DNA from: a virus
Length of the DNA stretch: 64,000 nucleotides
Virus record (IMG/VR): IMGVR_UViG_3300023215_000707
Span: 1,150 to 65,149 of that record
Reading direction: 5' to 3' (one strand)
Below are positions 1 through 64,000 of the stretch, piece by piece. The notes below the pieces were generated by a model. It worked only from the letters and a program-made list of their open reading frames with translations, ran no database searches and was not told the origin of the DNA. The position numbers and the translations under genes are program-made. Every line of letters begins with the position of its first letter. Positions within the stretch are counted from its first letter, which is position 1.

Positions 1-135
1 TCATTCCCCGGCGGAGGGCCGGGACCACCCCCGCCCCCGCCCGCAAATGCAACGTATAGAGTGGTTTGCACTGTTTCGGATAGTGCTGGTGGAAGTGTAA
101 CTGCACAAGATGATTTTATAGTAATTATTATGTGA
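1..135 (+). CDS. 3' end of a probable virion/tail fibre protein (Pro-rich linker plus Ig/PKD-like strands); partial
   Basis: Frame 1 reads SFPGGGPGPPPPPPANATYRVVCTVSDSAGGSVTAQDDFIVIIM*; converges on the terminator at 266-299. Confidence 0.45.
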   Translation, partial: SFPGGGPGPPPPPPANATYRVVCTVSDSAGGSVTAQDDFIVIIM

Positions 136-265
136 AATATCTTCCACCTTGGAACAATATAGAACTTGGAATAAGTAATGTGAAAAATCTAGTCAGTTTA
201 AATCGAATCACTTATAAAGCAATATAAATTGGGGAATAATTATCTACCCCAATAGAAAATAAAAT

Positions 266-299
266 AAAAAAAAGGGAGCAGGGCCGAAGCCCCGCCCCC
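266..299 (-). terminator. Intrinsic terminator closing the minus-strand replication operon
   Basis: Minus strand GGGGGCGGGGC-TTCG-GCCCTGCTCCC then T8; G.U pairs and C(UUCG)G loop; directly after the last minus-strand stop. Confidence 0.8.
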
Positions 300-431
300 T
301 CATTTCCACAAATAACCACATTTGGAACATTCCCAAATTTTGATTATGTTATTAGACCCGATGTAATGGCCTTTAATCCTCTTAGGAATAACATTCCTAG
401 AGCATTCTTTACATTTACGCTTTAACGCCAT
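300..431 (-). CDS. Small zinc-ribbon protein (43 aa)
   Basis: Hand-translated MALKRKCKECSRNVIPKRIKGHYIGSNNIIKIWECSKCGYLWK; two CxxC. Confidence 0.65.
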   Translation of the reverse strand: MALKRKCKECSRNVIPKRIKGHYIGSNNIIKIWECSKCGYLWK

Positions 432-432
432 C

Positions 433-591
433 TTAACTCTTTTTAGGAACATCATCTTTTACTAAATTATTAATATATTCTTCAACTGAATCTTCATTTA
501 CAGATGCTCCGCCAAATGCGGCGAAAAACAATATACTAATAACAATAAAAAATACAAACCATAAAAATACTTCACCAGTAGTTAATACCAT
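433..591 (-). CDS. Small membrane protein (52 aa)
   Basis: Hand-translated MVLTTGEVFLWFVFFIVISILFFAAFGG...; one TM helix; abuts the exonuclease stop. Confidence 0.6.
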   Translation of the reverse strand: MVLTTGEVFLWFVFFIVISILFFAAFGGASVNEDSVEEYINNLVKDDVPKKS

Positions 592-1190
592 TACCAATTC
601 ACCTCTACTTCTATTTCTTTTTCTTCTGCCATATTAAACACTTTTATTATATTATTATCTTTACCATATTTCCATAATTCATATACTAATTGTGAATCTT
701 TCAAACAATAATCCACAACTATATCATATTCTCCCTGCTTCCATAACCTCGGAGCATCCATACTGTTAAGAGTTTTTTGCTTGCCTAATGTGTGGTCCAC
801 TAGATTATTCAAGGCATACCTATCGCCGTAATTTTCAACAAAATATTTACTAGTATCAATATATTGCTTATTAGTGATGTATTTACGAATACAATAAATA
901 TCCATAGCATCTCGTAAAACTGGTAAATCAAACGCTACAATGTTATGTCCTAAGAGAATGCCCCCCTTTTGGAAATGGTCGTCTAAATCAAATTTTAATT
1001 CTCTTAATGGTTTAGTTTGAATGCCGGATTTAGCGAATGTATCGGAAACTGGTTCATCAACATAAACTGTTCCAGTATCTCCATTCCATGTAGTAACTGT
1101 TGAAACTAGAAACATATGGGTGTTGCCCCAACCCCCAATATCTGTTGAAAGGTTTTTTGTTTCCAAATCAATAGCCATAACATTATTCAT
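591..1190 (-). CDS. DEDD-family (DnaQ/RNase H-like) 3'-5' exonuclease
   Basis: ExoI AIDLET, ExoII GHNIVAFD, ExoIII YCLKD. Confidence 0.85.
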   Translation of the reverse strand: MNNVMAIDLETKNLSTDIGGWGNTHMFLVSTVTTWNGDTGTVYVDEPVSDTFAKSGIQTKPLRELKFDLDDHFQKGGILLGHNIVAFDLPVLRDAMDIYCIRKYITNKQYIDTSKYFVENYGDRYALNNLVDHTLGKQKTLNSMDAPRLWKQGEYDIVVDYCLKDSQLVYELWKYGKDNNIIKVFNMAEEKEIEVEVNW

Positions 1191-1422
1191 TTTTGCCGCC
1201 GCTCCATAATTTTAACACTTCATCTTCTTTTTCTTGTTCCGGCGAAGGTTCATCAATAGACTCACACTTCTTTAGAAAGGCGCATAATTTATTACCTGCT
1301 ACACTAACTATGGCGGCTACTTCCCAACCTTCATTGCCTTCTGTATTTAAAGCATCAATCATGGTTTTTGGGCCATCTTGCACATCGAATACTACATATT
1401 TATTTTCCCATATTGCTTTCAT
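1183..1422 (-). CDS. DUF4177-like protein
   Basis: WENKYV...DALNTEGNEGWEVAAI pattern. Confidence 0.6.
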   Translation of the reverse strand: MKAIWENKYVVFDVQDGPKTMIDALNTEGNEGWEVAAIVSVAGNKLCAFLKKCESIDEPSPEQEKEDEVLKLWSGGKNE

Positions 1423-1424
1423 TA

Positions 1425-3170
1425 TTATTCCTCATTTTCTTCTTTTAATCTTACATAGTTATATTTGCCATTTCTTAGTTCTTCAAAATATTCATTTGAT
1501 ATTGCGTTATATTTAGCGTAGGTAGTTACATTAGATACTTTTAATATACTTTCTGCCTCTTCTATGAATAATTTTTTCCAAACATATCCACCTTCTATTT
1601 TTTCATGAGGTTTAGCACTGTTTTTAGAGTTTGCTAACGCTAGTTTGAACTGGGCCATATTATTCTTCTGTTCTACTGCTGTTCTACTTTGCTTAAAAGA
1701 TTTTTCTAACCATTCCACTAAAGCCTCATAACATTGTTTTACTACTTTTTCTCCTTGTTTAACATTTATTTCGGAAACAATGAACCTTTTATCGGGGTTA
1801 GGTTCTCTATTAGATTCAGTTATGCAATTTAACACCGCTAATTTAGCAATGTATTCTATTAGATTCATTTCAAATAACCTAATAATTTTTCTAAAATAAG
1901 GGTCAAGTTCTTTAATATAATCAAGTATTTTAGTGTGTGCTGAATCTAACGCTTCGTTAGAAGATTTGGTATAAGACACTGTTTGTAATCTATCTTTTCC
2001 AACCGATTCATATTTAGTTTTTGTTAAATTAAATATTTCTATTATTTCTTTTTTAAGGAATAATGGTGGGCCTTTTTGTTCCGAAATTATTCCAAATTTA
2101 CTAATTACTTTTTTACGCATATCTGTAAGTATTTTATCAGGAACATCCCATATATAGGGGAGAAACCTTTGAATTACACCTTTTGTTGTTACAGTGTGTC
2201 TTAATTTTTCTGGAATAAAAGTAGCCGCTAGTATAGTAAATTTAGAATCTAGAGCAATAATAGGTTTTCCTGTAAGAATTTTTTCATAAACATTAGCACC
2301 AATATGAAAGTTATTCATAATATGTTGAAAAACAACAGTCATTCCTTCTTTATGTTGTCTCTCTTTAAATACACCGCTATTTTCAAATTCATCTGCAAAC
2401 CAAAAACCTTCACCATGAATGGGTCCAAAATGTATTAACCACGGTTCTTTATTACGTTCTCTTTTTAAACGATTTTGTCTAAGTTCTTCATCTCTCATAC
2501 TTTCTGCTTTAGTTCTTGTTTCCTCATTTCCCCTAGTTATATCCTGTGCGTATTTATTGCGAGTAGTATTATTATCATCTACAAATATTCTATTTAATTC
2601 ATCTTCATCATCAGTATAATTTTGATTTTCCGTATGTGAGCCAATGAGGGATGCTGTGGTGTAATCTGTTAATTTACAAACTTTTCCAGCAACTAATTTT
2701 TTACCATCGTTATCCTCAATATCTCCTAAATCTTTATAAATTTCTTCCATTAATGGTAATAAAACATATTTAATCAAAGTGGTTTTTCCACTTCTTGCTG
2801 TTTGAATATTTAATAAATGAACCCTTGTATCAATAGTAGTTGGTCCAAATGGAATTTCTACCATATGTTTGACTAAATCTCCTAAAATAGAATAATAACC
2901 AATAGTTGCAGGAACATCATTATAACGAGAATAGGTGCAACATACCTTTTTAAATTTTAAAACGGTTTCTGGTAATTTTTTATCTCTTTGTTGTTTTTTA
3001 GAAATTTCATCTTCTAAATGAATCCTTGTATCAATATTTTCTGTTATTTCTTCTGCCTTTCTTAAGAAATCTTCAACTTCTTTATCAAATTCCCCAATTT
3101 CTTCATTATCATTTTCCAATACCTTACCAGTATTTAATTTATAAGGGTCTTGAGTTTCTTCATTATTCAT
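1425..3170 (-). CDS. MCM-like AAA+ replicative helicase
   Basis: Walker A TARSGKTT, Walker B FADEF, sensor-1 AATF, Arg finger IQRF; adjacent to primase. Confidence 0.65.
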   Translation of the reverse strand: MNNEETQDPYKLNTGKVLENDNEEIGEFDKEVEDFLRKAEEITENIDTRIHLEDEISKKQQRDKKLPETVLKFKKVCCTYSRYNDVPATIGYYSILGDLVKHMVEIPFGPTTIDTRVHLLNIQTARSGKTTLIKYVLLPLMEEIYKDLGDIEDNDGKKLVAGKVCKLTDYTTASLIGSHTENQNYTDDEDELNRIFVDDNNTTRNKYAQDITRGNEETRTKAESMRDEELRQNRLKRERNKEPWLIHFGPIHGEGFWFADEFENSGVFKERQHKEGMTVVFQHIMNNFHIGANVYEKILTGKPIIALDSKFTILAATFIPEKLRHTVTTKGVIQRFLPYIWDVPDKILTDMRKKVISKFGIISEQKGPPLFLKKEIIEIFNLTKTKYESVGKDRLQTVSYTKSSNEALDSAHTKILDYIKELDPYFRKIIRLFEMNLIEYIAKLAVLNCITESNREPNPDKRFIVSEINVKQGEKVVKQCYEALVEWLEKSFKQSRTAVEQKNNMAQFKLALANSKNSAKPHEKIEGGYVWKKLFIEEAESILKVSNVTTYAKYNAISNEYFEELRNGKYNYVRLKEENEE

Positions 3171-3824
3171 TGCATCACCTTCTTTTCGGAATTAAAAATA
3201 TCTAAAATTCTACCTGCGGTAGTATTACCAATCCCATCCGATTTACATAACTCATTAGAATTACTATCTCCTATTTCCATTAGACTTCCATGTTCTTTCA
3301 ATAAGGATCAACATATCCACTCTTATATCATCAGTAGTTATTCGCTTAAATAGTTGAGGCTTAATAACAGGTCGGTCTATTGGTTGCATCTTTGCAACAC
3401 TACAAATTATTGAAGAAGCATTAGATTCAGTTAAAACCCAAATGGGTTTTATATCTGTATCTAAGGCAATTCTCCCAATACCCCCATAGAATTTATTGGT
3501 AAGTAATTGTATCTTACGTTTAATAGGTAGTTTATTTTTAGGAGAGTATTTAATATATTTAAAGGCGTCATTTAAAGTTCCATAAATAATAACAATGTTG
3601 GTTTTAAAACATCTATCCATATTATCTAATTGAGTCCAAAGCCTTTTAGAAATGATAGAGGATAAAAAATCATGAGTTGATTTGGCTTCAAAACAAACAT
3701 CACCTATTATGTAATCCCCAACCTCAATCCATTCTTTAGAATATGAGATATTCATTTTCTTACATTTTTTTATCACTAAATCTGTAAGGGTAGATTTCTC
3801 TCGACTATCAATAATTAAAGACAT
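3167..3824 (-). pseudogene. ERCC4/XPF-family nuclease with frameshifted (HhH)2 tail
   Basis: IDSRE and GDY..FEAKS..DF motifs; the tail SLLKEHGSLMEIG...DGIGNTTAGRI is in another frame (3307-3167) whose stop overlaps the helicase ATG. Confidence 0.8.
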
Positions 3825-3915
3825 GATTATCTCCCCCTAAGTTTTTGAATTATAGAATCCCATGTTATTAGTAATACCATAAACCATACCAATAATACTT
3901 CTTTTACTTTTCCCA

Positions 3916-4995
3916 TTATTTCAATCTCCAACATTTGCCTATACAATACCCATCGGATATTAATTTATTACAATTGGGGAAACTATAATTCCCATCTATT
4001 ATATATTTGGTGCGAAATTCAGTTACATCTTCTTTGAAATCCAACCATACATCATGAGTTTCATGTAGGTATTTTATTTCTGCAACGATTTGTTTCACGA
4101 TTTGTTGTCTGGTTTCTACATCGGGGATTATTTTAATGGCAGTGAAAGGCACATTCAAATCACACCATAATAATAAATCTCTATACCAACTAACCAAATA
4201 CATTCGGGCAATATCCGTGGGGTTTTCCACCATAACTGCACTGTGCATACAAGGGGGGATTGGTAATTTGCCCACTTTTATTACATCAACTTCTACATTT
4301 GATTCTTCAATTGGTAGAACTTCCGGCCATTTAACCAAAGTATTACCCCTTATAGTAACAGGTATATTGTTAGGTTTCTTAGCCAATTCCATTATTTGTT
4401 CAGCAGTAAGATTAGAAGACTCTTCAAAATCTAAGGGAATACAATAATAGCACCCATTTTCATAAGCCGCTTTCATATTCATTGTATTGCGAATACGTCT
4501 TAGTCTTCGACTAGAAATAGCGGAACTATCTAGAGTTCCATTTATTGTTAGTTCTTTAACTTCATTAAAAAAGGCAGTTAATCTACGAATATTTCTTGTT
4601 GGTTCTCCATAAACATATACATGAAATCCCCTACCAGAAAAAGACATATCAAATTTATAACCATGATATATTAAATAATGTATAACTGCATCTAAATCAT
4701 CTAAACAATCTTTAATTTGTTGTGCCTTAATCATTTGCGCCCCAGTGTTTTTATCCACTTCTCCATGATGGGCGTCAAAATCTAAGAATATCCTATCAAG
4801 AATAACAGTTGAAGTTACGGCTTGTTTATCGGTGTATTGTTCATAATCATAAACAGAAGTGAAACAATTCATTTTACCATTATAGAGTCTAACAAAATCA
4901 TTAAATTCTTCTTGGTTATGAACTAATTTTCTTTTACTGGCGAAAGTGGTAGTTTGTTTATTAGCACTCGGCCAAACTTCTCTAGGAAATTTCAT
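3916..4995 (-). CDS. priS: Archaeo-eukaryotic primase, PriS domain fused to PriL C-terminal Fe-S domain
   Basis: FLDFDAH, FSGRGFHVY, R..RI.NT motifs; C-terminal PPCM...PNC...YC..KC. Confidence 0.85.
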   Translation of the reverse strand: MKFPREVWPSANKQTTTFASKRKLVHNQEEFNDFVRLYNGKMNCFTSVYDYEQYTDKQAVTSTVILDRIFLDFDAHHGEVDKNTGAQMIKAQQIKDCLDDLDAVIHYLIYHGYKFDMSFSGRGFHVYVYGEPTRNIRRLTAFFNEVKELTINGTLDSSAISSRRLRRIRNTMNMKAAYENGCYYCIPLDFEESSNLTAEQIMELAKKPNNIPVTIRGNTLVKWPEVLPIEESNVEVDVIKVGKLPIPPCMHSAVMVENPTDIARMYLVSWYRDLLLWCDLNVPFTAIKIIPDVETRQQIVKQIVAEIKYLHETHDVWLDFKEDVTEFRTKYIIDGNYSFPNCNKLISDGYCIGKCWRLK

Positions 4996-5198
4996 TTCAA
5001 TAACACCATACCTACTACAATAATAGTCATAATATTAACAATATTAACCATCATAATTATTCTATTACTGAACTTAAGAGTATCGTGTATCTTTTCCATA
5101 ATTTCGGTCAATTTATTTTGACCCTCTAACAATTCATCAAAGACCATCAAAAATCCTCTCCACTTTAACATCTCCGGCTCTTGTTGAAACTTTACCAT
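4992..5198 (-). CDS. Small protein with C-terminal TM helix
   Basis: Hydrophobic C-terminus; overlaps the primase start. Confidence 0.55.
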   Translation of the reverse strand: MVKFQQEPEMLKWRGFLMVFDELLEGQNKLTEIMEKIHDTLKFSNRIIMMVNIVNIMTIIVVGMVLLK

Positions 5199-5643
5199 CT
5201 TTTTCTTCTAAAGAGGGTTCTTCCAATACATCTTTACCTTTAATTAAATCTTTCATTATATCTTTACCTACTGCCATTTCTAGTTTAGAACCTTGTAGAG
5301 AGTCTTTGGGTTTTTCTATTAAAGATGCAGGTTTTTCTGCTGGAATTGAAAGTGTGGGCTTTCCCGCAAAATTAACTGTTGCTGATTCAAACTTCTTTTT
5401 AAAGACCACCATTACTTCTTCTTCTAATTGTTGCATAACTAAAATGTTGAATAATGAACCAAACGAATGTTCCCAAGTTTCTAATTCAGGAATTTGTTTT
5501 TCCCATATCATTTCTAGTTGAGATTCTAAATCTAATTCATGGTAAAGTTCTTCTGCAACTTGTTTAGAAACATCAGGCAATTTCAACAATTCATGGAATT
5601 TCCAATCTTTACTATCTATTTTTTCTTGTATTTTATCTTTCAT
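5137..5643 (-). CDS. Hypothetical protein
   Basis: In-operon ORF, acidic. Confidence 0.6.
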   Translation of the reverse strand: MKDKIQEKIDSKDWKFHELLKLPDVSKQVAEELYHELDLESQLEMIWEKQIPELETWEHSFGSLFNILVMQQLEEEVMVVFKKKFESATVNFAGKPTLSIPAEKPASLIEKPKDSLQGSKLEMAVGKDIMKDLIKGKDVLEEPSLEEKDGKVSTRAGDVKVERIFDGL

Positions 5644-5681
5644 ATATCTTTTTCCCCCCCCATTTTTTCTTATCCATTATT

Positions 5682-6524
5682 TCACCATTCCCACATTCCG
5701 GCGTTTTGTGCAGTATCACAAATTCCAATGAAAGAACAATACTGGCATTTATTATAATAATATTCAGCAGGGAATAAATTTTGTTCATAAGAATATATTA
5801 TTGTTGCAATCCTTTTAACTACATCATTTTCATTTCTAGTCTTTACCTTTTCTACATGGAAATAATTTGCGGCAGGGAAATACCAACCCCAATGAGTCAC
5901 AGGGGAAAGTTCACAATCAGGGTCATTATCCATTAAAATTTTATAGAAAGCCATTTCCTTTCGCATCCCTGTTGCCTTGCGTGGTTTCCAAACACCTGTT
6001 TTAAATTCAACAGGTATGTAACCATCCCCTTCAAGGAAAATTCTATCAATAATACCCTGTAAATGCACAACATAATTTCTAGATAATTCAAATTTAGGGT
6101 TAGCATCTTTAGGGATAATCACTTGAGCATTACATTTTAATTCATTACCAACAGGGAGAAAATCTCCTATTGAATCTTTAGAAGCAAGAAATCTTTCGGC
6201 TTCAAATGTAGCCATTGTTTGATACATTTCTCCATAATCATCTATTGGAAATAACCCCATACAATATTCATATAATGGTTGTTGTGATAACCCTTCTGCT
6301 TTTTTAATATCAAAATTATTATAAAAATGTTCATAAGAATTGTGAATTACTGTTCCCTTTATCATGGCAGGATTAGGTTCTGTTTTTCTACGTTCAATAT
6401 AACTAAATTCATATTGCTTTCTACAAAATTCAAACGTATTCAATGATGATTTCGTAATCTTTAATATGGGCATTGAAGGGTCACTAGCCCATTCATGATT
6501 CCATTGATATGTGTATTCGCTCAT
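5682..6524 (-). CDS. Cas4-like PD-(D/E)xK exonuclease (solo)
   Basis: KSS..TFEFC.KQY, GIIDR..VEFKTG, C-terminal CQYCSFIGIC Fe-S motif; start MSEYT at 6524 overlaps the upstream stop. Confidence 0.85.
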   Translation of the reverse strand: MSEYTYQWNHEWASDPSMPILKITKSSLNTFEFCRKQYEFSYIERRKTEPNPAMIKGTVIHNSYEHFYNNFDIKKAEGLSQQPLYEYCMGLFPIDDYGEMYQTMATFEAERFLASKDSIGDFLPVGNELKCNAQVIIPKDANPKFELSRNYVVHLQGIIDRIFLEGDGYIPVEFKTGVWKPRKATGMRKEMAFYKILMDNDPDCELSPVTHWGWYFPAANYFHVEKVKTRNENDVVKRIATIIYSYEQNLFPAEYYYNKCQYCSFIGICDTAQNAGMWEW

Positions 6525-6691
6525 TTTAATCCCTCTTTCCAATTATTTATCATTTCATCTAACCCTACCATAAAATCAACTATATGATTTTGAATTTTTT
6601 CTATTTCTTTTAATTTCAAAGTCAAAGAATTAATTTTAGATTCTAAATTTTGTAAATGTCTTTTATCAGTTGGTGCTTTTTTCCAAAACAT
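6521..6691 (-). CDS. Small coiled-coil protein (56 aa)
   Basis: Hand-translated MFWKKAPTDKRHLQNLESKINSL...; fills the gap exactly with overlapping start/stop. Confidence 0.6.
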   Translation of the reverse strand: MFWKKAPTDKRHLQNLESKINSLTLKLKEIEKIQNHIVDFMVGLDEMINNWKEGLK

Positions 6692-7611
6692 TAAAACCAC
6701 TCCTTCAATAATTTTTGTTTATCGTCAATTTTACACTTAGATATATCCCAATTCATTGCATCAAAGACTGGCTTTACCTTTTTTATTACTTCGGATTCTG
6801 CTAAGAAAACCCAATCTGGATTAAAATTATCTAATTCGGGCAGAAGCCTTACACCAATATACGATGCTGGTTTTCTTTTCCCGTTCCAATCTGTATATGT
6901 TTCACCATTTAATTTACACTTTAAGTAATAAAATGAATCTGTTAATTTATTGTCGGGATTAATATGTTCATCATAATAAAATTGACCAGCACTACCCCCA
7001 CCAAAAACAGGGTTTTTACCTTCTAAGGTTTTACATTTATTCAATCTAGCATTGCACCTTTCATTTTCACATGATGAATCTGGAATAAGATTGAGAAGCC
7101 TTTTCAAGTAATCCACTTTATATTTTTTCCGACACCTAGAACATTGTAATTCTAATCTATGGGCTTGTATTCTTTTTCTTTTAACTAAATCTTCTTTAGA
7201 TATTTCTTTATCAAGAACAGCATTATACTTTGATTTAACATAAGAAACTATTTCTTCTTCTGTTTTTTGATTAATCCACATTTCTATTGTTTTCTTCTGA
7301 ACTTCTTTACCAGTATTAGATTCTGCAATTCTTTTCAATGAAAAACCAGTGCAGACAAATTCTGGTTCACTAAGATAGATACCATCTTTCCAAATGATAT
7401 ATCCTGCATTTTTATTTTTAGTAGTGCCTACCCCTAATACTGAATAGTATTTTTCAAATTCTAATTCTATTGGGTGAATATCTAAACCCATAACATTTGG
7501 AAAAACATTTTCTTGAATGTGGTTGTTTAATATATCTTTAATTTCTTCGGCCTTTTCAACAGAAGGTATGGGAATATAAAGAGAATCGGTATGAGCATAA
7601 ACTATTTTCAT
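6691..7611 (-). CDS. polB: Family B DNA polymerase, C-terminal subunit (motif C, palm/thumb)
   Basis: YAHTDSLYI (motif C variant), LEFEKYY, K..Y.G, PEF..TGF; own GGTGA RBS. Confidence 0.9.
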   Translation of the reverse strand: MKIVYAHTDSLYIPIPSVEKAEEIKDILNNHIQENVFPNVMGLDIHPIELEFEKYYSVLGVGTTKNKNAGYIIWKDGIYLSEPEFVCTGFSLKRIAESNTGKEVQKKTIEMWINQKTEEEIVSYVKSKYNAVLDKEISKEDLVKRKRIQAHRLELQCSRCRKKYKVDYLKRLLNLIPDSSCENERCNARLNKCKTLEGKNPVFGGGSAGQFYYDEHINPDNKLTDSFYYLKCKLNGETYTDWNGKRKPASYIGVRLLPELDNFNPDWVFLAESEVIKKVKPVFDAMNWDISKCKIDDKQKLLKEWF

Positions 7612-7615
7612 TAAA

Positions 7616-7747
7616 TCACCTATTCAAATATTTACTCAAAGGGCTAAATGAAATACTATTAACTCTATTAATGGTTAAATCAATTGAAGATTCATCCAAT
7701 TGATTTAGAAGTGAGGCGCAATCTCCTTCATGGATAGTATTAATCAT
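7616..7747 (-). pseudogene. Relic of an N4/N6 DNA methyltransferase (43 aa, internal deletion)
   Basis: MINTIHEGDCASLLNQLDESSIDLTI matches the usual MTase N-terminus just before the (T/D)SPPY motif, then runs into NRVNSISFSPLSKYLNR*. Confidence 0.7.
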
Positions 7748-9399
7748 TCTAATTCCCTCGCCTTGAATGCTACTTCTCTAATGGCTTCTCTAGCACTAGC
7801 AGTAATACTAGCCGCCAAATCAATATCATACCAACCAAATCCTCGTAAAGCGGTTGCGCCATAGATTGATGCTAATAATCTTTTTACAGCCATTTGCATT
7901 GAGTTCCATTTAACATATTCTTTTCTATTATCATTTTGTAATGCTTCTAACATTTTAGATTTATATTCTGCTCTTAATGGTTTTAGTGTAAGAATCATAT
8001 TAGGTAGTAATCCTAATTTATCAGTCTTATAATATTTCCAATCATATTCGGTAACTTTAGAAAAATCTCTAGGCGTTTTAATGTTCACTTTCAGTTCAGT
8101 TTCACTTTCACTTTTAGTTTCAAATGAGATGTTCCGAGCCAAAATGCAACTAGGATAAAGAGATGCAAAATCTAACGCCGCTACACCAAGCCACAACCCA
8201 TTAGTTTTTTCATCTAATGGATTGTAAATCATTGCGCCATCATATTTTATTTTATCTCCATATTCTCCAGTTGGTGCTTTCCACCATGCGTTTCTCATGA
8301 AATATACGCTACCCATATGTGATACAAAAAAACAATCTTCAAAAGGGGCTTTAACTAATTTTTGAATTGCTAAAATTCCTTCACTAAGCCCCATCTCTTC
8401 ATCTATCTTATAGAGTAATTCAGCATCTTGAATACAATATTCTAAATAATTTGTAGTATCTTCAAGCCACGCCTTCATAAAAAATTCATTTCTATCTGTA
8501 AATTTAGATTCTTTCTTTTTACCTTCACCAACAGATACACTAGCGCAATATTCTAATGATTGACTAGGTAAAGTTCCCCGCTGAGAATCCATCCATTGAC
8601 GTTCAAAAGCCAAATCAAGATTAAGACAAATTCTTCCCTTGATAGGTTGGTCGATAGACCCATAACTAATATCACCTAATATCTTATGACCTACATTTTT
8701 AACTTCATTATATGGAGATAACTTTCTAGGATTTAGACCATTAGCATGAAGCCTTTCTATTAGTTTTGGAATATCGGATTGAAGCCCCCACCAAGCAATT
8801 AACATATCGGGGTCTTGTTCTTGCATATCCTTTACAAATGCTTCAAGCATTTCTTTTTCGGAATCAAATGCACCTGTGGAATTTAGAGCAATTATTTCAT
8901 CTTCAGGAAACCAAGTGTATAACTTACTTTCATTAGTATAATTATCATAAACAGCAATACAAGTAATAGCCTCTTCATGTTCATGTCCTTCGGGCAACCA
9001 TTCCATATCCCAATACCATTTACGCAATTCATATTCGGGAACTTTCTTTAATTCATCTACACAATAACGACGCAGAATAGGCACATCTCCTTCCCATGTT
9101 GCGGCAAATTTCTTCTTTGCTGAATACATATCCTTTGGGTTGGAATAAAAAACCTTAGTTAGAGATTGCCCTTTTAGATTAATCCATTTCCCTTTTTGAT
9201 ATTTGAAAAATCCAGTTTGTTTAACTGGTTTATGTCCTATCATTTTATGACTAGTTGCATAGGTATCTATTTGTGAATCTATTGCTCTAATAAAAAAATA
9301 GGGCTGAAAATTATTTATTATTTTTTCTTTACGTTCCCTATGCTCATCTCTCCATCTAATCTTAACAGACTTATCAGCATCAGTCCAACAAATAATCAT
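7744..9399 (-). CDS. polB: Family B DNA polymerase, N-terminal subunit (exonuclease, motifs A and B)
   Basis: ExoI WDMEW, ExoIII YCIQD, motif A DFASLYPS, motif B KRLLASIYG; ends before motif C. Confidence 0.92.
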   Translation of the reverse strand: MIICWTDADKSVKIRWRDEHRERKEKIINNFQPYFFIRAIDSQIDTYATSHKMIGHKPVKQTGFFKYQKGKWINLKGQSLTKVFYSNPKDMYSAKKKFAATWEGDVPILRRYCVDELKKVPEYELRKWYWDMEWLPEGHEHEEAITCIAVYDNYTNESKLYTWFPEDEIIALNSTGAFDSEKEMLEAFVKDMQEQDPDMLIAWWGLQSDIPKLIERLHANGLNPRKLSPYNEVKNVGHKILGDISYGSIDQPIKGRICLNLDLAFERQWMDSQRGTLPSQSLEYCASVSVGEGKKKESKFTDRNEFFMKAWLEDTTNYLEYCIQDAELLYKIDEEMGLSEGILAIQKLVKAPFEDCFFVSHMGSVYFMRNAWWKAPTGEYGDKIKYDGAMIYNPLDEKTNGLWLGVAALDFASLYPSCILARNISFETKSESETELKVNIKTPRDFSKVTEYDWKYYKTDKLGLLPNMILTLKPLRAEYKSKMLEALQNDNRKEYVKWNSMQMAVKRLLASIYGATALRGFGWYDIDLAASITASAREAIREVAFKARELE

Positions 9400-9400
9400 A

Positions 9401-18779: not shown

Positions 18780-20271
18780 CTTTCTCACCTACTAATACTT
18801 CGGAAGTCAATGCTAAACAAGTAACTGAAACGGCACTATTCAAAGAAGAAATAGTCACCTTCACAGGGTCAATAATTCCCTTTTTAACCAAATCACATTT
18901 TTTACCTGTTTTAGCATCTCTTTGAAGATATGGTATTGAAATATCCCATCCACCATTCATTAAAATTCTTTTGTAGGGTTCATCTAAACAAGAAGAAAAT
19001 GAGTTTTCACTATTTTGTCTTGCATTTAAAAGAGCATATCCACCACCACAAACAACCCCCAATTCCATTGCGGCTCTAGTAGCATTCAAAGCATCATCAA
19101 CCCTTTCTTTAGTATCTCTCATTTCTATTTCCGAACCTGCACCAATATTCAACACAGCAATACCACCGAGTAATTTAGCAATTCTTTTCTTCATATTATC
19201 TCTAACATAGTCATTAGAAGCATCTTCAAGGTGGCTTTCTATCATAGAGGCTCTTGTCTTGATAGCATCCGAATCGCCGTTACCATCTACAATTAAGGTT
19301 TTAGTTTCCCCAACAACCACCTTTACTGCTTGACCTAAATCTTCAAGTTCAGTTTCTTCAGGTTTAATTTCAGTTTGAACATCTAAAAATTTCCCATTTG
19401 TTAGTATTGCTATATCCTCTAATAAAGAGTCGGACACATAACCGTAGTCTGGAGATTCTATTGCACAACATTGCACTGTTCCATTCATAACATTTACAAT
19501 TAGATTACTAATAGCGTGTTGCTCAAGTGTGCGTGAAATAAGTAGTAGTGGTCGTTTTGTTTCAGCCACCTTTTCCAAGATTGGAATTAATTCTTGAAAC
19601 CTAAGAATATTAAAATTAGAAATAAGAATGTATGGATTCTCCATTTCAGTAATGTTCTTTTCTTTATCTAAGGCTAAATGATGGCTTCTATACCCTCTTT
19701 CAATTTCCATACCTTGAGCAATTTCAATATAGGTATTCATATCTTTAGATTCCGATACAGTAATAACTCCATTTTTACCTACCTTTTCCATTGCTTCTGC
19801 GATTAGTTCTCCGATATATTCATCATTATTTGCGGCTATTGTAGCCACGTTCTTAATTTGTGTAAAATTCTCTATTGGTTTAGCATTAAGCATCAAATTA
19901 CTAATAACTTCATCTCTTAAATTACTCAATTCATTAGAAACTTCAACAGGATTACGGCCACCATTAATTAATTCCATTCCACTTTCACAGAAACTTTGGG
20001 CTAATACACAAGCAGTTGTTGTTCCATCTCCCGCAGTGTTTTGGGCTTGAGTTGCTACTTCAATAAGAAGTTTAGCCCCCATATCAATAAATTCATCTTC
20101 ATGGAAAATTGATTTAGCAACAGTCACACCATCATTAACAATAATAGGTTTCCCTTTTTCTTTTAATATAACTGTTCTAGACATTGGGCCAAGGGTTGGT
20201 TTAACTGCATTTGCAACTAAATTAATTCCTTCTAGAATTTTTTCTCTCGCTTCATCACCTGTTACTATCAT
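18748..20271 (-). CDS. groEL: Group I chaperonin (GroEL-like)
   Basis: TLGP, VNDGVTVAK, GDGTTT, EQV-type apical domain, GIIDP; no GGM tail. Confidence 0.93.
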   Translation of the reverse strand: MIVTGDEAREKILEGINLVANAVKPTLGPMSRTVILKEKGKPIIVNDGVTVAKSIFHEDEFIDMGAKLLIEVATQAQNTAGDGTTTACVLAQSFCESGMELINGGRNPVEVSNELSNLRDEVISNLMLNAKPIENFTQIKNVATIAANNDEYIGELIAEAMEKVGKNGVITVSESKDMNTYIEIAQGMEIERGYRSHHLALDKEKNITEMENPYILISNFNILRFQELIPILEKVAETKRPLLLISRTLEQHAISNLIVNVMNGTVQCCAIESPDYGYVSDSLLEDIAILTNGKFLDVQTEIKPEETELEDLGQAVKVVVGETKTLIVDGNGDSDAIKTRASMIESHLEDASNDYVRDNMKKRIAKLLGGIAVLNIGAGSEIEMRDTKERVDDALNATRAAMELGVVCGGGYALLNARQNSENSFSSCLDEPYKRILMNGGWDISIPYLQRDAKTGKKCDLVKKGIIDPVKVTISSLNSAVSVTCLALTSEVLVGEKDEDLHSQRMF

Positions 20272-20335
20272 TGGTTTTTCCCCCTTATTTTAAATCTAAT
20301 TAAAGTCCATAAATTTGAAATAAATTTTCGCATAG

Positions 20336-20569
20336 TCATTTAGTATCACTTACCATACACAATATACTATTCATGTGAATAACAAAATATTCACCAACAG
20401 GTTGTTTCTTATTAACTTCATAAAAGATAATATCTCCAACATCTATATTTTCAACCTTATCACCATAAGAAATTATTACGGCTTTATTTTGTTCACTTAC
20501 AATTAGTGAACCATGTTGGCTTTTTACAGCCTCACAGACTAACATTTCTCCATATGCTTTTAATTTCAT
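20336..20569 (-). CDS. groES: Co-chaperonin GroES-like
   Basis: 77 aa, KAYGE.LV..., VGDIIFY, ILCMV; directly upstream of groEL. Confidence 0.8.
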   Translation of the reverse strand: MKLKAYGEMLVCEAVKSQHGSLIVSEQNKAVIISYGDKVENIDVGDIIFYEVNKKQPVGEYFVIHMNSILCMVSDTK

Positions 20570-20579
20570 ATTATCATCC

Positions 20580-21140
20580 TTAATTAAGTAGATTCTGTAT
20601 ATCCTTAATACGTTGCTGTAATTTTTGGTTTTCTAATTCAAGTTGTTTAATGTAATCAAATATTGTAGATGCGTTTATTGTATGGCGGCTTATTCTACCA
20701 GAATATTTTATACTCTTTTTATATGATTTTAGACTTGCTTTAGGTTTAACAGATACAGGTCTAAGAATAGCCACAGGTTTATCAGCAGGTAACAATTCCC
20801 TACCAACTTTAACTTGCACTGCTTTTGTTGTCCTCTTTAATTGTTGTGCTATTTTATTTAAAGTAACACCTTTTTTAACCAAATCCATTAACAATTTTAT
20901 ATCGGTATCGGTCCATGATTTATTATTATTTTTTATAATAAACTGCATTTTAATTGCCTTCAATCTTTCTATTCTTGCTTCTTTGTTGTATTTAACACGG
21001 CAAGCCTGATATGTCCTATTTAATATCAAACCAATTTCATCCCAATCTTTGTTGTCTACATTTCTCATACTTGTCAAATTACTTATTTCTTCTTTATTCC
21101 ATCTCATTTTCTTCACCTTTTTTTCTTCTCTTTTCGTCAA
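20580..21140 (-). CDS. Tandem Myb/SANT-like HTH DNA-binding protein
   Basis: Two repeats W..EE/D...L...W/L..IA..L.RT..A. Confidence 0.7.
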   Translation of the reverse strand: MTKREEKKVKKMRWNKEEISNLTSMRNVDNKDWDEIGLILNRTYQACRVKYNKEARIERLKAIKMQFIIKNNNKSWTDTDIKLLMDLVKKGVTLNKIAQQLKRTTKAVQVKVGRELLPADKPVAILRPVSVKPKASLKSYKKSIKYSGRISRHTINASTIFDYIKQLELENQKLQQRIKDIQNLLN

Positions 21141-21332
21141 TCATTCTTCATCACTATCCAATTTATTATATAATGTATCTAAAGAAAGTTGAAGATTATT
21201 TATACATAAGAATAATGCTGTATGGTCTTTAGGGTTATCCGAAGTAATACCTATTTTTTCAAGATACATTTTCATGGCTTTAGGGGTATGCCTTAAATGC
21301 CAAACATACTCTCTAATTTCTTCTTTATTCAT
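21141..21332 (-). CDS. Hypothetical protein
   Basis: In-operon ORF. Confidence 0.5.
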   Translation of the reverse strand: MNKEEIREYVWHLRHTPKAMKMYLEKIGITSDNPKDHTALFLCINNLQLSLDTLYNKLDSDEE

Positions 21333-21823
21333 TCTCCATCACCATCAAAAGTAAAATTATCCCAAATCTTTTCACTATATTTAAAGAACTTCATTTTTTG
21401 ACTATTTTTCATCCACAACATATGTTCATTATTTCCGAGAACAATTGCAGTTAGCATTTGTATTTTCCATGTATTAATAGTTCTTCTATCAGTTTCGGAA
21501 AAATACGCTTTACCAAAAGGATGAGTGTGAATCCAACATTTGACCGGCAGTTTCATTCCCTCTACACTTTCTTCATTAATAAACGACACAAAAGAACCAC
21601 TACCAACACTAATAAATAAATCATTTTTACTATCAATTACAACTTGAATTTCGCTAGGATGAGAAAACGCCGTCAGGCTCATTTCCCAAATTGATTTCAA
21701 AAAATCATTTCTATATGGTTTAAATAAAGACTCAATTACAGAAGAATCAAATTGAGTTCTTATATTCTGCTCCCAATTACCATTTAGAATAGTCTTCGTA
21801 TTACCTGCCCGTATAATCATCAT
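21329..21823 (-). CDS. JAB/MPN+ (JAMM) metalloisopeptidase
   Basis: E58 ... H99-T-H101-x7-S109-x2-D112. Confidence 0.88.
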   Translation of the reverse strand: MMIIRAGNTKTILNGNWEQNIRTQFDSSVIESLFKPYRNDFLKSIWEMSLTAFSHPSEIQVVIDSKNDLFISVGSGSFVSFINEESVEGMKLPVKCWIHTHPFGKAYFSETDRRTINTWKIQMLTAIVLGNNEHMLWMKNSQKMKFFKYSEKIWDNFTFDGDGE

Positions 21824-22032
21824 GCTCCCCCCATAAAACCAACAACCAAATCTTGCTTATTGATAAATTCATGATAGGTTTGATGACCGGCAATGAACCC
21901 CCCTGCATCTCTTTTGAGTCCTTTGAATGATTCCCCACAAGCAGGGCAGGTGACTTTAACTACTTCCGCATCAAAATATGTTCCAATAGATAGTTTAATT
22001 TTTTGAATAATAGTTCCAACTTCTTCATTCAT
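21820..22032 (-). CDS. C2H2-type Zn-finger protein
   Basis: CPAC...H...H; between E1 and JAB genes. Confidence 0.6.
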   Translation of the reverse strand: MNEEVGTIIQKIKLSIGTYFDAEVVKVTCPACGESFKGLKRDAGGFIAGHQTYHEFINKQDLVVGFMGGA

Positions 22033-22592
22033 ATATTCACCACCTTGTAATCCGCAACATCATCATTATCTACAAACCATCGCTGAATCCATTGGGCGGC
22101 CATTCCAGCAATTGCAACATGAGTAAAATGTATGCCTTCTTTTTCACCTTTCCACTCAGTTGTTTGGCAGGAAAAACTACCACTTGGACCTGTTAAAACG
22201 GTATCAAACATATCTTTAGGGGTTTTATAACTAATAAATGCCCCATTTCTCCCCTGCGCCCTCAAATCTAACCACTGCGTTAATGACCTATAAAGTAGTC
22301 TTCGCACATCTAAATTATCTGCACAACATATCACCAAATCATAACCCTTGATTTGTTTTTCAGTAAGAACTAAAAATGGTTCTGCTTTAACCACAGACTT
22401 GTAACGGTCTTGCATTGCAACAACCTTCTTTAGTTCTATTTCATCTATTTCAAAATTTTGATAAGATATATTTTTCTTTTCTATAATGTCGGGGTCATTT
22501 ACTGTAATCTTATACAATCCTGTTTTATTCAAAAGAGGAATAAGAAAACTACCTATTCCCCCTGCTCCTATTATTAATATTTTTCTTTTCAT
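22029..22592 (-). CDS. E1-like (ThiF/MoeB family) adenylyltransferase
   Basis: IIGAGGIG, D.D.IE..N, CADN..R; single candidate Cys142 in FSCQ; no CxxC pair. Confidence 0.88.
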   Translation of the reverse strand: MKRKILIIGAGGIGSFLIPLLNKTGLYKITVNDPDIIEKKNISYQNFEIDEIELKKVVAMQDRYKSVVKAEPFLVLTEKQIKGYDLVICCADNLDVRRLLYRSLTQWLDLRAQGRNGAFISYKTPKDMFDTVLTGPSGSFSCQTTEWKGEKEGIHFTHVAIAGMAAQWIQRWFVDNDDVADYKVVNI

Positions 22593-22801
22593 TCATCATC
22601 ACCCTGTTCTTCAAAATTATGCCATTTTCTTAACCATTCTTTAGTTTGCTCAATAGTCATAGTTAATCCTATCTCCCAATTTTCATGCTTTCTAAATTCA
22701 GTTAGATACCATTCGGGATTTTTAGTTTGCATATCTTCTATTATCTCCATATACACAATCGCATGTCTTAACATGTCTGCTTTCCATATATTCATTTTCA
22801 T
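22589..22801 (-). CDS. Hypothetical protein
   Basis: ATGA-coupled ORF. Confidence 0.5.
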   Translation of the reverse strand: MKMNIWKADMLRHAIVYMEIIEDMQTKNPEWYLTEFRKHENWEIGLTMTIEQTKEWLRKWHNFEEQGDDE

Positions 22802-23163
22802 ATTTTCATCTCCAAATAATCTTCTAGAGTTTTTACATCCTTTTTGACTTCATCTATTTTAAATTCAAAGGGTGAATCGGTTAGTGATTCAGTTGGTGTT
22901 ACTACTGCTATTGCTACAATTGGTTTATTCAACATTGAAAATAGTTTATTTATTATTTTCTTTCTTGCTGAATCAAATTTTAATTTCCCACCTTCTTTCC
23001 AAGCAGTATAATTAAATTCTTCATCAATATATCCTTCAATATACATTATTAAATTAAGTAGAATATTATATTCTGCATCTTTTATTTTAGTAGGTGGATT
23101 AAATTCTTCATAATTTTCCATTAGTGACTCAAACAATTCTTGTTCTTTTACATCTAATTTCAT
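22798..23163 (-). CDS. Hypothetical protein
   Basis: ATGA-coupled ORF. Confidence 0.5.
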   Translation of the reverse strand: MKLDVKEQELFESLMENYEEFNPPTKIKDAEYNILLNLIMYIEGYIDEEFNYTAWKEGGKLKFDSARKKIINKLFSMLNKPIVAIAVVTPTESLTDSPFEFKIDEVKKDVKTLEDYLEMKI

Positions 23164-23378
23164 TCTTCTTCCTCAAGATTTAAACGATACTTTTCAATAT
23201 CAAATTTTACATATTCTTGTTGAGTTATAGTTAAACGATTAAAATGCATGGTGGCTTTTTCATCCATAATTTCCCAAAAATTTAACATCTCTTGTGTGTT
23301 TTCAAAACGATAAATTGTTTCCCTTTTTATTTGCCCAGTTGGATGAACCATTGTTCCCATTTTTATTTCTTTTTCCAT
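23160..23378 (-). CDS. Hypothetical protein
   Basis: ATGA-coupled ORF. Confidence 0.5.
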   Translation of the reverse strand: MEKEIKMGTMVHPTGQIKRETIYRFENTQEMLNFWEIMDEKATMHFNRLTITQQEYVKFDIEKYRLNLEEEE

Positions 23379-23380
23379 AG

Positions 23381-23623
23381 TTATGCCTCTTTTACTTCAT
23401 AATCTATATGGTTTTTAGGAATACGATGTTTACGCCTATCAATCATATTACGAATTAATTGTGCGGCAGAATTGATACCATTATCAAATCTCTTTTCAGC
23501 GACTTCATCCCCTGTTGGGACCATATCTGCTTTTATTCTTTCAATTACCATTCCTATTTCTTTTGATTGTAATATATTTTTTAATATTTCATATTCAACA
23601 TGAACTGTTGTTTTTGCTCTCAT
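23381..23623 (-). CDS. Hypothetical protein
   Basis: In-operon ORF. Confidence 0.55.
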   Translation of the reverse strand: MRAKTTVHVEYEILKNILQSKEIGMVIERIKADMVPTGDEVAEKRFDNGINSAAQLIRNMIDRRKHRIPKNHIDYEVKEA

Positions 23624-24254
23624 TTATATCTCTCCTAAATTCTTTTAATATAGTTTCACTAACCTTTAATTCACATAAAATCTTATAACGATGTTGGGGA
23701 GAAAACGTGTTTCCTTTTCCATCTCGGTCTTCTCTAAGAGAAATAACTCTATCATAGAGGATTCTACACCTCTCCTTACAAAACTTAGCATTTAATTGCC
23801 TTTCTGGTGTTATTCTTTCACCACAAGTTATACATTCATGGTGTTCTCTTAACATTTCTTTACACATAGGACTACAATATGGTTTATGAATTTCTGTATA
23901 TATAGAATTGGATTTATGACCCCAAAATTTCTCATCACAACTAGAGCATTTTATTATACTTTTTTTATTTTCTGGTCTTATTGCAACACAATCATCACAA
24001 GACACCTGATTAGTTCCTTTATGTGGTTTAAATTCATCACAAAAACCACAAATTCTTTCTGGAAAATTAGATTTTTCTTTTATTATTTGGCCTTTATGAT
24101 TTAGAAAAGTTATGGTTTCATATTTTCTTTTAGCCATAGTTCTTTTTAATGAATTTTGGCGAGTTTTATATCTACATTGAGAGCAAATATTTCTTGCGTG
24201 AAAAGTTCCACCCTGAAAAAAACGCTTCTCACAACGACTACAATCTCTCCACAT
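23595..24254 (-). CDS. Multi-zinc-finger (treble-clef/TRASH-like) protein
   Basis: Four CxxC...CxxC or CxxxC units, e.g. CSSC...YCSPMC and CITC...FCKERC. Confidence 0.65.
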   Translation of the reverse strand: MWRDCSRCEKRFFQGGTFHARNICSQCRYKTRQNSLKRTMAKRKYETITFLNHKGQIIKEKSNFPERICGFCDEFKPHKGTNQVSCDDCVAIRPENKKSIIKCSSCDEKFWGHKSNSIYTEIHKPYCSPMCKEMLREHHECITCGERITPERQLNAKFCKERCRILYDRVISLREDRDGKGNTFSPQHRYKILCELKVSETILKEFRRDINESKNNSSC

Positions 24255-25093
24255 TATCTAACCCCTGCAATAATATCACCGATAGTTAGACCATAGGTAT
24301 TTTTAATATTCAATAATTTTAATATGTTATTGTAATGCACCCTTATTGTAACCCCTGATACACTAAGAACTTCTGCAATCATTTTTTGAGTAATGTTCTT
24401 TTCTAATTGGGTTGTTTCTGTGAAATATATCAGGCCAGCCAAGTAAGGAGAAGTAGGGTGTTTAGATTCTAATGAATTAATATATTCATGAATATTAATA
24501 CATTCATTGATGAATTTTCTTGATTTTCCTAACCGCAAACAAAATTTCTCTAATAAAGAACCCACATTAACATTAGAAAATACATATGAAAGACCCAATT
24601 CTCTAGCAAATCCTCTAGAAAGTTTACTAATTTTCTTAGCCGGTAATTCTAACACTTTAGACATTTCTTGCAAGGTATAAGAATAATCATACTGCTTTAA
24701 AACAATATATCCTATTGCGGCGGCTCTAATTTCAAGAGGCATTTTAGTCGAGAAAATACCTTTCTTTATTAGAAGAACATAATATCTTTTCATTTCTTCA
24801 ATAGCAGGTGCGCTCATATTGAACTCACTGGCAACCATATTACAATATCTAAATCCTCTATTAATTGTCCGTTCATTAGAGGGAATGGAATGAATACGGG
24901 CAAGTCTTCTCAATTTATATGCCCCCTTTTCTTTAGAAACAAATCCGCCCAGTGTTTTATCATTATGTCTAACAAGTTCACCATCTTTAAAGGGGTTTTC
25001 TTCCATAATCAAACCATGAACTAAACCACAGTTAGGGCATTCTAGTGCTTCATTTTGTTTCACAATATCTATATTACATTCATCACATCTCAT
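24254..25093 (-). CDS. tfb: Transcription initiation factor IIB (TFB)
   Basis: N-terminal CDEC...CPNCG ribbon, two cyclin repeats, C-terminal ITQKMIAEVLSVSGVTIR HTH. Confidence 0.88.
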   Translation of the reverse strand: MRCDECNIDIVKQNEALECPNCGLVHGLIMEENPFKDGELVRHNDKTLGGFVSKEKGAYKLRRLARIHSIPSNERTINRGFRYCNMVASEFNMSAPAIEEMKRYYVLLIKKGIFSTKMPLEIRAAAIGYIVLKQYDYSYTLQEMSKVLELPAKKISKLSRGFARELGLSYVFSNVNVGSLLEKFCLRLGKSRKFINECINIHEYINSLESKHPTSPYLAGLIYFTETTQLEKNITQKMIAEVLSVSGVTIRVHYNNILKLLNIKNTYGLTIGDIIAGVR

Positions 25094-25133
25094 TGCGTCA
25101 CCCCTTTGGGATAACCGTTTTACTTCTCCATCT

Positions 25134-26357
25134 CTATTGAAACAGCGAAATTCTTTGGTTAGTTTGGTTTAGGGTATGCCTACTATTTAACCTTCCCTTA
25201 ATAGTTGATACCCTTTCAATTAAAAGATTGTCGTTTAACAGCCCTAATGCTCTAGTTACGAATTGGTCGCCAGTAGGTGAATTATTATCAAGATTATCTA
25301 CACAAATAGGCCCAATCCAATTTCCGTCAGTTAAGTCCCTGCTATGCTCCCAAAGAAAGGTAGATACGTTTTGTTGGCCTTGAGATTTCAAGCCTCTATC
25401 CGTAAGTTTCCAATCGGCAAGTTTACCATTAATATACATGATAGTGGGAGTTTGTGAAACATCTAGTAATTTATCTGGTGAACCCCAATTAATCTTAATT
25501 CTATTGGGGTATCTATTAGATAGGTGTATCATTAAATCTCTAGCCCTTTCTTTCACTACTTTTTCTGTTCTATTTTGGCTTAAGAAACAAAGCATTAACT
25601 GTTCTTCACTTTCAGTAAGGTTTCTTTTCATTAATTTGAACCATAGTTCCGAAGGACTTAGATTCGACCACTTACTTTGTTTTCTTTTCTTAATATAAGA
25701 ATTAAGATAAGAGTTGAATTGTTTTATTGTTAATTCACCCCAAACCCCATCGGAGATTTCTAATGCTACATTGTTATCAGAAATAAGATTAGCGTTAAGT
25801 CTGCATTCAATCTTCTTTTGATAACTACCTCTAATATCATCTTCTATATCAATGAAGAAATAATATGGCGCACGATTTTCTAATGCATAAGATACCATTT
25901 CTGGTAATTGAATATGTTTTATTAAAAATCTCTCCAATTCAAAAGAATCTTCTGTAAAACAAGACTTGTATATAGTTCTAGCAAGGGAAGAAATTAATAC
26001 TTCTTTATTAGCCATCATACCATTAATATAATACCGAGTCTTTGCCTTATTAAAAAGAATTACAAATCCTGAATCACCAATATAAATTGTGTGGCTAAAT
26101 TCCACAGGTGCATTTGCGGCTTCTTCTATTGGCCTATAATAACCCCTACGATATGTTTTATTGTAAAGATTTTTACGACTCATTTTCAATTCACCCATTA
26201 ACCAAAGTTTGATAGATTCTATAAGTGGATTAATTGCACTTCTATATCTAGTGGGGTATAAAGTCACTGTATGATAATGACCCTCTTCACCAAATCGTAT
26301 CATAGTTGAATCATATTGTCCTGAATCATCGGGTCTTCTAATTAATAATTCGGGCAT
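25134..26357 (-). CDS. 407-aa protein with C-terminal E2 (UBC)-like segment
   Basis: GPIC352VDNL...SP.....V...L.LL.D resembles the UBC active-site region G.ICLDIL...WSP...LL.D; same operon as Ubl, E1, JAB. Confidence 0.55.
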   Translation of the reverse strand: MPELLIRRPDDSGQYDSTMIRFGEEGHYHTVTLYPTRYRSAINPLIESIKLWLMGELKMSRKNLYNKTYRRGYYRPIEEAANAPVEFSHTIYIGDSGFVILFNKAKTRYYINGMMANKEVLISSLARTIYKSCFTEDSFELERFLIKHIQLPEMVSYALENRAPYYFFIDIEDDIRGSYQKKIECRLNANLISDNNVALEISDGVWGELTIKQFNSYLNSYIKKRKQSKWSNLSPSELWFKLMKRNLTESEEQLMLCFLSQNRTEKVVKERARDLMIHLSNRYPNRIKINWGSPDKLLDVSQTPTIMYINGKLADWKLTDRGLKSQGQQNVSTFLWEHSRDLTDGNWIGPICVDNLDNNSPTGDQFVTRALGLLNDNLLIERVSTIKGRLNSRHTLNQTNQRISLFQ

Positions 26358-26507
26358 TTATCTCACTTCACTTTTGTATGCTCTAATACAAGAATCATGT
26401 AATTCTTGTTGTATTTCGGTAATATAGGTTAATTGTTTACCACAAAGCCTACATCTAGTTGCAACCGGTCCTCTTAATCCTTTAGTATATTGGGGGTTTT
26501 TAGACAT
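26358..26507 (-). CDS. Small Zn-finger protein (49 aa)
   Basis: Hand-translated ...CRLCGKQL...HDSC... Confidence 0.65.
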   Translation of the reverse strand: MSKNPQYTKGLRGPVATRCRLCGKQLTYITEIQQELHDSCIRAYKSEVR

Positions 26508-26799
26508 GGTTATTCATCTTCCAATTCTTTTCTCTTTTCGTATAAGCAATCATATCTATATATGATTCATGTTTATATTCTATCCATTCTGTAATAAATT
26601 TTGGACTTTCTAAACCTTCACGAACCAAAATATTTCTAATTTGTTGGTTTACCAAGTTCTGTTTAGTCTCATCTTTCAAGTTTAAGTTCTTAATCGAATT
26701 AATATAATCAACCAAAAACTGATAATCTTCATTAGACATGGAACTTTCCCATGTTAATATACAATCATAAAATTCATGGATATTCATAAACACTGGCAC
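26500..26799 (-). CDS. Hypothetical protein
   Basis: In-operon ORF. Confidence 0.5.
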   Translation of the reverse strand: MPVFMNIHEFYDCILTWESSMSNEDYQFLVDYINSIKNLNLKDETKQNLVNQQIRNILVREGLESPKFITEWIEYKHESYIDMIAYTKREKNWKMNNHV

Positions 26800-27035
26800 T
26801 ATTTTTCACCTATTAATTTATGAGATTGGCAATGTATTAAATTAGGTAATGCCCATTTTTTACATTGTTTTTTAGTGGACACACTAATACATACACATCG
26901 TTCATGTTCAAGCGGTCCTTCTATTTTACAGGGATAACAATGGGTAGGGGTATAACCCCTTCTTTTACTCCTACGGGTCATTGGGTTTTTACACCTAATA
27001 CATGTCTCAGCATGTAAAGTATGTTTAAAATTCAT
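26799..27035 (-). CDS. Zn-finger protein
   Basis: CxxC...CxxC plus C-x9-C-x9-C-x2-H. Confidence 0.6.
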   Translation of the reverse strand: MNFKHTLHAETCIRCKNPMTRRSKRRGYTPTHCYPCKIEGPLEHERCVCISVSTKKQCKKWALPNLIHCQSHKLIGEK

Positions 27036-27133
27036 ATCATATCTCCCAGTAAAAAAATTACATTCTACTGTCTATATGAATATTATGCAAGTTCGGGGAA
27101 ATCCTATTACAGATACCCCATAAATGAACTTAA

Positions 27134-27334
27134 TTAAAGTCCGCCAACAATAGCGGGAATCAAATCAACTTCAGTCACTTCATCCCAATTTAGCGATGCA
27201 ATATCACTTCGATTAACCATTTCACCATCAGCAAAAACCCAGTGGGTTGCGTGTTCGTTTATATGGTCCATTATTTCGCTAGTTGCAATCGACATTTCAG
27301 TATGTCCTGTTTCGTTTAGTATTCTCAACTTCAT
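27134..27334 (-). CDS. Ubiquitin-like (ThiS/MoaD beta-grasp) protein ending GG-L
   Basis: 66 aa with beta-grasp order, WVFADG strand, C-terminus VDLIPAIVGGL. Confidence 0.8.
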   Translation of the reverse strand: MKLRILNETGHTEMSIATSEIMDHINEHATHWVFADGEMVNRSDIASLNWDEVTEVDLIPAIVGGL

Positions 27335-27588
27335 ATTTCTCTCTCCATTATTTTATTGTTCTGTTCACTTATTAAGGTGTTCTTTTCTTGTATTCTGCCA
27401 CCCATTACGGTTACTGTTTTCTCGTAGTGGGTTGCAAGATTCTCTAATTCTCTAACTCTATTCTGCATTTGTGTAACATATATAGTTAGGGCATTCTTAT
27501 CGGTTAATAATTCTTCTACATTACTAGCCAATACTTCATTTTCTTTAAGTTTTATGTTTAATTCTTTTTCTAATTCTATTTTTTTCAT
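27331..27588 (-). CDS. Coiled-coil protein
   Basis: Heptad pattern; ATGA overlap with the Ubl gene. Confidence 0.6.
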   Translation of the reverse strand: MKKIELEKELNIKLKENEVLASNVEELLTDKNALTIYVTQMQNRVRELENLATHYEKTVTVMGGRIQEKNTLISEQNNKIMEREI

Positions 27589-27730
27589 TCTTCTTCACCC
27601 TCTTGCATTAGGATATTAAATATATGTTTACCAAAAATTCCACACTTTCCATCATGAGATAAATGGGGATATTCTTTTTGAATTGTAGCGAAAATTAATA
27701 GTAATTGTATATTACTCTTTATATTTGTAA

Positions 27731-28993
27731 TCATTCTTCTTCACCACTTGGATTTTTTAATTCATCAATCATTTGACTTGCATCTCGCTTAGTAAGGTCT
27801 GTATTAGGTATTCCACCTAATTTACGAATATAAGATAATTGTTTTTCTGTAGCCTTATCATCTTCACCTTTAACAATCCTAATTGTCCTAAATAATTGCT
27901 TTTCCGACATGAAATTTCCACTGTGAATTTTACCAATCATATCTACTAAAAAGGAGATTTCCCAATCATTATTACCATGCGATTCAGCAGTAAATATTGG
28001 AATATTATGCTTCTCACAAAAATTAGGTATTCGCAATGCTATTTCTTTTTGCTCTTTTTCTATCCTCTTTTGTGTTTCTGCTCGTCGCTTTCGGTATAGT
28101 ATATTTTCCTCTTTTTCTCTAACTCTTCTTTGAGCCTCTTCTGCTTCTTTTCTTTGTTTAATTTCAGCGAGTCTTTCTTTACGTTCTGCTGTTGCAACAT
28201 TTATAGTTTCTTTATGTTTACCAATATTAAAGTAAAATATCAACAAATCATTCCAAAGTCTATTATTAGGATAACCTCTAATATTGGTTTGCGCTTTAGT
28301 ATTATCTGGATGATTCCATCGCCAAACAATTGATGCCATAAAATAATGAGGTGTTCCCATTTTACCTTCTGCTTTCTTACGAATTAATTTTGCATATTCA
28401 GTGCGAGCAGTTTCATAATCTTGATATGGTTTTCCCTGTCGAGTATTTATAAATAAATCTACTTCACGAACAACTTCAAACATTTTTTCAAATTCTTCCC
28501 CATTCTCTTTCCACCACCATTCGGATTTCATTGAATTTACAGCCTCTAGAACCCATTCTTTGACTCTTTCTTCGGTGACTTCATCTTCGGGCATTTCTAA
28601 ATTTTCTATTAAATGTCGAACAATCATCCAAAATCCAATATGTTCACTACCAACAATTTCAATCCTATTATTCTCAGTATTTTCAATTTCAAAATGCCAT
28701 GCGATAGAATGCCCACATATACAATAATGTGGATGAGATTGATTATGAGGCGATGGTAATACATCTTCTGCATCATCATTCATTGGCACATACCAAACAT
28801 TACCAGTTGCTCGCCATTCTTTTCTTGCTTCTTTCCAATTATCCGCTTCGGATAATGCTGTTAGATTATCTTTTAGGGCGATATTATATGCCCCTGTTGG
28901 GTCATCCAATCTCCCTGTAATTGCATCTAATAGAACATTACCTGTTGCTACAAATTCCGCTCCTTGTTCTCTAACTCTTCTTGCTATATTCAT
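27731..28993 (-). CDS. Large hypothetical protein with Zn-binding segment and C-terminal DUF3072-like motif
   Basis: CICGH..W...VGSEH; ATEKQL.YI..LG...LTK..AS..ID.LK. Confidence 0.6.
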   Translation of the reverse strand: MNIARRVREQGAEFVATGNVLLDAITGRLDDPTGAYNIALKDNLTALSEADNWKEARKEWRATGNVWYVPMNDDAEDVLPSPHNQSHPHYCICGHSIAWHFEIENTENNRIEIVGSEHIGFWMIVRHLIENLEMPEDEVTEERVKEWVLEAVNSMKSEWWWKENGEEFEKMFEVVREVDLFINTRQGKPYQDYETARTEYAKLIRKKAEGKMGTPHYFMASIVWRWNHPDNTKAQTNIRGYPNNRLWNDLLIFYFNIGKHKETINVATAERKERLAEIKQRKEAEEAQRRVREKEENILYRKRRAETQKRIEKEQKEIALRIPNFCEKHNIPIFTAESHGNNDWEISFLVDMIGKIHSGNFMSEKQLFRTIRIVKGEDDKATEKQLSYIRKLGGIPNTDLTKRDASQMIDELKNPSGEEE

Positions 28994-28994
28994 T

Positions 28995-29366
28995 TTAAAT
29001 CACTAATCCTAGTATAAATCCTACTATTGGAATGATGGGTAATACCACTAATATCTTATTAAGAATATGTTGTATTTCCCATGAAAAATCGTATTTACAA
29101 TAATGGTTATATTCTTCATTCCCCGACCATCTCGGCATAACACCTTCTCCTATAAAATTTGTAAATAAGTGGTTATATTCATCCAATTTATCCCACGGAA
29201 ATGAAGGTTTGGGAATATCCCAAAATAACTTATAACCTTCTAAATACAAATAAGGCAACACTTCGATTCTTTTTTTTGGTTTCATCCATCCATTTCTTGA
29301 ATCCCAAACATGGTTTACTGTTGGACTCATCATTCTAATCTCTCCTTCCAGCATGGGGTAAATCAA
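28995..29366 (-). CDS. Hypothetical protein with C-terminal TM helix
   Basis: Hydrophobic C-terminus. Confidence 0.5.
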   Translation of the reverse strand: MIYPMLEGEIRMMSPTVNHVWDSRNGWMKPKKRIEVLPYLYLEGYKLFWDIPKPSFPWDKLDEYNHLFTNFIGEGVMPRWSGNEEYNHYCKYDFSWEIQHILNKILVVLPIIPIVGFILGLVI

Positions 29367-29592
29367 TATCTTTAATCTCCCATACTCTATTTCCTAATGA
29401 TTCTAATTCTTCTTGAGAAAAAGAGCCCCATTCATCATAATGACCTTGAACAAATCCAAAATGATAACCATTATCATTTAATTCTGTTGCGAACCAATAC
29501 CAACCACTGAAAGATTCCCAACCCTTCAATACTTTTTTCTTACCAATATACAGCCCATCTTCTCTTGTTTCTAATTTATTCATCTTATTCAC
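29335..29592 (-). CDS. DUF2958-like protein
   Basis: WYWFATE...FGFVQG...EWG.FS..EL. Confidence 0.65.
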   Translation of the reverse strand: MNKMNKLETREDGLYIGKKKVLKGWESFSGWYWFATELNDNGYHFGFVQGHYDEWGSFSQEELESLGNRVWEIKDIDLPHAGRRD

Positions 29593-29673
29593 TCTCTTTC
29601 CAATATTTGTGACTCATATCTTCTTTTCGTATTTGCATATCTATTATATTATATTCTTCTTCATTCATAGCAT

Positions 29674-29814
29674 TCATGCTCCATTGTAAAATAAAGTTCT
29701 ATAACAAGTTGCACATTCAACATGAATCCATGTATATTGGTCATTGTCGTCAGATAAAACACTTGCTTTAAGTTTCTTATGCCCCTTCGGGCATACTAAT
29801 TGTTTACTTCTCAT
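29674..29814 (-). CDS. Small Zn-ribbon protein
   Basis: MRSKQLVCPKGH...CATC; start re-called at 29814. Confidence 0.55.
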   Translation of the reverse strand: MRSKQLVCPKGHKKLKASVLSDDNDQYTWIHVECATCYRTLFYNGA

Positions 29815-29815
29815 A

Positions 29816-29980
29816 TTAATCTCTCCTACCGTATGTTCCATTATCCCTTGCTTCTTCAATGAATAACTCAGCCGCTTTAATAGCATTTATCATATTGTTA
29901 ATTGCGCTATATTCCATCAGCCATTTTGCTAACTCTAGTGCAGTATCTCCATTTCTCAATGCAATATCTATTTCACTCAT
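29816..29980 (-). CDS. Small helical protein (54 aa)
   Basis: Hand-translated MSEIDIALRNGDTALELAKWL... Confidence 0.55.
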   Translation of the reverse strand: MSEIDIALRNGDTALELAKWLMEYSAINNMINAIKAAELFIEEARDNGTYGRRD

Positions 29981-30230
29981 TATTCCCATCTTCATCTTCT
30001 TCCCATAAATCCATTTCTTGTAAGGTATGTTGGTCTGCTAAATAAGCATCTAATAACTCATCTATTTTCTCATAGATATTTTTAGAAATTCCCGCAATAA
30101 TGTTTCTTTTCCAGCCTAGCCAAATTTTGTAATAAGAATTGATTACGACCTTTGGTTCGTTATTATCATCAATTGTAATTACAATTGGCGGCATCTCTTT
30201 ATTATCTATTAATCTAAATTCTATTTCCAT
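29973..30230 (-). CDS. Hypothetical protein
   Basis: In-operon ORF. Confidence 0.55.
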   Translation of the reverse strand: MEIEFRLIDNKEMPPIVITIDDNNEPKVVINSYYKIWLGWKRNIIAGISKNIYEKIDELLDAYLADQHTLQEMDLWEEDEDGNNE

Positions 30231-30272
30231 ATTATCATCTCTTTAGTTGTATTCAGTATGTCGATATATAGA

Positions 30273-30509
30273 CTATCCGAATAGTTGTGACGTATCATTT
30301 TCATTATCTCCATTATATTTACCACTCATAATTCTATGGAGATTTCCAGCCGCAACAGGATATAGTGTTTTCACATTATCCATAATTGCACCACAGGTTA
30401 GCAATACTACTTCCCACTCTTTTTCTTTTACTGCTTGAACCAAATTATTTGATAGTGATTCAATCAGGCCATTAATTTCCTTTTCAATAGATTCAAAATA
30501 ATGCTTCAT
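30273..30509 (-). CDS. Hypothetical protein
   Basis: In-operon ORF. Confidence 0.5.
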   Translation of the reverse strand: MKHYFESIEKEINGLIESLSNNLVQAVKEKEWEVVLLTCGAIMDNVKTLYPVAAGNLHRIMSGKYNGDNENDTSQLFG

Positions 30510-30712
30510 AGAAATCCCTTCCCTTTATCTTCTCGATATTCTTGTATTAATTCTTGTTGCTCAATAGCACCACGGATAGCATCTTCTTCATTCTGTAATA
30601 CCAAATCGCCCAAATAAATTTCACCATCTATTTTAACAGATAGCCTAATCCAGTTCTCTTCTTTTTTAATTATGGTTGCCCATTGCACCTTTTCTTCTAC
30701 ATATTCATTCAT
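30506..30712 (-). CDS. Hypothetical protein
   Basis: First gene of the leftward block. Confidence 0.5.
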   Translation of the reverse strand: MNEYVEEKVQWATIIKKEENWIRLSVKIDGEIYLGDLVLQNEEDAIRGAIEQQELIQEYREDKGKGFL

Positions 30713-30822
30713 ATTATTTCCTCATTATTTTACATTCTTAATCTCTTAAGAACATTTCACTTATGAAACTTCTTTATTATTGGTTAAGTTTGATAACTTG
30801 TATGAAAACGAAGAGTAAACAT

Positions 30823-30970
30823 CTTTTCAATGTTTTCAATGTTTTAACCCCCCCTCTCAACTACTACTCTACTCTACTCTACTCTACTCTACTCTACTAT
30901 ATACTACTTAAATTACTTAAATAACTTAAATAATACTATATTATATTAGTTAGGGGGGATAACCCCCCCA
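30823..30970. repeat. Iteron-like repeat cluster, candidate replication origin
   Basis: (TTTTCAATG)2, C7, (ACTCT)6 at 30866-30895, (ACTTAAATW)3, G6-ATAA-C7 hairpin; in a 750-bp ORF-free polarity switch. Confidence 0.55.
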
Positions 30971-31465
30971 TTTTCTATTTAAGCCGACTTAAAATAACTG
31001 AAAAGATACGACCATATTATCAAATATAACATACACAATATCTAATACCTATATACATATAATATAATATATAGGCAATTGACCTTACCCAATAATACTA
31101 TCATGGATTCTAGGTGGTTAATAATAACCCCGAATGATGTTATGGATATGATTGTGTTTAGGTAATCTTTAGATAAATGGAGTCATTTTCCATGTGAGAA
31201 TAAATGTAGTTGAAGGGTATCACTTCAAGACACCATAGGGGGCTAGGATTCACTTATAAAGTGAGCCGGTAAGCAGGATGCACCCTTATTTATTCCTCTA
31301 ATTAAAATCCATCCTGTTTAACTGCGTAGCAACCATATGGTTTTAAACTGGGATTTAAACAATAACTTTATTCAAGAAATAGAACTGAAGGGAATGTAGA
31401 TATTTCAACCCATATGGAACTAACTTTGTCGAGTTCCTTGAAGAGATAAAAAGAGTTGTTAAGGC

Positions 31466-31669
31466 ATGGGATTATTCAGCAGAAATACCACCATAGAAAC
31501 AGAAATTAAAACGCAGGAGCAACGGTTCGTTATTGAGGTCGGACACAATCGTAACAGTGAATTGATTATCAAGAAGATAAGAGTCAGTGGCGATAATTTA
31601 GAAGAGTGCATCGCAGACCTTCAATTAGCGTTGCAGGATTTTAACATTCTAAGGGCAGGGAATGAATGA
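31466..31669 (+). CDS. Hypothetical protein
   Basis: Starts 22 nt after the CCTTGAAG box of dyad 31410. Confidence 0.6.
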   Translation: MGLFSRNTTIETEIKTQEQRFVIEVGHNRNSELIIKKIRVSGDNLEECIADLQLALQDFNILRAGNE

Positions 31670-31869
31670 TGGTGCATCATACTCATACTTTTACTGGTGC
31701 AGAATGGGCCGCAATTAAAGAAAGCCTTTCGCAAATACAGGGGTTCTTGCAGTTGTATGATGCCAACCCCGACATAAATCACATCAATGAGATTTGCACA
31801 AATGGAGAAATACTATATCGAATATGCCTTCAACCTTTAGGGAGATTTTTTGATAGGGTGGTTGAATAA
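31666..31869 (+). CDS. Hypothetical protein
   Basis: ATGA-coupled. Confidence 0.5.
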   Translation: MMVHHTHTFTGAEWAAIKESLSQIQGFLQLYDANPDINHINEICTNGEILYRICLQPLGRFFDRVVE

Positions 31870-32111
31870 TGTTGTGCCAATGGATGAGATTTCAATTAGA
31901 AGATGTTGCTAGGATGATTGGAGAGGTTGCGAGAGTTATGCACAATGGCGATATATTCAAGGATGATGAAGAACAGTATCTAATCGGTCAATGTATGGCT
32001 TGGGTTATTTTTGAAATGAGAACAAAATTACCAAATGAGGATTTTGATGAAGTGGCTTTTGAAGAAATGATAAACCATGCTTTTGATTCATTCAAGCCAA
32101 AGAAAATGTAG
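31869..32111 (+). CDS. Hypothetical protein
   Basis: Coupled ORF. Confidence 0.5.
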   Translation: MLCQWMRFQLEDVARMIGEVARVMHNGDIFKDDEEQYLIGQCMAWVIFEMRTKLPNEDFDEVAFEEMINHAFDSFKPKKM

Positions 32112-32174
32112 AAAATAAATTTCTATATGGTTATGGGCAAAGCCAAACCATATGGTATTAACTTTGAGTGCAAT

Positions 32175-32186
32175 ACCCCGAAGGGT
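32175..32186 (-). terminator. ACCC-TTCG-GGGT hairpin (related copies at 33211, 33988, 34988)
   Basis: Each lies 0-12 nt after a minus-strand stop and just before the next dyad. Confidence 0.6.
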
Positions 32187-32188
32187 TT

Positions 32189-32365
32189 CTATGATACTGT
32201 CTTGGTTTGCTTCAAATATTGAGATACTGCTTTAACGCCTATTTTTTCAATTGCACATTTTAGACATATTGCTGAACCATCGGAAATCCATATCATTGCG
32301 AATCCGCAACACATCATTTCAATTTGGCTTAAGTTATCTTTTATCTTTGTTCTAAAGTCGCTCAT
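32189..32365 (-). CDS. Small Cys-containing cassette protein (58 aa)
   Basis: Hand-translated MSDFRTKIKDNLSQIEMMCCGF...CLKC...; bounded by dyad 32417 and hairpin 32175. Confidence 0.6.
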   Translation of the reverse strand: MSDFRTKIKDNLSQIEMMCCGFAMIWISDGSAICLKCAIEKIGVKAVSQYLKQTKTVS

Positions 32366-32478
32366 GTCTTAATCAATTATTATTATTCATAAGGTGAACC
32401 AATCTCAAAGTTTGTTACCATATGGTCCGCTTTGCCAGCACCCCAACAAAGGCGGAGATACCCACCAATGTTGCCCAA

Positions 32479-33087
32479 TTACTCAGTCACCGCCGTTGGT
32501 GTTGGGGCGACCAGTGACGGCACACCTGCTTTGTTGAGGGTGCCATCCCACTGAATTGCAGTGGCATTATTGTCGGTGTAGGCTTTGTAGTAGCCGGTGA
32601 ATCGACTCCTGATATTCTTTGACTTTTGATTCCCGTAGGATTCGGCGTCATCGAATTGGGCGTAGTTGGCCTTACCTCGCATCCTCTCAGTTTCACCAAA
32701 GAGGGGGTGACTCGCATAAAGAGCAGTGAGTCCGGTTGCATAAACCGCACAAATCGAGGCTATCGAATCCTGAACTCCTTGGGGGAGTGAACTTTTCGGG
32801 CCAATTGTGATTGGTGAATTTTCCATAGTTGCGAACATATTAGTTATGTTCGCCCAAAATCTCTTTCTAAATTCAGGTTGTATATCGCCTTGCGTCAATT
32901 GATATTGAATTGGTGCGGCGGCATCGCCTAAATCATTTGTTTCCATATGATTAGTGACCAAAGCCTTGCGGCTAGTCCACTTATCGTCATCCATACTGTA
33001 ATCTGCTACCATATTTATCTCTCCGTTATTGGGTTGGGGGTATCTCCATCCAATGACGACAGATTCATTTATAACTGGTTCATACAA
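32479..33087 (-). CDS. Hypothetical protein, GC-rich gene (true start possibly MVADY)
   Basis: About 50% GC in sampled lines; GGAGA RBS before MVADY. Confidence 0.65.
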   Translation of the reverse strand: MYEPVINESVVIGWRYPQPNNGEINMVADYSMDDDKWTSRKALVTNHMETNDLGDAAAPIQYQLTQGDIQPEFRKRFWANITNMFATMENSPITIGPKSSLPQGVQDSIASICAVYATGLTALYASHPLFGETERMRGKANYAQFDDAESYGNQKSKNIRSRFTGYYKAYTDNNATAIQWDGTLNKAGVPSLVAPTPTAVTE

Positions 33088-33233
33088 AGCCGAACCATAT
33101 GGTTTTAGATTAAACTTTCAAGATGAATGAAAGACTTCATCCTTTTTAAAGGGTAATCGTGAAAACAGCAGACATATTTCACAGCATATGGTCTTAACTT
33201 TGAGATTAAGACCCCGCAGGGTGCTATTACCTT

Positions 33234-33425
33234 TCACGCACCGCCTTGCCATCGGCCATCTTCATCCAATAAGGATAAGTTTATGATTTTGGCTCTAAAT
33301 CGGGATTCATTGAAATTTGGATTATCAGATTTTAATACTATACAAAATGAATCAATTAATTCATGCTTCAATTCACCTTTTGCTAAAATTCGGGCAATTG
33401 CCTCATAGTGCCTACGTTGAAACAT
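33234..33425 (-). CDS. Hypothetical phage protein
   Basis: RRHYEAIA...NPNFNESRF motif; followed by hairpin 33211. Confidence 0.6.
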   Translation of the reverse strand: MFQRRHYEAIARILAKGELKHELIDSFCIVLKSDNPNFNESRFRAKIINLSLLDEDGRWQGGA

Positions 33426-33641
33426 TTAATCATCCCTTATCTGTGAAATTGTAGTCACGGCTCTTTCGCCGTCTATTATTTTTCTAATTGCTGAAATACT
33501 CATAACTAATGCAACGTATCTTTGACCGTCTGATGTAGTATAAATCTCACAGTCCTTGAAAGCATCTTGATTTATTGATATTTTGAGGGCGGCACCTACA
33601 TTTGACCTTCTCACATATCCAACTAATAGATTTTCACTCAT
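33426..33641 (-). CDS. Conserved-looking small beta-rich protein
   Basis: MSENLLVGYVRRS...LKISI...YVALV...IDGER. Confidence 0.6.
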   Translation of the reverse strand: MSENLLVGYVRRSNVGAALKISINQDAFKDCEIYTTSDGQRYVALVMSISAIRKIIDGERAVTTISQIRDD

Positions 33642-33915
33642 TTTCATCACCTTTGAAATTTGGAAGCCAATCTTCAGGGCAACCATCATTAAGAGCATCA
33701 GTAAGAGCCTTATTCCATGCTGTGTTGAAATTTTCTTCAATTGCTATTGCTAGATGACCCCAAGTAGTTCCCCACTGAATTTTGACGCACCATTCATCAA
33801 CTCTCGGTTGAACACCAATAATACACTTACCAATCCAACTTTCATCGGGCATACCGTTACGGCTTATCCCCTGTCCTGCTATCCAATCTGTTCCATGCTT
33901 AGTTACCATACCCAT
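33634..33915 (-). CDS. Hypothetical cassette protein
   Basis: Downstream of dyad 33959. Confidence 0.55.
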   Translation of the reverse strand: MGMVTKHGTDWIAGQGISRNGMPDESWIGKCIIGVQPRVDEWCVKIQWGTTWGHLAIAIEENFNTAWNKALTDALNDGCPEDWLPNFKGDENE

Positions 33916-33998
33916 TGAGGATTAAATCACTCTTAAGGTGCGTTACTCAAAGTTTCTTACCATATGGTATTAACTTTGGGGAATAATACCCCGAAGGG

Positions 33999-34328
33999 TT
34001 AATTTGCTACATAATGATATGTCGCAGGGTTCACCTTAATGCGTGAACCATCCCATGCTTCACCATTTAGATACCATACCCAATTTTTCTGCACGATATG
34101 AACATTAGGTAAACCGTTGAGTCGTTCCTTTGTTGTTACTGATTGCCAGCCACCATCACAAATATACAAATCTCCGAAAATATCGAAACGGGCTATACAG
34201 TTACCATGTAAATACAACCCTCGTTCAATGTTACCTATTCCGAGTATAACTTGAGTATTGCCTCTCTTGAATTTATACCTATTTCTAAAAGCCCTTACTG
34301 CATCAATTGTTATTTGTCTTCGTGCCAT
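33999..34328 (-). CDS. Hypothetical phage protein
   Basis: LYLHGNCIA...SVTTKERLNGL motif; bounded by dyad 34379 and hairpin 33988. Confidence 0.65.
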   Translation of the reverse strand: MARRQITIDAVRAFRNRYKFKRGNTQVILGIGNIERGLYLHGNCIARFDIFGDLYICDGGWQSVTTKERLNGLPNVHIVQKNWVWYLNGEAWDGSRIKVNPATYHYVAN

Positions 34329-34405
34329 ATCCTAAGCCTCTATTATTATTCTTAAGGTTCTATTACTCAAAGTTTAGAACCATATGGTTATGCTTTGCTA
34401 AATAA

Positions 34406-34597
34406 CCTTGAAGAAAATTAAACAGGTGGGGGGGAACGCTGATGTGAGCGATAGAAAACAAGCCTGACTGACCAAACTGTTCATTGAAACGCTCCCCCCC
34501 CTTGAATGTCTAATTAATGGGAGAGATTAAGGACAAAAGTAGTTGTGGCCGACACACTACTACTGGATGCCCTTGAATCTCTCCTTGAATGTTTAAT
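34406..34597 (-). ncRNA. Candidate two-hairpin ncRNA punctuated by TTCAAGG repeats
   Basis: GGAGAGATT/AATCTCTCC with inner AGTAG/CTACT and TGTG/CACA; G7AGCG/CGTTC7; repeat at 34406, 34500, 34583. Confidence 0.55.
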
Positions 34598-34847
34598 TGA
34601 TTCTCCTTTCTTTAATAGTCCATGGTGGGTTTACTACCTCGTCTATCATTTCGGCAAATCGTCGTTTGTTGCGACCGTAAATTGCACCAGTCATTCTGTT
34701 CGCATCTAGCATAATTCGGGTGATGGCTGTCTTATTCATTCGGTCGATGTAGTTCTGCGCTTTGGGTTTGTAGCGGTATAGTGGTTGGTAAGAGGGTTTC
34801 CCATCTTGTAGTATTTCATATACTGAATCACTCATGCCCATAGTCAT
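34593..34847 (-). CDS. Hypothetical cassette protein
   Basis: Downstream of dyad 34885. Confidence 0.55.
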   Translation of the reverse strand: MTMGMSDSVYEILQDGKPSYQPLYRYKPKAQNYIDRMNKTAITRIMLDANRMTGAIYGRNKRRFAEMIDEVVNPPWTIKERRIN

Positions 34848-35000
34848 TTAATTAACTTATTAAGGTAGACCACTCAAAGTTACTACCATATGGATTGAAA
34901 TATCTATCGTATAGGAAGTGTTGGGAAGATATATAACATAATGTTGAAAGTTTAATCTAAAACCATATGGTCCGCTTTGCAATTTTGACCCCGAAGGGCG

Positions 35001-35231
35001 TTAATTTCCATATTTCTTCATTGTTGCATCAATTATGCGCTGGATTCGACTATTATCAAACTGCCCTAGTGAATATATCTTGAAATCCTCAAATTTTCCC
35101 GAAATGTAGTCTATCCTATGTTTGGGTTCATCATATATATTTTCAATATCCCATATATCCCTAGCAAACTCAAATAGATTAGTATTCCGAGTATAATAGA
35201 ATAGGTCTATTGCTCCTTGTAATGAAATCAT
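35001..35231 (-). CDS. Hypothetical cassette protein
   Basis: Followed by hairpin 34988. Confidence 0.55.
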   Translation of the reverse strand: MISLQGAIDLFYYTRNTNLFEFARDIWDIENIYDEPKHRIDYISGKFEDFKIYSLGQFDNSRIQRIIDATMKKYGN

Positions 35232-35456
35232 TTACTTCAACACCCCATTAGTCCATGTTCCCCATGATTTACCCATAGGATTGCCAAAAGACATTTTACT
35301 ATAAATGGCTATGATAGTTCCGTTCTCTAGGTTATCATCAAGGCAATAACTACCACCACCACCAAACATTGAGTAGTTATATCCATATATTTCTTCTCCA
35401 GCCTCAAGCCTACGCTTTAGGGCGGCTTTGCTCTTTGCTTCTACATACACCTTCAT
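35232..35456 (-). CDS. Hypothetical cassette protein
   Basis: Downstream of dyad 35495-35529. Confidence 0.6.
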   Translation of the reverse strand: MKVYVEAKSKAALKRRLEAGEEIYGYNYSMFGGGGSYCLDDNLENGTIIAIYSKMSFGNPMGKSWGTWTNGVLK

Positions 35457-35833
35457 GTCCTAATCATTTTATTAGACTTATAAGGAACTTATTGCTCAAA
35501 GTTTAGTTCCATATGGTATTAACTTTGAGATAAATACCCCCATCACTCTTCCTCATCATAATCTCCATCTTCACAGTTACAATATCCTGTAATTATTGAA
35601 CTTTTACATCGTGGGCATATCATTCTTCTTCACCTTCTGCTTCTTCTTGAATTTTTCTTAAATATCTTTTTATCCCTATCCAAAATGGGTGATTCATTCT
35701 ACTTCACCTTTATTTTTGGTAAATCTTGTTAGTAATACTATATGTTCAATGAGACATTTTCCACTACTGCATATGTTAGATACATCGGGGTCTATTACTG
35801 TATCACAATGTAAGCATAATGGGGTAAAATCAC

Positions 35834-36034
35834 TCATTCTTCCTCACCACCAGTTATCATCTTAATATTTATTACATTAGTGCTATTCAAGAGTATTTGT
35901 TCTTCTTTCATTTCTTTTCTATACGTTACTATTACTCTTGCTTGTTGCCATACCAAATATAATTCATGTTCATATGTTCTCAATTCTTCTATACTAATTT
36001 CGTGCATTTCTTCTGTTGTTTTTAATTGACTCAT
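35834..36034 (-). CDS. Hypothetical protein
   Basis: Coupled ORF. Confidence 0.5.
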   Translation of the reverse strand: MSQLKTTEEMHEISIEELRTYEHELYLVWQQARVIVTYRKEMKEEQILLNSTNVINIKMITGGEEE

Positions 36035-36306
36035 TGTTTCACCTTCGTAAATTTACCTTGTTTGTCTCTTACATTGTGATTACAATGTGAGATTGCACCT
36101 TCTACATCCCTCAATAAAACCATAATTGAGGTCCAATACTTCTTTCGCATATCTGCATTTGTATTACCCATTATGATATTCAATGCTACAACAGGGGCAT
36201 AATCATCATCTAGTATATCCGTATTAACACAATCAATTTTTTGAGTCCATTTTTCGTCACTCATCCAATATGGGGGGCATTTATCCCACTGTATGTTTTC
36301 TACCAT
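36031..36306 (-). CDS. Hypothetical cassette protein
   Basis: Downstream of dyad 36354. Confidence 0.55.
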   Translation of the reverse strand: MVENIQWDKCPPYWMSDEKWTQKIDCVNTDILDDDYAPVVALNIIMGNTNADMRKKYWTSIMVLLRDVEGAISHCNHNVRDKQGKFTKVKQ

Positions 36307-36487
36307 ACCTTAATGATTCTTTATTGTTTATCAAGGTTGATGCAAAGCCTACAACCATATGGCTTTGTAGAAAAAAACTAATATTAACCGTCAATAGCAC
36401 TTTAAACAGCATTACGACCAAACAATTGATACCAGCCACCATATCTATTACCCCCCTTGTTATGGGATATGTTGAAGTGACTTTTTC

Positions 36488-36718
36488 ATGGCCGAAGAAG
36501 ATGCAATTTTTACAATCATTAGTAAGATTAATTCCGCCATTGTAAAAGCCCAACGTGATGTTAATTCTGCTAATAAAACCCTGCTAGAGACTAAAGAACT
36601 ACTGCTAGAGGTGTTAGAGTTGTCTAGATTAGATACATCTCAAAGTAGTTTGCAGGATTTCGATAAGAGTGTATTGAGTTTGAAAGTTATAAAGGCAATG
36701 TTAAATGATGTGAGTTGA
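36488..36718 (+). CDS. Helical hypothetical protein, first gene of the rightward block
   Basis: Heptad-like ORF. Confidence 0.55.
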   Translation: MAEEDAIFTIISKINSAIVKAQRDVNSANKTLLETKELLLEVLELSRLDTSQSSLQDFDKSVLSLKVIKAMLNDVS

Positions 36719-36818
36719 AGTTGTATTGGCTGGAAATAGATGAAAAAATAAAAAAACAACAGCAAAGAAAAAATTTGCTGAGACACTATCATAAGCGTTA
36801 TTATTGGAGAGTGTGATA

Positions 36819-36854
36819 ATGTGGAAAGGGATATTGAAAAATGGAGAGAGATAG
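36819..36854 (+). CDS. 11-aa tag-only mini-ORF MWKGILKNGER
   Basis: GTGTGA RBS; contains the GGAGAG RBS of the next gene. Confidence 0.45.
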   Translation: MWKGILKNGER

Positions 36855-36855
36855 A

Positions 36856-37221
36856 ATGGGTTGGCAAGCCATATTAAAGAAAGAACTTGTTTCTTATGTA
36901 GTTAAAGAGTCTATTTGGAAAGAAGCCTATGGATTATTAGGTGCAAATGATAGAAGAGTTTCAACTGGTTATTTTGAGGCATCCTTTGATGAAATAGAAA
37001 AAGTATTAAATAGAAAACTTACTCCACATGATTTTGCTTTCTTTAGTGCAAACTTTGAAGGAGATGTAGAAAGACATTTAGGACTTGCTAATTATAAACT
37101 TATGCTACAATTATTTACTGATGAAGATTATCAAATAGAATCTTTAGAGGGTGAAGAAGATGATAATATTTTAAGACTTTCCCGTAAAGAATTACAAAAA
37201 GAATTGGAGAGGTTAGAATGA
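36856..37221 (+). CDS. W-x-x-I-L-K-tagged hypothetical protein
   Basis: Starts MGWQAILKK. Confidence 0.65.
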   Translation: MGWQAILKKELVSYVVKESIWKEAYGLLGANDRRVSTGYFEASFDEIEKVLNRKLTPHDFAFFSANFEGDVERHLGLANYKLMLQLFTDEDYQIESLEGEEDDNILRLSRKELQKELERLE

Positions 37222-37489
37222 GTTGGTTTGAAATTCTTAAATTTTATATATTTTATCATTCTACTACTGAAGAAGGATTAAATGCGTTTAACAATGGAGA
37301 ACCTATTAAAGAAGGAACATTCATGTCTAAAATTAAAGAGGGTGCAAGGTTTAGGAGAAGTATTGGGATTGGATTGATTCTGTTAATAGAAGTAAAAAAT
37401 GGCCCGGGAAATATTGGGATGAATGGATAGTAACTACTAAGCCTATTATTGATTATAAAATATTAGAAGTAGAAGATGGGTGGGAATAA
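37218..37489 (+). pseudogene. Tagged ART-fold-like protein interrupted by a -1 frame change
   Basis: MSWFEILK...FYHSTT...FMS; -1 frame gives KKWPGKYWDEWIVTTKPIIDYKILEV...* ending 2 nt before the next ATG. Confidence 0.45.
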
Positions 37490-37491
37490 TT

Positions 37492-37809
37492 ATGTCTTGG
37501 AAAAATATACTAAAAATAGGTAGTTGTTATGAAACTGCCTATTCTTATATTCTGGATAAAGCCACGGCAGGTAATGAAGATTTAATTCTTGTTCATGCAG
37601 ATGTTATTGGAACAGGTGGTAAAGTAATGGGTATGTGTTATGGTCACGCATTTGTTTTAGATGGTGATAATGTTATAGATACAGAAACAAATATAACTAT
37701 ACCTTATGAAGAATATAAACAGTTAGGGAAAATAACAAATGAAAAGAGATATACCTTTATGGAAATGTTACAAGCGGCAGTGAAATCTGGTCATTATGGT
37801 CCGTGGTGA
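37492..37809 (+). CDS. Tagged papain/transglutaminase-like Cys-His-Asp enzyme
   Basis: MSWKNILK; GSCY, GHAFV, VID triad pattern. Confidence 0.6.
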   Translation: MSWKNILKIGSCYETAYSYILDKATAGNEDLILVHADVIGTGGKVMGMCYGHAFVLDGDNVIDTETNITIPYEEYKQLGKITNEKRYTFMEMLQAAVKSGHYGPW

Positions 37810-37815
37810 ATAATT

Positions 37816-37851
37816 ATGTGGAAAAGGATATTGAAAAAAGGAGAAATTTAA
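37816..37851 (+). CDS. 11-aa tag-only mini-ORF MWKRILKKGEI
   Basis: GGTGA RBS; contains the GGAGA RBS of the next gene. Confidence 0.45.
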   Translation: MWKRILKKGEI

Positions 37852-37852
37852 A

Positions 37853-38143
37853 ATGGGTTGGTTTGATGCAACGCAAGAATGGGTAGATAATATTAATTAT
37901 TCACATTATAAAAAGGGTATAGTAGAGATTGTTGATAAAGTTCGCAAATTATTACTTGAGGCTGAAGAATCACCCCATCTTAAAGAAGAGATAAAAAAAG
38001 AAATACTTGAAATAGCATCTAAAAGAGAATTTAAACCATTAACGGAAGAATTGCCACCATTAGAAGAAGGTAGATTAATAGATACATATGCCCTAATACC
38101 AACTAAACATAATAAAGATTGGCGAAAGCAATTACGAAGGTAA
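37853..38143 (+). CDS. Hypothetical protein (partial tag MGWFD)
   Basis: In-operon ORF. Confidence 0.55.
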   Translation: MGWFDATQEWVDNINYSHYKKGIVEIVDKVRKLLLEAEESPHLKEEIKKEILEIASKREFKPLTEELPPLEEGRLIDTYALIPTKHNKDWRKQLRR

Positions 38144-38148
38144 TAATT

Positions 38149-38712
38149 ATGTGGATGAATATTCTTAAAATAAATGAGAGTTCCGAATTTTGGTTATATG
38201 ACCCTCAAATAAGTTCTACTGAAATAATTAATATGATACGCACACCTAAAGAAAAAGTAGTATTTGATATAAAAGATAAGGCTAATGGTTTTCCATTTGA
38301 TATAAACAAATTCACAGATTTAGCATGGGAACAAATAAAACGAGAAAAGCCAAAACACTATAAAAGAGAATGGCGAGAAGCAGAGGTTGGAAAAGAATAT
38401 GCAAGGGAAAAAATTATTCACGCATTTTTAAAGAAATATACGGTTATTGTAATAGGTGCTACGGAAGATGATTGGAGAGAAGTATTACAATTTTTAAATA
38501 TGTATCAAGTAAATCCGTGGAATGAGTTATTATGGGGAACTATATTTGCTTGGCCTTATCCTAAAGATAAATTAAAATTTTCTTCAAATCATGATTGGAT
38601 AATTGGTAAAGTGTATTATGTTAATGAAGATAGAAGAATAGATAGACGTTTATGGCAATCGGCTAGAGTTGGCGATAGTGATGAAAATATGCATTGGTGG
38701 AAAAATGAATAG
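38149..38712 (+). CDS. Tagged hypothetical protein
   Basis: Starts MWMNILK. Confidence 0.65.
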   Translation: MWMNILKINESSEFWLYDPQISSTEIINMIRTPKEKVVFDIKDKANGFPFDINKFTDLAWEQIKREKPKHYKREWREAEVGKEYAREKIIHAFLKKYTVIVIGATEDDWREVLQFLNMYQVNPWNELLWGTIFAWPYPKDKLKFSSNHDWIIGKVYYVNEDRRIDRRLWQSARVGDSDENMHWWKNE

Positions 38713-39367
38713 TTGGAAGGATATTCTCAAAGCCCCAGTATGGGATGTTGAATTGCCAAAAGGTAAATATTTCACTTTAAGTATAAATGAAAAAATTGAT
38801 AGAAGTAAATCTTACAGTAAACATGGTATGATGGGGGCCGCAGGTAAACCTAAAGGTTTATGGTTTAGTTTTACTGATAAGCGTAATTGGATTGATTGGT
38901 TAAAACATAATGAACCAATGTGGGAATATCATTATGAATATCTTATTACTTTTGATATTTCAGGTAATATTCTTAGAATAAAAGATAGAAAAGATATGGA
39001 AAAATTAATGGAAGAATATTTAATTCCTCATGCTGAAAGTGGAATAACTTCAACCCTTGACTGGAATCGTTTATCAAAAGAATATGATGCGGCTATTTTT
39101 GAATATCATGGTGTTGGTTGGCAAGGAGAATGGGATGAAAAAGGACTTCCTACCCCGATGCATCAGCAAAATTGGTTAGATGCTATTAGTGTTGGAAGTG
39201 GGGTTGTTTGGAATTTAGATTCTATTACTGATGAAAAGGTATATGCTCATCGTAAACTAAAGAGAGGACATAGACGAACAAGAGCAAGAAGAAATATCCC
39301 CCGTAAAAAACAGAAAGAGGCTGTAACAATAACAGGTAGAGCGCATGGAGATTGGGTGATAGAATGA
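38705..39367 (+). CDS. Tagged Trp-rich protein of an uncharacterised viral family
   Basis: MNSWKDILKA; KPKGLWFS...W..W, DW..L...YD, W...SG.VWN. Confidence 0.65.
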   Translation: MNSWKDILKAPVWDVELPKGKYFTLSINEKIDRSKSYSKHGMMGAAGKPKGLWFSFTDKRNWIDWLKHNEPMWEYHYEYLITFDISGNILRIKDRKDMEKLMEEYLIPHAESGITSTLDWNRLSKEYDAAIFEYHGVGWQGEWDEKGLPTPMHQQNWLDAISVGSGVVWNLDSITDEKVYAHRKLKRGHRRTRARRNIPRKKQKEAVTITGRAHGDWVIE

Positions 39368-39427
39368 TAGATAGAGATAAAAAGTCATAAGGTTGGATTA
39401 TGTGGGATTGTGCAGTGAGGAATAAAT

Positions 39428-39652
39428 ATGGATTGGGAAACCCAAATTAAGAAGGCAAAAGTGCAATACTCAGGCACTTGCCCAATCTGTAAACAATTCA
39501 TGAGACAAGGGCAGGAATGCCCATTAAAATTACCCCCTCAAGGTGAAGGATTACAGGCTAAAGCCTATTGCCCAATGAGAATAAGCGGAACTACAAAAGA
39601 TAATTTAGAAATAACTCCACCAATTACACAATTTAAACCGAGAGGTGATTAA
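39428..39652 (+). CDS. Tagged Cys-rich small protein
   Basis: MDWETQIKKA; CPIC...CP...YCP. Confidence 0.6.
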   Translation: MDWETQIKKAKVQYSGTCPICKQFMRQGQECPLKLPPQGEGLQAKAYCPMRISGTTKDNLEITPPITQFKPRGD

Positions 39653-39653
39653 A

Positions 39654-39926
39654 ATGAGTTGGGAAAATATACTTAAAGGTGAAAACCCTTCAAGATTTGA
39701 AATGGAAATAATAATTCAAACCCACACAACGCTTTCAGAAAATTGGGGATTATTGGCTTTATTTATAAATGATTTAAAAGAATTAAAAAAATTAATGAAA
39801 ATTAGTCAGGAAGATGCTCAATCAAAATGGGAAGAAATGAAAGGTGAGAGATTAGATATAGAAGGCACTTTTGAAACAGTAAAGAAGATGTATGCATATA
39901 TTGATAGATTATTAGGAGAGGCTTAA
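39654..39926 (+). CDS. Tagged hypothetical protein
   Basis: MSWENILK. Confidence 0.65.
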   Translation: MSWENILKGENPSRFEMEIIIQTHTTLSENWGLLALFINDLKELKKLMKISQEDAQSKWEEMKGERLDIEGTFETVKKMYAYIDRLLGEA

Positions 39927-39927
39927 T

Positions 39928-40173
39928 ATGGGTTGGAAATGTATTTTAAAAGAGGACTTAATGCATGATAATATTAAATCTATAATGGATAACCTATCGG
40001 AAAATCTTCAAAAGACAATGGATTTATATACTAAACTAGACCAAAGTATAGCGCAAGAAAACAAAGAGATGTTACAAGTGGAAATGGGTGATATGGCTCT
40101 TGCTTTATTAGATGTGATTAAAGCAAGAGGGAATCTTCAAAGAGCATTATTTAGACAAGAGGAATTAGCATGA
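39928..40173 (+). CDS. Tagged hypothetical protein
   Basis: MGWKCILK. Confidence 0.65.
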   Translation: MGWKCILKEDLMHDNIKSIMDNLSENLQKTMDLYTKLDQSIAQENKEMLQVEMGDMALALLDVIKARGNLQRALFRQEELA

Positions 40174-40367
40174 AATGGGAAAATATATTAAAAGAAGATG
40201 AAAAGTTAGTTCCCGAATTAAAAGAACTTCTTAAAGAATGGGAAACAAAGCAATATCCTTCCGATAAAGCCCGATGGAAGGAATACCATAATGATATTCA
40301 AACACTTTTAGCGAGAATTATTTCATCAAATATTAAAAGTAGAGGTCCATTTACAAGAGAGGATTAG
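40170..40367 (+). CDS. Tagged hypothetical protein
   Basis: MKWENILK. Confidence 0.65.
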   Translation: MKWENILKEDEKLVPELKELLKEWETKQYPSDKARWKEYHNDIQTLLARIISSNIKSRGPFTRED

Positions 40368-40368
40368 A

Positions 40369-42033
40369 ATGGAAAAACGAATTAAAATAATAGAAGGTAA
40401 ATATAGAGTTGAATCGGAAGGTGGTCGTAATATGGGAGAATATATTAGTGAAGAAAAGGCTAAAGAAAGATTAGGCCAAATTGAACATTTTAAGAAACAA
40501 CCACACCCACTTGAACAGACACAATTTGTTAAACAATATCCTCAATATGTTGATGAATTAAAAAGTGAGATACGATTTCGTAATATCGGTCAAAAACAGG
40601 CTGAAATATTATTGGCTAAAAAATATAATTTGCCAATTTTAGATAAATTGCAACCGAAAAGCCGAGCAACAAGAAATAGTTGGGAAAGTGGAACATGGAA
40701 ATCGGATGATAATTGGTTTGAGATGTTGAAAGTTAGTGGTCCAGTTACTAGCACTACTGCTGGTATTGCTACTAGACCACTTTTCGGTAGGAAGAAGAAG
40801 AAAATAATCCTAAAAGCCCCCGTTAAAAAGACTAGATTTTTTCGCTATAAAACTATGTTATTCAATCAAGAATTTGGAACATTACATGATAAAGTTCAAC
40901 AGGAATATATAGATTGGAAAAAGACATTAGAAAGTAAAGGTCTTGCTGATATTGGTATTACTGGTCGGGGTCATAGGAAGGATGGTTCACAGGGAAAAAA
41001 GACATTATTAGAACACATTGAAAACCATATTGAAGCGGCAATTCAAAGACCGGGCCAATCTCAAAGAAAAGGTGTTAATTTTGTATTAACATATCTTGAT
41101 GAAGTTATTTTACATGAAAATTCTATAATTACACAAAAGGATGAGGATAATATGTTGGCATTCATTGGAGATATTAAGAAATTTTGGGAAACTGATTCTA
41201 ACCCTCGTAATATTGTATTTACACAGCCTCGGTCACTTCGGCGTCGTGGTGGAAAATGGATTGAAGTTGGAAAAGAAACGGTTTACGGGCATTATCGAAC
41301 CCCGATGTATATTGATAAAAGGAAAAAAGTTGATGGAAGTGAAAAGGAACTAGATGCAGTTGATAGTTCTTGGTATGATACTGCACCTGATACATCTAAA
41401 CCACCATTCTATCAAGCGATATTCTCTAATTCATCTTTAGATGAAAGTGTTGGCAAACCGATTACTAATGGTATTTTAGGTATTTTGGAAAGGTTTGAAG
41501 AATCCCTTGGCGATGGACTAGGGAAACCACCAACAATAGTTATTATTGAAGATAATGGGAATATGAAAGATAAATTAGACACCTTGAAATTATTGCCTTC
41601 GCTAAAAGAAGAAATAAAAAAGGTAATGAAAAATACTTCTATTTATCGGGGCAATACTGGTAAAGTGATGTATGGTGGTGCAAATCGTCTTATTTCTCTA
41701 ATAGAGAATATTAGATTCAAAAGTAATGAAACCACTACTAAATATTTGGCTAAGATTGCAGAAATTAATTTAGAGGCAGATGAAACCCCAATAGCATTAG
41801 AATCAATTGATTTATTTTCTATTAAGTTCACTAAGGCAACCATTGATAATTTGATTAATGAATGGGTTAGGGGAGAAGGGCAATTCAAATCACCAAACAA
41901 TAGACCAATGATTCTCGCAACAGATACTACTAGTAAATTGAAGCGTTATTCTTGGTATCAGCAATATCTTGATGCACAGAAAGTTGAAAAGAAAGTTGTT
42001 AAGAAGAGTTGGACTGATATGTTATGGGGTTGA
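40369..42033 (+). CDS. Probable virion protein (554 aa)
   Basis: N-terminal GKY.V.SE.GRN.G.Y...E.A..RL.QIE.FK motif seen in phage head proteins; internal WFEMLK and terminal SWTDML. Confidence 0.6.
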   Translation: MEKRIKIIEGKYRVESEGGRNMGEYISEEKAKERLGQIEHFKKQPHPLEQTQFVKQYPQYVDELKSEIRFRNIGQKQAEILLAKKYNLPILDKLQPKSRATRNSWESGTWKSDDNWFEMLKVSGPVTSTTAGIATRPLFGRKKKKIILKAPVKKTRFFRYKTMLFNQEFGTLHDKVQQEYIDWKKTLESKGLADIGITGRGHRKDGSQGKKTLLEHIENHIEAAIQRPGQSQRKGVNFVLTYLDEVILHENSIITQKDEDNMLAFIGDIKKFWETDSNPRNIVFTQPRSLRRRGGKWIEVGKETVYGHYRTPMYIDKRKKVDGSEKELDAVDSSWYDTAPDTSKPPFYQAIFSNSSLDESVGKPITNGILGILERFEESLGDGLGKPPTIVIIEDNGNMKDKLDTLKLLPSLKEEIKKVMKNTSIYRGNTGKVMYGGANRLISLIENIRFKSNETTTKYLAKIAEINLEADETPIALESIDLFSIKFTKATIDNLINEWVRGEGQFKSPNNRPMILATDTTSKLKRYSWYQQYLDAQKVEKKVVKKSWTDMLWG

Positions 42034-42038
42034 TTAAT

Positions 42039-42359
42039 ATGGATTGGAAAGAGATAATTAAAATAAAAGAAGAAGAAAATATAAGAGAATTTGAGGCTAG
42101 ACAATCAGGTTATCCTGCTGGTGGAGAAATATCTCATGAAGATGCACTAGCCCATGATGCAGATTTAGTAAATAGACCTTCGGGTGTTATTGGTATGGAT
42201 GAATGGGAGCGTTTAGCCGAGTATGTTGATGAACCAAAACATTTTGTTGAGGCTCTAAGAAAATTGGAAGAAATTATAAATTCGGCAGAAATGCGAGGGG
42301 GAGAATCAAAGCATGATTTTATTAAACTTCTAGCGCAAATAGTTGGAAAAGTCAAGTGA
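42039..42359 (+). CDS. Tagged hypothetical protein
   Basis: MDWKEIIK. Confidence 0.65.
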   Translation: MDWKEIIKIKEEENIREFEARQSGYPAGGEISHEDALAHDADLVNRPSGVIGMDEWERLAEYVDEPKHFVEALRKLEEIINSAEMRGGESKHDFIKLLAQIVGKVK

Positions 42360-42364
42360 TTAAT

Positions 42365-42817
42365 ATGGGTTGGGAAGAGATATTGAAAACTTCTACTTTA
42401 GAAGTTAAACTAAAACACATGGTAAAAGATGGAGATTATAGTGATAGTAAAATGGCTTGGGCATATAAAAGAATGTGTAAGGCAGGTAAAGACCATATTA
42501 GTGAAGGTCTTAATGGTATAAATTTAGATAAAGATTTAATGTATAGTGCTATTGGCTATGCTCTTGATGCTTATGCTTATGTAAGATTAGATGATGAAAG
42601 TAGAATACCTGAATTTGATGATGAAAGTAGTCAAATATATAAATTACTTCAAGAAGGTTTAGAAATTTGCAAGAAAGCAAAACAAACTAAATTATATGAA
42701 AAGAGAAGTGAAGCGGATAAGAAAAGACAAGAAAGGACTCGTCGAGACTATCCTAATTGGCGAGAAGATGAAACTGAGGCTGAATATATGGAAAGAACCG
42801 GAGATTTTGTGTGGTGA
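42365..42817 (+). CDS. Tagged hypothetical protein
   Basis: MGWEEILK. Confidence 0.65.
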   Translation: MGWEEILKTSTLEVKLKHMVKDGDYSDSKMAWAYKRMCKAGKDHISEGLNGINLDKDLMYSAIGYALDAYAYVRLDDESRIPEFDDESSQIYKLLQEGLEICKKAKQTKLYEKRSEADKKRQERTRRDYPNWREDETEAEYMERTGDFVW

Positions 42818-42825
42818 TTAATATG

Positions 42826-43485
42826 GCTAAAACTCGCAAACATTGTAAATTGTGCCAAAGTGCCGATAGGGAACAATTAGAGGAACGCCTCTCAACAATT
42901 CAAATTACCCCCGATGATTTAGATAATGAAATGAAATGGCCTAGTGGGTCTTCTGCGAGACACTTAAGAAATCACATGGATGGCGATTATGCCAACCAAT
43001 CTAACCCTAGATGTAATCTTTGTATAAGCCCAAAGAGAATAGAATTAGAATTGGCTATTGTTAATGGAGATATTTCTGCAACTGATATTGCTGGAAAAAT
43101 GAAAATTACCCGCCAACAAGTTCTCAAACATATGGATAAACACCTTAAGCCAATTGTTCAACAGTCTGCCGCTTTGGAAATTGTAAAGAGGGATTTAAGC
43201 GAAATTGATGTTTTAGGTGATAATATTGGAAAATTAGAAGGTAAAATAAATCTTCTTTTTGCAGAAGATGATTTGAACCCTAAATATATAGATAGTTTAA
43301 CTAGACTTGCAAAAGAGATTAGAGAGTCTTTGAAATATCTTTTGGAATTTAAAGGGCAGTTGGTTCACAAAAGACAAGATACCGTTATTATTGCTCAAAT
43401 GAATATTGTTCAAGAAGTATTGGCGCAACAACACCCCGATGTTTGGTTAGATGTTAAGAGTAGAATGAAGGAGAGGTTAGAATGA
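42826..43485 (+). CDS. Duplicated Zn-HTH protein with coiled coil; candidate terminase small subunit
   Basis: Two CxxC...HTH...H-x3-H units then oligomerisation helices. Confidence 0.5.
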   Translation, partial: AKTRKHCKLCQSADREQLEERLSTIQITPDDLDNEMKWPSGSSARHLRNHMDGDYANQSNPRCNLCISPKRIELELAIVNGDISATDIAGKMKITRQQVLKHMDKHLKPIVQQSAALEIVKRDLSEIDVLGDNIGKLEGKINLLFAEDDLNPKYIDSLTRLAKEIRESLKYLLEFKGQLVHKRQDTVIIAQMNIVQEVLAQQHPDVWLDVKSRMKERLE

Positions 43486-43976
43486 GTTGGAAAGATATAT
43501 TGAAAAATTCGTCTATACAAGAACTAAATAAAATTTTAGATTTTATTAAATCTAATAGAAGTCTTCTTACAAGAGAATCTAATCAACCTATTGTTGATGG
43601 AAATTTAACAGAAGAAATTGCTGAAAAAATATTAAATGACCTTAAAGGTGGTAAAAGTTCACCATATAATCAAATAGATACTGATAATGTAAGTTTGCAC
43701 ATTGATGATGGTTTTGATTTAAAAATTGGTAGTGGAGCAGACAATTATTTTTATTCTTTTTATACTCAAGATTATATCACTATGATGAAAAATCCAGAAA
43801 AGGTGTATGCCTTTGTAGTTAAATTTATTGAAATGATAGGAAGAACACCAGAAGAAATGGATTTAGATGAAACTGCTATGTCTTTAAAATACATTAAAGA
43901 AGGTGGTGTTCATTGGGTTCCTAAAGACCCTGATTCTAAACCAAAAAAAGCAACACCCACAGGATATAGACCATAG
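43482..43976 (+). CDS. Tagged hypothetical protein
   Basis: MSWKDILK. Confidence 0.65.
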   Translation: MSWKDILKNSSIQELNKILDFIKSNRSLLTRESNQPIVDGNLTEEIAEKILNDLKGGKSSPYNQIDTDNVSLHIDDGFDLKIGSGADNYFYSFYTQDYITMMKNPEKVYAFVVKFIEMIGRTPEEMDLDETAMSLKYIKEGGVHWVPKDPDSKPKKATPTGYRP

Positions 43977-43987
43977 GAGAGATTAGA

Positions 43988-44332
43988 ATGAGTTGGAAAG
44001 ATATACTGAAAATAATAGATTTTGACGCAAATGAGTTTTATGTTGGAAAATATAAACAAATTGAACAATATGGTGGTCCAGAAGAAGGCGGTTGGTGGTA
44101 TTTTAATTACGACTATTTAGGAGAAAGTGTGGGGCCATTACCAAAGAAAGAAGCAATTGACGCACTTAAAGCGTTAAACAATGACCGAAAACCCCCAAAA
44201 GAATTTTATGAAAATTTACCTGAAGAAGATAAAGATATTGCTAGAGGATTTACCATTTCATCTGGAATTGTATATAGGTTAGAAAATAAAAAGGGCGACC
44301 AACAACATATGAAAAGGGAATATTATGAGTGA
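43988..44332 (+). CDS. Tagged protein with YGGPEEGGWWY motif
   Basis: MSWKDILK; motif recurrent in small phage proteins. Confidence 0.65.
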   Translation: MSWKDILKIIDFDANEFYVGKYKQIEQYGGPEEGGWWYFNYDYLGESVGPLPKKEAIDALKALNNDRKPPKEFYENLPEEDKDIARGFTISSGIVYRLENKKGDQQHMKREYYE

Positions 44333-44705
44333 TTACAATTGGAAAAATATATTAAAAATAGGAACTTGGAATGCTTATATTAGAGATTATGATGGGGGTG
44401 GGTATATGAATATTCTTCAATCAATAGCAGACCCTTCATATGAAGAAGAAGCAGAAGCGATTGAAACGGATTCTCAAGATGAAACATATAAAAGATTTAA
44501 GATGATAATGGCTGTTGTAGGTATGACTGTTCAAGGAGATAAAAATGAAGGAGTAACAAGAAATCTTATTAGGGGGTTTCTACAACAGGGTGGCTCTAAT
44601 GCTAATTATTGGTATGTAATTAGTCAAGTAAAACCTGCTGATGATTATAAACCTGATTTTAACCCACATAGTAGTGAAAGTGTAAGAGATTTAACGGAAG
44701 AATAA
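44325..44705 (+). CDS. Tagged hypothetical protein
   Basis: MSDYNWKNILK. Confidence 0.65.
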   Translation: MSDYNWKNILKIGTWNAYIRDYDGGGYMNILQSIADPSYEEEAEAIETDSQDETYKRFKMIMAVVGMTVQGDKNEGVTRNLIRGFLQQGGSNANYWYVISQVKPADDYKPDFNPHSSESVRDLTEE

Positions 44706-44733
44706 TATTTTTAAGAGAACAGGGGAAATTAAT

Positions 44734-44988
44734 ATGAGTTGGCAAGATATACTTAAAATAGACATTACAATGAATTGGCAAGATGTAATTAAAACATCAT
44801 TGCAAGATTTATTTAATCAATTATCTACTTCTCAAAAACAAGAAGTAAATAATCATATTAAAGCGGGTCTTACTGGTCAAAAGGCTATAGAAATAATTCA
44901 AATGAAATATGGATTAGGTAGTTTTAAGGGAAAATATGAGAATAAACCACAACCACCTGAAAGTGCTTGGAGAGAGAAAACATATTAA
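44734..44988 (+). CDS. Doubly tagged hypothetical protein
   Basis: MSWQDILKIDIT-MNWQDVIK. Confidence 0.65.
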   Translation: MSWQDILKIDITMNWQDVIKTSLQDLFNQLSTSQKQEVNNHIKAGLTGQKAIEIIQMKYGLGSFKGKYENKPQPPESAWREKTY

Positions 44989-45000
44989 GGAGAATATACA

Positions 45001-45183
45001 ATGAGTTGGCAAGATATAATAAAAAGTAAATCTCTTGATGAAGTAGACCAAGATATTGCTATGTATATCAATATATTAAATGGTTATATTCCACAGATTG
45101 AAGAAGTCTATAATGAAGATGATTTGAATAAAATAATTAATTCTTTAGTTAGTATGCTACAATCAACAATGAGGGGAAATTAA
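45001..45183 (+). CDS. Tagged hypothetical protein
   Basis: MSWQDIIKS. Confidence 0.6.
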   Translation: MSWQDIIKSKSLDEVDQDIAMYINILNGYIPQIEEVYNEDDLNKIINSLVSMLQSTMRGN

Positions 45184-45198
45184 TAAGGAGAGATTACA

Positions 45199-45516
45199 AT
45201 GAGTTGGAAAAATATACTTAGAAAAGGAACAGCGACAGCGACTCGTTCTGCTGAATTGTGGGCTATGAATGATTATGAACTTTATCAAGATATTTATAAA
45301 TTTATAAAAGAAAAAGCCCGACAGGGATTAGATAAAGATGAAATTTTTAATGCGGTTGTTAAATTTCTTCCTGAGAGAATGGCGCTTTTGGATGGTTTCA
45401 TGGTAGAATTAACTGAATATGAACCCTCTGATGGAATTAGTGATGTAGATTGGGTTGAAGTTGTAAAAGGCTATGAACCTGAGATTGAAGAAGCGATTAA
45501 ATTTTTTAAGGAATGA
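45199..45516 (+). CDS. Tagged hypothetical protein
   Basis: MSWKNILRK; ELW.MND..LY motif. Confidence 0.65.
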   Translation: MSWKNILRKGTATATRSAELWAMNDYELYQDIYKFIKEKARQGLDKDEIFNAVVKFLPERMALLDGFMVELTEYEPSDGISDVDWVEVVKGYEPEIEEAIKFFKE

Positions 45517-45521
45517 TTACA

Positions 45522-45791
45522 ATGGGTTGGCAAGATATACTGAAAAAAATAATAACTGCTAGAGAATTTCTACAATCTATTCAGGAAAAAACAGGTGGAG
45601 AGATTACAGATAAAATGAGAGGAAGGGGAAAATGGAAAATTGATATGATTCTTTCTCATGATGCTGGATATATAAAAATTATACAAAAGGGCATAAGTGA
45701 ATTTGCGATTAATGTTAATGGGAAAGAATATTTAACTACTTATAATTTAAATAAAATCCTTCCTGAAGTTTTAGAAATGATTGGGAAATGA
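45522..45791 (+). CDS. Tagged hypothetical protein
   Basis: MGWQDILKK. Confidence 0.65.
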   Translation: MGWQDILKKIITAREFLQSIQEKTGGEITDKMRGRGKWKIDMILSHDAGYIKIIQKGISEFAINVNGKEYLTTYNLNKILPEVLEMIGK

Positions 45792-45795
45792 TTTT

Positions 45796-47895
45796 ATGAG
45801 TTGGCAATTACTTTTGCTAAAGGCTAAAGTTAAGTTACCTAAAGATGATGATAGTGTTTGGGCAAATCAAATCTTAAGAACTGAGGCTTTAACTGATGGT
45901 TTTATTTCCGATATTAAAGCGGGAAATTTTGACCTAAAGGGTATTGATTCCACGTTAGCAGAATTGCGCTTTTGGAAAGAAAACCCCAATAATGCTGAAA
46001 GTAGAGAAGAGATAAGGACATTGCGACAAGTAAGGGAATTTGATGTTTCTCCCCAACAATTACAGAATAGAATTAAAAGAATAATTACTGAGGTTTTGCC
46101 TGTTTTAGAGGGGAAAAGGAAAGGTGGTAAACAAAAAGCAGGGCAAAAAGGGGGAAAGGCCCGAAAATATGATATTTCTAAAGAAAGCATTAGTGAAGTA
46201 TTAGATACCTTTGAGGAATTAACAGAAGAAGAACAACATTTTTACATTAAATATTGGAATAGGGTATTTATAGATAAAAGGAAACATGATGAGTATAAAC
46301 CATTTTTAAGTCATAAATATTCTACAATGATGAAGCCAATATTAGAAAAGATTACTCTTGCTGATATTGATATAGAAGGGGATTTATCTTTATTAGATGC
46401 TAGAGTTGTAACTGTTAAATCTAAAGATGATTTAACCCGATTTGGTTTTAGTGAAGAAAAAGGATTTTGGAAGAAGATTGTAGATAAAAAACAAACGATT
46501 AGCACTAGAGGAGAACTTGTAGATAATGTTAGAATGGAAAAACTGCCCAATTTTGCGCCGCTACCAATTACTAAAATCTTTGGTTTGGTTAAGAAAATTA
46601 AAGATGATATTACAGTAGAAGAATATACCATGCAAGAACCCTTTACTGCTGGCACTGCTTTAAAATATCTTAATACTATTGAACATCATACAGAATTATT
46701 TCTTACTAAAAATATAAAAGAGGCTAAAAAGGCCGCAGGTGTGGGAAAAACTGTTCATTTTGTGGATAAATATTTACGGGGGATTCTAGAGTTAGAAGAG
46801 GAAGATTTAGATAATTTTGCAGAATCTTTTATCAAAAGTATGGAAACCAAAATTGTTTCAACTGCTAAGTTGCAAGGCTATTATGCTCGTATGATTCATA
46901 ATGCCTTAAAAGATAGTAATTGGTATTGGAAAGATTTTGGGGAAGAATCTTATGATTCCGTTAAACACGCTATTTTCAAAGAATTGACTGGAAGAGATGG
47001 AATATTTAAGGATAAATTTAACGAAGTTAAAAGGAAAATTGAGGAAGGTCAAAAAAGAGAAAAAAGGGCAGGTGTTACCCCTAGTCAAAAGGAATTTATA
47101 GAATTAATTATAACAACGGATTTAGATAATAATTTATTTGAGAGCATAGATGATGTTGCAGAAGAGTTGATTGAAAAATTAAAAGAGGCTTCTCCTACAT
47201 TTAGAGGAGATGAAATAAAAATAGGAGAGCAATCTTTAGAGTTTTTTACAACTACTCAAAAGGATTTGATATTAGAAGTTTTAACGATGGTGGATTCCTT
47301 ACCCGATAGTGCTAATTTAAAAGAAGAATGGGAAGAGATACAAGATGAGAATGAAGAGGTTGAAACTCAACTACGAGATTTTTTGGCTCAACAAGAACAA
47401 GAATATGAAGTTGAATTTAATAAGGATGTTTTTTCAACCACGTTAGAAAAACAATTTGCTGAAATAATTTACAAAGTGTTACAATCGGATGAACGTCTTG
47501 ATGATGTATTAAGTGGAGAAGTAGTATTTTCAAAAAATGTTATGGCTGGTTTCAATTTCACCGATATAGTTAATGCAATTATTGTTCTTGATGATATTTA
47601 CCATACTGGTAATAATTTAGGTCAAACTATTATAGAATTGGAAGAGGGAAGAGAAGAAGATTTGGATTTTAATGTTGATTCTCCACCATTAGTAGAAGAA
47701 ATAAAACAATTTACTGGGCAGTTCGTTAATGCTATTCCCCAATTACGCACAAAAATTACTCAAGATGTTGAAGATAAAGTTAAAGATATTATTGCACACC
47801 CCCTACATTATAAGAAGGAAGCGGCAAAGGGGAAAACAATCTTTAAAGAATTAATTAGGAAGGGTATTATAGAGGTGAAATCTAATGAAGTATGA
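45796..47895 (+). CDS. Large acidic probable virion protein
   Basis: MSWQLLLLKAK; about 700 aa, helical. Confidence 0.6.
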   Translation: MSWQLLLLKAKVKLPKDDDSVWANQILRTEALTDGFISDIKAGNFDLKGIDSTLAELRFWKENPNNAESREEIRTLRQVREFDVSPQQLQNRIKRIITEVLPVLEGKRKGGKQKAGQKGGKARKYDISKESISEVLDTFEELTEEEQHFYIKYWNRVFIDKRKHDEYKPFLSHKYSTMMKPILEKITLADIDIEGDLSLLDARVVTVKSKDDLTRFGFSEEKGFWKKIVDKKQTISTRGELVDNVRMEKLPNFAPLPITKIFGLVKKIKDDITVEEYTMQEPFTAGTALKYLNTIEHHTELFLTKNIKEAKKAAGVGKTVHFVDKYLRGILELEEEDLDNFAESFIKSMETKIVSTAKLQGYYARMIHNALKDSNWYWKDFGEESYDSVKHAIFKELTGRDGIFKDKFNEVKRKIEEGQKREKRAGVTPSQKEFIELIITTDLDNNLFESIDDVAEELIEKLKEASPTFRGDEIKIGEQSLEFFTTTQKDLILEVLTMVDSLPDSANLKEEWEEIQDENEEVETQLRDFLAQQEQEYEVEFNKDVFSTTLEKQFAEIIYKVLQSDERLDDVLSGEVVFSKNVMAGFNFTDIVNAIIVLDDIYHTGNNLGQTIIELEEGREEDLDFNVDSPPLVEEIKQFTGQFVNAIPQLRTKITQDVEDKVKDIIAHPLHYKKEAAKGKTIFKELIRKGIIEVKSNEV

Positions 47896-50374
47896 TAAAG
47901 AATTTTTAAATTCTCTTAAAGATGATATAAAACAAAGTGGATGGACTAGAGATATTCGTATTAAATTACTCGACCATTTGGCTCAACAAAATCCTCAAAG
48001 CGACCCTACTGAAAGAAGGGAAAAGATGCGTGAATTAAAACAATATATCCTTTCACCTTCTAAAGCCCATCCAATAGAAGAAATGTTACCTATTGAGGAA
48101 GAAGAAGAAAAGAAAGTATTTCAGGAAGCCACCTTTGATAGAAAATTTAAAACATATTTTCTGTATAAAAATGCTCCTTTGAAAATTGCTGATATGAGAC
48201 AAGAAGGTTTCAAATCTTCTCTTGTTAAAACTAAAGGTGAAGCGTTGCGACAAGATTTAGGAGATTTCTTTAGAAATGTTGCTGAATTATTGCAATCGGA
48301 TGATGTTGCCTTTGAAAATTTAAAATCATTAATTGGAATTTATAATAGAGATAATGAATTGAAGACTAGGGCAGATAAAGAAGCCCAAACTTATGTTGAT
48401 ATTGGATGGGCAGATGAAATTGGAGATATGCAATTAAGTAGATGGTCTTCTAGAGATAAAATTTACAATTATTGGGCTAATATATATGGTAGGTTTGATG
48501 ATTTAGAAACATCAGTAAAGGAATTTTTGCAACAGGCAGAACTGTTAGAAGAGTCGGACTTTAATAAAGATAAAAAGAATGCATTTAAGGAATTTCATGC
48601 TGATGTTGATAAATTGAGTCGATTTGTAAATGAAAAGCGTTTGAATAATTATGTATTACATTTATCAAAGTTTGAAACTTCTACCCCTGATACTTTAACT
48701 AAAGCAATTAAAATAATGAATTTATTTAGTAAATTAGGGGGGGTAATTAAACCCGAAAAGGAAAAAGGAAAAGAAAAGGGAGCAGATTGGTCTAAAGACC
48801 CCGAAGGCGCAAGGGTAAGTGGGTGGGTTGACCCAACTCAAGAAAATCTAATAGAAGATTTACTTGATGATTTTAAAGAGCGTAAAGGTGGGATGGTGAA
48901 AATTGAACTAGACCCTATTCAATGGTATGAAAACCATAAAGATTTTGAAAGTATTAAAATTTCCGAAATTGAATTACACCAAATAGAAGAGTTGATTACT
49001 GGTAGTGAAGATAGGGGTGGATTAAAGCATTTCCTTTTTGACGAATATCCTCAATATAAAGCGTCTTTTGAAAAATGGTATGAAGATTTTAAGAAACAAA
49101 GTATGTTAAGTGAGGAAGATAAAGAAGGATTTTATCTTCCAGTATCTCCATTTATTATTGAGCAGGGTAGAAAAATTGGTTATGATAAAATAGAAGATGA
49201 AAAAGGTCGAAAAAGAGCAAGCGCAATGGATAATTTAGAAGATGATACTATTGAATTTTTAGAATTAGTTGTGGAAATTGATAAATCAGCCACAGATTCT
49301 TTTTCTGTATATCAAAGAAAAATGACTGGTAAAAACCCCGATAGAATAATGGTTGAAACTTTTAAAGAAAGAAAAAGACCGGCAGTGAGAGGTAAAGGAA
49401 CAAGATATATACCGGAAAAACTTGATGGTGCTTGGAATAATATGATAAAACAAATTAATTTATATTATTTAATGCCAGCAAGTAGTAAATACGTTGTTCA
49501 ACAGAAAGAAAGACCGAGATGGGTTAAAGGTCGTCAAGGGTTAATATTGGCTCTTAAGGAAGCCAAATTAAATCCAATAGGGGCATTTCTTGACCGAACT
49601 TTAGATTATGGTTTAGAAGGAATTACTGCTAGGCAAATAAATAATTTAACTGATTTTATTGATATGGTTCGTCAAGGTGGTGTTAAAAATTTCCGCCAAA
49701 CGGATATATATAGAAGTGCTAAAAGAGCAGTAACTACTTTGAATAAATTATTTGGGAAGGAATTTTCTCAAAAGAATAAACAATCTATTGGAAGCCTTAT
49801 TTACGATATAGGAGAAAAAACTGGCTATATTGATAAAATGAGAGAAGAAGTTAAAGAAATTCCATTATTTATGGGAGAAGATTTAGCAATTCTTGATGCT
49901 GAATATCAAGAACAACAAGGAAAACAACATCTTTATCCAATTGATATGCTTAGATTTGCTGTTGAATCTCCAGAATTTACTGCATGGCTTGGTATATCGG
50001 AAGATAGAGATATTTGGGAAGAAAAACTAGGTCAAGAATCAATGTTACCACCAGCCACAGTTAAAGCCTTAATTAAATTAAAAAATACATTAGAAACATT
50101 TCACAATATGGATAGAATAAATGAGAGTTTATTATATGCTCACGATACTATTAGGAAAATGGAGAATAGACCTATATTACATGCTTCTTTATCATTAGTA
50201 GATATTACACATATGGATAAAATTCTCACTAAGATGGAAATTGAATATGATTTAGATTTAACTGTAACTGAAATTAATAAAATTGTCGATGCAGTTGCTT
50301 CTTATGATTCTATTGCTAGAAATTATGGTATTAATGAAGATGCCGTTTATACAATTAAATCAATGTTTAGGTGA
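47885..50374 (+). CDS. Large probable virion protein (829 aa)
   Basis: Long ORF in the head module. Confidence 0.6.
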   Translation: MKYDKEFLNSLKDDIKQSGWTRDIRIKLLDHLAQQNPQSDPTERREKMRELKQYILSPSKAHPIEEMLPIEEEEEKKVFQEATFDRKFKTYFLYKNAPLKIADMRQEGFKSSLVKTKGEALRQDLGDFFRNVAELLQSDDVAFENLKSLIGIYNRDNELKTRADKEAQTYVDIGWADEIGDMQLSRWSSRDKIYNYWANIYGRFDDLETSVKEFLQQAELLEESDFNKDKKNAFKEFHADVDKLSRFVNEKRLNNYVLHLSKFETSTPDTLTKAIKIMNLFSKLGGVIKPEKEKGKEKGADWSKDPEGARVSGWVDPTQENLIEDLLDDFKERKGGMVKIELDPIQWYENHKDFESIKISEIELHQIEELITGSEDRGGLKHFLFDEYPQYKASFEKWYEDFKKQSMLSEEDKEGFYLPVSPFIIEQGRKIGYDKIEDEKGRKRASAMDNLEDDTIEFLELVVEIDKSATDSFSVYQRKMTGKNPDRIMVETFKERKRPAVRGKGTRYIPEKLDGAWNNMIKQINLYYLMPASSKYVVQQKERPRWVKGRQGLILALKEAKLNPIGAFLDRTLDYGLEGITARQINNLTDFIDMVRQGGVKNFRQTDIYRSAKRAVTTLNKLFGKEFSQKNKQSIGSLIYDIGEKTGYIDKMREEVKEIPLFMGEDLAILDAEYQEQQGKQHLYPIDMLRFAVESPEFTAWLGISEDRDIWEEKLGQESMLPPATVKALIKLKNTLETFHNMDRINESLLYAHDTIRKMENRPILHASLSLVDITHMDKILTKMEIEYDLDLTVTEINKIVDAVASYDSIARNYGINEDAVYTIKSMFR

Positions 50375-50378
50375 TTAT

Positions 50379-50912
50379 GTGGTGAAGGAACTTCCCGATG
50401 GCATTCATCATATGACTATGGATAGTGCCGTTGAATTATGGAATGAAGATAATCCTAATGATTTATATTCAAGAGGGGGAACTTTTCATTCCATTAGTGG
50501 GGATTTAGAAAACTGGTTAATTAGAGTAGTTAATGGAGAAGTCATTGGTCTTTCAGGTTTTACTATTCAGGGTTCTTTTGCTTATGTTGGTGGAAATAAA
50601 GCAAGAGAAGGAACTAAAGGAACTATGGTGGCTATTACTGAAGAAAGAGAAAAATGGATTCAAAAAAGACCTAAAGTTGCTGGTTTTAATGCTAAAAGAG
50701 GTAGTCAAGAAACATGGATGGCGAAATTAAGAGAGTGGGAATGGAATATAAATCCAGACCAATATGAGGGTGTTCCTGAAGAAGTTATTACTACAATGAA
50801 AGAAAAATATGGGGAAAATTGGGGTATTAAAAAGGGAATATTTTGGAAAGATATTCTTTTTAAAGATGAAATATTAATTAGAAAAGATTGGAGATATGAA
50901 ATTTTATTATAA
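50379..50912 (+). CDS. GNAT-like acetyltransferase
   Basis: WLIRVVNGEVIGLSGF...AYVGG..AR..GTM strand pattern; GTG start after GGTGA; C-terminal WKDILFK. Confidence 0.45.
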   Translation: MVKELPDGIHHMTMDSAVELWNEDNPNDLYSRGGTFHSISGDLENWLIRVVNGEVIGLSGFTIQGSFAYVGGNKAREGTKGTMVAITEEREKWIQKRPKVAGFNAKRGSQETWMAKLREWEWNINPDQYEGVPEEVITTMKEKYGENWGIKKGIFWKDILFKDEILIRKDWRYEILL

Positions 50913-50915
50913 GGG

Positions 50916-52370
50916 ATGAATATGTTAGAAGAATTAGATTTTGGGCAAAAAATGGATATGGAATTATCCAAAACTTCCTTTCCATATTTTTTTACAGAAG
51001 TTCTTGGGTTTGATTTTACCCCATTTCATGAAGAATGGTTGGAATTAGTAAATACTACTGATAGGACTGTTATTGTTTGTAGTCGTGATTTTGGTAAATC
51101 AGTATTTATGCATTCATGGGCAGTTTGGCAATTATGTTTCCAGCCGCCGCCATATCAAATGTTATACATTTCTTCTAATCATAAACAGACTATGGTTCAT
51201 ATGAGAGAAATAGATAAGATGTTTAATAATCCAATAATTACCCATTTTAAACCTTCAAGGGGGTGGGCTGTGGGAAATATTACTCTTACAAATGGTAATT
51301 CAATTCTTGAAAGGTCAATTGGTTCTCAAATTCGTGGACTTCATCCACAAGAAATTATTATTGACGACCCTCTAAAAGAATTTAATTTAACGGCCATTAA
51401 AAAAGTAACTGATTGGTTCTTCGGAGATATGATTCCAACTCTCCACCATACAGCCTCATTAAGAATGATTGGAACACCATTTACTTATACGGATATTTTT
51501 TCATTATTAGCCAGTGAAGAATATTCTAAAGCCTATACTGTTAGAAATTATCCTTGCCTTAATCAAAATAATGAATCTCTTTGGCCTAAAAGGTGGTCTT
51601 ATGAAAAACTCATGCAAAGAAAGGCAGAAGTTGGTTCATTAAAATTTACAAGAGAATATCTTTGCATTCCTATTTCAACTGGAACAGCATTATTCAGTCA
51701 AGAACATATAGATAAATGTAAGAAAGCAGGGAAGAAAGATATTTTACATCTACGTCATAGGAAAGACGCTGGTTACAAGTATTATGCAGGAGTGGACCCA
51801 GCCATTTCAACTGATGGGGATTACAATGTTATTATTGTTCTTGAAGTGGATGAACACCGCAATAAACGAATAATTTATGTTGATAGGCAGAAAAATGTTG
51901 AATTTAGAGAAAATATCAATAAAATAAAATTTATTGGAAGATTATTTGAACCAGATATTATTTATTTTGAAACTAATGCTTTTGCTAAATCATTTACTCA
52001 AGAATTACGCAATGAAACTGATTTAAATGTTAGAGATATAACTATGACTCGACGTAAAAAAGAAGAAATTATTCTTAATCTTCAAATGAATATCGAAAAT
52101 ACTAAAATTATTTTTCCTAGAGGTAATGACGAATCTCGTAAAGTAACTGATAATATAATTGAAGAGTTATCTATGTTCAGTATTACAGATACGGGAAAAT
52201 TTGAGGGGGTTGGGGCGCATGATGATTTAGTTATGGGGTTGGCTTTAGCCAATTCTGCTACCCATGATATGTTAGAATCGTTTGTTTTGTTGGAAGACAT
52301 GGGAATATTTGATAGCCCTAGTCCACAGGAACAGATATTGGGGGGTGGATTATTTGGTCTTAATTTCTAA
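50916..52370 (+). CDS. terL: Terminase large subunit
   Basis: SRDFGKS, IIIDDP, coupling motif GTP, nuclease GVDPA, FETN, HDDLVM. Confidence 0.92.
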   Translation: MNMLEELDFGQKMDMELSKTSFPYFFTEVLGFDFTPFHEEWLELVNTTDRTVIVCSRDFGKSVFMHSWAVWQLCFQPPPYQMLYISSNHKQTMVHMREIDKMFNNPIITHFKPSRGWAVGNITLTNGNSILERSIGSQIRGLHPQEIIIDDPLKEFNLTAIKKVTDWFFGDMIPTLHHTASLRMIGTPFTYTDIFSLLASEEYSKAYTVRNYPCLNQNNESLWPKRWSYEKLMQRKAEVGSLKFTREYLCIPISTGTALFSQEHIDKCKKAGKKDILHLRHRKDAGYKYYAGVDPAISTDGDYNVIIVLEVDEHRNKRIIYVDRQKNVEFRENINKIKFIGRLFEPDIIYFETNAFAKSFTQELRNETDLNVRDITMTRRKKEEIILNLQMNIENTKIIFPRGNDESRKVTDNIIEELSMFSITDTGKFEGVGAHDDLVMGLALANSATHDMLESFVLLEDMGIFDSPSPQEQILGGGLFGLNF

Positions 52371-54141
52371 AAATGAAGAAGGTGAAGAAGGTAAAAAACT
52401 TCGCTTAGAAGCAGAACATATTGGAGAATTAGCAATTTTGGCAGATAAAAAAGACGAAGTTAAAGAAGATTTAGATAGTGTTCGTAATTGGATAAGCACC
52501 CTTCCAATTAATGATGATTATGAAATAGCCATTGGAATTTCTAAAAAATATAATGTGAATATTTCACAAGCGAAACGCTCTTTAGAATCATTTCCTAAAG
52601 AATATGTGATTAAAGAGAAAAAGATTCCAACACTTGTTAAAGATTTAAAGAAATTTAGAAGAACCCTGAAAGGTGAAGAAAAGATAGAATTTAGTAAAGG
52701 AATTGATAATTTAATTATGGCTTATTCCGACCACCTTTCAAATTGTATTAAATCAATATATTGGTTATCTCCATATGAAACCCCATTACGGCAAATGCGT
52801 TATACAGAAGCAGATTTAAAGAAAATACATTCAATTAAAGATAAAACAAATAGACGGGAAATAATTGAAAGCCTCTGTAAATATTGGGAAGCAGAATTAC
52901 ATAGAGGTGTAAATTACAATGAAGATTATTCTAAATTAAGTAAGAAAATGACTAAGGCTAAAAGAGAATTTAGGAAATGTATTAATAAAATTCCAATTCA
53001 CTCTATTAAGAAAAATATTTCTTCTCAATTAGATGATTTTGTATTGAAGTCAGTATGTGAAAATCAGGGAATTTCCGCAAGAAATATTTATGATAAATTG
53101 CCTTCTAAATTGCATCGGAGAAGTTCTACACAGATGATTTGTAAGGTTGCAGATAGGTTGGATATTACTAATATTGAAGGTGAATATTATAAATTAACAG
53201 ATGAAATTAAAAAAGACCTGTATGCCTATACTGCCGCTTTTATAGATTCGGATGGTTATATTACAATGGATAGAAACCACAACCCAAGAATAGGTATGGT
53301 TGCTACTGGAAATCGTGGAAAAGCCTTCGTTACTGAGTTACACAAAGAATTAGGAATTGGTAAATTACATTTAGACCAAAAATCCCCACAAGGAACTCGC
53401 CCTGTAAATAGACTTAATTTTTATTCACAAGGAGATATTACAACATTAATTGGAAAATGTAGACCTTATTTTCGTATGAAGGGAGCCAATGCTGATATTC
53501 TTACAGAATTAATTCGTATTAAGAAAAACCATAAGAAAGAGCCTTGGGCTAAAGAAAGAATGACTGAACTGTTTAAATTAATGAAATGGGCTAATCATGC
53601 AGACCATGTAAATTATGATTTTTCTAAAGATGATATTGATATTGAAAATATTTCTAAATATAAAGATAATTGTAAAATGAATACTATGACTGAATTAGAA
53701 AGTATTGTTAAATCGGATAAAGTTAATCGAGCAATTAAAGAATGGATTATTGAACCTTCAGTCAATTTGTCTGCCGTCCCTGCTTATTTTAAAGATAAAG
53801 TGCATTTCATGTATATACCAGATATGGTTAATACAATTGTTAATCAATTAACAGATAAGGAAAAAGAAATAATTAATAATTTAAACGAGGATGAATCTGG
53901 AATTTCTTTTGTTAGATTTCCACAATCAGTTATAGATAAAATAATGAATGTTGTTAAGTTATGGGAAGATAAATGGGATAAATGGGCAGAAACAAATAAA
54001 GGTAATGTCGATGAAGTAATAAATGACCTTGAAGAAATTGAAGAGGAAAATGAACTTACTGAACATGAATGGTCTAGTGTTGATGATGCAAGTGATTATT
54101 TATTTGAACATAAAGGGCCAAAAGGAGATGAGGGAGAATGA
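52345..54141 (+). CDS. Multidomain protein with wHTH and LAGLIDADG domain
   Basis: YTAAFIDSDGYITM at 53227-53268; GTG start overlapping the terL end. Confidence 0.75.
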   Translation: MDYLVLISKNEEGEEGKKLRLEAEHIGELAILADKKDEVKEDLDSVRNWISTLPINDDYEIAIGISKKYNVNISQAKRSLESFPKEYVIKEKKIPTLVKDLKKFRRTLKGEEKIEFSKGIDNLIMAYSDHLSNCIKSIYWLSPYETPLRQMRYTEADLKKIHSIKDKTNRREIIESLCKYWEAELHRGVNYNEDYSKLSKKMTKAKREFRKCINKIPIHSIKKNISSQLDDFVLKSVCENQGISARNIYDKLPSKLHRRSSTQMICKVADRLDITNIEGEYYKLTDEIKKDLYAYTAAFIDSDGYITMDRNHNPRIGMVATGNRGKAFVTELHKELGIGKLHLDQKSPQGTRPVNRLNFYSQGDITTLIGKCRPYFRMKGANADILTELIRIKKNHKKEPWAKERMTELFKLMKWANHADHVNYDFSKDDIDIENISKYKDNCKMNTMTELESIVKSDKVNRAIKEWIIEPSVNLSAVPAYFKDKVHFMYIPDMVNTIVNQLTDKEKEIINNLNEDESGISFVRFPQSVIDKIMNVVKLWEDKWDKWAETNKGNVDEVINDLEEIEEENELTEHEWSSVDDASDYLFEHKGPKGDEGE

Positions 54142-55784
54142 CGGAAAAGCGACGATTTTCAGTTATGAATTTTTTTAGGAAATCTACACCTGTTCCTTTA
54201 GACAGAGAAATTTATCAAATGGGCATTCAAGAACAGCATCATCCTTTAATGATGACTGGGCCAATTATTTACCATATTTCTCAAAGTTCTGTAATTTTGC
54301 GAACTTGTATTACCCAATTAAAGAATGAAATATTTAGAAGAGGATATGAATGGTCGTCTAAATTTGAATTGAAATGTGAAGATTGCGGAAAAGAACATGG
54401 TAATATTGTGGATAAATGTGCTGAATGTAAATCTAATAATTTACGAAAACCTGACCCTGCACAAAAAATATACGCAGATACTTTTCTACATTGTGAATAT
54501 GTAAATGAATCGGAACAAATGTTTATTGATATTCTTAAGGAATTAGAAGATGATTTGAATATCATGGATGACGCATATTTAGTTCTAGTCAAAGAATATT
54601 TCCTTGATGGCAATGGGCAGATTAAGGCGCATAGAATTAAACAATTATATAGGGCTGACCCAGTAACTATGGCTATTGTATGTGATGATGATGGCAATAA
54701 GGGTGGAAATGCTTTTACTTGTATTAATCATAGAGATATAATAGTTACAGAACCTTTTGAGAAATGTGATGAATGTGGATGTGAATTATTCCCTGTTCAT
54801 TATACTAATAGAGCGCATGGAGAAGAACAACATTTCATTAAAGGAGAAGTTCTTCATTTTAGTAAATATTCTCCTAGTAGATTATATGGGTCAAGTCCAA
54901 TCATTACTATGTGGAATCACTTAACAACTCTTATTGCTATGGAGAATTATATTAATCAAGCCTATACCAAAGCAAGAATGCCTAGAGGATTATTGGCTGT
55001 TCAAACTAGAAATATTGAATCTATGCGAACATTTTGGCGAGGTGTTAAAGAAAAGATGGAACAAGATGCCCATTTTATTCCAGTGATGGGTATTGAAGCA
55101 GAAAATGGGAAAGGTTCTGTTGAATGGATTAAATTTATGGATAGTTTAAAAGAAATGGATTATATGGCTGTTAAAGAAGATTTAAGAGATAGGATTTCAG
55201 CATTTTATGGTGTAAGTAAAATTTTCATGGCTGATAGTTCAACTAGTGGTGGATTAAATAATGAAGGTATGCAAATTCTTGTAACTAATCGTGCAGTTGA
55301 AATGGCGCAGAGTGTTTGGAATAAGTATGTATTTACATTTATTGTTAAACAATTTGGAATTACTGATTGGAATATTGTGCTACCACCTTCGGAAGAAGAA
55401 GATGAAATTGCTACAATGAGAAAGCGTGAAATTGAAGTTAATATTGCAGGGCAAATTAAGAATCTTGGATTTGAGGTAGATATGGATGAAGAAGGTAAAT
55501 TCATTTATACAAAACCTGAACCCCAACCCGAAGGAGAAGTTCAAGAAGAGGAAGAAATAGAACGTGACCCTTATGCTGGAACAGATATAGACCAATCACA
55601 ATTAGGGCAAATGATGGAAGCCGGAACTAAACCAACAATGGCCGAAGCAGGGCAACCAGCCAAAGTAAAAGCCGCAAGTCCTAAACCTAAAATGAGCGTA
55701 GGGCCACCTAATCGGAACAAAGGTTTACCAAAAGAAGCCGCAAATAATAATGTAGATAGAAGGACTGAAAGAGGCGGAATTTAA
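54138..55784 (+). CDS. Portal protein with Zn-ribbon insertions
   Basis: EVLHF...LYGSSP, P.GLL, I...YGV; CEDC..CAEC and C..H..CDEC inserts. Confidence 0.88.
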   Translation: MTEKRRFSVMNFFRKSTPVPLDREIYQMGIQEQHHPLMMTGPIIYHISQSSVILRTCITQLKNEIFRRGYEWSSKFELKCEDCGKEHGNIVDKCAECKSNNLRKPDPAQKIYADTFLHCEYVNESEQMFIDILKELEDDLNIMDDAYLVLVKEYFLDGNGQIKAHRIKQLYRADPVTMAIVCDDDGNKGGNAFTCINHRDIIVTEPFEKCDECGCELFPVHYTNRAHGEEQHFIKGEVLHFSKYSPSRLYGSSPIITMWNHLTTLIAMENYINQAYTKARMPRGLLAVQTRNIESMRTFWRGVKEKMEQDAHFIPVMGIEAENGKGSVEWIKFMDSLKEMDYMAVKEDLRDRISAFYGVSKIFMADSSTSGGLNNEGMQILVTNRAVEMAQSVWNKYVFTFIVKQFGITDWNIVLPPSEEEDEIATMRKREIEVNIAGQIKNLGFEVDMDEEGKFIYTKPEPQPEGEVQEEEEIERDPYAGTDIDQSQLGQMMEAGTKPTMAEAGQPAKVKAASPKPKMSVGPPNRNKGLPKEAANNNVDRRTERGGI

Positions 55785-56074
55785 TGAATTGGAAAAATAT
55801 ATTAAAAGAAATTACACCACCACAATTTAATAATATTGAAGAGATGGTTTTATGGATGTTGAATAACAACATTAAGAATGGTCGAGAGATTTCTAATAAA
55901 TGGCATGAAAATGTGGGTCAAAAGACGCAATATAGAGATGTAGAAACGCAGGGTTCGGTAACAGATAATGCAGTTATAATTCTTGAGCCTTTAACTAAAT
56001 ATATTACTAGAGATATGGGATTAAGAGAACAATGGATTAGTCTTTTACAACAAAAAAAGATAATGGGTGATTAA
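55784..56074 (+). CDS. Tagged hypothetical protein
   Basis: MNWKNILK. Confidence 0.65.
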   Translation: MNWKNILKEITPPQFNNIEEMVLWMLNNNIKNGREISNKWHENVGQKTQYRDVETQGSVTDNAVIILEPLTKYITRDMGLREQWISLLQQKKIMGD

Positions 56075-56075
56075 A

Positions 56076-56339
56076 ATGACTTGGGAAAAAATACTTAAAG
56101 AGAAAGTGCCTACATTTGAAGAAACAGGGGCCTTTGATGGGCCTTGGGAAGAGGATGAAAAAGAAACTATAACAATAGATAATGTGAAAGATTATTCACC
56201 AAAAGATATTTCTTCTTTATATTATAGTATTAAATTAATTATGCATAATGCGATGGGAAAGGGAGATAAAGCATTAGATATGAATAGTGCAGTTGAACTA
56301 ATTATTGGACAAGTAGAATCGTATCAAAAGGGGAAATAA
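56076..56339 (+). CDS. Tagged hypothetical protein
   Basis: MTWEKILK. Confidence 0.65.
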   Translation: MTWEKILKEKVPTFEETGAFDGPWEEDEKETITIDNVKDYSPKDISSLYYSIKLIMHNAMGKGDKALDMNSAVELIIGQVESYQKGK

Positions 56340-56340
56340 T

Positions 56341-56562
56341 ATGGTAACAAGAGAAGAAACGACAAAAATGAGAAAAAAACTAATGCAAGCAGAAAGGATT
56401 CTTACTCAGCAAGAAAGAGCGAAGATGGAAAATACTGATTACAGGCCAATGAATTTATCTAAAGAAAAGGATAGACCAGAACCTAAAACAAATGAAATTC
56501 CTAGTGTGATTCATTTGCCTAAACAAAGAAAACCTAAAAAGGAAAATATACCATTTTATTGA
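56341..56562 (+). CDS. Hypothetical protein
   Basis: In-operon ORF. Confidence 0.55.
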   Translation: MVTREETTKMRKKLMQAERILTQQERAKMENTDYRPMNLSKEKDRPEPKTNEIPSVIHLPKQRKPKKENIPFY

Positions 56563-56571
56563 GGGATAGTT

Positions 56572-57936
56572 ATGACTTTACTTAAGGCATATTTAATGGG
56601 AATAGATAACCCCTTTCTTTTGCTTAAGCATTATCTTAATGAAATTAAAAAGCAAAAAATAGGTGATTATGCTACTCAATTAAGGTCTAATTTAGATGAA
56701 TATGAAGAGAAAGTTCATGGTGAAAGATTAGAAAAGTTGAAAGAGGCACTTGATAAATTATTAGAAACTTATCCTGAATTAACTGAATTTCCAAAGGGTG
56801 AAACTGAAAAAACATTTCCTACACTTATTGAAATGAATATACGAAGAAAAAAGATTAACTTAAAAAATAAAATTAAGATAGGAGATAAGCCCCCTGAAAT
56901 AGAAAGGAAAAAGGCACACAAATATAAACAACCACTAACTGAAAAGCAGTGGCAAAAAATAAAAAATGAATGGATTAAAGAAAGAGAAGCAGAACCTAAA
57001 CGTATTCCCGCTGGAAATTTATTTACAGATAGTAAACGATTATCTAGTTTAAGAAAGTTCAAAAAATTATTAGATAACGTAAAAGATAATATTCAAATTT
57101 CTAGAATAAAACGAAGGATAGATAACTTCATTGATATTGAGAATGAAAGACTTAGTGAAGCCAAACTTCGTAATATTACTGCTTATGAAGGTGCATCAAC
57201 AATGGCCCCAACTAGTGTGGGCCTTGCACCAGTTAAAGGGCAAAAGACCAAACTTAAAGCCTTTAAACGTAAATTAGTGGAAATTAGAAGTTCATTAGTT
57301 AAAGATAATGTTCTTGATTATGCAGGTCGATTAATTTATAATGAGGATATTGAATCTTTAGTCTTAGAAATTATTGATAATCCAAAAAATGCACAAATAT
57401 TTGAAAATGTAGAAGTGGGGGCAAAAATAGATATGACGGCAGAACCCGAAATCATAAAACTACATGAAGATATTTACAATTATCTAACGAAGGACATTAC
57501 TTTCCCTGATAAATATGGTAAAGAAATTACAGAATCATTAGGTAAAGCCATAATGTATGTTTATGAACAGAAAACAGGTGTAGTTAGGGCGGAAATTCAA
57601 CATAGGAAGGAAATACTACGAAGATTGCAAGAATTACAAAATATTCCTAGAGAAAATTTATTGGGTAGATTAGGAGAAGAAAGGTATGTTAGTCAATCTA
57701 GAGCAGAAAGACACGCAAGAAGACAAGGCGAACCCGAAGTAGAAGAAGAAGCCGAAGAAGAAGAAGCCGAAGAAGAAAAACCCAAAGTAGAAAAACCATC
57801 TAAAGCCGAAGTTGCTGATAGATTAAATATAATAGAAGAACTACTTAGTGGTAAAAAAGACCCTAAAGGTAAAAAACGTGAATTGGGTAGTTTGAGAGAG
57901 AAAGAGGAAGAGAAAGAGGAAGAGGGGGGTAATTAA
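56572..57936 (+). CDS. Charged helical probable virion protein
   Basis: MTLLKAY start; Glu-rich tail. Confidence 0.6.
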   Translation: MTLLKAYLMGIDNPFLLLKHYLNEIKKQKIGDYATQLRSNLDEYEEKVHGERLEKLKEALDKLLETYPELTEFPKGETEKTFPTLIEMNIRRKKINLKNKIKIGDKPPEIERKKAHKYKQPLTEKQWQKIKNEWIKEREAEPKRIPAGNLFTDSKRLSSLRKFKKLLDNVKDNIQISRIKRRIDNFIDIENERLSEAKLRNITAYEGASTMAPTSVGLAPVKGQKTKLKAFKRKLVEIRSSLVKDNVLDYAGRLIYNEDIESLVLEIIDNPKNAQIFENVEVGAKIDMTAEPEIIKLHEDIYNYLTKDITFPDKYGKEITESLGKAIMYVYEQKTGVVRAEIQHRKEILRRLQELQNIPRENLLGRLGEERYVSQSRAERHARRQGEPEVEEEAEEEEAEEEKPKVEKPSKAEVADRLNIIEELLSGKKDPKGKKRELGSLREKEEEKEEEGGN

Positions 57937-57937
57937 A

Positions 57938-58393
57938 ATGAATTGGCAAAATATACTTAAAAACCAAAGACCCGATTACCCTGATTTAGATGGTGATGGT
58001 AATACTGATGAACCAATGGTTGATGCTCTTGCAACTGTTGAGCAGGTTGAGTCTGTTAAGAAAGAGTCTTTATTAAAAGAAGAGAGTAAAATTCTTAATG
58101 CTCTCGATTCTAAAAAGAAGAAAAGCCTTAAGAAAACATTACAGGCGGCAGAACCAACAGAATATTTCGGTCAAGATTATACTAAGTTAGGAGAGTTAAT
58201 TGATATGATGGAAACATTGGATTTGGTTAAAGATGATTCCAAATTAAAGAAAAAGATGAAATCCATTAATGAGCAAAATGTTGATATGATTGCTACTGCC
58301 AGCAAACTTCGTAAGCAGTATGAACAATTGTATCGTCAAATTAGAAAAATAGTATATCCAAAAAGTGCAGGTAGTTTGAGGGATAAGAAATGA
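57938..58393 (+). CDS. Tagged protein with DxDxDG Ca-binding-like loop
   Basis: MNWQNILK; PDLDGDGNTDEPM. Confidence 0.65.
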   Translation: MNWQNILKNQRPDYPDLDGDGNTDEPMVDALATVEQVESVKKESLLKEESKILNALDSKKKKSLKKTLQAAEPTEYFGQDYTKLGELIDMMETLDLVKDDSKLKKKMKSINEQNVDMIATASKLRKQYEQLYRQIRKIVYPKSAGSLRDKK

Positions 58394-58641
58394 GTTGGAA
58401 AAATGAATTAAAGAAAGATGCAGAAGACGAGATTTGGCAAGAACAAGAAAGACGCCCTAAGCAAATAATGGGTGATAGTGAATTAACCATAAAAATATTA
58501 GCCGAGTTTCTTTTGAAATATAATACAACACCCGATGAGTTAGATAATCTGTTTATAGATAGTCCAGATTTTAAAGAATTACAATCTACATTTGGAAAAT
58601 TTTATCAAGAAAAATTTAAACATTTATTAAGAGATGATTAA
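58390..58641 (+). CDS. Tagged hypothetical protein
   Basis: MSWKNELKK. Confidence 0.6.
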   Translation: MSWKNELKKDAEDEIWQEQERRPKQIMGDSELTIKILAEFLLKYNTTPDELDNLFIDSPDFKELQSTFGKFYQEKFKHLLRDD

Positions 58642-58642
58642 A

Positions 58643-58879
58643 ATGAAAAAAGAAAATAATGAAATGATGGATTTACTGAAAGAATTAGTATCTCGCATAA
58701 AGCAAATAGAGCAGACGGTTTACAATAGTGATAACCTTTTAATGAAATCAGGTATTGTGAAAGTTGAATCTCCTACTCCTATTATCACTAAACATGATAC
58801 TATTCCAGATTCTAACAGTATCGCAAATATGAGTTGGAATGATATTAATACTTTAGTTGGAAAATTAGGTGGTGATTGA
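58643..58879 (+). CDS. Scaffold-like small protein
   Basis: Coiled coil, LMKSG, C-terminal MSWNDINTL matching the protease-scaffold C-terminus. Confidence 0.6.
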   Translation: MKKENNEMMDLLKELVSRIKQIEQTVYNSDNLLMKSGIVKVESPTPIITKHDTIPDSNSIANMSWNDINTLVGKLGGD

Positions 58880-59146
58880 ATAACTTGGGAAAATACAATT
58901 AGAAAAGAAAGTGTAGAATGGAAAGCAGTTAATAATGTATTAATGCTATTATGGAATAATCATCCACCAACATTAATTATGAATATTTTTAATAAAGACC
59001 CTGATAATTTTGAAGAAGAGAATCAATTTGGTTATTATGATAAATTCTTACAGGCAATTTCATCTAGGCCGGATAAAGTTTGGTCTATGTTAGATAAAAA
59101 TAATCAAGAAAGATTAGTAGAACTTGCTATGGAAAAATATGGGTGA
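58880..59146 (+). CDS. Tagged protein with ATA in place of the start codon
   Basis: GGTGGTGA RBS, TGA-ATA-ACT-TGG-GAA; (I)TWENTIRK in frame with the ORF at 58943. Confidence 0.45.
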   Translation: MTWENTIRKESVEWKAVNNVLMLLWNNHPPTLIMNIFNKDPDNFEEENQFGYYDKFLQAISSRPDKVWSMLDKNNQERLVELAMEKYG

Positions 59147-59151
59147 TTAAA

Positions 59152-59604
59152 ATGACGAATAAAGAAACAAAATACGCAGAACAATTAATGAAATTCATCA
59201 TTGGTGAAGAAGTTAAAGTTAAGAGAACAAAAGGTGAAAAGGTCAAATTGAAGGAACTTGGCGTTGGACATCTTTCTTCGGATAAAAGTCAAAGTGTGAA
59301 GTTAGGTGAAAGAGAATATGCAAGTGGAACTATTTCTAAAATTAAAAAGGATTCTGCATGGTCAAGAAAACGACTTGGTTTAGAACCAGATGATACTGAA
59401 CCTAAAAGATTAGGTGGAGCAAAAAGATTAGGTGGAGCAAAACAACCTAAAAGATTAGGAATGAATATAAATGTCTTTAATAAAAAAGTTGATGAAGTTT
59501 ATACTATTATTAATCATTATGTTGAAAAAGGAATTTTAGATTATGATAAGGATTTAATGGAATTTACAAAAGTTATAGATGCTATTGCTGATAAAATAAA
59601 TTAA
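59152..59604 (+). CDS. Hypothetical protein with KRLGGA duplication
   Basis: In-operon ORF; 18-nt tandem repeat near 59404-59441. Confidence 0.55.
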   Translation: MTNKETKYAEQLMKFIIGEEVKVKRTKGEKVKLKELGVGHLSSDKSQSVKLGEREYASGTISKIKKDSAWSRKRLGLEPDDTEPKRLGGAKRLGGAKQPKRLGMNINVFNKKVDEVYTIINHYVEKGILDYDKDLMEFTKVIDAIADKIN

Positions 59605-59615
59605 GGTGATTTTGT

Positions 59616-62093
59616 GTGCCACTTTCCGTTGAAAAAGAGAAAGACCCTTTAACTATTAGGATTATTCATTTTTTTGAAGACTTCCGAATGGGTTATCTTT
59701 CTGCCCTATCCGACCCAAAGGTATATGCTAAAAAATGGATGAGTAAAGTTAAGACTTTAAGAGAACAATGGGATAATATTGACGATTTTAGCAAAGTAAT
59801 TAAAGATGTAATTGTTGAAAAGGATTTATTTTCTAATGAAGCGGAAAATGTTGAAAGTGATACTGCTAGGCATCTTTATGAACAGATTAAAGATTTACGT
59901 TATTCTTCCGAGAAAATAAAAGACCCTTTCGTTAATAAATTCAAAACAGAAGTTTTAGAAAATTTATTTGAAGACGTTTCTATTTTTGCTAAATTTATTC
60001 ATTGGGCCATTCGTCGTCATGGAAACGCATTATCCGAAGATGCGTGGAAATCTAAGGATTTAGAACCAGATATTCTAACTGATGGATATGTTGGCCTTAA
60101 TCTTGCAGAATCGGATATTGCAAATTTTATTGTTGAACATTATGGTGATGATAAAGATACTAAACGTATCAAGGGAAAATATTTAGCGGCTAAAAAATTA
60201 CTTGAAGAAATTTACATTGCTCAACATAGTTCTTCTGCTTGGAATAATATCATTAGTTTAAAGAAAGCAGAAAAGTCAGCCATGCATTTTCTAATTCCCA
60301 ATAAACCAATGTATCGAATTTTCGACATTGATGATTTAAAAGAACTTAAGGGATTCACTGGAGATTATGTAGTTCAAGAAAAATACGATGGTATGAGGAT
60401 TCAAATTCATAAAATAGATAATAAGGTCAAGATTTATTCTTTTAATGGAAAAGATATAACCAAGTATTGTCCTAAACAAATAGAAATTATGAAGAAAAAA
60501 CATTTTGGAGATTGCATACTTGATGGTGAATTAATGTTATTTGATGGGGAAACTCCATTACATCGAGCAGAAGTAGTGGCTCGCATATTCAAAGGTAAAA
60601 AATCCAACGGTGTTTTGAAGGCTCATGTATTTGATATTATGAGAAATGAGAATACCGAATTACATGATGCCCCATTATCCGAAAGATTGCAAATTCTCTT
60701 CAATAATTATTCCATCCATTCGGATGAATTTTTGGCCTTTCCATCTAAAAAAGATACCCGTTTTGCGGATTCAATAAAACAAGTTGAAGATTATGCAAAA
60801 GAAATAATGGAAATTCCCACGGCAGAAGGTGTGGTTATTAAAGACCTTACTTCTACTTATTTTATAGGAACAAAGAAAAACCCCAAATGGATTAAATGGA
60901 AAAAATTTGTAGATTTAGATTTAATAGTATTAGAAAAGAAGACAACCAAATCTAATATGTTCACCTATACTTTAGGTGCTGGTCCTGTTGATGAAGAATA
61001 TAAGAATACTAAAACCATTAATGAAAAGATATATCTTAATGTTGGTAAAGCCCTTAATACTAAAACAGAAGTGGATATTGGTGATATAATTCGGGTAAAG
61101 GTAGATGAAGTTAAGAAAAATAAAGATGGGAGTTATACTTTGTTTTCTGCTAAGGTAATTGAAATTCCTGAAGTAGAAACACCAGATAAATTAATTACTT
61201 TGGAAATGTTATCTAAAGATACTAAAAAATCATTAAATTATGATGTTAAGGCTTTAGAGAAAGGATATTCTATTACTGATTCTATTCATGGAGAGGCGAC
61301 CGTGATAATAAAAGGAGAGATGGATGGGTTTACATTTTATGGTTTTGAAGAAAATAATTTAATGGCTAAAAATGCATTAATAGATTTAGATGTATGGAAA
61401 ATCCAAATAGAAGATATGCTCAAAGAAGAAAAAGCCTATTTAAGAGTCTCAATTAGAAATTTTTTACTTGAAAAAGATGGGGAAACTCTGTTTTCTGAAA
61501 TAGAAGAATATGTTAAAAAGAATAATCCAAAGGAATTTAATAATGTATTTGGTAGTGATTCAAAGAAAATGATGAATTGGCTTAGGCATCAAGAAGATAT
61601 TGATTATTTAGGTAATGGGAAATTTATTGCTAATGAAGGAACATTAGAAAAAGCATATAAAACCCCTGATAAATATAGAAAAGGGGATTTTAAAATTTAT
61701 CATAATAATGATACTCTTTCAATTCTTTTTAAATTACACGATACTACAATAGGATGGGAAATAAAAATAGAATCCGAAGATGATATATTTTCTTTATTTG
61801 GCAAATCTGGTAAATTCCCTGCCCAAATTCAAACTAATTTCCGAAAAGGGAAATTAATAGATTCTGGAGATGTTGAATTAGGGGTTCAAAGAAATGGTTA
61901 TCATGAATATATTTTACAAGGTAATAAATTCGATACAAAATTTCATGTTAGAGTCATACCTGTAAAGGATAAAAAAATATGGTTGGCGTGGACTGGATTA
62001 GAAACTAAACCTGTTGATTCTAGTAGTGATGATGGTATATGGGATATTACAAATGATAAATATTCGGATTTAATGCCGGAAGAATTAAAATAG
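59616..62093 (+). CDS. Head-module protein with ATP-dependent ligase (NTase-OB) domain and C-terminal LigD phosphoesterase-like fold
   Basis: EKYDG.R, LDGEL, VFDI, EGVVIKD, WIKWKK; OB strands; GW.I...ID.G..ELG...L.G.K....WL. Confidence 0.8.
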   Translation: MPLSVEKEKDPLTIRIIHFFEDFRMGYLSALSDPKVYAKKWMSKVKTLREQWDNIDDFSKVIKDVIVEKDLFSNEAENVESDTARHLYEQIKDLRYSSEKIKDPFVNKFKTEVLENLFEDVSIFAKFIHWAIRRHGNALSEDAWKSKDLEPDILTDGYVGLNLAESDIANFIVEHYGDDKDTKRIKGKYLAAKKLLEEIYIAQHSSSAWNNIISLKKAEKSAMHFLIPNKPMYRIFDIDDLKELKGFTGDYVVQEKYDGMRIQIHKIDNKVKIYSFNGKDITKYCPKQIEIMKKKHFGDCILDGELMLFDGETPLHRAEVVARIFKGKKSNGVLKAHVFDIMRNENTELHDAPLSERLQILFNNYSIHSDEFLAFPSKKDTRFADSIKQVEDYAKEIMEIPTAEGVVIKDLTSTYFIGTKKNPKWIKWKKFVDLDLIVLEKKTTKSNMFTYTLGAGPVDEEYKNTKTINEKIYLNVGKALNTKTEVDIGDIIRVKVDEVKKNKDGSYTLFSAKVIEIPEVETPDKLITLEMLSKDTKKSLNYDVKALEKGYSITDSIHGEATVIIKGEMDGFTFYGFEENNLMAKNALIDLDVWKIQIEDMLKEEKAYLRVSIRNFLLEKDGETLFSEIEEYVKKNNPKEFNNVFGSDSKKMMNWLRHQEDIDYLGNGKFIANEGTLEKAYKTPDKYRKGDFKIYHNNDTLSILFKLHDTTIGWEIKIESEDDIFSLFGKSGKFPAQIQTNFRKGKLIDSGDVELGVQRNGYHEYILQGNKFDTKFHVRVIPVKDKKIWLAWTGLETKPVDSSSDDGIWDITNDKYSDLMPEELK

Positions 62094-62115
62094 TTGTTTT
62101 AATTTAAAGTTAAAT

Positions 62116-63411
62116 ATGAGTTCTGCTGTTATGCTCAAAACTATTAATCCCTTGCGGCGAGATTCTTTTGATATTCTTAAAGCAGATGATTTGGTTATTG
62201 GTGGTTATGCTTCTATTGAAATGGTGGATAAACAAAATGATTTAATCACTTTAGAAGCATTACACGAAGCAGTTAAGAAATATATGGTAACGCCTAAATT
62301 TAGAAATGTAATGACTAATCATTCTAATGTTCAAGTAGGAGAAGTTGTTCCCCAATATAGAGATAAAGAAGGTAGATTATGGAAAACTGAGGTTGATGAT
62401 GTTGGGTTTTTCGTAGTAATAAAAATAAGAGAAGATATTGAAAAGGCCAAAGAAGTTAGTCGAGAAATTAGAGATGGGTCTTTGCGCTCATTTTCTATTG
62501 GGGGTCAAGCCTTGGAAAAGAAAAAGAAAACTCATAAAGAATATGGAGATTATAATGAAATCTCTAAATTAGAATTACATGAAGTAACTGTATGTGAAAA
62601 GGGAATTAACCCCGAAGCAAGATTTGATATTCTAAAACAAGATAGAGGTAATGGTATGAATGAAATTGAAAATGCATTAAACGAGTTAAATAAGACTTTG
62701 GATAAGATTAATAATAGCGATAATTTGGCAAAAATAGAAGAATTAACAGAAAACAATATAAAGAACCTTAGAGAAAATACAGAAACAGTAGAGGGGGCAA
62801 TTGAAATGTCGGACTTAGAGAAAGATGAAGAAGAAGAAGAAATTGTAGATGATACCATAGATGCATTAGATACAGATGTTGGTGATGATATAGAATCCAT
62901 AGAAGGAGATAATCCTAATATACCCGAAGAAGAAACTTATAAATCGAAACCAGATTTGCCTACGGGTCAAATAGAAGCCGGAAATGCTGGAGAAATGGTG
63001 TCCGATGCGCACCCACAATTAGATAGTAAATACATGGCTAAATATGAAGACCAATCGACTTTAGATTTATCAGTTGAAAATCTAGAGAAGGCTTATACCC
63101 AATTTAAGGCAGAACAATTAGAAAAGTTGGCCTATGATAAAATTAAGGATGGCTTTCAATCACGTTTTGATACGGAAATGGTATCAAAGACTGATGAAAT
63201 TGAAAGAAGTAATTATGATGCTAAGTTAGAAGTGGATTCACTTAAGAAGCAATTTACTGACCTATTAGATTCACTTAAAGAAGAAGAGAATACCATCATC
63301 CAAAAACAAGAAGAGGTAATTGCTGAATTAAATATCCCTAGTGGAGAAGAAATTGGTAATATGGATTGGAATGATATTAATGCTCTAATTGAAAGGTTTG
63401 AGGGGGCATAA
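62116..63411 (+). CDS. HK97-type prohead protease fused to scaffold
   Basis: GYAS..D...D, catalytic His in NHS, Ser in SFSIGG, E.TVC...NPEA; acidic linker and coiled coil. Confidence 0.88.
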   Translation: MSSAVMLKTINPLRRDSFDILKADDLVIGGYASIEMVDKQNDLITLEALHEAVKKYMVTPKFRNVMTNHSNVQVGEVVPQYRDKEGRLWKTEVDDVGFFVVIKIREDIEKAKEVSREIRDGSLRSFSIGGQALEKKKKTHKEYGDYNEISKLELHEVTVCEKGINPEARFDILKQDRGNGMNEIENALNELNKTLDKINNSDNLAKIEELTENNIKNLRENTETVEGAIEMSDLEKDEEEEEIVDDTIDALDTDVGDDIESIEGDNPNIPEEETYKSKPDLPTGQIEAGNAGEMVSDAHPQLDSKYMAKYEDQSTLDLSVENLEKAYTQFKAEQLEKLAYDKIKDGFQSRFDTEMVSKTDEIERSNYDAKLEVDSLKKQFTDLLDSLKEEENTIIQKQEEVIAELNIPSGEEIGNMDWNDINALIERFEGA

Positions 63412-63413
63412 AA

Positions 63414-64000
63414 ATGACTACATATATTAATACAATTAAAGACTTAGAGGCGGCTACTTATGGCTATGGATTGAATGTAACTGGGGGAAATGCTCTTTTG
63501 AAGAGTGCTGGTGGTGTATTTCAAATTGGTTCTGGTTTTGCTGGTTCTAGTGCTGATGCTCTTAGTTTAAATGGAACTGCGGGCAGTAATCTAACTGCAC
63601 TTTACAATATGGTTTACGGTCAAAAAGTATGGTCGATGCTTAATCAAGAAATCAACCCACTTTCAATTCTACCTAAGCGGCCATACACTTCAAGCGGTTG
63701 GAGAGTAATGACCGCCCGCCCTCAAGGTGGGAGTGGTGCGGCATTCTCCGTTAATACAACAACTGGAAATGCAATGGGTGATGACCAACCTGATGGTGAT
63801 TTGTTAGGTGGCGTTGGTGAAAACGAAGAACTTGCATCAACATCTCTTGTAGCACTAGCACCAGAATATGCAACTCTTTACATGAATCCAAAGATTGTCG
63901 CTCATATGTTTGATTACAGCGAATTGGCGGCAGAAATGGCAAAGATTGATGATGGTGTTGGAGACATACGAAAATTGATTCGTGAAGATATGGGTAAATT
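63414..64000 (+). CDS. Major capsid protein (HK97 fold), 5' partial
   Basis: Hand-translated MTTYINTIKDLEAATYG...NALLKSAG...YGQKVWSMLNQE...LPKRPYTSSGWR...; follows protease-scaffold. Confidence 0.85.
   Translation, partial: MTTYINTIKDLEAATYGYGLNVTGGNALLKSAGGVFQIGSGFAGSSADALSLNGTAGSNLTALYNMVYGQKVWSMLNQEINPLSILPKRPYTSSGWRVMTARPQGGSGAAFSVNTTTGNAMGDDQPDGDLLGGVGENEELASTSLVALAPEYATLYMNPKIVAHMFDYSELAAEMAKIDDGVGDIRKLIREDMGK

Follow-up and report, generated by a model that had tools for sequence, protein, structure and literature searches.

The family B DNA polymerase (PolB) of the archaeal virus analysed here is encoded by two genes, and the space between them holds the remnant of a DNA methyltransferase gene from which an internal piece has been deleted in frame. 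The sequence examined, referred to below as the window, is a stretch of 64,000 nt (positions 1,150 to 65,149 of the IMG/VR record IMGVR_UViG_3300023215_000707). In related viruses the polymerase is broken at the same point and the genes found there vary from one virus to the next. We consider it probable that this two-gene polymerase carries between its halves a landing and exchange site for genes (the slot), and that the remnant, or relic, arose by a recent in-frame deletion within a methylase gene that had occupied it. The split itself has been published before; the present analysis describes the turnover of the cargo, the nuclease genes of the slot and the methylase relic.

The virus and its two-gene polymerase

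The virus is a marine archaeal virus of the magrovirus type. In the surface ocean, magroviruses rank among the most abundant viruses infecting archaea; to our knowledge none has been cultured. As expected, the nearest isolates by PolB are haloarchaeal tailed viruses, with about 25% identity, and a blastn search with the whole locus found no match among GenBank phages. Group B of the magroviruses is recognized by a split DNA polymerase, a chaperonin gene, a ribonucleotide reductase and the placement of the capsid protein in phylogeny. The split polymerase and a chaperonin gene (PF00118) were both found in the virus record, while a search of this record, which is 78% complete, did not find the large subunit of ribonucleotide reductase.

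The first half of the polymerase, PolB-N, contains the exonuclease domain, motif A (DFASLYPS) and motif B (KRLLASIYG, with Ala where Asn is usual), and its C-terminal end reads ...FKARELE. Its 551 residues are counted from an ATG, a TTG located 10 codons upstream being an unlikely start, and the same length is called in independent contigs. The second half, PolB-C, begins with MKIVYAHTDS, which includes motif C (YAHTDS), and also holds the remaining palm and the thumb. Taken together, the two products contain the 3'-5' exonuclease domain and motifs A, B and C of a PolB. When aligned to the Deep Vent polymerase, PolB-N covers residues 18-525 of the latter; its residue 543 pairs with 525, which by extrapolation puts its last residue at about 533, and residue 2 of PolB-C pairs with 536, so that PolB-C starts at about 535. 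The halves thus tile a PolB with no loss or surplus at the break, which sits between motifs B and C, four residues ahead of motif C. The coordinates of the locus are given in Table 1.

Table 1. Features of the split polymerase locus (positions in the 64,000-nt window)
Feature	Position	Strand	Basis
PolB-N, N-terminal polymerase gene, 551 aa	7744..9399	-	ORF list; Pfam PF03104 and PF00136 positions 39-194
ATGA overlap of the relic start codon and the PolB-N stop codon	7744..7747	-	sequence
Relic ORF, 43 aa, 132 nt; DNA methyltransferase gene with in-frame internal deletion	7616..7747	-	both ends align to the ends of P0001
Relic 5' part, methylase codons 1-26	7670..7747	-	differs from the intact L162 gene at 2 of 78 nt
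Relic 3' part: deletion joint (7669-7667), last 16-17 methylase codons and stop codon	7616..7669	-	identical to L162 over 51 nt
Shine-Dalgarno-like GGTGA, 4 nt ahead of the PolB-C ATG and including the relic stop codon (TGA)	7616..7620	-	sequence
PolB-C, C-terminal polymerase gene, 306 aa	6691..7611	-	Pfam PF00136 positions 222-365

An earlier note on this DNA, made from the letters alone, had placed the split between motifs B and C and had stated that no intein is involved, and the Pfam matches and the Deep Vent alignment of both halves agree with it on both points: a Pfam search of the two halves found no intein, Hint or LAGLIDADG domain, and the halves abut on the Deep Vent enzyme. The polymerase is presumably assembled from two polypeptides without protein splicing. 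Purifying selection acts on both genes, with dN/dS values against relatives of 0.09-0.22 (0.10-0.22 for PolB-C), and the split is kept in every relative having both halves; the break is old and fixed within the clade. The statement, also in that note, that split PolBs occur in magroviruses is correct, since a split DNA polymerase was reported for group B and used as a marker of this group (Philosof et al. 2017, PMC5434244). The object is the same, a two-gene family B polymerase split in its catalytic domain and lacking an intein; the passages of that article that were consulted mark the region between the halves without mentioning its contents, and the word methyltransferase is absent from the article.

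Contents of the slot in related viruses

In total, 56 distinct slots were surveyed, this window and 55 from related viruses. The break is invariant in all of them, falling at residue 550/551 of PolB-N and residue 1 of PolB-C, and the gap between the halves ranges from 2 to 2207 nt, holding from nothing to about eight genes. Approximately 46 cargo clusters, or gene families, occur across the 56 slots, including HNH, endonuclease VII-like, CoiA-like and PDDEXK_3 nucleases, MazG, zinc-ribbon and membrane-protein genes, and the methylase; in two relatives (L026 and L043) the slot is empty and the halves are coupled directly. A fixed break with variable contents supports the reading of the split point as a gene-insertion slot, which the earlier note had put forward from the window alone.

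A recognisable nuclease was found in only 11 of the 55 other slots (HNH or endonuclease VII-like in eight, CoiA-like in two and PDDEXK_3 in one). The slot of the window itself was found to contain no nuclease gene, so that homing can be proposed from the relatives only. Among these, L031 and L032 have PolB-N genes that are 99.2% identical, and an HNH gene of exactly 503 nt is present in L032 and absent from L031; downstream of this insertion their identity falls from 99.2% to 95.6%, which is a hint of homing. The similarities of the N and C halves are mildly discordant when L029 is compared with L026 and L039, and no pair with strong discordance (N half at least 90% and C half below 75%, or the reverse) was found; because the discordance is only mild, recombination at the slot remains a hint. 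The 735-aa protein encoded in the L029 slot could be assigned to no family of Pfam or PHROGs.

Slot genes are packed closely, with 4-nt overlaps at 90 of the 175 junctions and 145 junctions lying within -8 to +10 nt. Tight overlaps are not confined to the slot. They were also seen elsewhere in the replication module of a relative, and judged from this single contig they look to be general in that module.

A methylase gene with its middle removed

The 132-nt ORF of 43 codons between the halves, its ATGA overlap with PolB-N and the GGTGA site for PolB-C had all been described in the earlier note, and all are present on the minus strand. The note had read the first 26 residues as the N-terminus of an N4/N6 methyltransferase ending before the SPPY motif, and this is well founded: the sole longer protein to match the ORF among 5.8 billion was P0001, a 270-aa PF01555 methyltransferase (E = 6.6e-10), with 22 identities over residues 1-26. 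Residues 27-43 match the last 17 residues of the same protein (15 of 17). This match to the C-terminal end of the methylase had been missed earlier. When searched directly, the 43-aa ORF gave no match in Pfam and a weak one in PHROGs (E = 0.033), which alone is insufficient to decide; the HMM and sequence evidence together favour a methylase, and by these comparisons the likeness is far beyond chance. The ORF evidently descends from an N6/N4 DNA methyltransferase gene.

The parent methylase has the SPPY motif IV near its N-terminus and the SAM-binding motif I, DPMCGSGTT, near its C-terminus; it matches PF01555, and its match to the CcrM-type NCBIfam models is below the curated cut-off. The parent has both of the motifs of beta-class N6/N4 DNA methyltransferases (PF01555; CcrM-like in NCBIfam), whereas the relic has neither. 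Only parent residues 1-26 and 254-270 are retained: the 5' part ends ...IDLTI, one codon short of TSPPY, and the sequence resumes after DPMCGSGTT. The deletion comprises 681 nt in frame, or 227 codons, so that codons 27-253 are gone with both catalytic motifs. One blastn segment stops at window position 7669 and the next starts at 7667; no repeat lies at the joint, and there is almost no microhomology. The relic is a pseudogene remnant, whose predicted product cannot methylate DNA, and by itself it represents ordinary gene decay. Since no other PF01555 gene was found in the virus record, the possibility that the relic was copied from a resident methylase gene was rejected.

Intact methylase genes were located between PolB-N and PolB-C in L162/L163, L164/L165 and L167-L170. 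The polymerase halves of L162/L163 are 98.2% and 99.0% identical to those of the window at the nucleotide level, and the L162 methylase gene, which has the identical ATGA overlap with the PolB-N stop codon, differs from the relic at 2 of 129 nt in total. At its 3' end the relic ORF reads aataGGTGAtttaATG, which puts GGTGA 4 nt ahead of the PolB-C ATG; in L007, L162 and L164, whichever gene comes after the intact methylase is likewise preceded by GGTGATTTAATG. IMG/VR was also scanned for exact matches to the start of the L007 gene located downstream of the methylase, and none was returned. Further relatives of the methylase in IMG/VR and JGI contigs are 45-80% identical and have no PolB nearby, and they show merely that the gene family is widespread.

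These intact genes bear on whether the relic could have come about by assembly collapse of a full-length methylase gene, an explanation that we find scarcely credible. The earlier note had suggested looking for a full-length allele, and one does exist, in other, slightly different virus populations. In runs X6 and X12, contigs are interrupted at the joint, those of X12 diverging from the window exactly there and entering the methylase interior; their loose ends read ...ITSPPYDNL and ...EYCEIAR, indicating a full-length allele in the same context that is known from these 20-30-nt ends only. The relic ORF, however, is found with the same joint on nine contigs from different assemblers and different samples (SRR7467835, SRR24309842 and JGI 3300022693), and the joint has no repeat able to cause a collapse. 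Logan contigs cross it with zero differences, both in run X4 and in run X3, where the contig is 4169 nt long at a depth of 47. As independent assemblies bridge it without mismatch, the relic is a real allele. A function of its own for the 43-aa peptide, such as that of a small regulatory protein, is also very improbable. The ORF is intact, its start and stop codons lie in a favourable context and all nine contigs carry it unchanged, but it joins two methylase ends in a chimera that differs from the parent gene by 2 nt, a search found it in no other lineage and every catalytic motif is gone.

The earlier note had gone further and proposed that the relic is kept as a translational coupling bridge. 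Under selection for such a bridge, ribosomes leaving PolB-N would cross the 43 codons and re-initiate on PolB-C, balancing the two subunits. The ATGA overlap at one end and the stop codon 4 nt before the PolB-C ATG at the other would suit such a role, as would the nearly always unbroken chain of overlaps among the slot genes of relatives and the fact that the deletion is in frame, the other two frames stopping about 30-50 nt earlier. An in-frame outcome has a one-in-three chance, however, and says little alone. Moreover, PolB-C has its own GGTGA site, L026 and L043 couple their halves directly through an empty slot, and tight overlaps extend beyond the slot in the contig mentioned above. Being so close to the intact allele of the closest relative, the relic must be recent, with too little time for selection to show, and the single sequence shared by all nine contigs represents one lineage, so that selection cannot be read from it. 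We regard the proposal as unlikely. Less probable still is that the split goes back to an intein that decayed at the site used by the motif C inteins of archaeal PolBs, and not to the insertion of a free-standing nuclease gene, with the cargo arriving later. Many euryarchaeal PolB genes hold inteins in their polymerase motifs, only a few residues separate the break from motif C, and the text of Philosof et al. (PMC5434244) calls the positions in magroviruses, in the split PolB of Methanothermobacter thermautotrophicus and in the intein-bearing euryarchaeal PolBs similar; the same text states that they are not identical. Unlike the intein-interrupted enzymes, neither of the two halves analysed here has an intein or Hint signal, and the halves abut on the Deep Vent polymerase with zero leftover residues. 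The slot nucleases, finally, are free-standing HNH and PD-(D/E)XK genes and not LAGLIDADG intein modules.

Possible history of the locus and comparison with known systems

The reading that we prefer is thus that of an exchange site within a two-gene polymerase. Free-standing nuclease genes of the homing-endonuclease type would come and go between the halves, other accessory genes riding along, and the slot genes would form one tightly overlapping chain from PolB-N through PolB-C. In this lineage, the slot recently held the 270-aa N6/N4 methyltransferase gene, next to which the nearest relative also has a membrane-protein gene. If the few alleles at hand are read as a series, the membrane-protein gene would have been lost between two SD-ATG junctions, and the 681-nt deletion would then have removed the interior of the methylase, including SPPY and the FxGxG-type SAM site. 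The two ends were probably retained because signals needed by the polymerase lie there, the PolB-N stop codon within ATGA and the GGTGA ribosome-binding site of PolB-C; as the deletion is in frame, translation would end, as before, 4 nt ahead of the PolB-C start codon.

On a broader proposal our judgement is evenly balanced. According to it, the slot would be a clade-wide, long-lived island of accessory genes inside an essential gene, seeded and kept open by homing-type nucleases, where unrelated cargo (anti-restriction methylases, MazG, membrane-protein and zinc-ribbon genes) would use a safe and well-expressed site. Whole genes would be gained and lost at SD-ATG junctions, and the slot would act as a recombination boundary between the halves. 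The surveyed slots show the polymerase break of magroviruses to be a busy exchange site at which strain-level differences, such as the presence or absence of a methylase, accumulate. The pair of intact and relic alleles in viruses that are 98-99% identical provides a natural experiment for gauging what a methylase is worth to a virus facing host restriction, and the empty, nuclease-bearing and cargo-bearing slots are material for testing how free-standing nuclease genes split essential genes.

Among known systems, the archaeal-type PolB of M. thermautotrophicus likewise has its break within the catalytic domain, at a comparable though not identical position, and its halves are unlinked in the genome. 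Linked halves are found in the T4-related Aeromonas phages 44RR and 25, in which gene 43 is split into 43A and 43B (Petrov et al., reviewed in PMC2988022). The products of 43A and 43B co-purify and are active, and the two genes are separated in 44RR by an untranslated spacer and in phage 25 by a free-standing homing endonuclease gene of the seg type (PMC2988022). These are likewise two-cistron PolBs of the same broad clade with varied insertions between the halves, and the concept applied to them is that of genes in pieces, produced by free-standing endonuclease genes; such a gene between the halves is absent in the window and present in the slots of some relatives. The break in 44RR lies elsewhere, gp43A ending about 95 residues past motif A and gp43B having motifs B and C, whereas the magrovirus break falls between B and C. 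The magrovirus slot differs also in being clade-wide and in holding dozens of gene families, most of which are not nucleases.

Split polymerase genes and the remnant between them

The family B DNA polymerase of this magrovirus-type virus is encoded by two minus-strand genes, PolB-N and PolB-C, for its N- and C-terminal parts, and the gap between them (the slot) holds a 43-codon ORF on the same strand. This arrangement, described in an earlier note on this DNA, was confirmed: the ORF begins in an ATGA overlap with the PolB-N stop codon and terminates in aataGGTGAtttaATG, its TGA stop belonging to a GGTGA motif that lies 4 nt upstream of the PolB-C start codon. By Pfam, PolB-N comprises the exonuclease domain and positions 39–194 of the DNA_pol_B profile, and PolB-C positions 222–365, with no intein domain reported in either. 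In alignments with Deep Vent polymerase, PolB-N residue 543 pairs with residue 525, which puts the PolB-N end near residue 533, and PolB-C residue 2 pairs with residue 536. These positions mean that the two products together cover an ordinary PolB with neither gap nor excess; the break falls past motif B (KRLLASIYG) and four residues ahead of motif C (YAHTDS). Both are under purifying selection (dN/dS 0.09–0.22). A Cys-rich stretch of PolB-C (CSRCRKKY...CENERC), with weak Pfam matches of zinc-ribbon and PHD-like type (E 0.03–0.12), could be an insertion in the thumb region that binds zinc.

Positions of the features discussed, in the window unless a locus (L-number) of a related virus is named
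Feature	Position	Strand	Remark
PolB-N	9399 to 7744	-	551 aa counted from ATG; start called alike in independent contigs
43-codon ORF (relic)	7747 to 7616	-	between PolB-N and PolB-C
PolB-C	7611 to 6691	-	306 aa
Cys-rich stretch of PolB-C	7040–7180	-	residues about 145–190
59-aa ORF	6521–6700	-	kept in relatives, e.g. L001:4912–5091
Cas4/PD-(D/E)XK-type exonuclease gene	5682–6542	-	phrog_69, PF12705 in relatives
257-aa clamp-like gene	9401–10174	-	phrog_947, E = 2.7e-4
735-aa slot ORF	L029:7620–9827		= L005:1793–4000
50-aa ORF	L164:4075–4227		between clamp gene and PolB-N
L164 PolB-N	L164:4170–5861		563 aa, 12 codons longer

Searched against longer proteins only, the ORF product gave one single match among 5.8 billion sequences (E = 6.6e-10), a 270-aa protein with an N6_N4_Mtase domain. 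Its residues 1–26 match the first 26 of this methylase at 22 positions, and residues 27–43 match the last 17 at 15; the 227 residues absent include the SAM-binding DPMCGSGTT and TSPPY (motif IV), the latter beginning immediately at the joint. The gutted methyltransferase gene proposed in the earlier note is thus supported, and sharpened by the match at both ends. In Tara Oceans contigs, the methylase gene lies directly behind a PolB-N gene, and longer contigs (L162–L165) were obtained via other members of its 90% cluster. In L162 and L163, the methylase follows PolB-N (with the identical ATGA overlap), and a 140-aa membrane-protein gene separates it from PolB-C. In L164 and L165, a 47-aa zinc-ribbon gene stands between PolB-N and the methylase, and the membrane gene, again directly ahead of PolB-C, is an 80-aa allele. 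The L162 PolB halves share 98.2% and 99.0% DNA identity with those of the window, and the ORF has 2 mismatches to the L162 methylase gene over the 78 nt of its 5' part and none over the 51 nt of its 3' part. It is therefore a relic left by a recent in-frame 681-nt deletion of a methylase formerly in the same slot.

The deletion joint lies at 7669–7667, with microhomology of at most 1–2 nt. Also absent from the window's slot is the membrane gene; the lost segment extends between the ATG codons that follow GGTGATTTA and GGTGATGAATAA, and AATG is common to both junctions. A GGAATT repeat flanks the 47-aa gene found in the L164 lineage. Intact methylase alleles are under purifying selection (dN/dS 0.16–0.31). 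The relic itself is ordinary gene decay.

The relic is a real allele and not an assembly collapse, the alternative raised at the outset. Its exact 43-aa product occurs on nine contigs from several samples and assemblers, between both PolB halves every time. Logan contigs of sequencing runs from other studies were also aligned to the window and compared at contig level: one from X3 (4169 nt, depth 47) and one from X4 span the entire relic with zero differences. In run X12, one contig extends from PolB-N across the ATGA overlap and methylase codons 1–26 into ...TSPPYDNL, and a second leads in the opposite direction, from PolB-C over the 17 final codons to ...EYCEIAR. The methylase allele of X12 is therefore full-length and occupies the same context, apparently with no membrane gene beside it; a single deletion turns this form into the relic. 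Contigs of X6 likewise diverge from the window at 7669.

Contents of the slot in related viruses

A scan of IMG/VR with PolB-C and PolB-N yielded 86 loci, none with a fused PolB gene. Wherever a locus has both halves, PolB-N stops at query residue 550/551 and PolB-C opens at residue 1, even where identity is as low as 52% for the N half and 36% for the C half. The fixed break encloses 56 distinct slots, including the window's, of 2 to 2207 nt, which supports the suggestion that the split point is a gene-insertion slot. Two slots (L026 and L043) are empty, the halves overlapping (ATGA) or abutting (TAATG); the others hold up to about eight genes, or six at most when short and overlapping ORFs are dropped. 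These genes group into 46 sequence clusters and are tightly packed, with a 4-nt overlap at 90 of 175 junctions and spacings within -8 to +10 nt at 145.

The cargo includes HNH nucleases of two kinds, one endonuclease VII-like (8 slots), MazG (3 slots), a CoiA-like nuclease (2 slots), a PDDEXK_3 nuclease and a DUF2061 membrane protein (1 slot each, the latter in L006), and small zinc-ribbon and other unknown proteins (many slots). The HNH and CoiA-like genes lie directly behind PolB-N in 10 of 10 cases, and the PDDEXK_3 gene is second in its slot. The third most frequent cluster is a family of about 85 aa (MxRHKIxKxRINKEA...NNYPN...WxW; 83–86 aa in L062, L056, L057, L064, L068, L063 and L060), for which no family match was found; it makes up the entire cargo of six diverged slots, is followed by one further gene in L060, and may have a polymerase-linked role. 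In L029, a single 735-aa ORF matching no Pfam or PHROG family fills the slot; its C-terminus (...LGYNLIIKWECD) gives the impression of restriction-endonuclease-like (Vsr/DUF559-type) ends.

The PolB-N genes of L031 and L032 are 99.2% identical, and the difference between the two loci is exactly a 503-nt HNH gene, directly downstream of which identity on the PolB-C side falls to 95.6%. This single case is as would be expected for a mobile endonuclease gene with flank co-conversion. The nearest relative of L029 is L039 in the N half (88%) and L026 in the C half (91%), and both patterns give a hint of a recombination boundary at the slot.

Comparison with known systems and proposed history

The polymerase split itself is already published. 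Philosof et al. 2017 (PMC5434244) described it for seven group B magroviruses and placed it inside the catalytic domain, close to the archaeal intein and split positions without coinciding with them. Methyltransferases go unmentioned in that paper, its passages on the split give no description of the contents between the halves, and a 2023 survey of magroviruses likewise leaves these contents untreated. What is new here is the population-level view, in which an essential polymerase gene harbours a gene slot of hypervariable content. The virus record carries a chaperonin gene, as in magroviruses; ribonucleotide reductase was not found in this 78% complete record. Gene 43 of T4-related Aeromonas phages is the nearest parallel among studied systems: its two cistrons are separated in 44RR by a short untranslated spacer and in phage 25 also by a seg-type endonuclease gene, the two products co-purifying in active form (PMC2988022). 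In the 44RR record the polymerase is broken between motifs A and B, and in the window between B and C, so the 44RR split is an independent event at another site.

The products of PolB-N and PolB-C would form a two-subunit enzyme, with an old break since turned into a landing site. Free-standing homing-type nuclease genes probably created the break and still use the slot, and further accessory genes would travel in the same polycistronic chain. The methylase of this lineage was disabled recently through deletion with its ends retained. As its start codon overlaps the PolB-N stop and the ribosome-binding site of PolB-C lies in its final codons, only an internal deletion would have been viable; because the deletion is in frame, ribosomes would still terminate 4 nt before the PolB-C start. 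Selection may maintain the relic as a coupling bridge between the halves, as the earlier note proposed. However, the relic is too young to bear a mark of selection, an in-frame deletion is expected by chance one time in three, the empty slots of relatives work, and tight overlaps look general in the replication module, judging from one relative contig.

Among the neighbouring genes, the 59-aa ORF overlapping the PolB-C end is followed by the exonuclease gene, an order conserved clade-wide. Directly upstream of PolB-N, the 257-aa gene weakly matches a phage sliding-clamp family, and further upstream in L162 is a clamp-loader-like AAA gene; the two look like a T4-like replisome block. In the L164 lineage, 93% identical to the window, the additional 50-aa ORF and the longer PolB-N may reflect a differing start site or a further minor insertion point.

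Follow-up and report, generated by a model that had tools for sequence, protein, structure and literature searches.

The virus analysed here appears, on balance, to encode its own ubiquitin-like protein-conjugation pathway, consisting of a ubiquitin-like modifier (Ubl), an E1, an E2-like protein and a JAB peptidase. The family assignments, the Gly-Gly tail of the Ubl, the modelled complex of E1 and Ubl, a predicted UBC-like fold with residue C352 in a 407-aa protein (o407) and the co-occurrence of the four genes speak for this idea, which had been put forward in a preliminary description of the same DNA. Its account of the operon proved right only in part, and an E2 found no support at the level of sequence.

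The window, i.e. the whole stretch of DNA analysed, comprises 64,000 nt of a 72.8-kb IMG/VR record that carries magrovirus-type genes: a split PolB, a ligase, RFC, GroEL, a TFB-like gene and a terminase. All four ORFs were verified in the sequence on the minus strand (Table 1). They had been described as one ATGA-coupled operon, which holds for E1 and JAB, mutually coupled with the intervening Zn70, but not for the Ubl gene and the 407-aa gene, which lie outside that coupling. Four-base overlaps join only o72, o121, o70, E1, Zn70, JAB and o63. For the Ubl gene, the only coupling is to an 85-aa ORF upstream; downstream of the Ubl gene lies an AT-rich gap of 98 nt, and 40 nt separate the 407-aa gene from the TFB-like gene. 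The gene order is Ubl, E2-like, seven or more other genes, E1 and JAB, with E1 and JAB about 2.5 kb away from the 407-aa gene; altogether, the four module genes have over ten other ORFs between them.

Table 1. Genes of the putative conjugation module and their neighbours, with positions in the window
Feature	Position	Strand	Characteristics
JAB/MPN+ metallopeptidase	21329..21823	-	complete JAMM motif: E58, H99-x-H101, S109, D112
Zn70, 70-aa zinc-ribbon ORF (CxxC...GGF[IA]GH..[YF]H)	21820..22032	-	ATGA-coupled between E1 and JAB
E1, minimal, 187 aa	22029..22592	-	ThiF-family adenylation domain
TFB-like gene (zinc ribbon + cyclin repeats)	24254..25093	-	immediately downstream of E2-like gene
o407, 407-aa protein, candidate E2	25134..26357	-	predicted UBC/RWD-like C-terminal domain + C352
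49-aa basic zinc-finger ORF (CxxC...HxxC)	26358..26507	-	TAA stop directly abuts 407-aa ATG
Ubl, candidate beta-grasp modifier, 66 aa, end AIVGG-L	27134..27334	-	ORF + conserved tail
420-aa conserved neighbour	27731..28993	-	upstream of Ubl gene; in conserved synteny block

Co-occurrence of the four genes among relatives, which the preliminary description had proposed to examine, was found throughout. They are present in a fixed order on about 70 contigs anchored at o407 (those with enough flank), in 17 out of 17 near-complete genomes anchored at the terminase (allowing for two contig-end truncations) and in 19 loci anchored at E1. Among the loci and near-complete genomes examined there was no relative without the module. 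It does not look like accessory cargo, rather like a fixed core of the replication/early-gene arm of magroviruses. Since all these loci belong to related, syntenic viruses, none of which lacks the module, co-occurrence cannot separate function from shared ancestry.

The membership of E1 in the ThiF family is secure from its sequence, as originally proposed: Pfam ThiF (PF00899) matches with an E-value of 2.3e-17 and 63.4 bits, compared to a cut-off of 28.1. NCBIfam models for ThiF, PRTRC_ThiF and UbaA (the latter with E 1.5e-7) match as well, as do the PADLOC Cap2 E1-domain models (E 1e-11). When a profile of the family was compared to the PDB, MccB, UBA5, Cap2, Uba4, MoeB and ThiF were found, the best matches being entries 9egb-9egd. 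The nucleotide loop G9-x-G11-G12-x-G14-S and the pair D92-N93 are invariant in 13 relatives; in the E1/ThiF-MoeB superfamily, this D-N acidic pair holds Mg-ATP. Further E1 residues present are D33, K40/N41, Q45 and K56, and the sequence GSFSC142Q is invariant in the relatives. The invariant Tyr44 aligns in the HMMER alignment opposite an arginine of 9egc, which we take to be part of the nearly universal E1 motif N-x-x-R-Q and which is missing here; the invariant Lys40 might compensate for it. The protein ends at residue 187 and has no CxxC zinc pairs, UFD or rhodanese domain. Two CxxC pairs that bind structural zinc are a trait of many, not all, members of the E1/ThiF-MoeB superfamily. Because the N-terminus of E1 corresponds to position 21 in the ThiF profile and no CxxC pairs are there, competence for adenylation is an assumption.

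The end of the modifier, described at first as VGG-L, is conserved: 69 of 70 and 17 of 17 relatives have VGG followed by 0-2 variable residues, and 15 of 70 and 5 of 17, respectively, end exactly at GG. Lysines are rare: in 51 unique mature Ubl sequences, 19 have none and 30 have one. The Ubl had no sequence-family match in Pfam, NCBIfam, PHROG or PADLOC. Its AF2 model (pLDDT 74) has the element order beta-alpha-beta-beta-3(10)-beta, and by shape it comes nearest, among the named clusters of the ESM Atlas, to one of the ThiS family (TM 0.56). A search for diGly peptides, as suggested in the preliminary description, is unworkable with trypsin because no basic residue follows R42 in the Ubl; the tryptic remnant would be 23 residues long.

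Modelling of the Ubl together with E1, likewise suggested there, yielded a predicted complex with an ipSAE of 0.65, compared to 0.00 for the best control, and with the GG tail in the ATP pocket of E1. In the calibration of this tool, the mark was reached by 58 of 80 solved complexes and by 2 of 110 mismatched pairs. At least 97% of the contacts were common to three runs, and the pLDDT of the partner was at least 88. In the model, residues 59-65 of the Ubl are placed next to the glycine loop of E1 (9, 11-14) and next to E1 residues 90-94, 110-118 and 138-142; Gly65 is predicted to contact E1 residues 13, 111 and 112, and Cys142 of E1 to contact Gly64. The passing of the mark by this model may reflect a memory of ThiF-ThiS-type complexes.

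In JAB, the JAMM motif noticed early on is intact, E58, H99, H101, S109 and D112 being invariant in 16 relatives. Pfam Prok-JAB (PF14464) scores 24.8 bits, just below the cut-off of 25. The family profile finds in the PDB the JAMM deubiquitinases AMSH-LP and Sst2 (E 5e-4) and also Rpn11-like chains, and the PADLOC JAB model gives a weak match of the Cap3 type (E 2e-3). The 15 of 70 relatives whose Ubl stops at GG have JAB as well, which suggests a role in deconjugation beyond trimming.

The 407-aa protein had been described as carrying a UBC-like cysteine motif. The cysteine and, in the predicted model, a UBC-like fold are there, but sequence similarity to E2 enzymes and an HPN motif were not found. 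According to the model, the protein consists of about 260 N-terminal residues forming alpha/beta modules and a C-terminal domain of residues ~263-407 (nt 25137-25571). The model of residues 263-407 matches the E2/UBC-RWD-UEV fold with modest Z of 4-6, and more than 40 of the best 50 fold matches come from this superfamily. The UBC superfold, made up of a helix, a meander of four strands, the cysteine loop and further helices, also covers the non-catalytic RWD and UEV domains. C352, within the motif GPIC[IV]DN, is the only conserved cysteine of the protein and is found in 91 of 92 cluster representatives. In the secondary structure of the model it is located about 15 residues past the fourth strand and 10 ahead of the next helix, which is the place of the catalytic cysteine in E2 enzymes. 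Between strand 4 and C352 the relatives have a hypervariable insert; an HPN (or H-x-N) motif is absent, with no conserved His or Asn ahead of GPIC in this hypervariable region.

Sequence comparisons of o407 gave no matches in PDB, NCBIfam, PHROG and PADLOC, and for 16 members of the family none in Pfam. When an alignment of 71 C-terminal domain sequences was compared by hhalign to a Prok-E2_B alignment made from seven Cap2-like genes, the probability was 0.35%, i.e. there was no similarity to Prok-E2_B, the one E2 family covered by this comparison. With Foldseek, the matches of the whole 407-aa model in PDB and Swiss-Prot were all spurious whole-length ones (Hsp70, MHC), and the significant matches among AFDB clusters and BFVD were all to unnamed proteins. 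The ESM Atlas (features and the Atlas's own model, pLDDT 0.35) was uninformative. Scanning species genomes for the family with one peptide pattern brought up two short contigs, both in bacterial MAGs and probably mis-binned virus, and nothing else. We regard o407 as a candidate E2, a role suggested by the modest-Z fold match of a predicted model.

Several neighbouring genes are conserved as well. In 13 out of 15 loci, the o407 homologue is closely preceded by an ORF of 50-67 aa with a CxxC...HxxC motif; the counterpart of this ORF here is shorter than 50 aa and was for this reason missed in the preliminary description, and it has no match in PADLOC. The TFB-like gene follows directly after o407 in most loci (Pfam TFIIB E 6.9e-5 and 23.2 bits, compared to a cut-off of 23.6; phrog_20431 E 2.4e-11). 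It is a neighbour whose membership in the module is unproven. The 420-aa neighbour is syntenic in nearly all loci and resembles only viral hypothetical clusters. Zn70 is present in a subset of the relatives only, at variable positions. As this ORF ends in GGA it was considered as a second Ubl and was dismissed, the GG end being unconserved in more distant copies and the protein having a zinc-ribbon motif. Likewise, a 78-aa and a 219-aa Cys-rich ORF were rejected as RING-like E3 for want of family support and tblastn conservation.

In the pathway that we propose, the 66-aa Ubl would be made with one residue past the Gly-Gly, which the JAMM peptidase would trim; judged by its motif and by the variable tails, this peptidase would probably also undo conjugates. 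The 187-aa E1 would bind the Ubl with the GG tail in its ATP site, as in the predicted complex, and would adenylate it. The Ubl might possibly be transferred to the invariant Cys142 of E1, and it would then be handed to Cys352 in the UBC-like domain of o407, as fold and conservation suggest. The targets might, speculatively, be chosen by the N-terminal modules of o407 and the hypervariable loop before the cysteine. Since the Ubl is almost free of lysine, the product would probably be a single tag and not a chain. That TFB or defence proteins are the targets, or that the proteasome is fed, is speculation. A more far-reaching version seems improbable to us: magroviruses would universally run a private Ubl cascade on a new E2 family, in which a UBC-like domain is fused to target-recognition modules and has the 49-aa zinc-finger protein as partner, and this cascade would have a genetic link to the viral TFB-like factor; proteins of host transcription or defence (e.g. 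host TFB, TBP) would thereby be tagged for removal while the virus installs its own factor.

The three genes for Ubl, E1 and JAB could also work without o407. E1 alone would then conjugate, and o407 would be an unrelated conserved neighbour, e.g. a factor in transcription or replication whose RWD/UEV-like domain is non-catalytic and which acts together with the TFB-like gene. We hold this to be rather unlikely, even though archaeal SAMP/UbaA/HvJAMM1 provide a precedent for conjugation without an E2, the o407 domain has neither an HPN motif nor similarity to E2 families in the comparisons made, and the close neighbours of its gene are the TFB-like gene and the 49-aa ORF, not E1 and JAB. The occurrence of C352 at the E2 catalytic position in nearly all of the diverged relatives is hard to reconcile with a non-catalytic scaffold, and o407 was never found without E1, Ubl and JAB in the ~70 loci and 17 genomes. 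A quite improbable reading is that the Ubl is a sulfur carrier, adenylated by E1 and converted to a thiocarboxylate as sulfur donor, e.g. for tRNA thiolation or a cofactor, with persulfide donors and acceptors from the host and a JAB that only trims. ThiF and MoeB are indeed the best family matches of E1, the Ubl has the size of ThiS as well as its nearest named shape match there, and in the sulfur-carrier systems QbsC/QbsD/QbsE and CysO/Mec a JAMM enzyme (QbsD and Mec, respectively) trims the residues after GG. Because these systems do likewise, JAB, E1 and the Ubl tail alone do not exclude a sulfur carrier. The partners of sulfur transfer are absent, as had been claimed: ThiG, MoaE, rhodanese, PP-loop ATP_bind_3 and TtuA/NcsA-type PP-loop enzymes were not found across the whole 72.8-kb record, nor tRNA genes in the 64,000-nt window. 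Furthermore, E1 has no rhodanese domain, JAB is universal even with a Ubl already ending at GG, and the conserved cysteine-bearing UBC-like partner would be left unexplained.

The same biochemistry might, finally, serve another purpose, namely Bil-like defence or superinfection exclusion by tagging the proteins of competing viruses instead of host takeover. The characterised bacterial Ubl-E1-E2-JAB systems (CBASS Cap2/Cap3, Bil, Bub) are all antiviral (PMC10557695, PMC11601596), and E1 matches the PADLOC Cap2 E1 models. PADLOC, however, matches only E1 and, weakly, JAB, and no model in it fits Ubl or o407. Defence cargo is usually patchy and variable, whereas none of the near-complete relatives examined is without the module, and its place in the replication/early arm does not vary. 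We hold a defence role to be very improbable. Conjugation by a virus-encoded Ubl, E1, E2-like protein and JAB is the reading that we prefer.

It had been left to the literature whether only parts of the cascade were annotated or the cascade as a whole described. A GenBank relative is indeed annotated as 'putative ThiF family protein', but the full cascade was not found in the magrovirus literature; the main text of the magrovirus papers searched has no mention of ThiF, JAB or ubiquitin. The hosts of magroviruses are Marine Group II archaea, which are uncultured, and for this reason gene content is the main window on infection. Magroviruses belong to the most abundant viruses in the sea (PMC5434244), and probably we see here an archaeal ocean virus that tags proteins itself. 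Complete prokaryotic Ubl-E1-E2-JAB pathways have so far been antiviral systems of the host (Bil, Bub, CBASS), a picture that a fixed, virus-encoded version would reverse. From such a version, mechanistic work would gain a very small E1 of 187 aa together with a 65-aa modifier free of lysine, and a new family would join those of E2-like proteins. If the private cascade is real, no virus other than those of eukaryotes would have been known before to encode a complete Ubl cascade.

Compared to known systems, the four roles are the same as in BilABCD of Type I and II (BilA Ubl, BilB E2, BilC JAB, BilD E1). BilC pre-processes a BilA that bears an extra residue past the reactive glycine, and in Type II BilB, strand 4 and the catalytic cysteine are separated by a hypervariable loop (PMC10557695). 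Similarly, the JAB here would pre-process a Ubl with an extra residue, o407 has a hypervariable loop before its cysteine, there is no separate E3 in either system, and E1 resembles BilD in having no UFD. In contrast to Bil, which is one bilABCD operon in a host defence island, the magrovirus genes are interspersed with others and form a fixed core module of an archaeal virus. BilD combines an active with an inactive domain and has a mobile cysteine domain besides, whereas the virus E1 consists of one adenylation domain of 187 aa. The E2-like domain makes up the C-terminal third of a 407-aa protein without PADLOC or Pfam match, unlike BilB, and the Ubl, unlike BilA, has 66 residues and almost no lysine. 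As to CBASS Type II Cap2/Cap3, E1 matches PADLOC Cap2 models and Cap2 chains in the PDB, and JAB is weakly of the Cap3 type. There, however, the C-terminal end of the cyclase plays the part of the 'Ubl', and Cap2 is an E2-E1 fusion; here, a dedicated 66-aa modifier is present, and E1 is not fused to the protein with the E2-like domain. No cyclase or effector was noticed among those neighbouring genes that were inspected.

With sampylation (SAMP1-3, UbaA, HvJAMM1) and with Thermus TtuB/TtuC the module shares a small protein ending in GG, here of putative beta-grasp type, a ThiF/MoeB-type E1 without UFD and a JAMM peptidase, and with sampylation also the archaeal setting. It differs from sampylation, which has no E2, by a conserved cysteine-bearing UBC-like protein beside this triad. 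The virus E1 is about 80 residues shorter and lacks the CxxC zinc sites, and the virus record shows no visible link to sulfur metabolism. The Nidhogg viruses of Asgard archaea have E1-like (ThiF) genes, ubiquitin-system genes being, by the account of that study, previously undescribed in archaeal viruses; only E1 homologues were reported for them, and they were proposed to exploit ubiquitin, E2 and E3 of the host (bioRxiv 10.1101/2021.07.29.454249). In contrast, the magrovirus itself has a modifier, an E1, a JAB and a candidate E2.

All four ORFs that the preliminary description had named, for a 66-aa candidate ubiquitin-like modifier (Ubl), a 407-aa candidate E2, an E1 and a JAMM peptidase (JAB), are present where it had placed them. 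The single ATGA-coupled operon assumed there holds for E1, a 70-aa zinc-ribbon ORF and JAB, which belong to a chain of four-base overlaps running through the neighbouring ORFs o72, o121 and o70, then E1, the zinc-ribbon ORF, JAB and o63, but the Ubl and 407-aa genes lie outside this chain. The Ubl gene shows coupling solely to the 85-aa ORF upstream of it and has a 98-nt AT-rich gap downstream, and 40 nt separate the 407-aa gene from the TFB-like gene. An apparent gap of 142 nt upstream of the 407-aa gene contains a 49-aa zinc-finger ORF that was not in the first reading and has an equivalent in 13 of 15 relatives. The zinc-ribbon ORF occurs in a subset of relatives only, there on either side of JAB or several kb upstream. 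Many coupled minus-strand ORFs terminate in acidic tails (...EEE, ...GEEE; e.g. the JAB homologues of relative loci L004-L019). The DNA of these tails reads GGTGAAGAAGA just 5' of the next ATG (window 27588-27600 and 27731-27745), so that they probably serve the gene downstream as ribosome-binding site as well.

Features of the window discussed in the text
Feature	Position	Strand	Remarks
Family-B DNA polymerase, two ORFs	6691-9429	-	Pfam DNA_pol_B positions 39-194 and 222-365
77-aa ORF	20336-20569	-	directly upstream of GroEL
186-aa protein	20580-21140	-	two Myb/SANT-like DNA-binding repeats (Pfam E 1.2e-8, 1.3e-6)
JAB	21329-21823	-	Pfam score 24.8, just below the cut-off of 25
70-aa zinc-ribbon ORF	21820-22032	-	CxxC...GGF[IA]GH..[YF]H; ATGA-coupled between E1 and JAB
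E1, 187 aa	22029-22592	-	Pfam ThiF E 2.3e-17
TFB-like gene	24254-25093	-	
407-aa candidate E2	25134-26357	-	
49-aa basic zinc-finger ORF	26358-26507	-	CxxC...HxxC; stop codon abuts ATG of 407-aa gene
Candidate Ubl, 66 aa	27134-27334	-	
420-aa protein	27731-28993	-	a short way upstream of Ubl gene

In the IMG/VR record containing the window (72,790 bp, estimated completeness 78%) there are genes for a family-B DNA polymerase split in two, an RFC-like ATPase, an ATP-dependent DNA ligase, a terminase, a GroEL and a TFB-like protein. Magroviruses, which infect Marine Group II archaea, have been described with this gene set (PMC5434244). The genes of the left arm, to about 36 kb, lie on the minus strand. 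Among them is the 186-aa protein located between the JAB block and GroEL. The 77-aa ORF occupies the place where GroES might be expected; no Cpn10 match was found for it in Pfam and NCBIfam, and it is kept in only the three closest relatives.

Co-occurrence of the four genes had been proposed as a check, and it was followed here in three sets of relatives. Nineteen loci were anchored on E1 (52-81% identity); in these the Ubl, 407-aa and JAB genes and the gene of the 420-aa protein are syntenic, usually with GroEL too; a syntenic TFB-like gene is found in 15 of them. Around the 407-aa gene (80 loci, 31-67% identity) Ubl is located upstream and E1 and JAB downstream wherever the flank suffices, in constant order. 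The terminase is an anchor independent of the module, and 15 out of 17 near-complete genomes found with it carry the complete set of four; the remaining two are truncated where a contig ends within or next to the module. No relative without the module was found in these three sets. This shows the module to be a fixed core feature; co-occurrence cannot separate function from shared ancestry.

One 87.6 kb relative (G305, the record of locus L125) opens with JAB (1-291) and closes with the Ubl gene (86840-87040), and E1 and the 407-aa gene are lacking in between; its map is permuted or circular, with the assembly break lying within the module. The 420-aa protein, kept in nearly all relatives, contains the Cys/His cluster HPHYCICGH and, at its C-terminus, a helix pair weakly similar to DUF3072 (E 0.0044), and resembles viral hypothetical clusters only. 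Homologues of the 407-aa gene and the viral E1 were also found in two bacterial MAGs, on contigs of 7.5 to ~25 kb (NZ_NZTP01000030.1, 'Altibacter sp.', L101; NZMJ01000151.1, 'Maricaulis sp.', L102), which most likely are magrovirus contigs mis-binned into bacterial genomes.

By its sequence the E1 is clearly a ThiF-family protein. NCBIfam matches were ThiF, PRTRC_ThiF and UbaA, and a profile of 13 relatives matches MccB, UBA5, Cap2, Uba4, MoeB, ThiF and NAE in the PDB. As a candidate adenylating enzyme it departs from the norm: Tyr44 stands where the arginine of the N-x-x-R-Q motif, nearly universal in E1 enzymes, is expected, and both the zinc-binding CxxC pairs and the N-terminal segment are absent. 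Prediction of the Ubl:E1 complex, as had been suggested, gave a score of 0.65, the best of three controls reaching 0.00. When the tool was calibrated, its mark was reached by 58 of the 80 solved complexes and by 2 of the 110 mismatched pairs. The runs share at least 97% of contacts, with partner pLDDT of at least 88. In the model, Ubl residues 59-65 enter a pocket made up of the glycine loop (9, 11-14), 90-94 (with D92/N93), 110-118 and 138-142, and Gly64 contacts Cys142. The predicted arrangement has the canonical geometry of E1-Ubl complexes, though part of the pass may stem from the predictor's memory of ThiF-ThiS-type complexes.

The Ubl itself had no family match in sequence-family searches, Pfam and NCBIfam among them. 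In its AF2 model (pLDDT 74) the elements follow the order seen in ubiquitin and ThiS, with the second strand unformed; no PDB beta-grasp protein aligned at useful Z, and an ESM Atlas shape search reached a Thermoplasmatota 'ThiS family' cluster at TM 0.56. The C-terminus is AIVGG plus 0, 1 or 2 variable residues in 17/17 and in 69 of 70 readable relatives, with an exact GG end in 15 of the 70. Distinct mature sequences have no lysine (19/51) or a single one near the N-terminus (30/51), which argues against chain formation. Since R42 is the last basic residue, no tryptic diGly remnant is expected. In JAB, E58, H99-x-H101, S109 and D112 are invariant (16 relatives), and the family profile matches the JAMM deubiquitinases AMSH-LP and Sst2. 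A joint function of E1, Ubl and JAB appears very likely.

A sulfur-carrier role for Ubl and E1, which enzymes of the host could serve, is weakened by several observations. Indeed, as the preliminary description had claimed for sulfur-transfer partners, ThiG, MoaE, rhodanese and PP-loop thiolases are absent from the whole record; furthermore, JAB is universal even where the Ubl needs no trimming, and a cysteine-bearing UBC-like partner is present. The main rival to a full cascade is an E2-independent, SAMP-like triad in which the 407-aa protein is an unrelated neighbour. Against reading this protein as an E2 stand the absence of an HPN motif, the lack of matches in Pfam, PDB or PADLOC, a probability of 0.35% for its C-domain alignment against Prok-E2_B (hhalign) and the proposed Foldseek comparison, in which no E2 was found. 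It is without sequence relatives beyond its own family, which makes up 201 clusters at 50% identity among 1.84 billion proteins, with lengths nearly all similar. In an Atlas shape search the top cluster was one of BRE (tandem UEV), with one of RNF25 RWD in seventh place. The sole conserved cysteine of the family, C352 (GPIC[IV]DN, 91/92), lies in the modelled secondary structure ~15 residues past the fourth strand and 10 ahead of the next helix, the position occupied by the catalytic cysteine in E2 enzymes, and a hypervariable insert directly precedes it. On balance we lean slightly towards a full cascade operating through Cys352.

Our full-text literature search found no paper combining magrovirus and ubiquitin, and the main text of the magrovirus papers searched does not mention ThiF, JAB or ubiquitin; one relative is labelled 'putative ThiF family protein' in GenBank. 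As far as we found, ubiquitin-system genes reported for archaeal viruses are E1-like only, in Asgard viruses (bioRxiv 10.1101/2021.07.29.454249). The magrovirus module is a member neither of sampylation (SAMP/UbaA/HvJAMM1, E2-independent), its closest archaeal analogue, nor of the bacterial defence system BilABCD (Ubl/E2/JAB/E1), its closest working analogue. Like the 407-aa family, Type II BilB has a hypervariable insert before its cysteine, a loop proposed to select targets (PMC10557695).

Follow-up and report, generated by a model that had tools for sequence, protein, structure and literature searches.

Genomic setting of the E2-like gene

The locus described here raises the question of whether a 407-aa hypothetical viral protein, designated E2L below, ends in an E2-like active site, and whether a virus of archaea might then tag proteins by itself. 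The window analyzed, a stretch of 64,000 nt, is part of the 72.8-kb IMG/VR virus record IMGVR_UViG_3300023215_000707. Among its gene products are a family-B DNA polymerase in split form, RFC, an ATP-dependent DNA ligase, a TFB-like protein, and a chaperonin of thermosome type. This is the gene content of the group A magroviruses, viruses of Marine Group II (Poseidoniales) archaea, and magroviruses rank among the most abundant archaeal viruses of the surface ocean (PMC5434244).

The E2L ORF (25134–26357) and all the genes named with it here are on the minus strand. Its start codon directly abuts the stop codon of an ORF for a 49-aa Zn-ribbon protein (CxxC...HxxC; 26358–26507), and farther upstream is a gene for a 66-aa ubiquitin-like protein (Ubl; 27134–27334), ending ...PAIVGG-L and recognized by its homolog family and an invariant GG. 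Downstream come a TFB/TFIIB-like gene (24254–25093), a gene for a minimal ThiF-type E1 of 187 aa (22029–22592; Pfam ThiF, E = 2.3e-17), and one for a JAB/JAMM peptidase (Pfam Prok-JAB) with an intact E...HxH...S..D motif (21329–21823). The TFB-like gene, between E2L and E1, has a weak Pfam TFIIB match (23.2 bits, against a cutoff of 23.6); its assignment also draws on relatives in the same position, TFB-sized genes (276–326 aa) in four divergent magroviruses, three of them with Zn_Ribbon_TF and/or TFIIB matches.

Gene order is the same in the contigs of four divergent magroviruses: Zn-ribbon (55–56 aa in these), E2L, TFB-sized gene, ThiF E1 (about 185 aa), and JAB, with a Ubl gene 0.7–3.4 kb upstream in the three that have enough upstream sequence. 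Synteny was counted over 163 loci in total, most from IMG/VR, each count being limited to loci with enough flanking sequence. E1 and JAB lie downstream of E2L in all 72 E2L-anchored viral loci with enough downstream flank; Ubl is present in 52 of 52 with enough upstream flank; and, conversely, E2L is found at all 70 Ubl-anchored loci with at least 9 kb downstream. The Zn-ribbon gene is directly upstream of E2L in 69 of the 74 viral loci with at least 400 nt upstream. E2L is thus associated, as an E2 would be, with a Ubl, an E1, and a deconjugating peptidase, in loci that all come from one syntenic virus lineage. Because the linked genes all belong to the syntenic core block of a single virus order, linkage by itself is no proof of shared function, and the co-occurrence of E2L, E1, JAB, and Ubl may reflect shared descent instead.

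The partner genes retain their key residues. The E1 alignment has an invariant Cys142 in GSFSCQ; in the JAB alignment E58, H99, H101, S109, and D112 are invariant; and C19, C22, H37, and C40 of the Zn-ribbon are invariant in five viruses. From these intact motifs all three look active, and the Zn-ribbon protein could be an obligate partner of E2L or a minimal E3-like piece. A 70-aa CxxC protein encoded between E1 and JAB (21820–22032, minus strand) ends in ...MGGA and was considered as a second Ubl, which it probably is not: its distant relatives have no terminal GG. Its close relatives likewise end in GG(A/V).

Conservation of the cysteine motif

Translation of 25230–25313 on the minus strand yields GPICVDNLDNNSPTGDQFVTRALGLLND, the motif on which the original prediction of a cryptic E2 active site was based, and so places it in the 407-aa ORF. 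The candidate thioester-forming cysteine, Cys352, is encoded by 25302–25304, as located from the translated motif. The motif, defined by translation, conservation, and a predicted Ubl interface, spans the Cys loop and a predicted crossover helix, and lies within a C-terminal UBC-like domain (residues 256–407; 25137–25592, minus strand).

Homologs of E2L, 92 in a 90%-clustered collection and 164 in a 50%-clustered library, are 375–490 aa long, come exclusively from marine metagenomes or viral bins, and in no case have a Pfam domain. Conservation of Cys352 had been proposed as a check on the prediction: the residue is present in 172 of 173 full-length homologs, the single exception appearing locally garbled. 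It is the sole conserved Cys in these 173 sequences, which contain no conserved His or Lys column (no His column is above about 42%). A conserved Cys with no conserved His to go with it fits an E2, and not a Cys-His peptidase of the papain-like, deubiquitinase type. The adjacent D354 and N355 are nearly invariant in the same set. In an alignment of 38 sequences, Cys352, D354, N355, G363, D364, Q365, R369, N375, D376, and T385 are all invariant, and 17 of the 24 E2L positions conserved at 95% or more fall within residues 259–385.

The region before the cysteine is another matter. In the 38-sequence alignment, no part of the domain varies more or has more indels than the stretch preceding GPIC, which has no conserved His, Pro, or Asn between residues 339 and 348; the conserved polar residues nearest to Cys352 are D354 and N355, both after it. 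The HPN motif, described at the outset as not evident, is absent.

In the PROSITE pattern for the UBC active site, the second half reads G-x-[LIVP]-C-[LIV]-x(1,2)-[LIVR]. It turns up in 0.5% of E2L shuffles and twice in the approximately 24,000 aa of window ORFs, so its presence alone is not significant at the scale of the window. It is conservation, not alignment by eye, that makes the motif a real observation.

Sequence searches point to no known E2 family. There are no E2 matches in Pfam, PHROGs, or PADLOC for E2L, for 38 full-length homologs, or for 96 domain homologs, and none of these three query sets matches UQ_con, Prok-E2_A–E, UFC1, RWD, or UEV at E ≤ 10. Neither the domain profile nor the 41-aa motif region matched any PDB sequence, and E2L itself belongs to no Pfam or PHROGs family. 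Of the alignment originally made by eye to the E2 core, the motif exists and its cysteine is conserved, but the similarity to E2 sequences is statistically undetectable in Pfam, PHROGs, PADLOC, or PDB.

No match to E2L was found among GenBank phage records. The most divergent family members, used as a profile, brought in no new or longer relatives, and neither this search nor a scan of genome contigs found a cellular sequence homolog. The only match in a GTDB genome is CAXBMW010000043.1, a 1951-bp contig binned in a Balneolaceae bacterial MAG and most likely a mis-binned magrovirus fragment.

Predicted fold of the E2-like domain

The AF2 model of full-length E2L has a pLDDT of 83, and a model of residues 256–407 built from 96 diverse homologs has a pLDDT of 89.7 and a pTM of 0.84. 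The domain model consists of a first helix (257–282), five strands (287–290, 306–310, 315–320, 331–338, and 345–351), and three further helices (362–374, 376–382, and 384–387). Cys352 follows the last strand, and a 10-residue loop leads from it to helix 362–374, which is capped by S360–P361. The conserved cysteine of the model thus sits between sheet and crossover helix as in an E2, equivalence being judged by topology. On topology and range arithmetic rather than coordinate superposition, Cys352 is a candidate for the equivalent of the E2 catalytic Cys.

Support for a UBC fold, the test proposed for this region, is divided. Foldseek searches of the PDB with the whole model and with the domain model returned nothing significant; the best rows are E2 enzymes, at a non-significant E of 0.6–2 and a TM of about 0.35. 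A search of AFDB Swiss-Prot gave no match, BFVD gave E2L family members only, and an ESM Atlas feature search scored below 0.9, with a poor model in the Atlas itself. VIA-align, which is independent of Foldseek, was run against 48,161 representatives and returned almost only UBC-superfold chains, both for whole E2L (model residues 264–404) and for the domain. The matches include the FANCL ELF domain (5.9 over 85 residues, 3.0 Å), RWD domains (5.1 and 4.8 over 110 and 109 residues, 4.3 and 3.8 Å), E2S (4.8 over 118 residues, 4.8 Å), UBE2F (4.7 over 127 residues, 5.3 Å), and Ubc9 (4.5 over 97 residues, 4.1 Å), along with UEV domains, kinetochore RWD domains, and BRE. In three separate structure searches with E2L, most of what comes back belongs to this one fold superfamily. 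The non-catalytic FANCL ELF and RWD folds score as high as true E2 enzymes, and this counts against an E2-like reading.

Structure searches also reach the host phylum. Hypothetical proteins of Thermoplasmatota, 640–783 aa long, match the domain with a TM of 0.60–0.63, and in a search that brought up Thermoplasmatota AFDB entries of 684–814 aa, whole E2L aligns with the last 300 aa of an entry of 684 aa. One such match spans nearly the entire 407-aa architecture. Being matches of structure only, they suggest a cellular counterpart that has an additional half at its N-terminus.

The rest of E2L, expected from the original prediction to be some 290 aa without a recognizable domain, is closer to 255 aa, and indeed has no match to any known domain. 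It is folded in the model and has conserved stretches of its own, for example LPENVSYALENRAPY and EISDGVW. An arrangement of E2L as three tandem UBC/RWD-like units was considered, solely from their similar order of secondary structures, and rejected: hhalign comparisons of residues 1–150, 151–262, and 256–407 show no internal repeats.

The viral Ubl and its predicted docking on E2L

The Ubl family numbers 252 homologs, with a mean column identity of 74%. Behind the invariant GG comes a variable tail, mostly of 0–2 residues; judged from sequence, this is how a Ubl precursor in need of trimming would look.

Complex prediction gave the pair of E2-like domain and viral Ubl a score of 0.63, with the best of three controls at 0.00. 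Of 80 solved complexes, 58 attain this mark, as do 2 of 110 mismatched pairs; both counts are rough since custom alignments were used. Contacts agreed between runs at 93% or better, and the partners had a pLDDT of at least 83. On the E2L side, the predicted interface takes in residues 352–361, residues 364, 367–369, 371–372, and 374–375 of the crossover helix, and residues 378–379 and 382–386, plus 268, 271–272, and 275 of the first helix. The Ubl side consists of the beta1-beta2 loop (4, 6–11), strand residues 30–41 and 55–57, and the tail (59–66, including G64 and G65). The Cys352 loop and the Ubl tail are in mutual contact in the predicted complex, a pose that appears to resemble the closed E2~Ub state. 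Interface residues are better conserved than the rest (mean 0.64 vs. 0.38, Mann-Whitney p = 4e-6), an enrichment that is not independent of the docking because the predictor used the same alignments. The docking score itself may owe something to fold-level memory, in the predictor, of solved E2~Ub complexes.

With a somewhat better than even chance of being right, the reading we prefer is that the C-terminal 150 residues of E2L form a new and very divergent E2-like carrier of UBC fold, with Cys352 as catalytic residue, that works with the viral Ubl, E1, and JAB. The cryptic active site of the original prediction gains from the predicted docking of Ubl on the Cys352 face and from the strict linkage to E1, JAB, and Ubl, and loses from the lack of a profile match and of HPN.

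The same fold could serve a domain that binds Ubl with no catalysis, as an adaptor, a scaffold for E1 and JAB, or a reader of conjugates, in the manner of UBC-like, RWD, or UEV domains. Packing, or a binding surface, would then explain why Cys352 is conserved. Known UEV, RWD, and ELF domains, however, lack the active-site cysteine that E2L keeps as its single invariant Cys (172 of 173 sequences), in a loop predicted to touch the Ubl tail, and D354 and N355 beside it are nearly invariant too. We regard this possibility as unlikely.

The Ubl and its E1 are open to a different interpretation, as parts of a sulfur relay. The Ubl would be a sulfur carrier of ThiS/MoaD type, and Cys352 would take part, as a persulfide or acyl-disulfide, in the thiolation of a cofactor or tRNA base made during infection. 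The 66-aa Ubl ends in GG, one source labels a homolog "sulfur carrier protein ThiS," and the 187-aa E1 is of the minimal ThiF/MoeB type. JAB peptidases are known to act on sulfur-carrier precursors as well (CysO/Mec+), and archaeal SAMPs serve both as sulfur carriers and as protein modifiers. Against a relay, no PP-loop motif was seen by eye in the sequence, and no rhodanese, ThiG/ThiH, or MoaE-like gene is among the called genes and Pfam matches of the conserved block. The predicted fold of the Cys domain, moreover, is UBC-like, a protein-conjugation fold. We think a sulfur relay improbable, more so than a non-catalytic binder.

It is just as improbable that E2L has no part in the Ubl system and serves the magrovirus core block as an accessory factor for replication or transcription, its weak UBC-like topology and Cys motif being coincidental, given the predicted docking of Ubl at 0.63 against 0.00 for the best control, with the Cys loop touching the Ubl tail, and the dominance of a single fold superfamily in three structure searches.

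Proposed pathway

For the E2-like carrier, the combination of an E2-like predicted fold, an invariant Cys, and predicted Ubl docking suggests that the magrovirus probably tags proteins itself. Gene structure, conservation, synteny, predicted fold, and docking were computed here; the chemical steps, their order, and the existence of targets are what we infer. The JAB peptidase would begin by trimming the one or two residues after the GG of Ubl. The minimal ThiF-type E1 would then adenylate the Ubl C-terminus, probably by way of its invariant crossover-loop Cys142, and hand Ubl as a thioester to Cys352 of E2L. In the pose expected at this step, much like closed E2~Ub, the beta-sheet face of Ubl would rest on crossover helix 362–375, with its tail toward the Cys352 loop. 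Transfer to a lysine of a putative target would follow. The approximately 255-aa N-terminal part of E2L and the 49-aa Zn-ribbon may supply the choice of target, although this is a guess. In the original prediction the N-terminal part could select substrates, which would make E2L a putative fused E2/E3-like ligase.

E2L cannot be placed in any described E2 family, having neither a profile match nor HPN, and because both of these fail it is classed here as E2-like in its working rather than as a member of the E2 family. A bolder version would make E2L and the Zn-ribbon a self-contained E2/E3 of a new E2 family; together with its own Ubl, E1, and JAB, the magrovirus would use it to mark proteins of the host either for inactivation or for the archaeal proteasome. 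We consider this unlikely. Candidate targets would then be host basal transcription factors, replaced by the adjacent viral TFB-like protein. Ubl modification in Haloferax is known to target a basal transcription factor, TBP2 (PMC4895103), a suggestive analogy for a magrovirus module that has a TFB-like gene within it. If host takeover of this kind does occur, it would be a ubiquitin-style, virus-driven takeover of an archaeal host.

Comparison with known systems

In canonical E2s, the catalytic Cys is followed by an SP(A) helix cap (the Cys...SP-alpha2 order), with the motif GxICLDIL...WSPA. E2L has a comparable G-x-I-C-[VI]-D-x-[LM] and an S-P helix cap. Its further likenesses to canonical E2s (UQ_con; UbcH5/UBE2D, UBE2K, UBE2S) are a predicted alpha-beta-alpha topology, with 109–126 residues of the whole UBC core aligned; only one Cys that looks essential, placed ahead of the crossover helix; and a Ubl predicted to lie on that helix with its tail at the Cys, as in closed E2~Ub. 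In contrast to canonical E2s, it has no detectable sequence or profile similarity and no HPN, a fifth, additional strand leads up to the Cys, and about 255 aa are fused in front. Its partners also differ: a ThiS/MoaD-like Ubl of 66 aa and an E1 of 187 aa with neither a UFD nor a separate Cys domain. The non-canonical E2s that lack HPN (UFC1, Atg3, Atg10) have no sequence relation to E2L, nor do FANCL ELF, RWD, and UEV domains.

No E2 is known in archaeal sampylation, which runs on E1 alone; an E2 is therefore not strictly required, a point against the E2-like reading. Sampylation in Haloferax (SAMP1-3, UbaA, HvJAMM1; PMC4443979 and PMC4895103) otherwise resembles the magrovirus system in being archaeal, with ThiS/MoaD-like GG modifiers, an E1 of MoeB/ThiF type, and a JAMM peptidase. 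The difference is that a conserved UBC-like single-Cys protein is always present in the magroviruses.

The same gene set is found in bacterial Bil operons (BilA Ubl, BilB E2, BilC JAB, BilD E1) and in the Ubl-E1-E2-JAB classes of Iyer, Burroughs, and Aravind (PMC1779556): a Ubl that ends in GG and needs trimming, a ThiF-type E1, a JAB, and a single-Cys E2-like protein. The 96 E2L domain homologs, however, match no PADLOC or Pfam Prok-E2 model, and in the magrovirus the E2-like domain sits at the C-terminal end of 407 aa. The magrovirus genes are spread over about 6 kb, interleaved with TFB-like and Zn-ribbon genes, and are found in an archaeal virus rather than in a bacterial defense island.

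A literature search found no paper describing the E2L module of magroviruses, and ubiquitin, ThiF, or JAB genes are not mentioned in the searchable magrovirus papers. The only relevant archaeal-virus paper found is a preprint on Asgard viruses; the genes it reports are E1-like only, and by its account none of this kind had been described in archaeal viruses before. If Cys352 is a true E2 cysteine, a whole virus order carries a complete, self-encoded Ubl conjugation pathway, and the E2 superfamily gains a family without HPN, one that sequence profiles fail to see. With four small recombinant proteins, the early evolution of E2 chemistry could then be put to a direct test, and so could virus-driven protein tagging in archaea.

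Acidic C-termini in the window

Six ORFs of the window end in [ED]-E-[ED] (five EEE, one DEE), encoded by ...GA(A/G)GAAGA(A/G)TGA, with junctions on the minus strand at 27731–27734, 27585–27588, 23160–23163, 17060–17063, 21329–21332, and 35834–35837. In five of the six, an embedded ATG overlaps the TGA in a position from which the next gene could start; a GTG start follows the ORF ending at 17060. A GGTGA motif lies just before the acidic end in three of the six, and homologs from other magroviruses have the same tails. The acidic tail looks like a by-product of coupled stop and start codons combined with a ribosome-binding sequence.

Follow-up and report, generated by a model that had tools for sequence, protein, structure and literature searches.

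A palindrome repeated at gene junctions may join leaderless promoters to cassette exchange in a magrovirus

Small accessory genes of marine archaeal viruses can be packed into a block that is both variable and uniformly equipped with regulatory sequence. We describe here such a block in a magrovirus, in which one and the same palindrome stands at nearly all gene boundaries, mostly together with a promoter. Its layout is best explained, and with good likelihood, by gene cassettes that are built with the palindrome at every junction, combining promoter, hairpin and exchange point. The window, that is the whole stretch of 64,000 nucleotides analysed here out of a genome of 72.8 kb, belongs to a magrovirus, probably of group B, and encodes a terminase, a portal protein, a PolB in two pieces, a GroEL-type chaperonin and a TFB homologue. 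In the surface ocean, magroviruses rank among the most abundant archaeal viruses, and to our knowledge neither they nor their MG-II hosts have been cultivated. The magrovirus literature that we searched makes no mention of promoters or repeated palindromes. The array sits immediately to the left of the divergence of leftward from rightward genes near 36.4 kb, and is likely the single hyperplastic accessory-gene block of the genome. Nearly all of its roughly 16 small ORFs are ORFans, and Kyano_Gp96 is the sole known family among the products. The features of the array are collected in Table 1.

Table 1. Features of the cassette array, from left to right in the window, with one candidate regulator encoded outside it.
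Feature	Position	Strand	Description
TFB homologue, virus-encoded	24254..25093	-	outside array; candidate reader of the ACC-TATA box
Whole cassette array	31332..36363	.	13 cores, ~9 transcription units, ~16 small ORFs
Core 1 (ACCATATGGT)	31333..31340	.	without promoter; left end of a 77-nt core-to-core spacer unit
Promoter P1	31410..31468	+	core 31410-31417, arm AACTTTG 31422-31428, box CCTTGAAG 31436-31443, 22 nt, ATG 31466; heads three-gene unit 31466-32111
Convergent junction	32123..32155	.	degenerate core CTATATGG (32123) and core 32148; without promoter; gene 3' ends on both sides
c(UUCG)g hairpin	32175..32186	-	directly past stop of 58-aa gene (32189-32365)
Promoter P2	32363..32425	-	core 32418-32425, arm 32404-32412, box CCTTATGA 32394-32387, 21 nt, ATG 32365
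F0-family cassette	32479..33102	-	177-aa gene, start probably ATG 33012; core 33095 ~83 nt upstream
Degenerate core GCATATGG 33184-33191	33184..33222	-	arm AACTTTGAG; hairpin 33211-33222; past stop of 63-aa gene
Complete junction element	33907..33999	-	hairpin 33988-33999, full dyad around core 33960-33967, box CCTTAAGA 33938-33931, 21 nt, ATG 33909
Core 34380-34387 with P4 leftward	34326..34413	.	box 34357-34350, ATG 34328; 109-aa Kyano_Gp96-family gene
Promoter P5	34833..34893	-	core 34886-34893, arm AACTTTGAG, box CCTTAATA 34865-34858, 22 nt, ATG 34835
Core 34963-34970	34963..34999	-	arm GCAAAG, hairpin 34988-34999; past stop of 76-aa gene (35001-35231)
Promoter P6	35454..35529	-	perfect 9-bp-arm dyad 35495-35529, core 35509-35516, box CCTTATAA 35485-35478, 21 nt, ATG 35456
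Promoter P7	36304..36367	-	core 36355-36362, arm GGCTTTGCA, box CCTTGATA 36336-36329, 22 nt, ATG 36306; heads operon of at least 3 ORFs

The sequence CCATATGG has 11 exact matches, every one within the 5 kb from 31333 to 36362, while shuffled sequence yields 1.11 on average and 4 at most. Two further copies with one mismatch (CTATATGG and GCATATGG) have the same flanks. A preliminary description of this DNA had counted 12 dyads; the array is real, but the number of elements is 13. The invariant part is the 10-bp palindrome ACCATATGGT, which is flanked by loosely spaced CTTTG half-sites and is much more strictly conserved than these arms or the promoter box; A and T adjoin the core in 91% of copies. 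The array is a property of the whole family. Among 54 related IMG/VR loci with enough upstream sequence, 53 have, in the same syntenic position, one array with 4-22 cores, compared with 2 cores in 825 kb downstream. Altogether the family holds 415 cores in 214 kb of array and 1 in 755 kb of flank, and five relatives, four of them complete genomes, have a single cluster each. Cores stand upstream of array gene families and never upstream of flanking families. About 60% of the family cores lack an ATG-ORF at promoter distance, indicating that the core is not simply part of a promoter. Assembled contigs break within the array.

At seven cores of the window (31410 on the plus strand; 32418, 33960, 34380, 34886, 35509 and 36355 on the minus strand) a complete module is found, in which core and CTTTG arm are followed by an ACCTTAWRW box and, after 21-22 nt, by an ATG. 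A CCTT(A/G)A box with its spaced ATG had been claimed before on both strands, and in the form CCTT[AG]NNN these seven cores bear it out. Box, spacing, ATG and ORF occur together 10 times in the whole genome, and 7 of these 10 are the dyad promoters. The box lies 16-25 nt past the core on the side facing the gene start, its distance to the ATG is 21-23 nt in the window and across lineages, and TTAWRW begins 27 nt before the A of the ATG. The ATGs of ORFs of at least 40 aa peak 47-54 nt after the core. The base before the ATG is C in 57% and T in 28% of 151 promoters (85% pyrimidine), and the family promoters are A/T-rich at -27 to -23 with CC at -31 to -29. An A precedes CCTT in 94% of the boxes; however, the exact CCTT form occurs in only about a third of family promoters. 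Shine-Dalgarno-like motifs precede 11% of the core-promoted genes versus 48% of the remaining genes at these loci (p = 7e-14).

In archaea, the promoter of a leaderless mRNA has an A/T-rich TATA element whose centre lies some 24-27 nt before the transcription start, and the initiator has a pyrimidine at -1 and a purine at +1, the mRNA being without Shine-Dalgarno motif or 5' leader. Box position, pyrimidine at -1 and scarce Shine-Dalgarno motifs agree with this geometry and uphold the earlier proposal of leaderless-type modules. The ACC-TTAWRW box is compatible with a TATA element whose 5' edge is a short BRE-like stretch. We therefore read the modules as likely archaeal promoters at which transcription would begin on the start codon, with mRNAs predicted to be leaderless. 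The element probably corrects the start codons of two window genes to a later ATG than the longest open frame suggests, namely 33909, the second ATG of its frame (giving 91 aa), and 34835, the third (80 aa). Not every gene follows the leaderless scheme. The F0 gene has a leader, since the space from core 33095 to its ATG contains a TTATAAAT box together with a GGAGAG Shine-Dalgarno motif. In the operon behind P7, the first ORF is a truncated F0 paralogue and the internal genes have GGTGA Shine-Dalgarno motifs. Core 34380 has a second, promoter-like module (CTTTGC, box CCTTGAAG at 34406-34413) that points rightward into a stretch without ORF.

The second property of the array is its mobility. 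Relatives have the same gene families in different order and orientation, and gene content varies widely. Of the ends of blocks that are at least 92% identical, 39% fall no more than 20 nt from a core, versus 8% for random positions; against an intergenic-only null, 42% lie within 10 nt of a core versus 11%. Both ends are at cores in 5 of 9 clean indels, chimeric junction elements switch parent inside TACCATATGGT, and an inverted F0 cassette is bounded by two cores. The crossovers can be placed within some 12-14 nt that include the core, while the parental flanks are otherwise 24-41% identical, which is chance level. Block ends, indels, chimeras and inversion all support the suggestion that gene-content breakpoints lie at dyads. 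However, about half of all block ends fall within genes, and one population variant lacks an internal ORF with no core involved. Three closely related genomes supply the clearest examples of crossover, which therefore amount to perhaps 2-3 independent events. On balance, these comparisons show that cassettes have been gained, lost, moved and inverted between related viruses, the crossover lying inside the core.

In the explanation that we favour, host TBP, TFB and RNA polymerase, or the viral TFB homologue, would read the box, and a putative dimeric, sequence-specific protein would bind core and arms and thereby co-regulate all cassettes. At this distance upstream of the TATA box, a bound protein would be better suited to activation or insulation than to classical repression. 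The core-box distance ranges over about 9 nt, almost a full turn of the helix, and the arm-box distance from 3 to 10 nt, which is awkward for a factor touching TBP/TFB from one helix face. Since the core reads the same on both strands, any pair of copies could recombine to delete, duplicate or invert the DNA between them, resulting in an orientation-free modular shuffling like that proposed for PeSL in T4-type phages. Other archaeal viruses have small early genes with a shared regulatory sequence; by analogy, the cassette genes probably act early, in host takeover or against host defence.

The same crossovers could mean that ACCATATGGT is primarily the recognition and crossover site of a dedicated enzyme, a putative recombinase or nuclease-ligase pair of the virus or its MG-II host, with promoters merely travelling along in an integron- or shufflon-like exchange without orientation. 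The narrow crossover interval between unrelated flanks and the inversion between two cores would suit such a candidate enzyme, as would the cores at promoterless junctions (32148), the empty core-to-core doublets and the two ATP-dependent ligases that the virus encodes. It would also explain why the 10-bp palindrome stays exact while the flanking protein is about 35% identical and arms and boxes drift. If true, magroviruses would run an orientation-free cassette exchange of integron-like logic without a known integrase and with a leaderless promoter per cassette. However, no tyrosine or serine recombinase is found in the whole genome (PF00589 Phage_integrase and PF00239 Resolvase are absent), extending the earlier remark that the window has no integrase, and PF00589 is absent from 4 complete relatives as well. 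The arms do not match the R''/R' sites of attC, each cassette has its own promoter, both orientations are present, and the fixed distance to gene starts is not required by recombination alone. Short repeats and phage-type recombination could yield the same pattern, as proposed for PeSL. Hence, we regard a dedicated crossover site as unlikely.

The perfect 9-bp arms at 35495-35529 are as first described, but a consensus with AACTTTG-type arms on both sides applies to only two cores (33960 and 35509); the distal arm varies and may read GGCTTTG, TGAAATAT or a longer TTTTAGATTAAACTTTCAA. The majority of family cores have one arm or none. In sequence and spacing the two arms are statistically independent (20 matching pairs versus 15.3 expected, and 28 versus 29.2). 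As the arms do not co-vary, the dyad is better taken as two independent half-sites, one per neighbouring cassette. The hairpins reported past stop codons were recovered as four ACCC-NNNN-GGGT copies, all on the minus strand (Table 1). The c(UUCG)g hairpin, a 4-bp stem with tetraloop in the sense of the upstream mRNA, often precedes the core where it faces a gene end. Among 38 UUCG hairpins near family cores, 25 lie in sense directly past a stop codon and 1 is antisense; a hairpin accompanies only about 10% of cores across the family. None has a T-run on its 3' side, which makes them unlike known archaeal terminators. It is very improbable that the dyad itself acts as RNA, as a terminator or processing hairpin at the 3' end of the upstream cassette transcript. 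Full dyads do lie just downstream of a sense UUCG hairpin and fold into a long imperfect hairpin (z -1.9 to -2.5), but the independence of the arms and their frequent lack argue against it, the folding of a half-dyad is at the level of shuffled sequence (z = 0.2), and the palindromic core forms only 2-4 pairs. Least probable of all is that the cores are iterons or origin-recognition sites of a replication origin at the gene-block divergence: the array does coincide with the minimum of cumulative GC skew and a strand switch, and repeated dyads are typical of origins, but the cores are spread between genes over 3-6 kb at about 500-bp spacing, keep a fixed start-codon distance, move with individual cassettes and are laid out unlike clustered ORB elements around an unwinding region.

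For the protein that would read the palindrome, three candidates had been put forward. The TFB homologue is real and conserved; however, TFB recognises the BRE adjoining the TATA box, and the dyad lies upstream of it, making the homologue a candidate for the box instead. The Myb-like protein (20580) is a poor candidate, because none of 39 array-carrying relatives has a match in the searched stretch downstream of the flanking gene. The supposed LAGLIDADG-like protein (14477) was rejected, as the families matched by its ORF (13629-14480) are those of P-loop ATPases and clamp loaders. The exact 10-mer could serve directly as bait for a candidate reader protein. The array offers a putative cis-regulatory code for magroviruses, consisting of box, fixed spacing and ATG start, and would set apart a definite group of accessory genes under common regulation.

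Several known systems resemble this arrangement. Integron attC arrays likewise consist of small gene cassettes bounded by imperfect palindromic exchange sites. The outer core sites of attC read RYYYAAC ... GTTRRRY, and integron cassettes are promoterless and in one orientation. Here the arms read CAAAGYY ... RRCTTTG, cassettes have their own promoters and lie in both orientations, and an integrase was not found in the genome, so that an integron attC array was rejected.

Closer likenesses are found among archaeal viruses. In the tailed virus HF2, intergenic repeats whose position is conserved within the genus have been shown to carry promoters, in line with the halovirus analogy (HF1/HF2) drawn in the preliminary description (Russ et al., 2021; PMC8707807). 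The HF2 repeats are direct repeats of 58 bp and 29 bp with AT-rich motifs; the available text of that study mentions no palindromic core, and the likeness is one of description. In SIRV2, SMV2 and fuselloviruses, many unrelated small single-gene units share a near-identical regulatory sequence including BRE/TATA, some with inverted repeats that are the presumed binding sites of a repressor encoded by the virus (Bhoobalan-Chitty et al., 2024; PMC11065993). Likewise, many unrelated small genes of the array share one sequence containing core and promoter, but the Sulfolobales virus repeats overlap the BRE, while the palindrome here is 16-25 nt upstream of the box. In those systems, whose hosts are Sulfolobales, early timing and some functions were shown by experiment, with magroviruses outside the study, and the shared-sequence approach has found anti-defence genes in archaeal viruses (PMC11065993).

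The PeSL elements of T4-type phages, already named as an analogue, are an apt comparison. They combine a terminator hairpin and a promoter between small ORFans of a hyperplastic region, and indel or replacement breakpoints between related viruses fall in the elements (Arbiol et al., 2010, PMC2839356; Comeau et al., 2014, PMC4122927). The array has the same composite make-up, with four hairpins and seven promoters among about 16 small ORFs and breakpoints in the elements. The PeSL promoter is of sigma-70 type, whereas the promoter here is predicted to be archaeal, with a TATA-like box and a start on the ATG, and the hairpin here is a 4-bp c(UUCG)g tetraloop without U-run. Upstream of the promoter there is a palindromic core of 10 bp as an element of its own, which is also found where no promoter is present and at which the crossover itself takes place; besides insertion and deletion, cassettes undergo inversion, and the crossover homology is only about 12-30 bp. 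In its working the array resembles PeSL, although neither sequence nor machinery makes it a member; it is a counterpart, in an archaeal virus, of the PeSL cassettes of T4-type phages, with a palindromic core at the junctions as a separate part. Modular shuffling at promoter-terminator repeats, known from T4-type phages, hence also shapes archaeal viruses, where the core lets cassettes flip.

Clustering of the palindromic core that marks the cassette junctions is evident in the window, where CCATATGG occurs 11 times, always within 31333-36362; shuffled sequences average 1.1 copies and never have more than 4. Two further copies with one mismatch (32123 and 33184) share their flanks with the exact cores, and the array comprises 13 elements instead of the 12 reported in the preliminary description. 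The perfect 9-bp arms at 35495-35529 are present as described there, as are the box with an ATG behind it and the hairpins past stop codons. The proposed consensus with AACTTTG on both arms has to be narrowed, since only two cores have it and the invariant part is the 10-mer ACCATATGGT. We show here that the core is a real, strongly non-random feature that is conserved family-wide. A scan of IMG/VR for the core plus an arm, the CTTTG half-site beside it, returned 32 stretches, about 20 of which hold 6-16 cores in a few kb. Via the 420-aa protein encoded beside the array (34-60% identity) 80 related loci were collected. Upstream sequence of at least 7.5 kb is available for 54 of them, and 53 of these carry 4-22 cores there; downstream there are only two in 825 kb. 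Among 53 non-redundant arrays we count 415 cores in 214 kb, against one in 755 kb of flank, which is a roughly thousand-fold enrichment. The median array has 7 cores spaced about 500 bp apart, A and T adjoin the 8-mer in 91% of copies, and whole-record searches of five relatives, four of them complete, reveal a single core cluster and at most one stray core per record. A literature search for CCATATGG mostly returned cloning primers. Some distant relatives (L081:243-6378 and L077:871-5878) carry 16-22 cores, many of them separated by just 100-150 nt that contain no ORF of 40 aa or longer, and other recurring short motifs take the place of the CTTTG arms; such units may be small-RNA or micro-ORF cassettes.

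A complete junction, exemplified by 33907-33999, leads from the upstream stop codon through a 4-bp stem with a UUCG loop and 6-8 nt to CAAAG(YY), then over 3-5 nt to CCATATGG and over 3-6 nt to (RR)CTTTG(AG), and finally over 3-10 nt to the TATA-like box, ACCTT(A/G)NNN, and over 21-22 nt to the ATG. Arms are found in 66% on the promoter side compared to 38% on the other, while hairpins occur almost only on the non-promoter side. In the 87 two-armed cores, neither the dinucleotide before CTTTG nor the spacing on one side depends on that on the other, and core 32148 occupies a convergent junction. Because the arms are independent, the sides are unlike and cores also lie at promoterless junctions, we read the dyad as two half-sites, with the core as junction marker and each flank as part of its own cassette. 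The dyad as an RNA hairpin was dropped: when folded against shuffled sequence, full dyads do only moderately better and half-dyads no better, z-scores are weak and the arms lack covariation. The UUCG hairpin itself appears to be an RNA feature at the 3' end of the upstream transcript, because, of 38 perfect tetraloop hairpins that are GC-rich, have a UUCG loop and lie no more than 45 nt from a core, 25 read UUCG in the sense of a gene ending at most 40 nt upstream, and by the same criteria only one does so in the opposite sense. It is not followed by a T-run, hence we withhold the label terminator. Three homologous core-to-core units (77-89 nt) are free of ORFs; they have both end sequences in common and one is inverted relative to the other two. 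Within the array, a 34-nt inverted-repeat pair (94% complementary) brackets a region of its own (see table).

That the core acts as an exchange point is in our view highly probable; the preliminary description had postulated that the array shuffles genes by recombination. In the family map of 54 arrays the cassettes F0, F1, F5, F10, F12, F14, F15, F24, F7 and others, named by gene family, vary in order and orientation relative to the conserved flanking genes. Gene-content breakpoints do fall at dyads: 39% of the ends of blocks with at least 92% identity lie within 20 nt of a core, compared to 8% for random positions, and against an intergenic-only null 42% versus 11% lie within 10 nt. About half of all block ends fall inside genes. 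Clean indels have cores at both ends in five of nine cases. Loci L103 and L107 differ by a 370-bp cassette, and the single junction of L107 corresponds to the left element as far as the core and, starting with the core, to the right element. Three further comparisons place a parent switch inside TACCATATGGT, with parental flanks that are 24-41% identical, which is chance level. In L042 versus L043 the F0 cassette is inverted, the block being bounded by the two cores. The crossover and inversion cases come from few lineages and represent few independent events. Contigs from four DNA runs on 29500-38000 break within the array; the loose ends 36376, 31356, 31389 and 34860 are 17-30 nt from cores, while many other ends are not. 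A search for sequencing runs that contain the array, or a 1.7-kb part of it, listed no RNA run. A relative of about 93% identity from one seawater run lacks a 67-aa ORF, cut exactly at overlapping stop and start codons, and as there is no core at this place, in-operon gene loss occurs without the core too.

Archaeal TATA promoters that start transcription on the start codon show a geometry of box and ATG like that of the array, and the promoter and leaderless reading is, judged from sequence, likely to be correct. A promoter half is found at seven cores in the window. Over the whole genome there are ten places where a box is followed after 21-23 nt by an ATG that opens an ORF of at least 40 aa; the dyad promoters account for seven, and the other three ATGs lie within large genes. 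In two cases another in-frame ATG precedes the one at canonical distance from the promoter, so that the genes probably start at 33909 and 34835. Family-wide, ATGs opening ORFs of at least 40 aa cluster 47-54 nt past the core. The distance from box to ATG is constant (21-23 nt) and that from core to box variable (16-25 nt), which argues that the start is set by the box and not by the core. Alignment on the ATG reveals C or T at -1 in 85%, an A/T-rich stretch from -27 to -23 and CC at -31 to -29, and an A precedes CCTT in 94% of boxes. Shine-Dalgarno-like motifs precede 11% of core-promoted genes compared to 48% of the other genes in the same loci (p = 7e-14); GGTGA or GGAGG stands before the ATG of genes outside the array and of internal operon genes, and is absent from first genes after a core. 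A core at promoter distance is mostly present in families F10, F12, F14, F24, F29, F32, F1 and F16 and never in the flanking families. The exception is F0, with a core about 88 nt upstream and a Shine-Dalgarno motif in its leader. Early timing of cassette expression, also part of the preliminary description, has an even chance of being right. On the plus-strand side of core 34380 lies another promoter-like module, consisting of CTTTGC and, after it, the box CCTTGAAG at 34406. It faces an ORF-free slot that is rich in GC hairpins and holds four CCTTGAA boxes in 184 nt, and that may specify a dyad-promoted non-coding RNA.

Features of the array and its genomic surroundings in the window
Feature	Position	Strand	Remarks
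Large terminase, portal, prohead protease			encoded in window
Family-B DNA polymerase			encoded in window, split over two ORFs
Clamp loader, two ATP-dependent ligases			encoded in window
Cpn60-family chaperonin	18748-20271	-	GroEL-type, 43% identity to bacterial GroEL, not thermosome
Myb-like protein	20580-21140
TFB homologue	24254-25093	-	both cyclin folds match Pyrococcus TFB core 1d3u_B (E = 3.6e-10); NCBIfam TFIIB 1.6e-15
Flanking 420-aa protein	27731-28993
Segment without convincing ORF	30763-31330		about 570 nt, between replication block and array
Core-to-core unit	31333-31417
67-aa ORF	31666-31869
F0, full copy	32479-33012	-
Region within inverted-repeat pair	33091-34974
Core-to-core unit	33095-33191
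Kyano_Gp96-family gene	33999-34328	-	Pfam Kyano_Gp96 E = 4.8e-17; phrog_554
ORF-free slot	34388-34597
Core-to-core unit	34886-34970
F0, truncated copy	36031-36306	-

F0 (about 155-210 aa) is the only family common to every array; it is present in all 54, in 1-4 copies that mostly form a cassette by themselves, bounded by two cores. Its structure model (pLDDT 91.6) has no informative match in the PDB (Foldseek, VIA-align) or among AlphaFold clusters. The only array gene of a known family is the Kyano_Gp96 gene. This family otherwise comes from T4-like cyanophages, and its presence in the array suggests that marine viruses of bacteria and of archaea may have exchanged genes.

Binding of a protein at the core is somewhat favoured. 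The TFB homologue, present in five of five relatives in whole-record searches, would read a BRE beside the TATA box, for which the conserved ACC is a candidate, and not the upstream core. F0 was dropped as a core-binding protein, the family being acidic (median pI 5.0). The Myb-like protein was rejected as universal binder, with a match in none of 39 relatives in the stretch downstream of the flanking gene. Searches of this genome yielded no tyrosine or serine recombinase domain, and those of four complete relatives no tyrosine integrase. The composite promoter pattern gave nine single matches in a collection of genomes from 185,579 species, every one of them in an unrelated bacterium, and archaeal genomes had none; the pattern used the arm and box variant of this lineage and says little on the bare core in hosts.

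The parent virus record has 72.8 kb and is estimated to be 78% complete, with the window covering 1150-65149. Group B magroviruses, viruses of Marine Group II archaea, have a split PolB and a GroEL-type chaperonin as hallmarks (PMC5434244), and the window, which encodes both, is probably from a virus of this group. The chaperonin as bait for a Marine Group II contig led to a bacterium instead. The magrovirus literature that we searched mentions neither a virus-encoded TFB homologue nor promoters or palindromes. Genes run leftward to the left of about 36.4 kb and rightward to its right, and the array lies just left of this divergence point, at the minimum of the cumulative GC skew. The segment without convincing ORF beside the array contains a tandem CTACT run (30862-30900), a G6/C7 palindrome (about 30953-30971) and a very AT-rich part, and could serve as an origin or as a terminator of the block.

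Among known systems, integrons have defining features that the array lacks. The array does resemble the regulatory sequences that early anti-defence genes of crenarchaeal viruses have in common (PMC11065993) and the promoter-bearing intergenic repeats of halovirus HF2 (PMC8707807). The array works like the PeSL (promoter-early stem-loop) cassettes of T4-type phages (PMC2839356, PMC4122927). However, it is not a member of this group: its promoter is of the archaeal kind, and exchange takes place at a palindromic core separate from the promoter.

Follow-up and report, generated by a model that had tools for sequence, protein, structure and literature searches.

In phage mRNAs, stable intercistronic hairpins, including those with C(UUCG)G loops, are located just after stop codons, as are bacterial intrinsic terminators. 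The hyperplastic regions of T4-type phages carry small composite promoter/stem-loop cassettes, termed PeSLs (promoter-early stem-loops) (Arbiol et al., 2010, PMC2839356; Comeau et al., 2014, PMC4122927). PeSLs behave as terminators in reporter assays and are points of recombination, with some crossovers falling inside the loop, and the formation of mini-circles has been shown (PMC2839356; PMC4122927). A PeSL-like motif of the haloarchaeal tailed virus HGTV-1 has been proposed to serve in transcription regulation and in shuffling (Sencilo et al., 2013, as described in PMC3950731). Archaeal terminators consist of runs of 4–7 U and do not require a hairpin; archaeal RNA polymerase is not known to use the hairpin-plus-U mechanism of bacteria (PMC8716108). 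Promoters, terminators and hairpins are not mentioned in the magrovirus literature examined. To our knowledge, no magrovirus has been cultivated so far.

The locus described here is part of a 72.8-kb IMG/VR virus entry of an estimated 78% completeness. Most of this entry makes up the window, i.e., the whole 64,000-nucleotide stretch of DNA that was analysed. Judged by gene content, the record is a magrovirus-type virus of marine group II archaea; marker genes in the window encode a family-B DNA polymerase, an ATP-dependent DNA ligase and a thermosome-type chaperonin. The G + C content is ∼32% and gene polarity flips near 36 kb. A thermosome-type chaperonin gene 39% identical to that of the virus is also found on a 46-kb contig (CALCEM010000066.1) binned in a 'Fretibacterium' metagenome-assembled genome; no other match was found in the collection of prokaryote genomes, and the contig may be viral and wrongly binned. 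The gene-free stretch at positions 34406–34597 forms two long hairpins, here called A and B. With moderate confidence, these are considered the stem-loop half of a PeSL-like composite terminator/promoter module that acts in RNA. The element would represent a regulatory trailer of an ordinary kind, in a virus group where none had been described before.

Small genes without known families form an array at ∼31.3–36.4 kb, in which copies of a palindromic dyad centred on CCATATGG stand between the genes. Eleven such dyads are present in this interval versus 1.1 expected by chance. On the sense side of each array dyad there is a CCTT(A/G)A-type box, and an ATG follows ∼20 nt further on. The dyad and its left arm recur in 31 of 82 loci, which are mostly those of related magroviruses. 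Dyad and box are predicted to constitute the promoter/operator module of the next cassette. The 11 dyads, if they are promoters as predicted, parallel the repeated conserved promoter motif that PeSLs display in regions of small ORFans. The PeSL promoter, however, is of the sigma-70 type, whereas the host here is archaeal and the module combines a TATA-like box with a palindromic dyad; matches to a sigma-70-like promoter are not clearly enriched (32 versus 24.3 ± 5.2 in shuffles). The HGTV-1 motif, as described, differs in having its inverted repeat within the promoter motif, whereas a separate, sequence-variable hairpin stands upstream of a conserved dyad in the magrovirus. HGTV-1 also belongs to a different virus group with a different host, and the likeness is drawn from the published description of its motif.

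The cassette of interest begins with an ORFan gene of 84 amino acids, present in the list of open reading frames (34593–34847, minus strand), and the hairpin element represents its 3′ trailer. The 84-amino-acid protein belongs to no family in Pfam, PHROG or PADLOC, although it has three close homologue clusters, at 96, 89 and 86% identity. Beyond the trailer lies a CCATATGG-centred dyad with a CCTTAAG box, a candidate promoter/operator (34351–34398, minus strand). It precedes a 109-amino-acid gene of the Kyano_Gp96 family, whose function is unknown (33999–34328, minus strand; PF23790, E 4.8e-17; phrog_554, E 7.5e-22). Elsewhere in the array, the 76-amino-acid cassette protein at 35001–35231 (minus strand) displays a weak partial PADLOC match to AbiEii (E 0.002, 15 bits, 48 residues), which is probably noise.

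One relative of this region, a syntenic TARA contig of 1787 nt (L082), was retrieved from a metagenome scan and is the sole one. It encodes a copy of the 84-amino-acid protein that is 87% identical, carries the same candidate promoter/operator over ∼55 nt and, outside the gene-free stretch, matches the window at ∼97% identity across ∼550 nt. No further homologue of hairpin A, hairpin B or the promoter was found with exact and gapped DNA patterns in IMG/VR, with blastn and nhmmer against 80 related magrovirus loci, with queries of 271 nt and 1.5 kb against GenBank phage records, or with single-protein anchors in IMG/VR. An alignment anchored on the 109-amino-acid gene yielded only an unrelated phage (L083).

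On the minus strand, 193 nt without a usable reading frame separate the stop codon of the 84-amino-acid gene from the dyad at 34380–34387, and the stretch of ∼190 bases thus runs directly from this stop codon to the next CCATATGG dyad. Neither a dyad nor a promoter box is found ahead of the stretch or of either hairpin. As the earlier note had stated, there is no credible open reading frame at 34406–34597, no frame having a usable start. A coding function can be rejected on this ground and also on that of the insertions and deletions of 8, 21 and 1 nt that separate hairpin B from its counterpart in L082. Two related possibilities were likewise discarded. An open frame that passes through the dyad in L082 shifts register relative to the window, and read-through of the 84-amino-acid gene would end after 10 codons of in-frame extension in the window. 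The two long stable hairpins previously noted were confirmed: a 201-nt stretch folds at −68.5 kcal/mol (z −7.45), a value that none of 200 shuffles reaches.

The heptamer TTCAAGG is found on the minus strand at 34583–34589, 34571–34577, 34500–34506 and 34406–34412. The earlier note had counted three copies at spacings of 83 and 94 nt; the spacings are correct, but the copies number four. Of the 16 copies in the window, 4 lie within these 190 nt; the total for the window is compatible with chance (12.6 expected). The repeats had been thought to punctuate an RNA for processing. Two of them, however, are the ends of an 83-nt indel, one is inside the stem of hairpin A, and the last, the third copy of the earlier note (34406–34412, minus strand), is a one-base variant in L082 and hence not conserved.

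Hairpin B (34428–34500, minus strand) is a 73-nt two-level structure that is kept in L082. Its basal stem of 13 bp pairs a G-tract with a C-tract (34488–34500 with 34428–34440), includes seven G–C pairs contributed by these tracts and encloses 47 nt; an inner hairpin is found at 34456–34482. Runs of six or more G or C are rare in a window of 32% G + C, where they total 15. Another such site, a tight hairpin with six G and seven C separated by four bases, is present at 30953–30969 in an ORF-free region that is a possible origin, with a further seven-C run (30848–30854) 100 nt away. Strand preference of hairpin B was assessed by z-scores against shuffles of the same strand. In the window, the folding energy of the hairpin is −31.7 kcal/mol on the minus strand (z −3.6), compared with −26.6 kcal/mol on the plus strand (z −2.5); in L082 the difference is larger, with z −4.5 on the sense strand versus −0.9 on the antisense strand. 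Two G·U pairs of the basal stem would be A·C if read on the plus strand. The polarity of hairpin B fits an RNA of the gene (minus) strand in both genomes, and the argument from polarity made in the earlier note holds for this hairpin.

The comparison with L082 provides a further indication of a maintained structure. In the alignment of hairpin B, 39 of 39 testable pair cells form standard pairs, as against 55–69% when the partners are slid. The inner helix displays one double change between the genomes, from A–U to G–C. In the basal stem of L082, a C within the G-tract is matched by the mirror G in the C-tract where the window has G and a gap, and L082 has one additional G·U pair. The loop enclosed by the stem has been rewritten between the genomes by the three indels already mentioned. 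Crossovers inside stem-loop loops, as known from PeSLs, would explain such a rewritten loop between conserved stems. Hairpin B thereby passes the check for compensatory changes that had been proposed for it, as far as two sequences allow; the control for covariation is powerless with two sequences, since 255 of 500 shuffles reach the observed score. The changes are consistent with selection on RNA structure, and two sequences do not constitute proof of it.

On the 3′ side of hairpin B there is a U-rich tract (34411–34422, minus strand). Its longest run, 4 U at 34414–34417, starts ∼6 nt past the hairpin B stem, and the corresponding run in L082 is 6 U. Both lengths are within the range of 4–7 U, and the tract may represent an archaeal U-tract terminator. 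Runs of 4–6 U shortly past hairpin B in both genomes resemble the archaeal U-tract terminators that work with aCPSF1 (PMC8716108), but the hairpin would be an added element in comparison with these, for 3′-end protection or for pausing. Hairpin B also differs from a bacterial intrinsic terminator in that its loop is not short and the U-run does not immediately adjoin it; a scan for terminators of the bacterial type flagged neither hairpin.

Hairpin A (34520–34584, minus strand) is a long imperfect palindrome that is absent from L082. It folds at −31.9 kcal/mol (z −7.45), compared with z −6.3 for the opposite strand, and being nearly symmetric between strands it is uninformative on polarity. 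Its outer stem pairs GGAGAGAT, the usual ribosome-binding motif, with the motif's own complement, and does so on both strands. GGAGAGAT is part of a recurrent translation-start context in this virus, as 7 of its 13 copies in the window are followed by an ATG after 4–5 nt; sites of the motif include 43976, 45187, 29826, 29345, 23635 and 33024. The 3′ arm of hairpin A was also considered as a promoter site, but this was rejected, as the box-like heptamer there lacks the AT-rich stretch that follows real boxes.

A direct repeat of 19 nt bounds hairpin A. The first copy, R1 (34583–34601, minus strand), comprises the end of the 84-amino-acid gene, namely its final two codons and stop, together with the first TTCAAGG. 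The second, R2 (34500–34518, minus strand), is another copy of the gene end, with a TTCAAGG at the foot of hairpin B. R1 and R2 match at 17 of 19 positions, and both differences are silent in the frame of the 84-amino-acid gene, one being in the third base of an Ile codon and the other TAA versus TAG. Because the differences are silent, it is suggested that R2 was formerly a working gene end in another allele, although two differences provide a hint and not a test. L082 has a single copy of the 19-nt sequence, at the place of R2. Relative to L082, the window has 83 extra nucleotides that include hairpin A and are bounded by the repeat.

The array is a mosaic, to judge from the alignment with L082, with at least one breakpoint at a dyad module. 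This is concluded because of three differences between the two sequences. First, a breakpoint in homology was detected when window positions 35440–35660 (minus strand) were compared with L082:1–235. The two sequences are nearly identical from a position a few bases ahead of the dyad at 35509 onward, but show no relationship upstream of it. Such a pattern would be predicted if cassettes were exchanged by crossovers at dyad modules. Second, L082 contains at positions 1278–1436, opposite window position 34329, an extra open reading frame of 52 amino acids that belongs to no known family. The insertion point is precisely at the junction of leader and start codon of the 109-amino-acid gene, and the stop codon of the extra frame abuts that start codon. 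This insertion is away from any hairpin and represents a counter-example to differences bounded by modules. Third, the 109-amino-acid Kyano_Gp96-like gene contains a patch of ∼50% identity (34150–34284), with flanks 76–95% identical to L082, so that mosaicism reaches into this gene. The breakpoint at 35509 and the 83-nt indel are, like the indels and replacements found at PeSLs, bounded by modules between close relatives.

The position of the hairpins was also examined as a class, in a survey that covered all dyads in the window and in loci L002–L082, oriented by box and start codon. In 76 distinct regions, the 60 nt before the dyad fold at a mean of −11.6 kcal/mol versus −7.8 kcal/mol for a coding control (p 0.0014). 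Loops of the C(UUCG)G type number 16 on the sense strand and 0 on the antisense strand of the dyad-upstream regions. Stems of a G-tract paired with a C-tract are found repeatedly, as are double hairpins in tandem (e.g., L004, L030, L006 and L002). The distance from stop codon to dyad has a median of 47 nt, and the 193 nt of the present locus are long, though not unique. A stable stem-loop between an upstream stop and a downstream start, often with a polyG followed by a polyC, is also a feature of PeSLs. The sense strand of the 76 regions folds better than the antisense strand (p 5e-4), but so does plain coding sequence after dyads in the window and L002–L082 (53 versus 22, p 1e-5). The class-wide folding bias was therefore discarded as evidence for RNA, the coding controls sharing it through base composition. 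Energy of sense versus antisense cannot on its own demonstrate RNA function, because purine-skewed coding sequence displays the same bias.

With respect to the hairpins of phage mRNAs, the neighbouring cassettes are similar in their use of C(UUCG)G loops on the sense strand only. U-runs do not follow these small UUCG hairpins. Hairpins A and B, in contrast to the phage hairpins and to bacterial terminators, are much longer and have no tetraloop. In several related loci (L020, L029, L030, L033, L038, L044, L066 and L067), many of the genes that precede a hairpin and dyad end in several Glu codons followed by the stop. This common acidic gene end suggests either a shared C-terminal tag or a conserved junction.

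The stretch would thus be the transcribed 3′ trailer of the 84-amino-acid gene. It would span the interval between the stop codon and the following dyad promoter, within a 'hyperplastic' magrovirus array of cassettes of small ORFans. Hairpin B would be the inherited part. Together with the U-tract it might stop or attenuate transcription arriving from upstream, and it might also shield the 3′ end of the mRNA from exonucleases; either effect, termination or 3′-end protection, would insulate the next promoter. The modules may double as homology or recombination boundaries for the shuffling of cassettes. Hairpin A would be a second stem-loop specific to this lineage. Its probable source is unequal recombination between two gene-end alleles, because the 19-nt repeat that bounds it contains the stop codon; alternatively, it may have been lost from L082 via deletion between the 19-nt repeats. 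One caveat is that a two-level hairpin B of 73 nt exceeds what an archaeal terminator requires.

Among the functions listed in the earlier note, an attenuator comes nearest to this reading and is the best supported. The stretch had been seen there as an ncRNA gene in a cassette slot of its own. It has neither dyad nor promoter box and directly abuts the stop codon of the 84-amino-acid gene, and in L082 the hairpin begins ∼10 nt past the stop codon, so that neither a separate slot nor a separate gene is indicated. The stretch is most likely an ordinary regulatory trailer rather than a new kind of RNA or a small RNA gene. The element may work like the stem-loop half of a PeSL, yet outside the T4 family and with a promoter of archaeal type that has a dyad. 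It differs from a PeSL in that the stem-loop is upstream of the whole promoter module and in that two stem-loops are stacked, hairpin B being a two-level structure. In PeSLs, termination is an observed activity, as is the formation of mini-circles; termination by the magrovirus element is predicted.

It is unlikely that the trailer is the source of one or more free-standing small RNAs, cut or made from it, that act in trans, for example by binding a viral or host protein. The great stability of the structure and a hairpin B more elaborate than a terminator needs, with a stem kept while its loop was rewritten, would be in keeping with such an RNA. Yet a promoter module precedes neither hairpin, and a search of 1.49 Mb of related virus DNA with a covariance model of hairpin B recovered nothing beyond the two sequences from which the model was built. 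Rfam 15 gives no match at gathering score in the window, and the best hit of a permissive scan is to SNORD14, at 19.5 bits versus the 64 needed (E 0.16). In a variant of the small RNA explanation, hairpin A would mask ribosome-binding sites through its 3′ arm, a complement of the ribosome-binding motif. The pairing of GGAGAGAT with its complement in the stem, and the seven copies of the motif 4–5 nt before a start codon, favour this variant, but the complementary arm is locked within a perfect stem and the closest relative, L082, lacks hairpin A altogether. The fuller proposal is highly improbable, namely that the trailer is processed into trans-acting small RNAs of which an opened hairpin A masks ribosome-binding sites and hairpin B forms a specific protein- or RNA-binding module. 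If it were true, hairpin A could time the translation of at least seven viral genes, and viruses of marine group II archaea would gain their first described regulatory RNA.

Several named RNA classes were considered in addition. There is no tRNA or tmRNA, and a tRNA-like element was rejected as no tRNA was detected. On the plus strand, a C/D-box small RNA or a hammerhead was rejected, as there is no Rfam match and the terminal stem would have A·C mismatches there; a CUGAUGA-type heptamer is intact on the antisense strand of L082 and has U for the final A in the window.

The hairpins might also matter as DNA, as cruciform or single-strand sites for recombination, replication or protein binding during cassette exchange, loosely like integron attC sites. 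This is rated as decidedly unlikely. The breakpoints and indels between the window and L082 fall at repeat, hairpin and dyad modules, as such a role would predict, but the extra 52-amino-acid gene of L082 was inserted away from hairpins. Hairpin A folds about equally on both strands, whereas hairpin B clearly favours the gene strand in both genomes. GAA-type loops are stable in DNA, and the complement of a sense UUCG loop is a loop of this type; the UUCG loops are nevertheless strictly on the sense strand, 16 to 0. No tyrosine recombinase (PF00589) was found in the 72.8-kb record, estimated to be 78% complete, and an attC-like site was rejected for its absence.

A structure without function, left over neutrally from recombination and palindrome formation in a non-essential spacer, is quite improbable for the element and most plausible for hairpin A. 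This hairpin is a single-copy, near-perfect palindrome, as is expected of a young structure, and L082 dispenses with it. A neutral origin does not account for hairpin B, which keeps all of its pairs through substitutions and indels while the loop diverges, nor for the recurrence of hairpins at the same position across many relatives. An anti-CRISPR decoy RNA or a type III antitoxin-like (ToxI-like) repeat RNA, both named in the earlier note, is very improbable on grounds of architecture: short direct repeats beside the hairpins are all that recommends them, whereas the repeat unit of 10–19 nt, not 24–48 nt, and hairpins of 65–73 nt do not have the length of RNA anti-CRISPRs, Tandem Repeats Finder detects no array, one hairpin unit bears no relation to the other, the neighbouring genes show no domain of the ToxN or Abi type apart from the weak partial match of 15 bits, and no link to CRISPR is made in the magrovirus literature examined.

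Read as the stem-loop half of a composite terminator/promoter module, the stretch and its counterpart in L082 provide a small but tangible indication of how these abundant ocean viruses organise their arrays of small genes. RNA stem-loops linked to conserved promoter modules would punctuate the arrays, as in T4-type phages and one haloarchaeal virus. A stem-loop together with a conserved promoter module may serve as a rule for annotating cassette boundaries. The similarity to PeSLs further suggests that a common mode of assembling and shuffling accessory-gene cassettes arose in the viruses of bacteria and in those of archaea.
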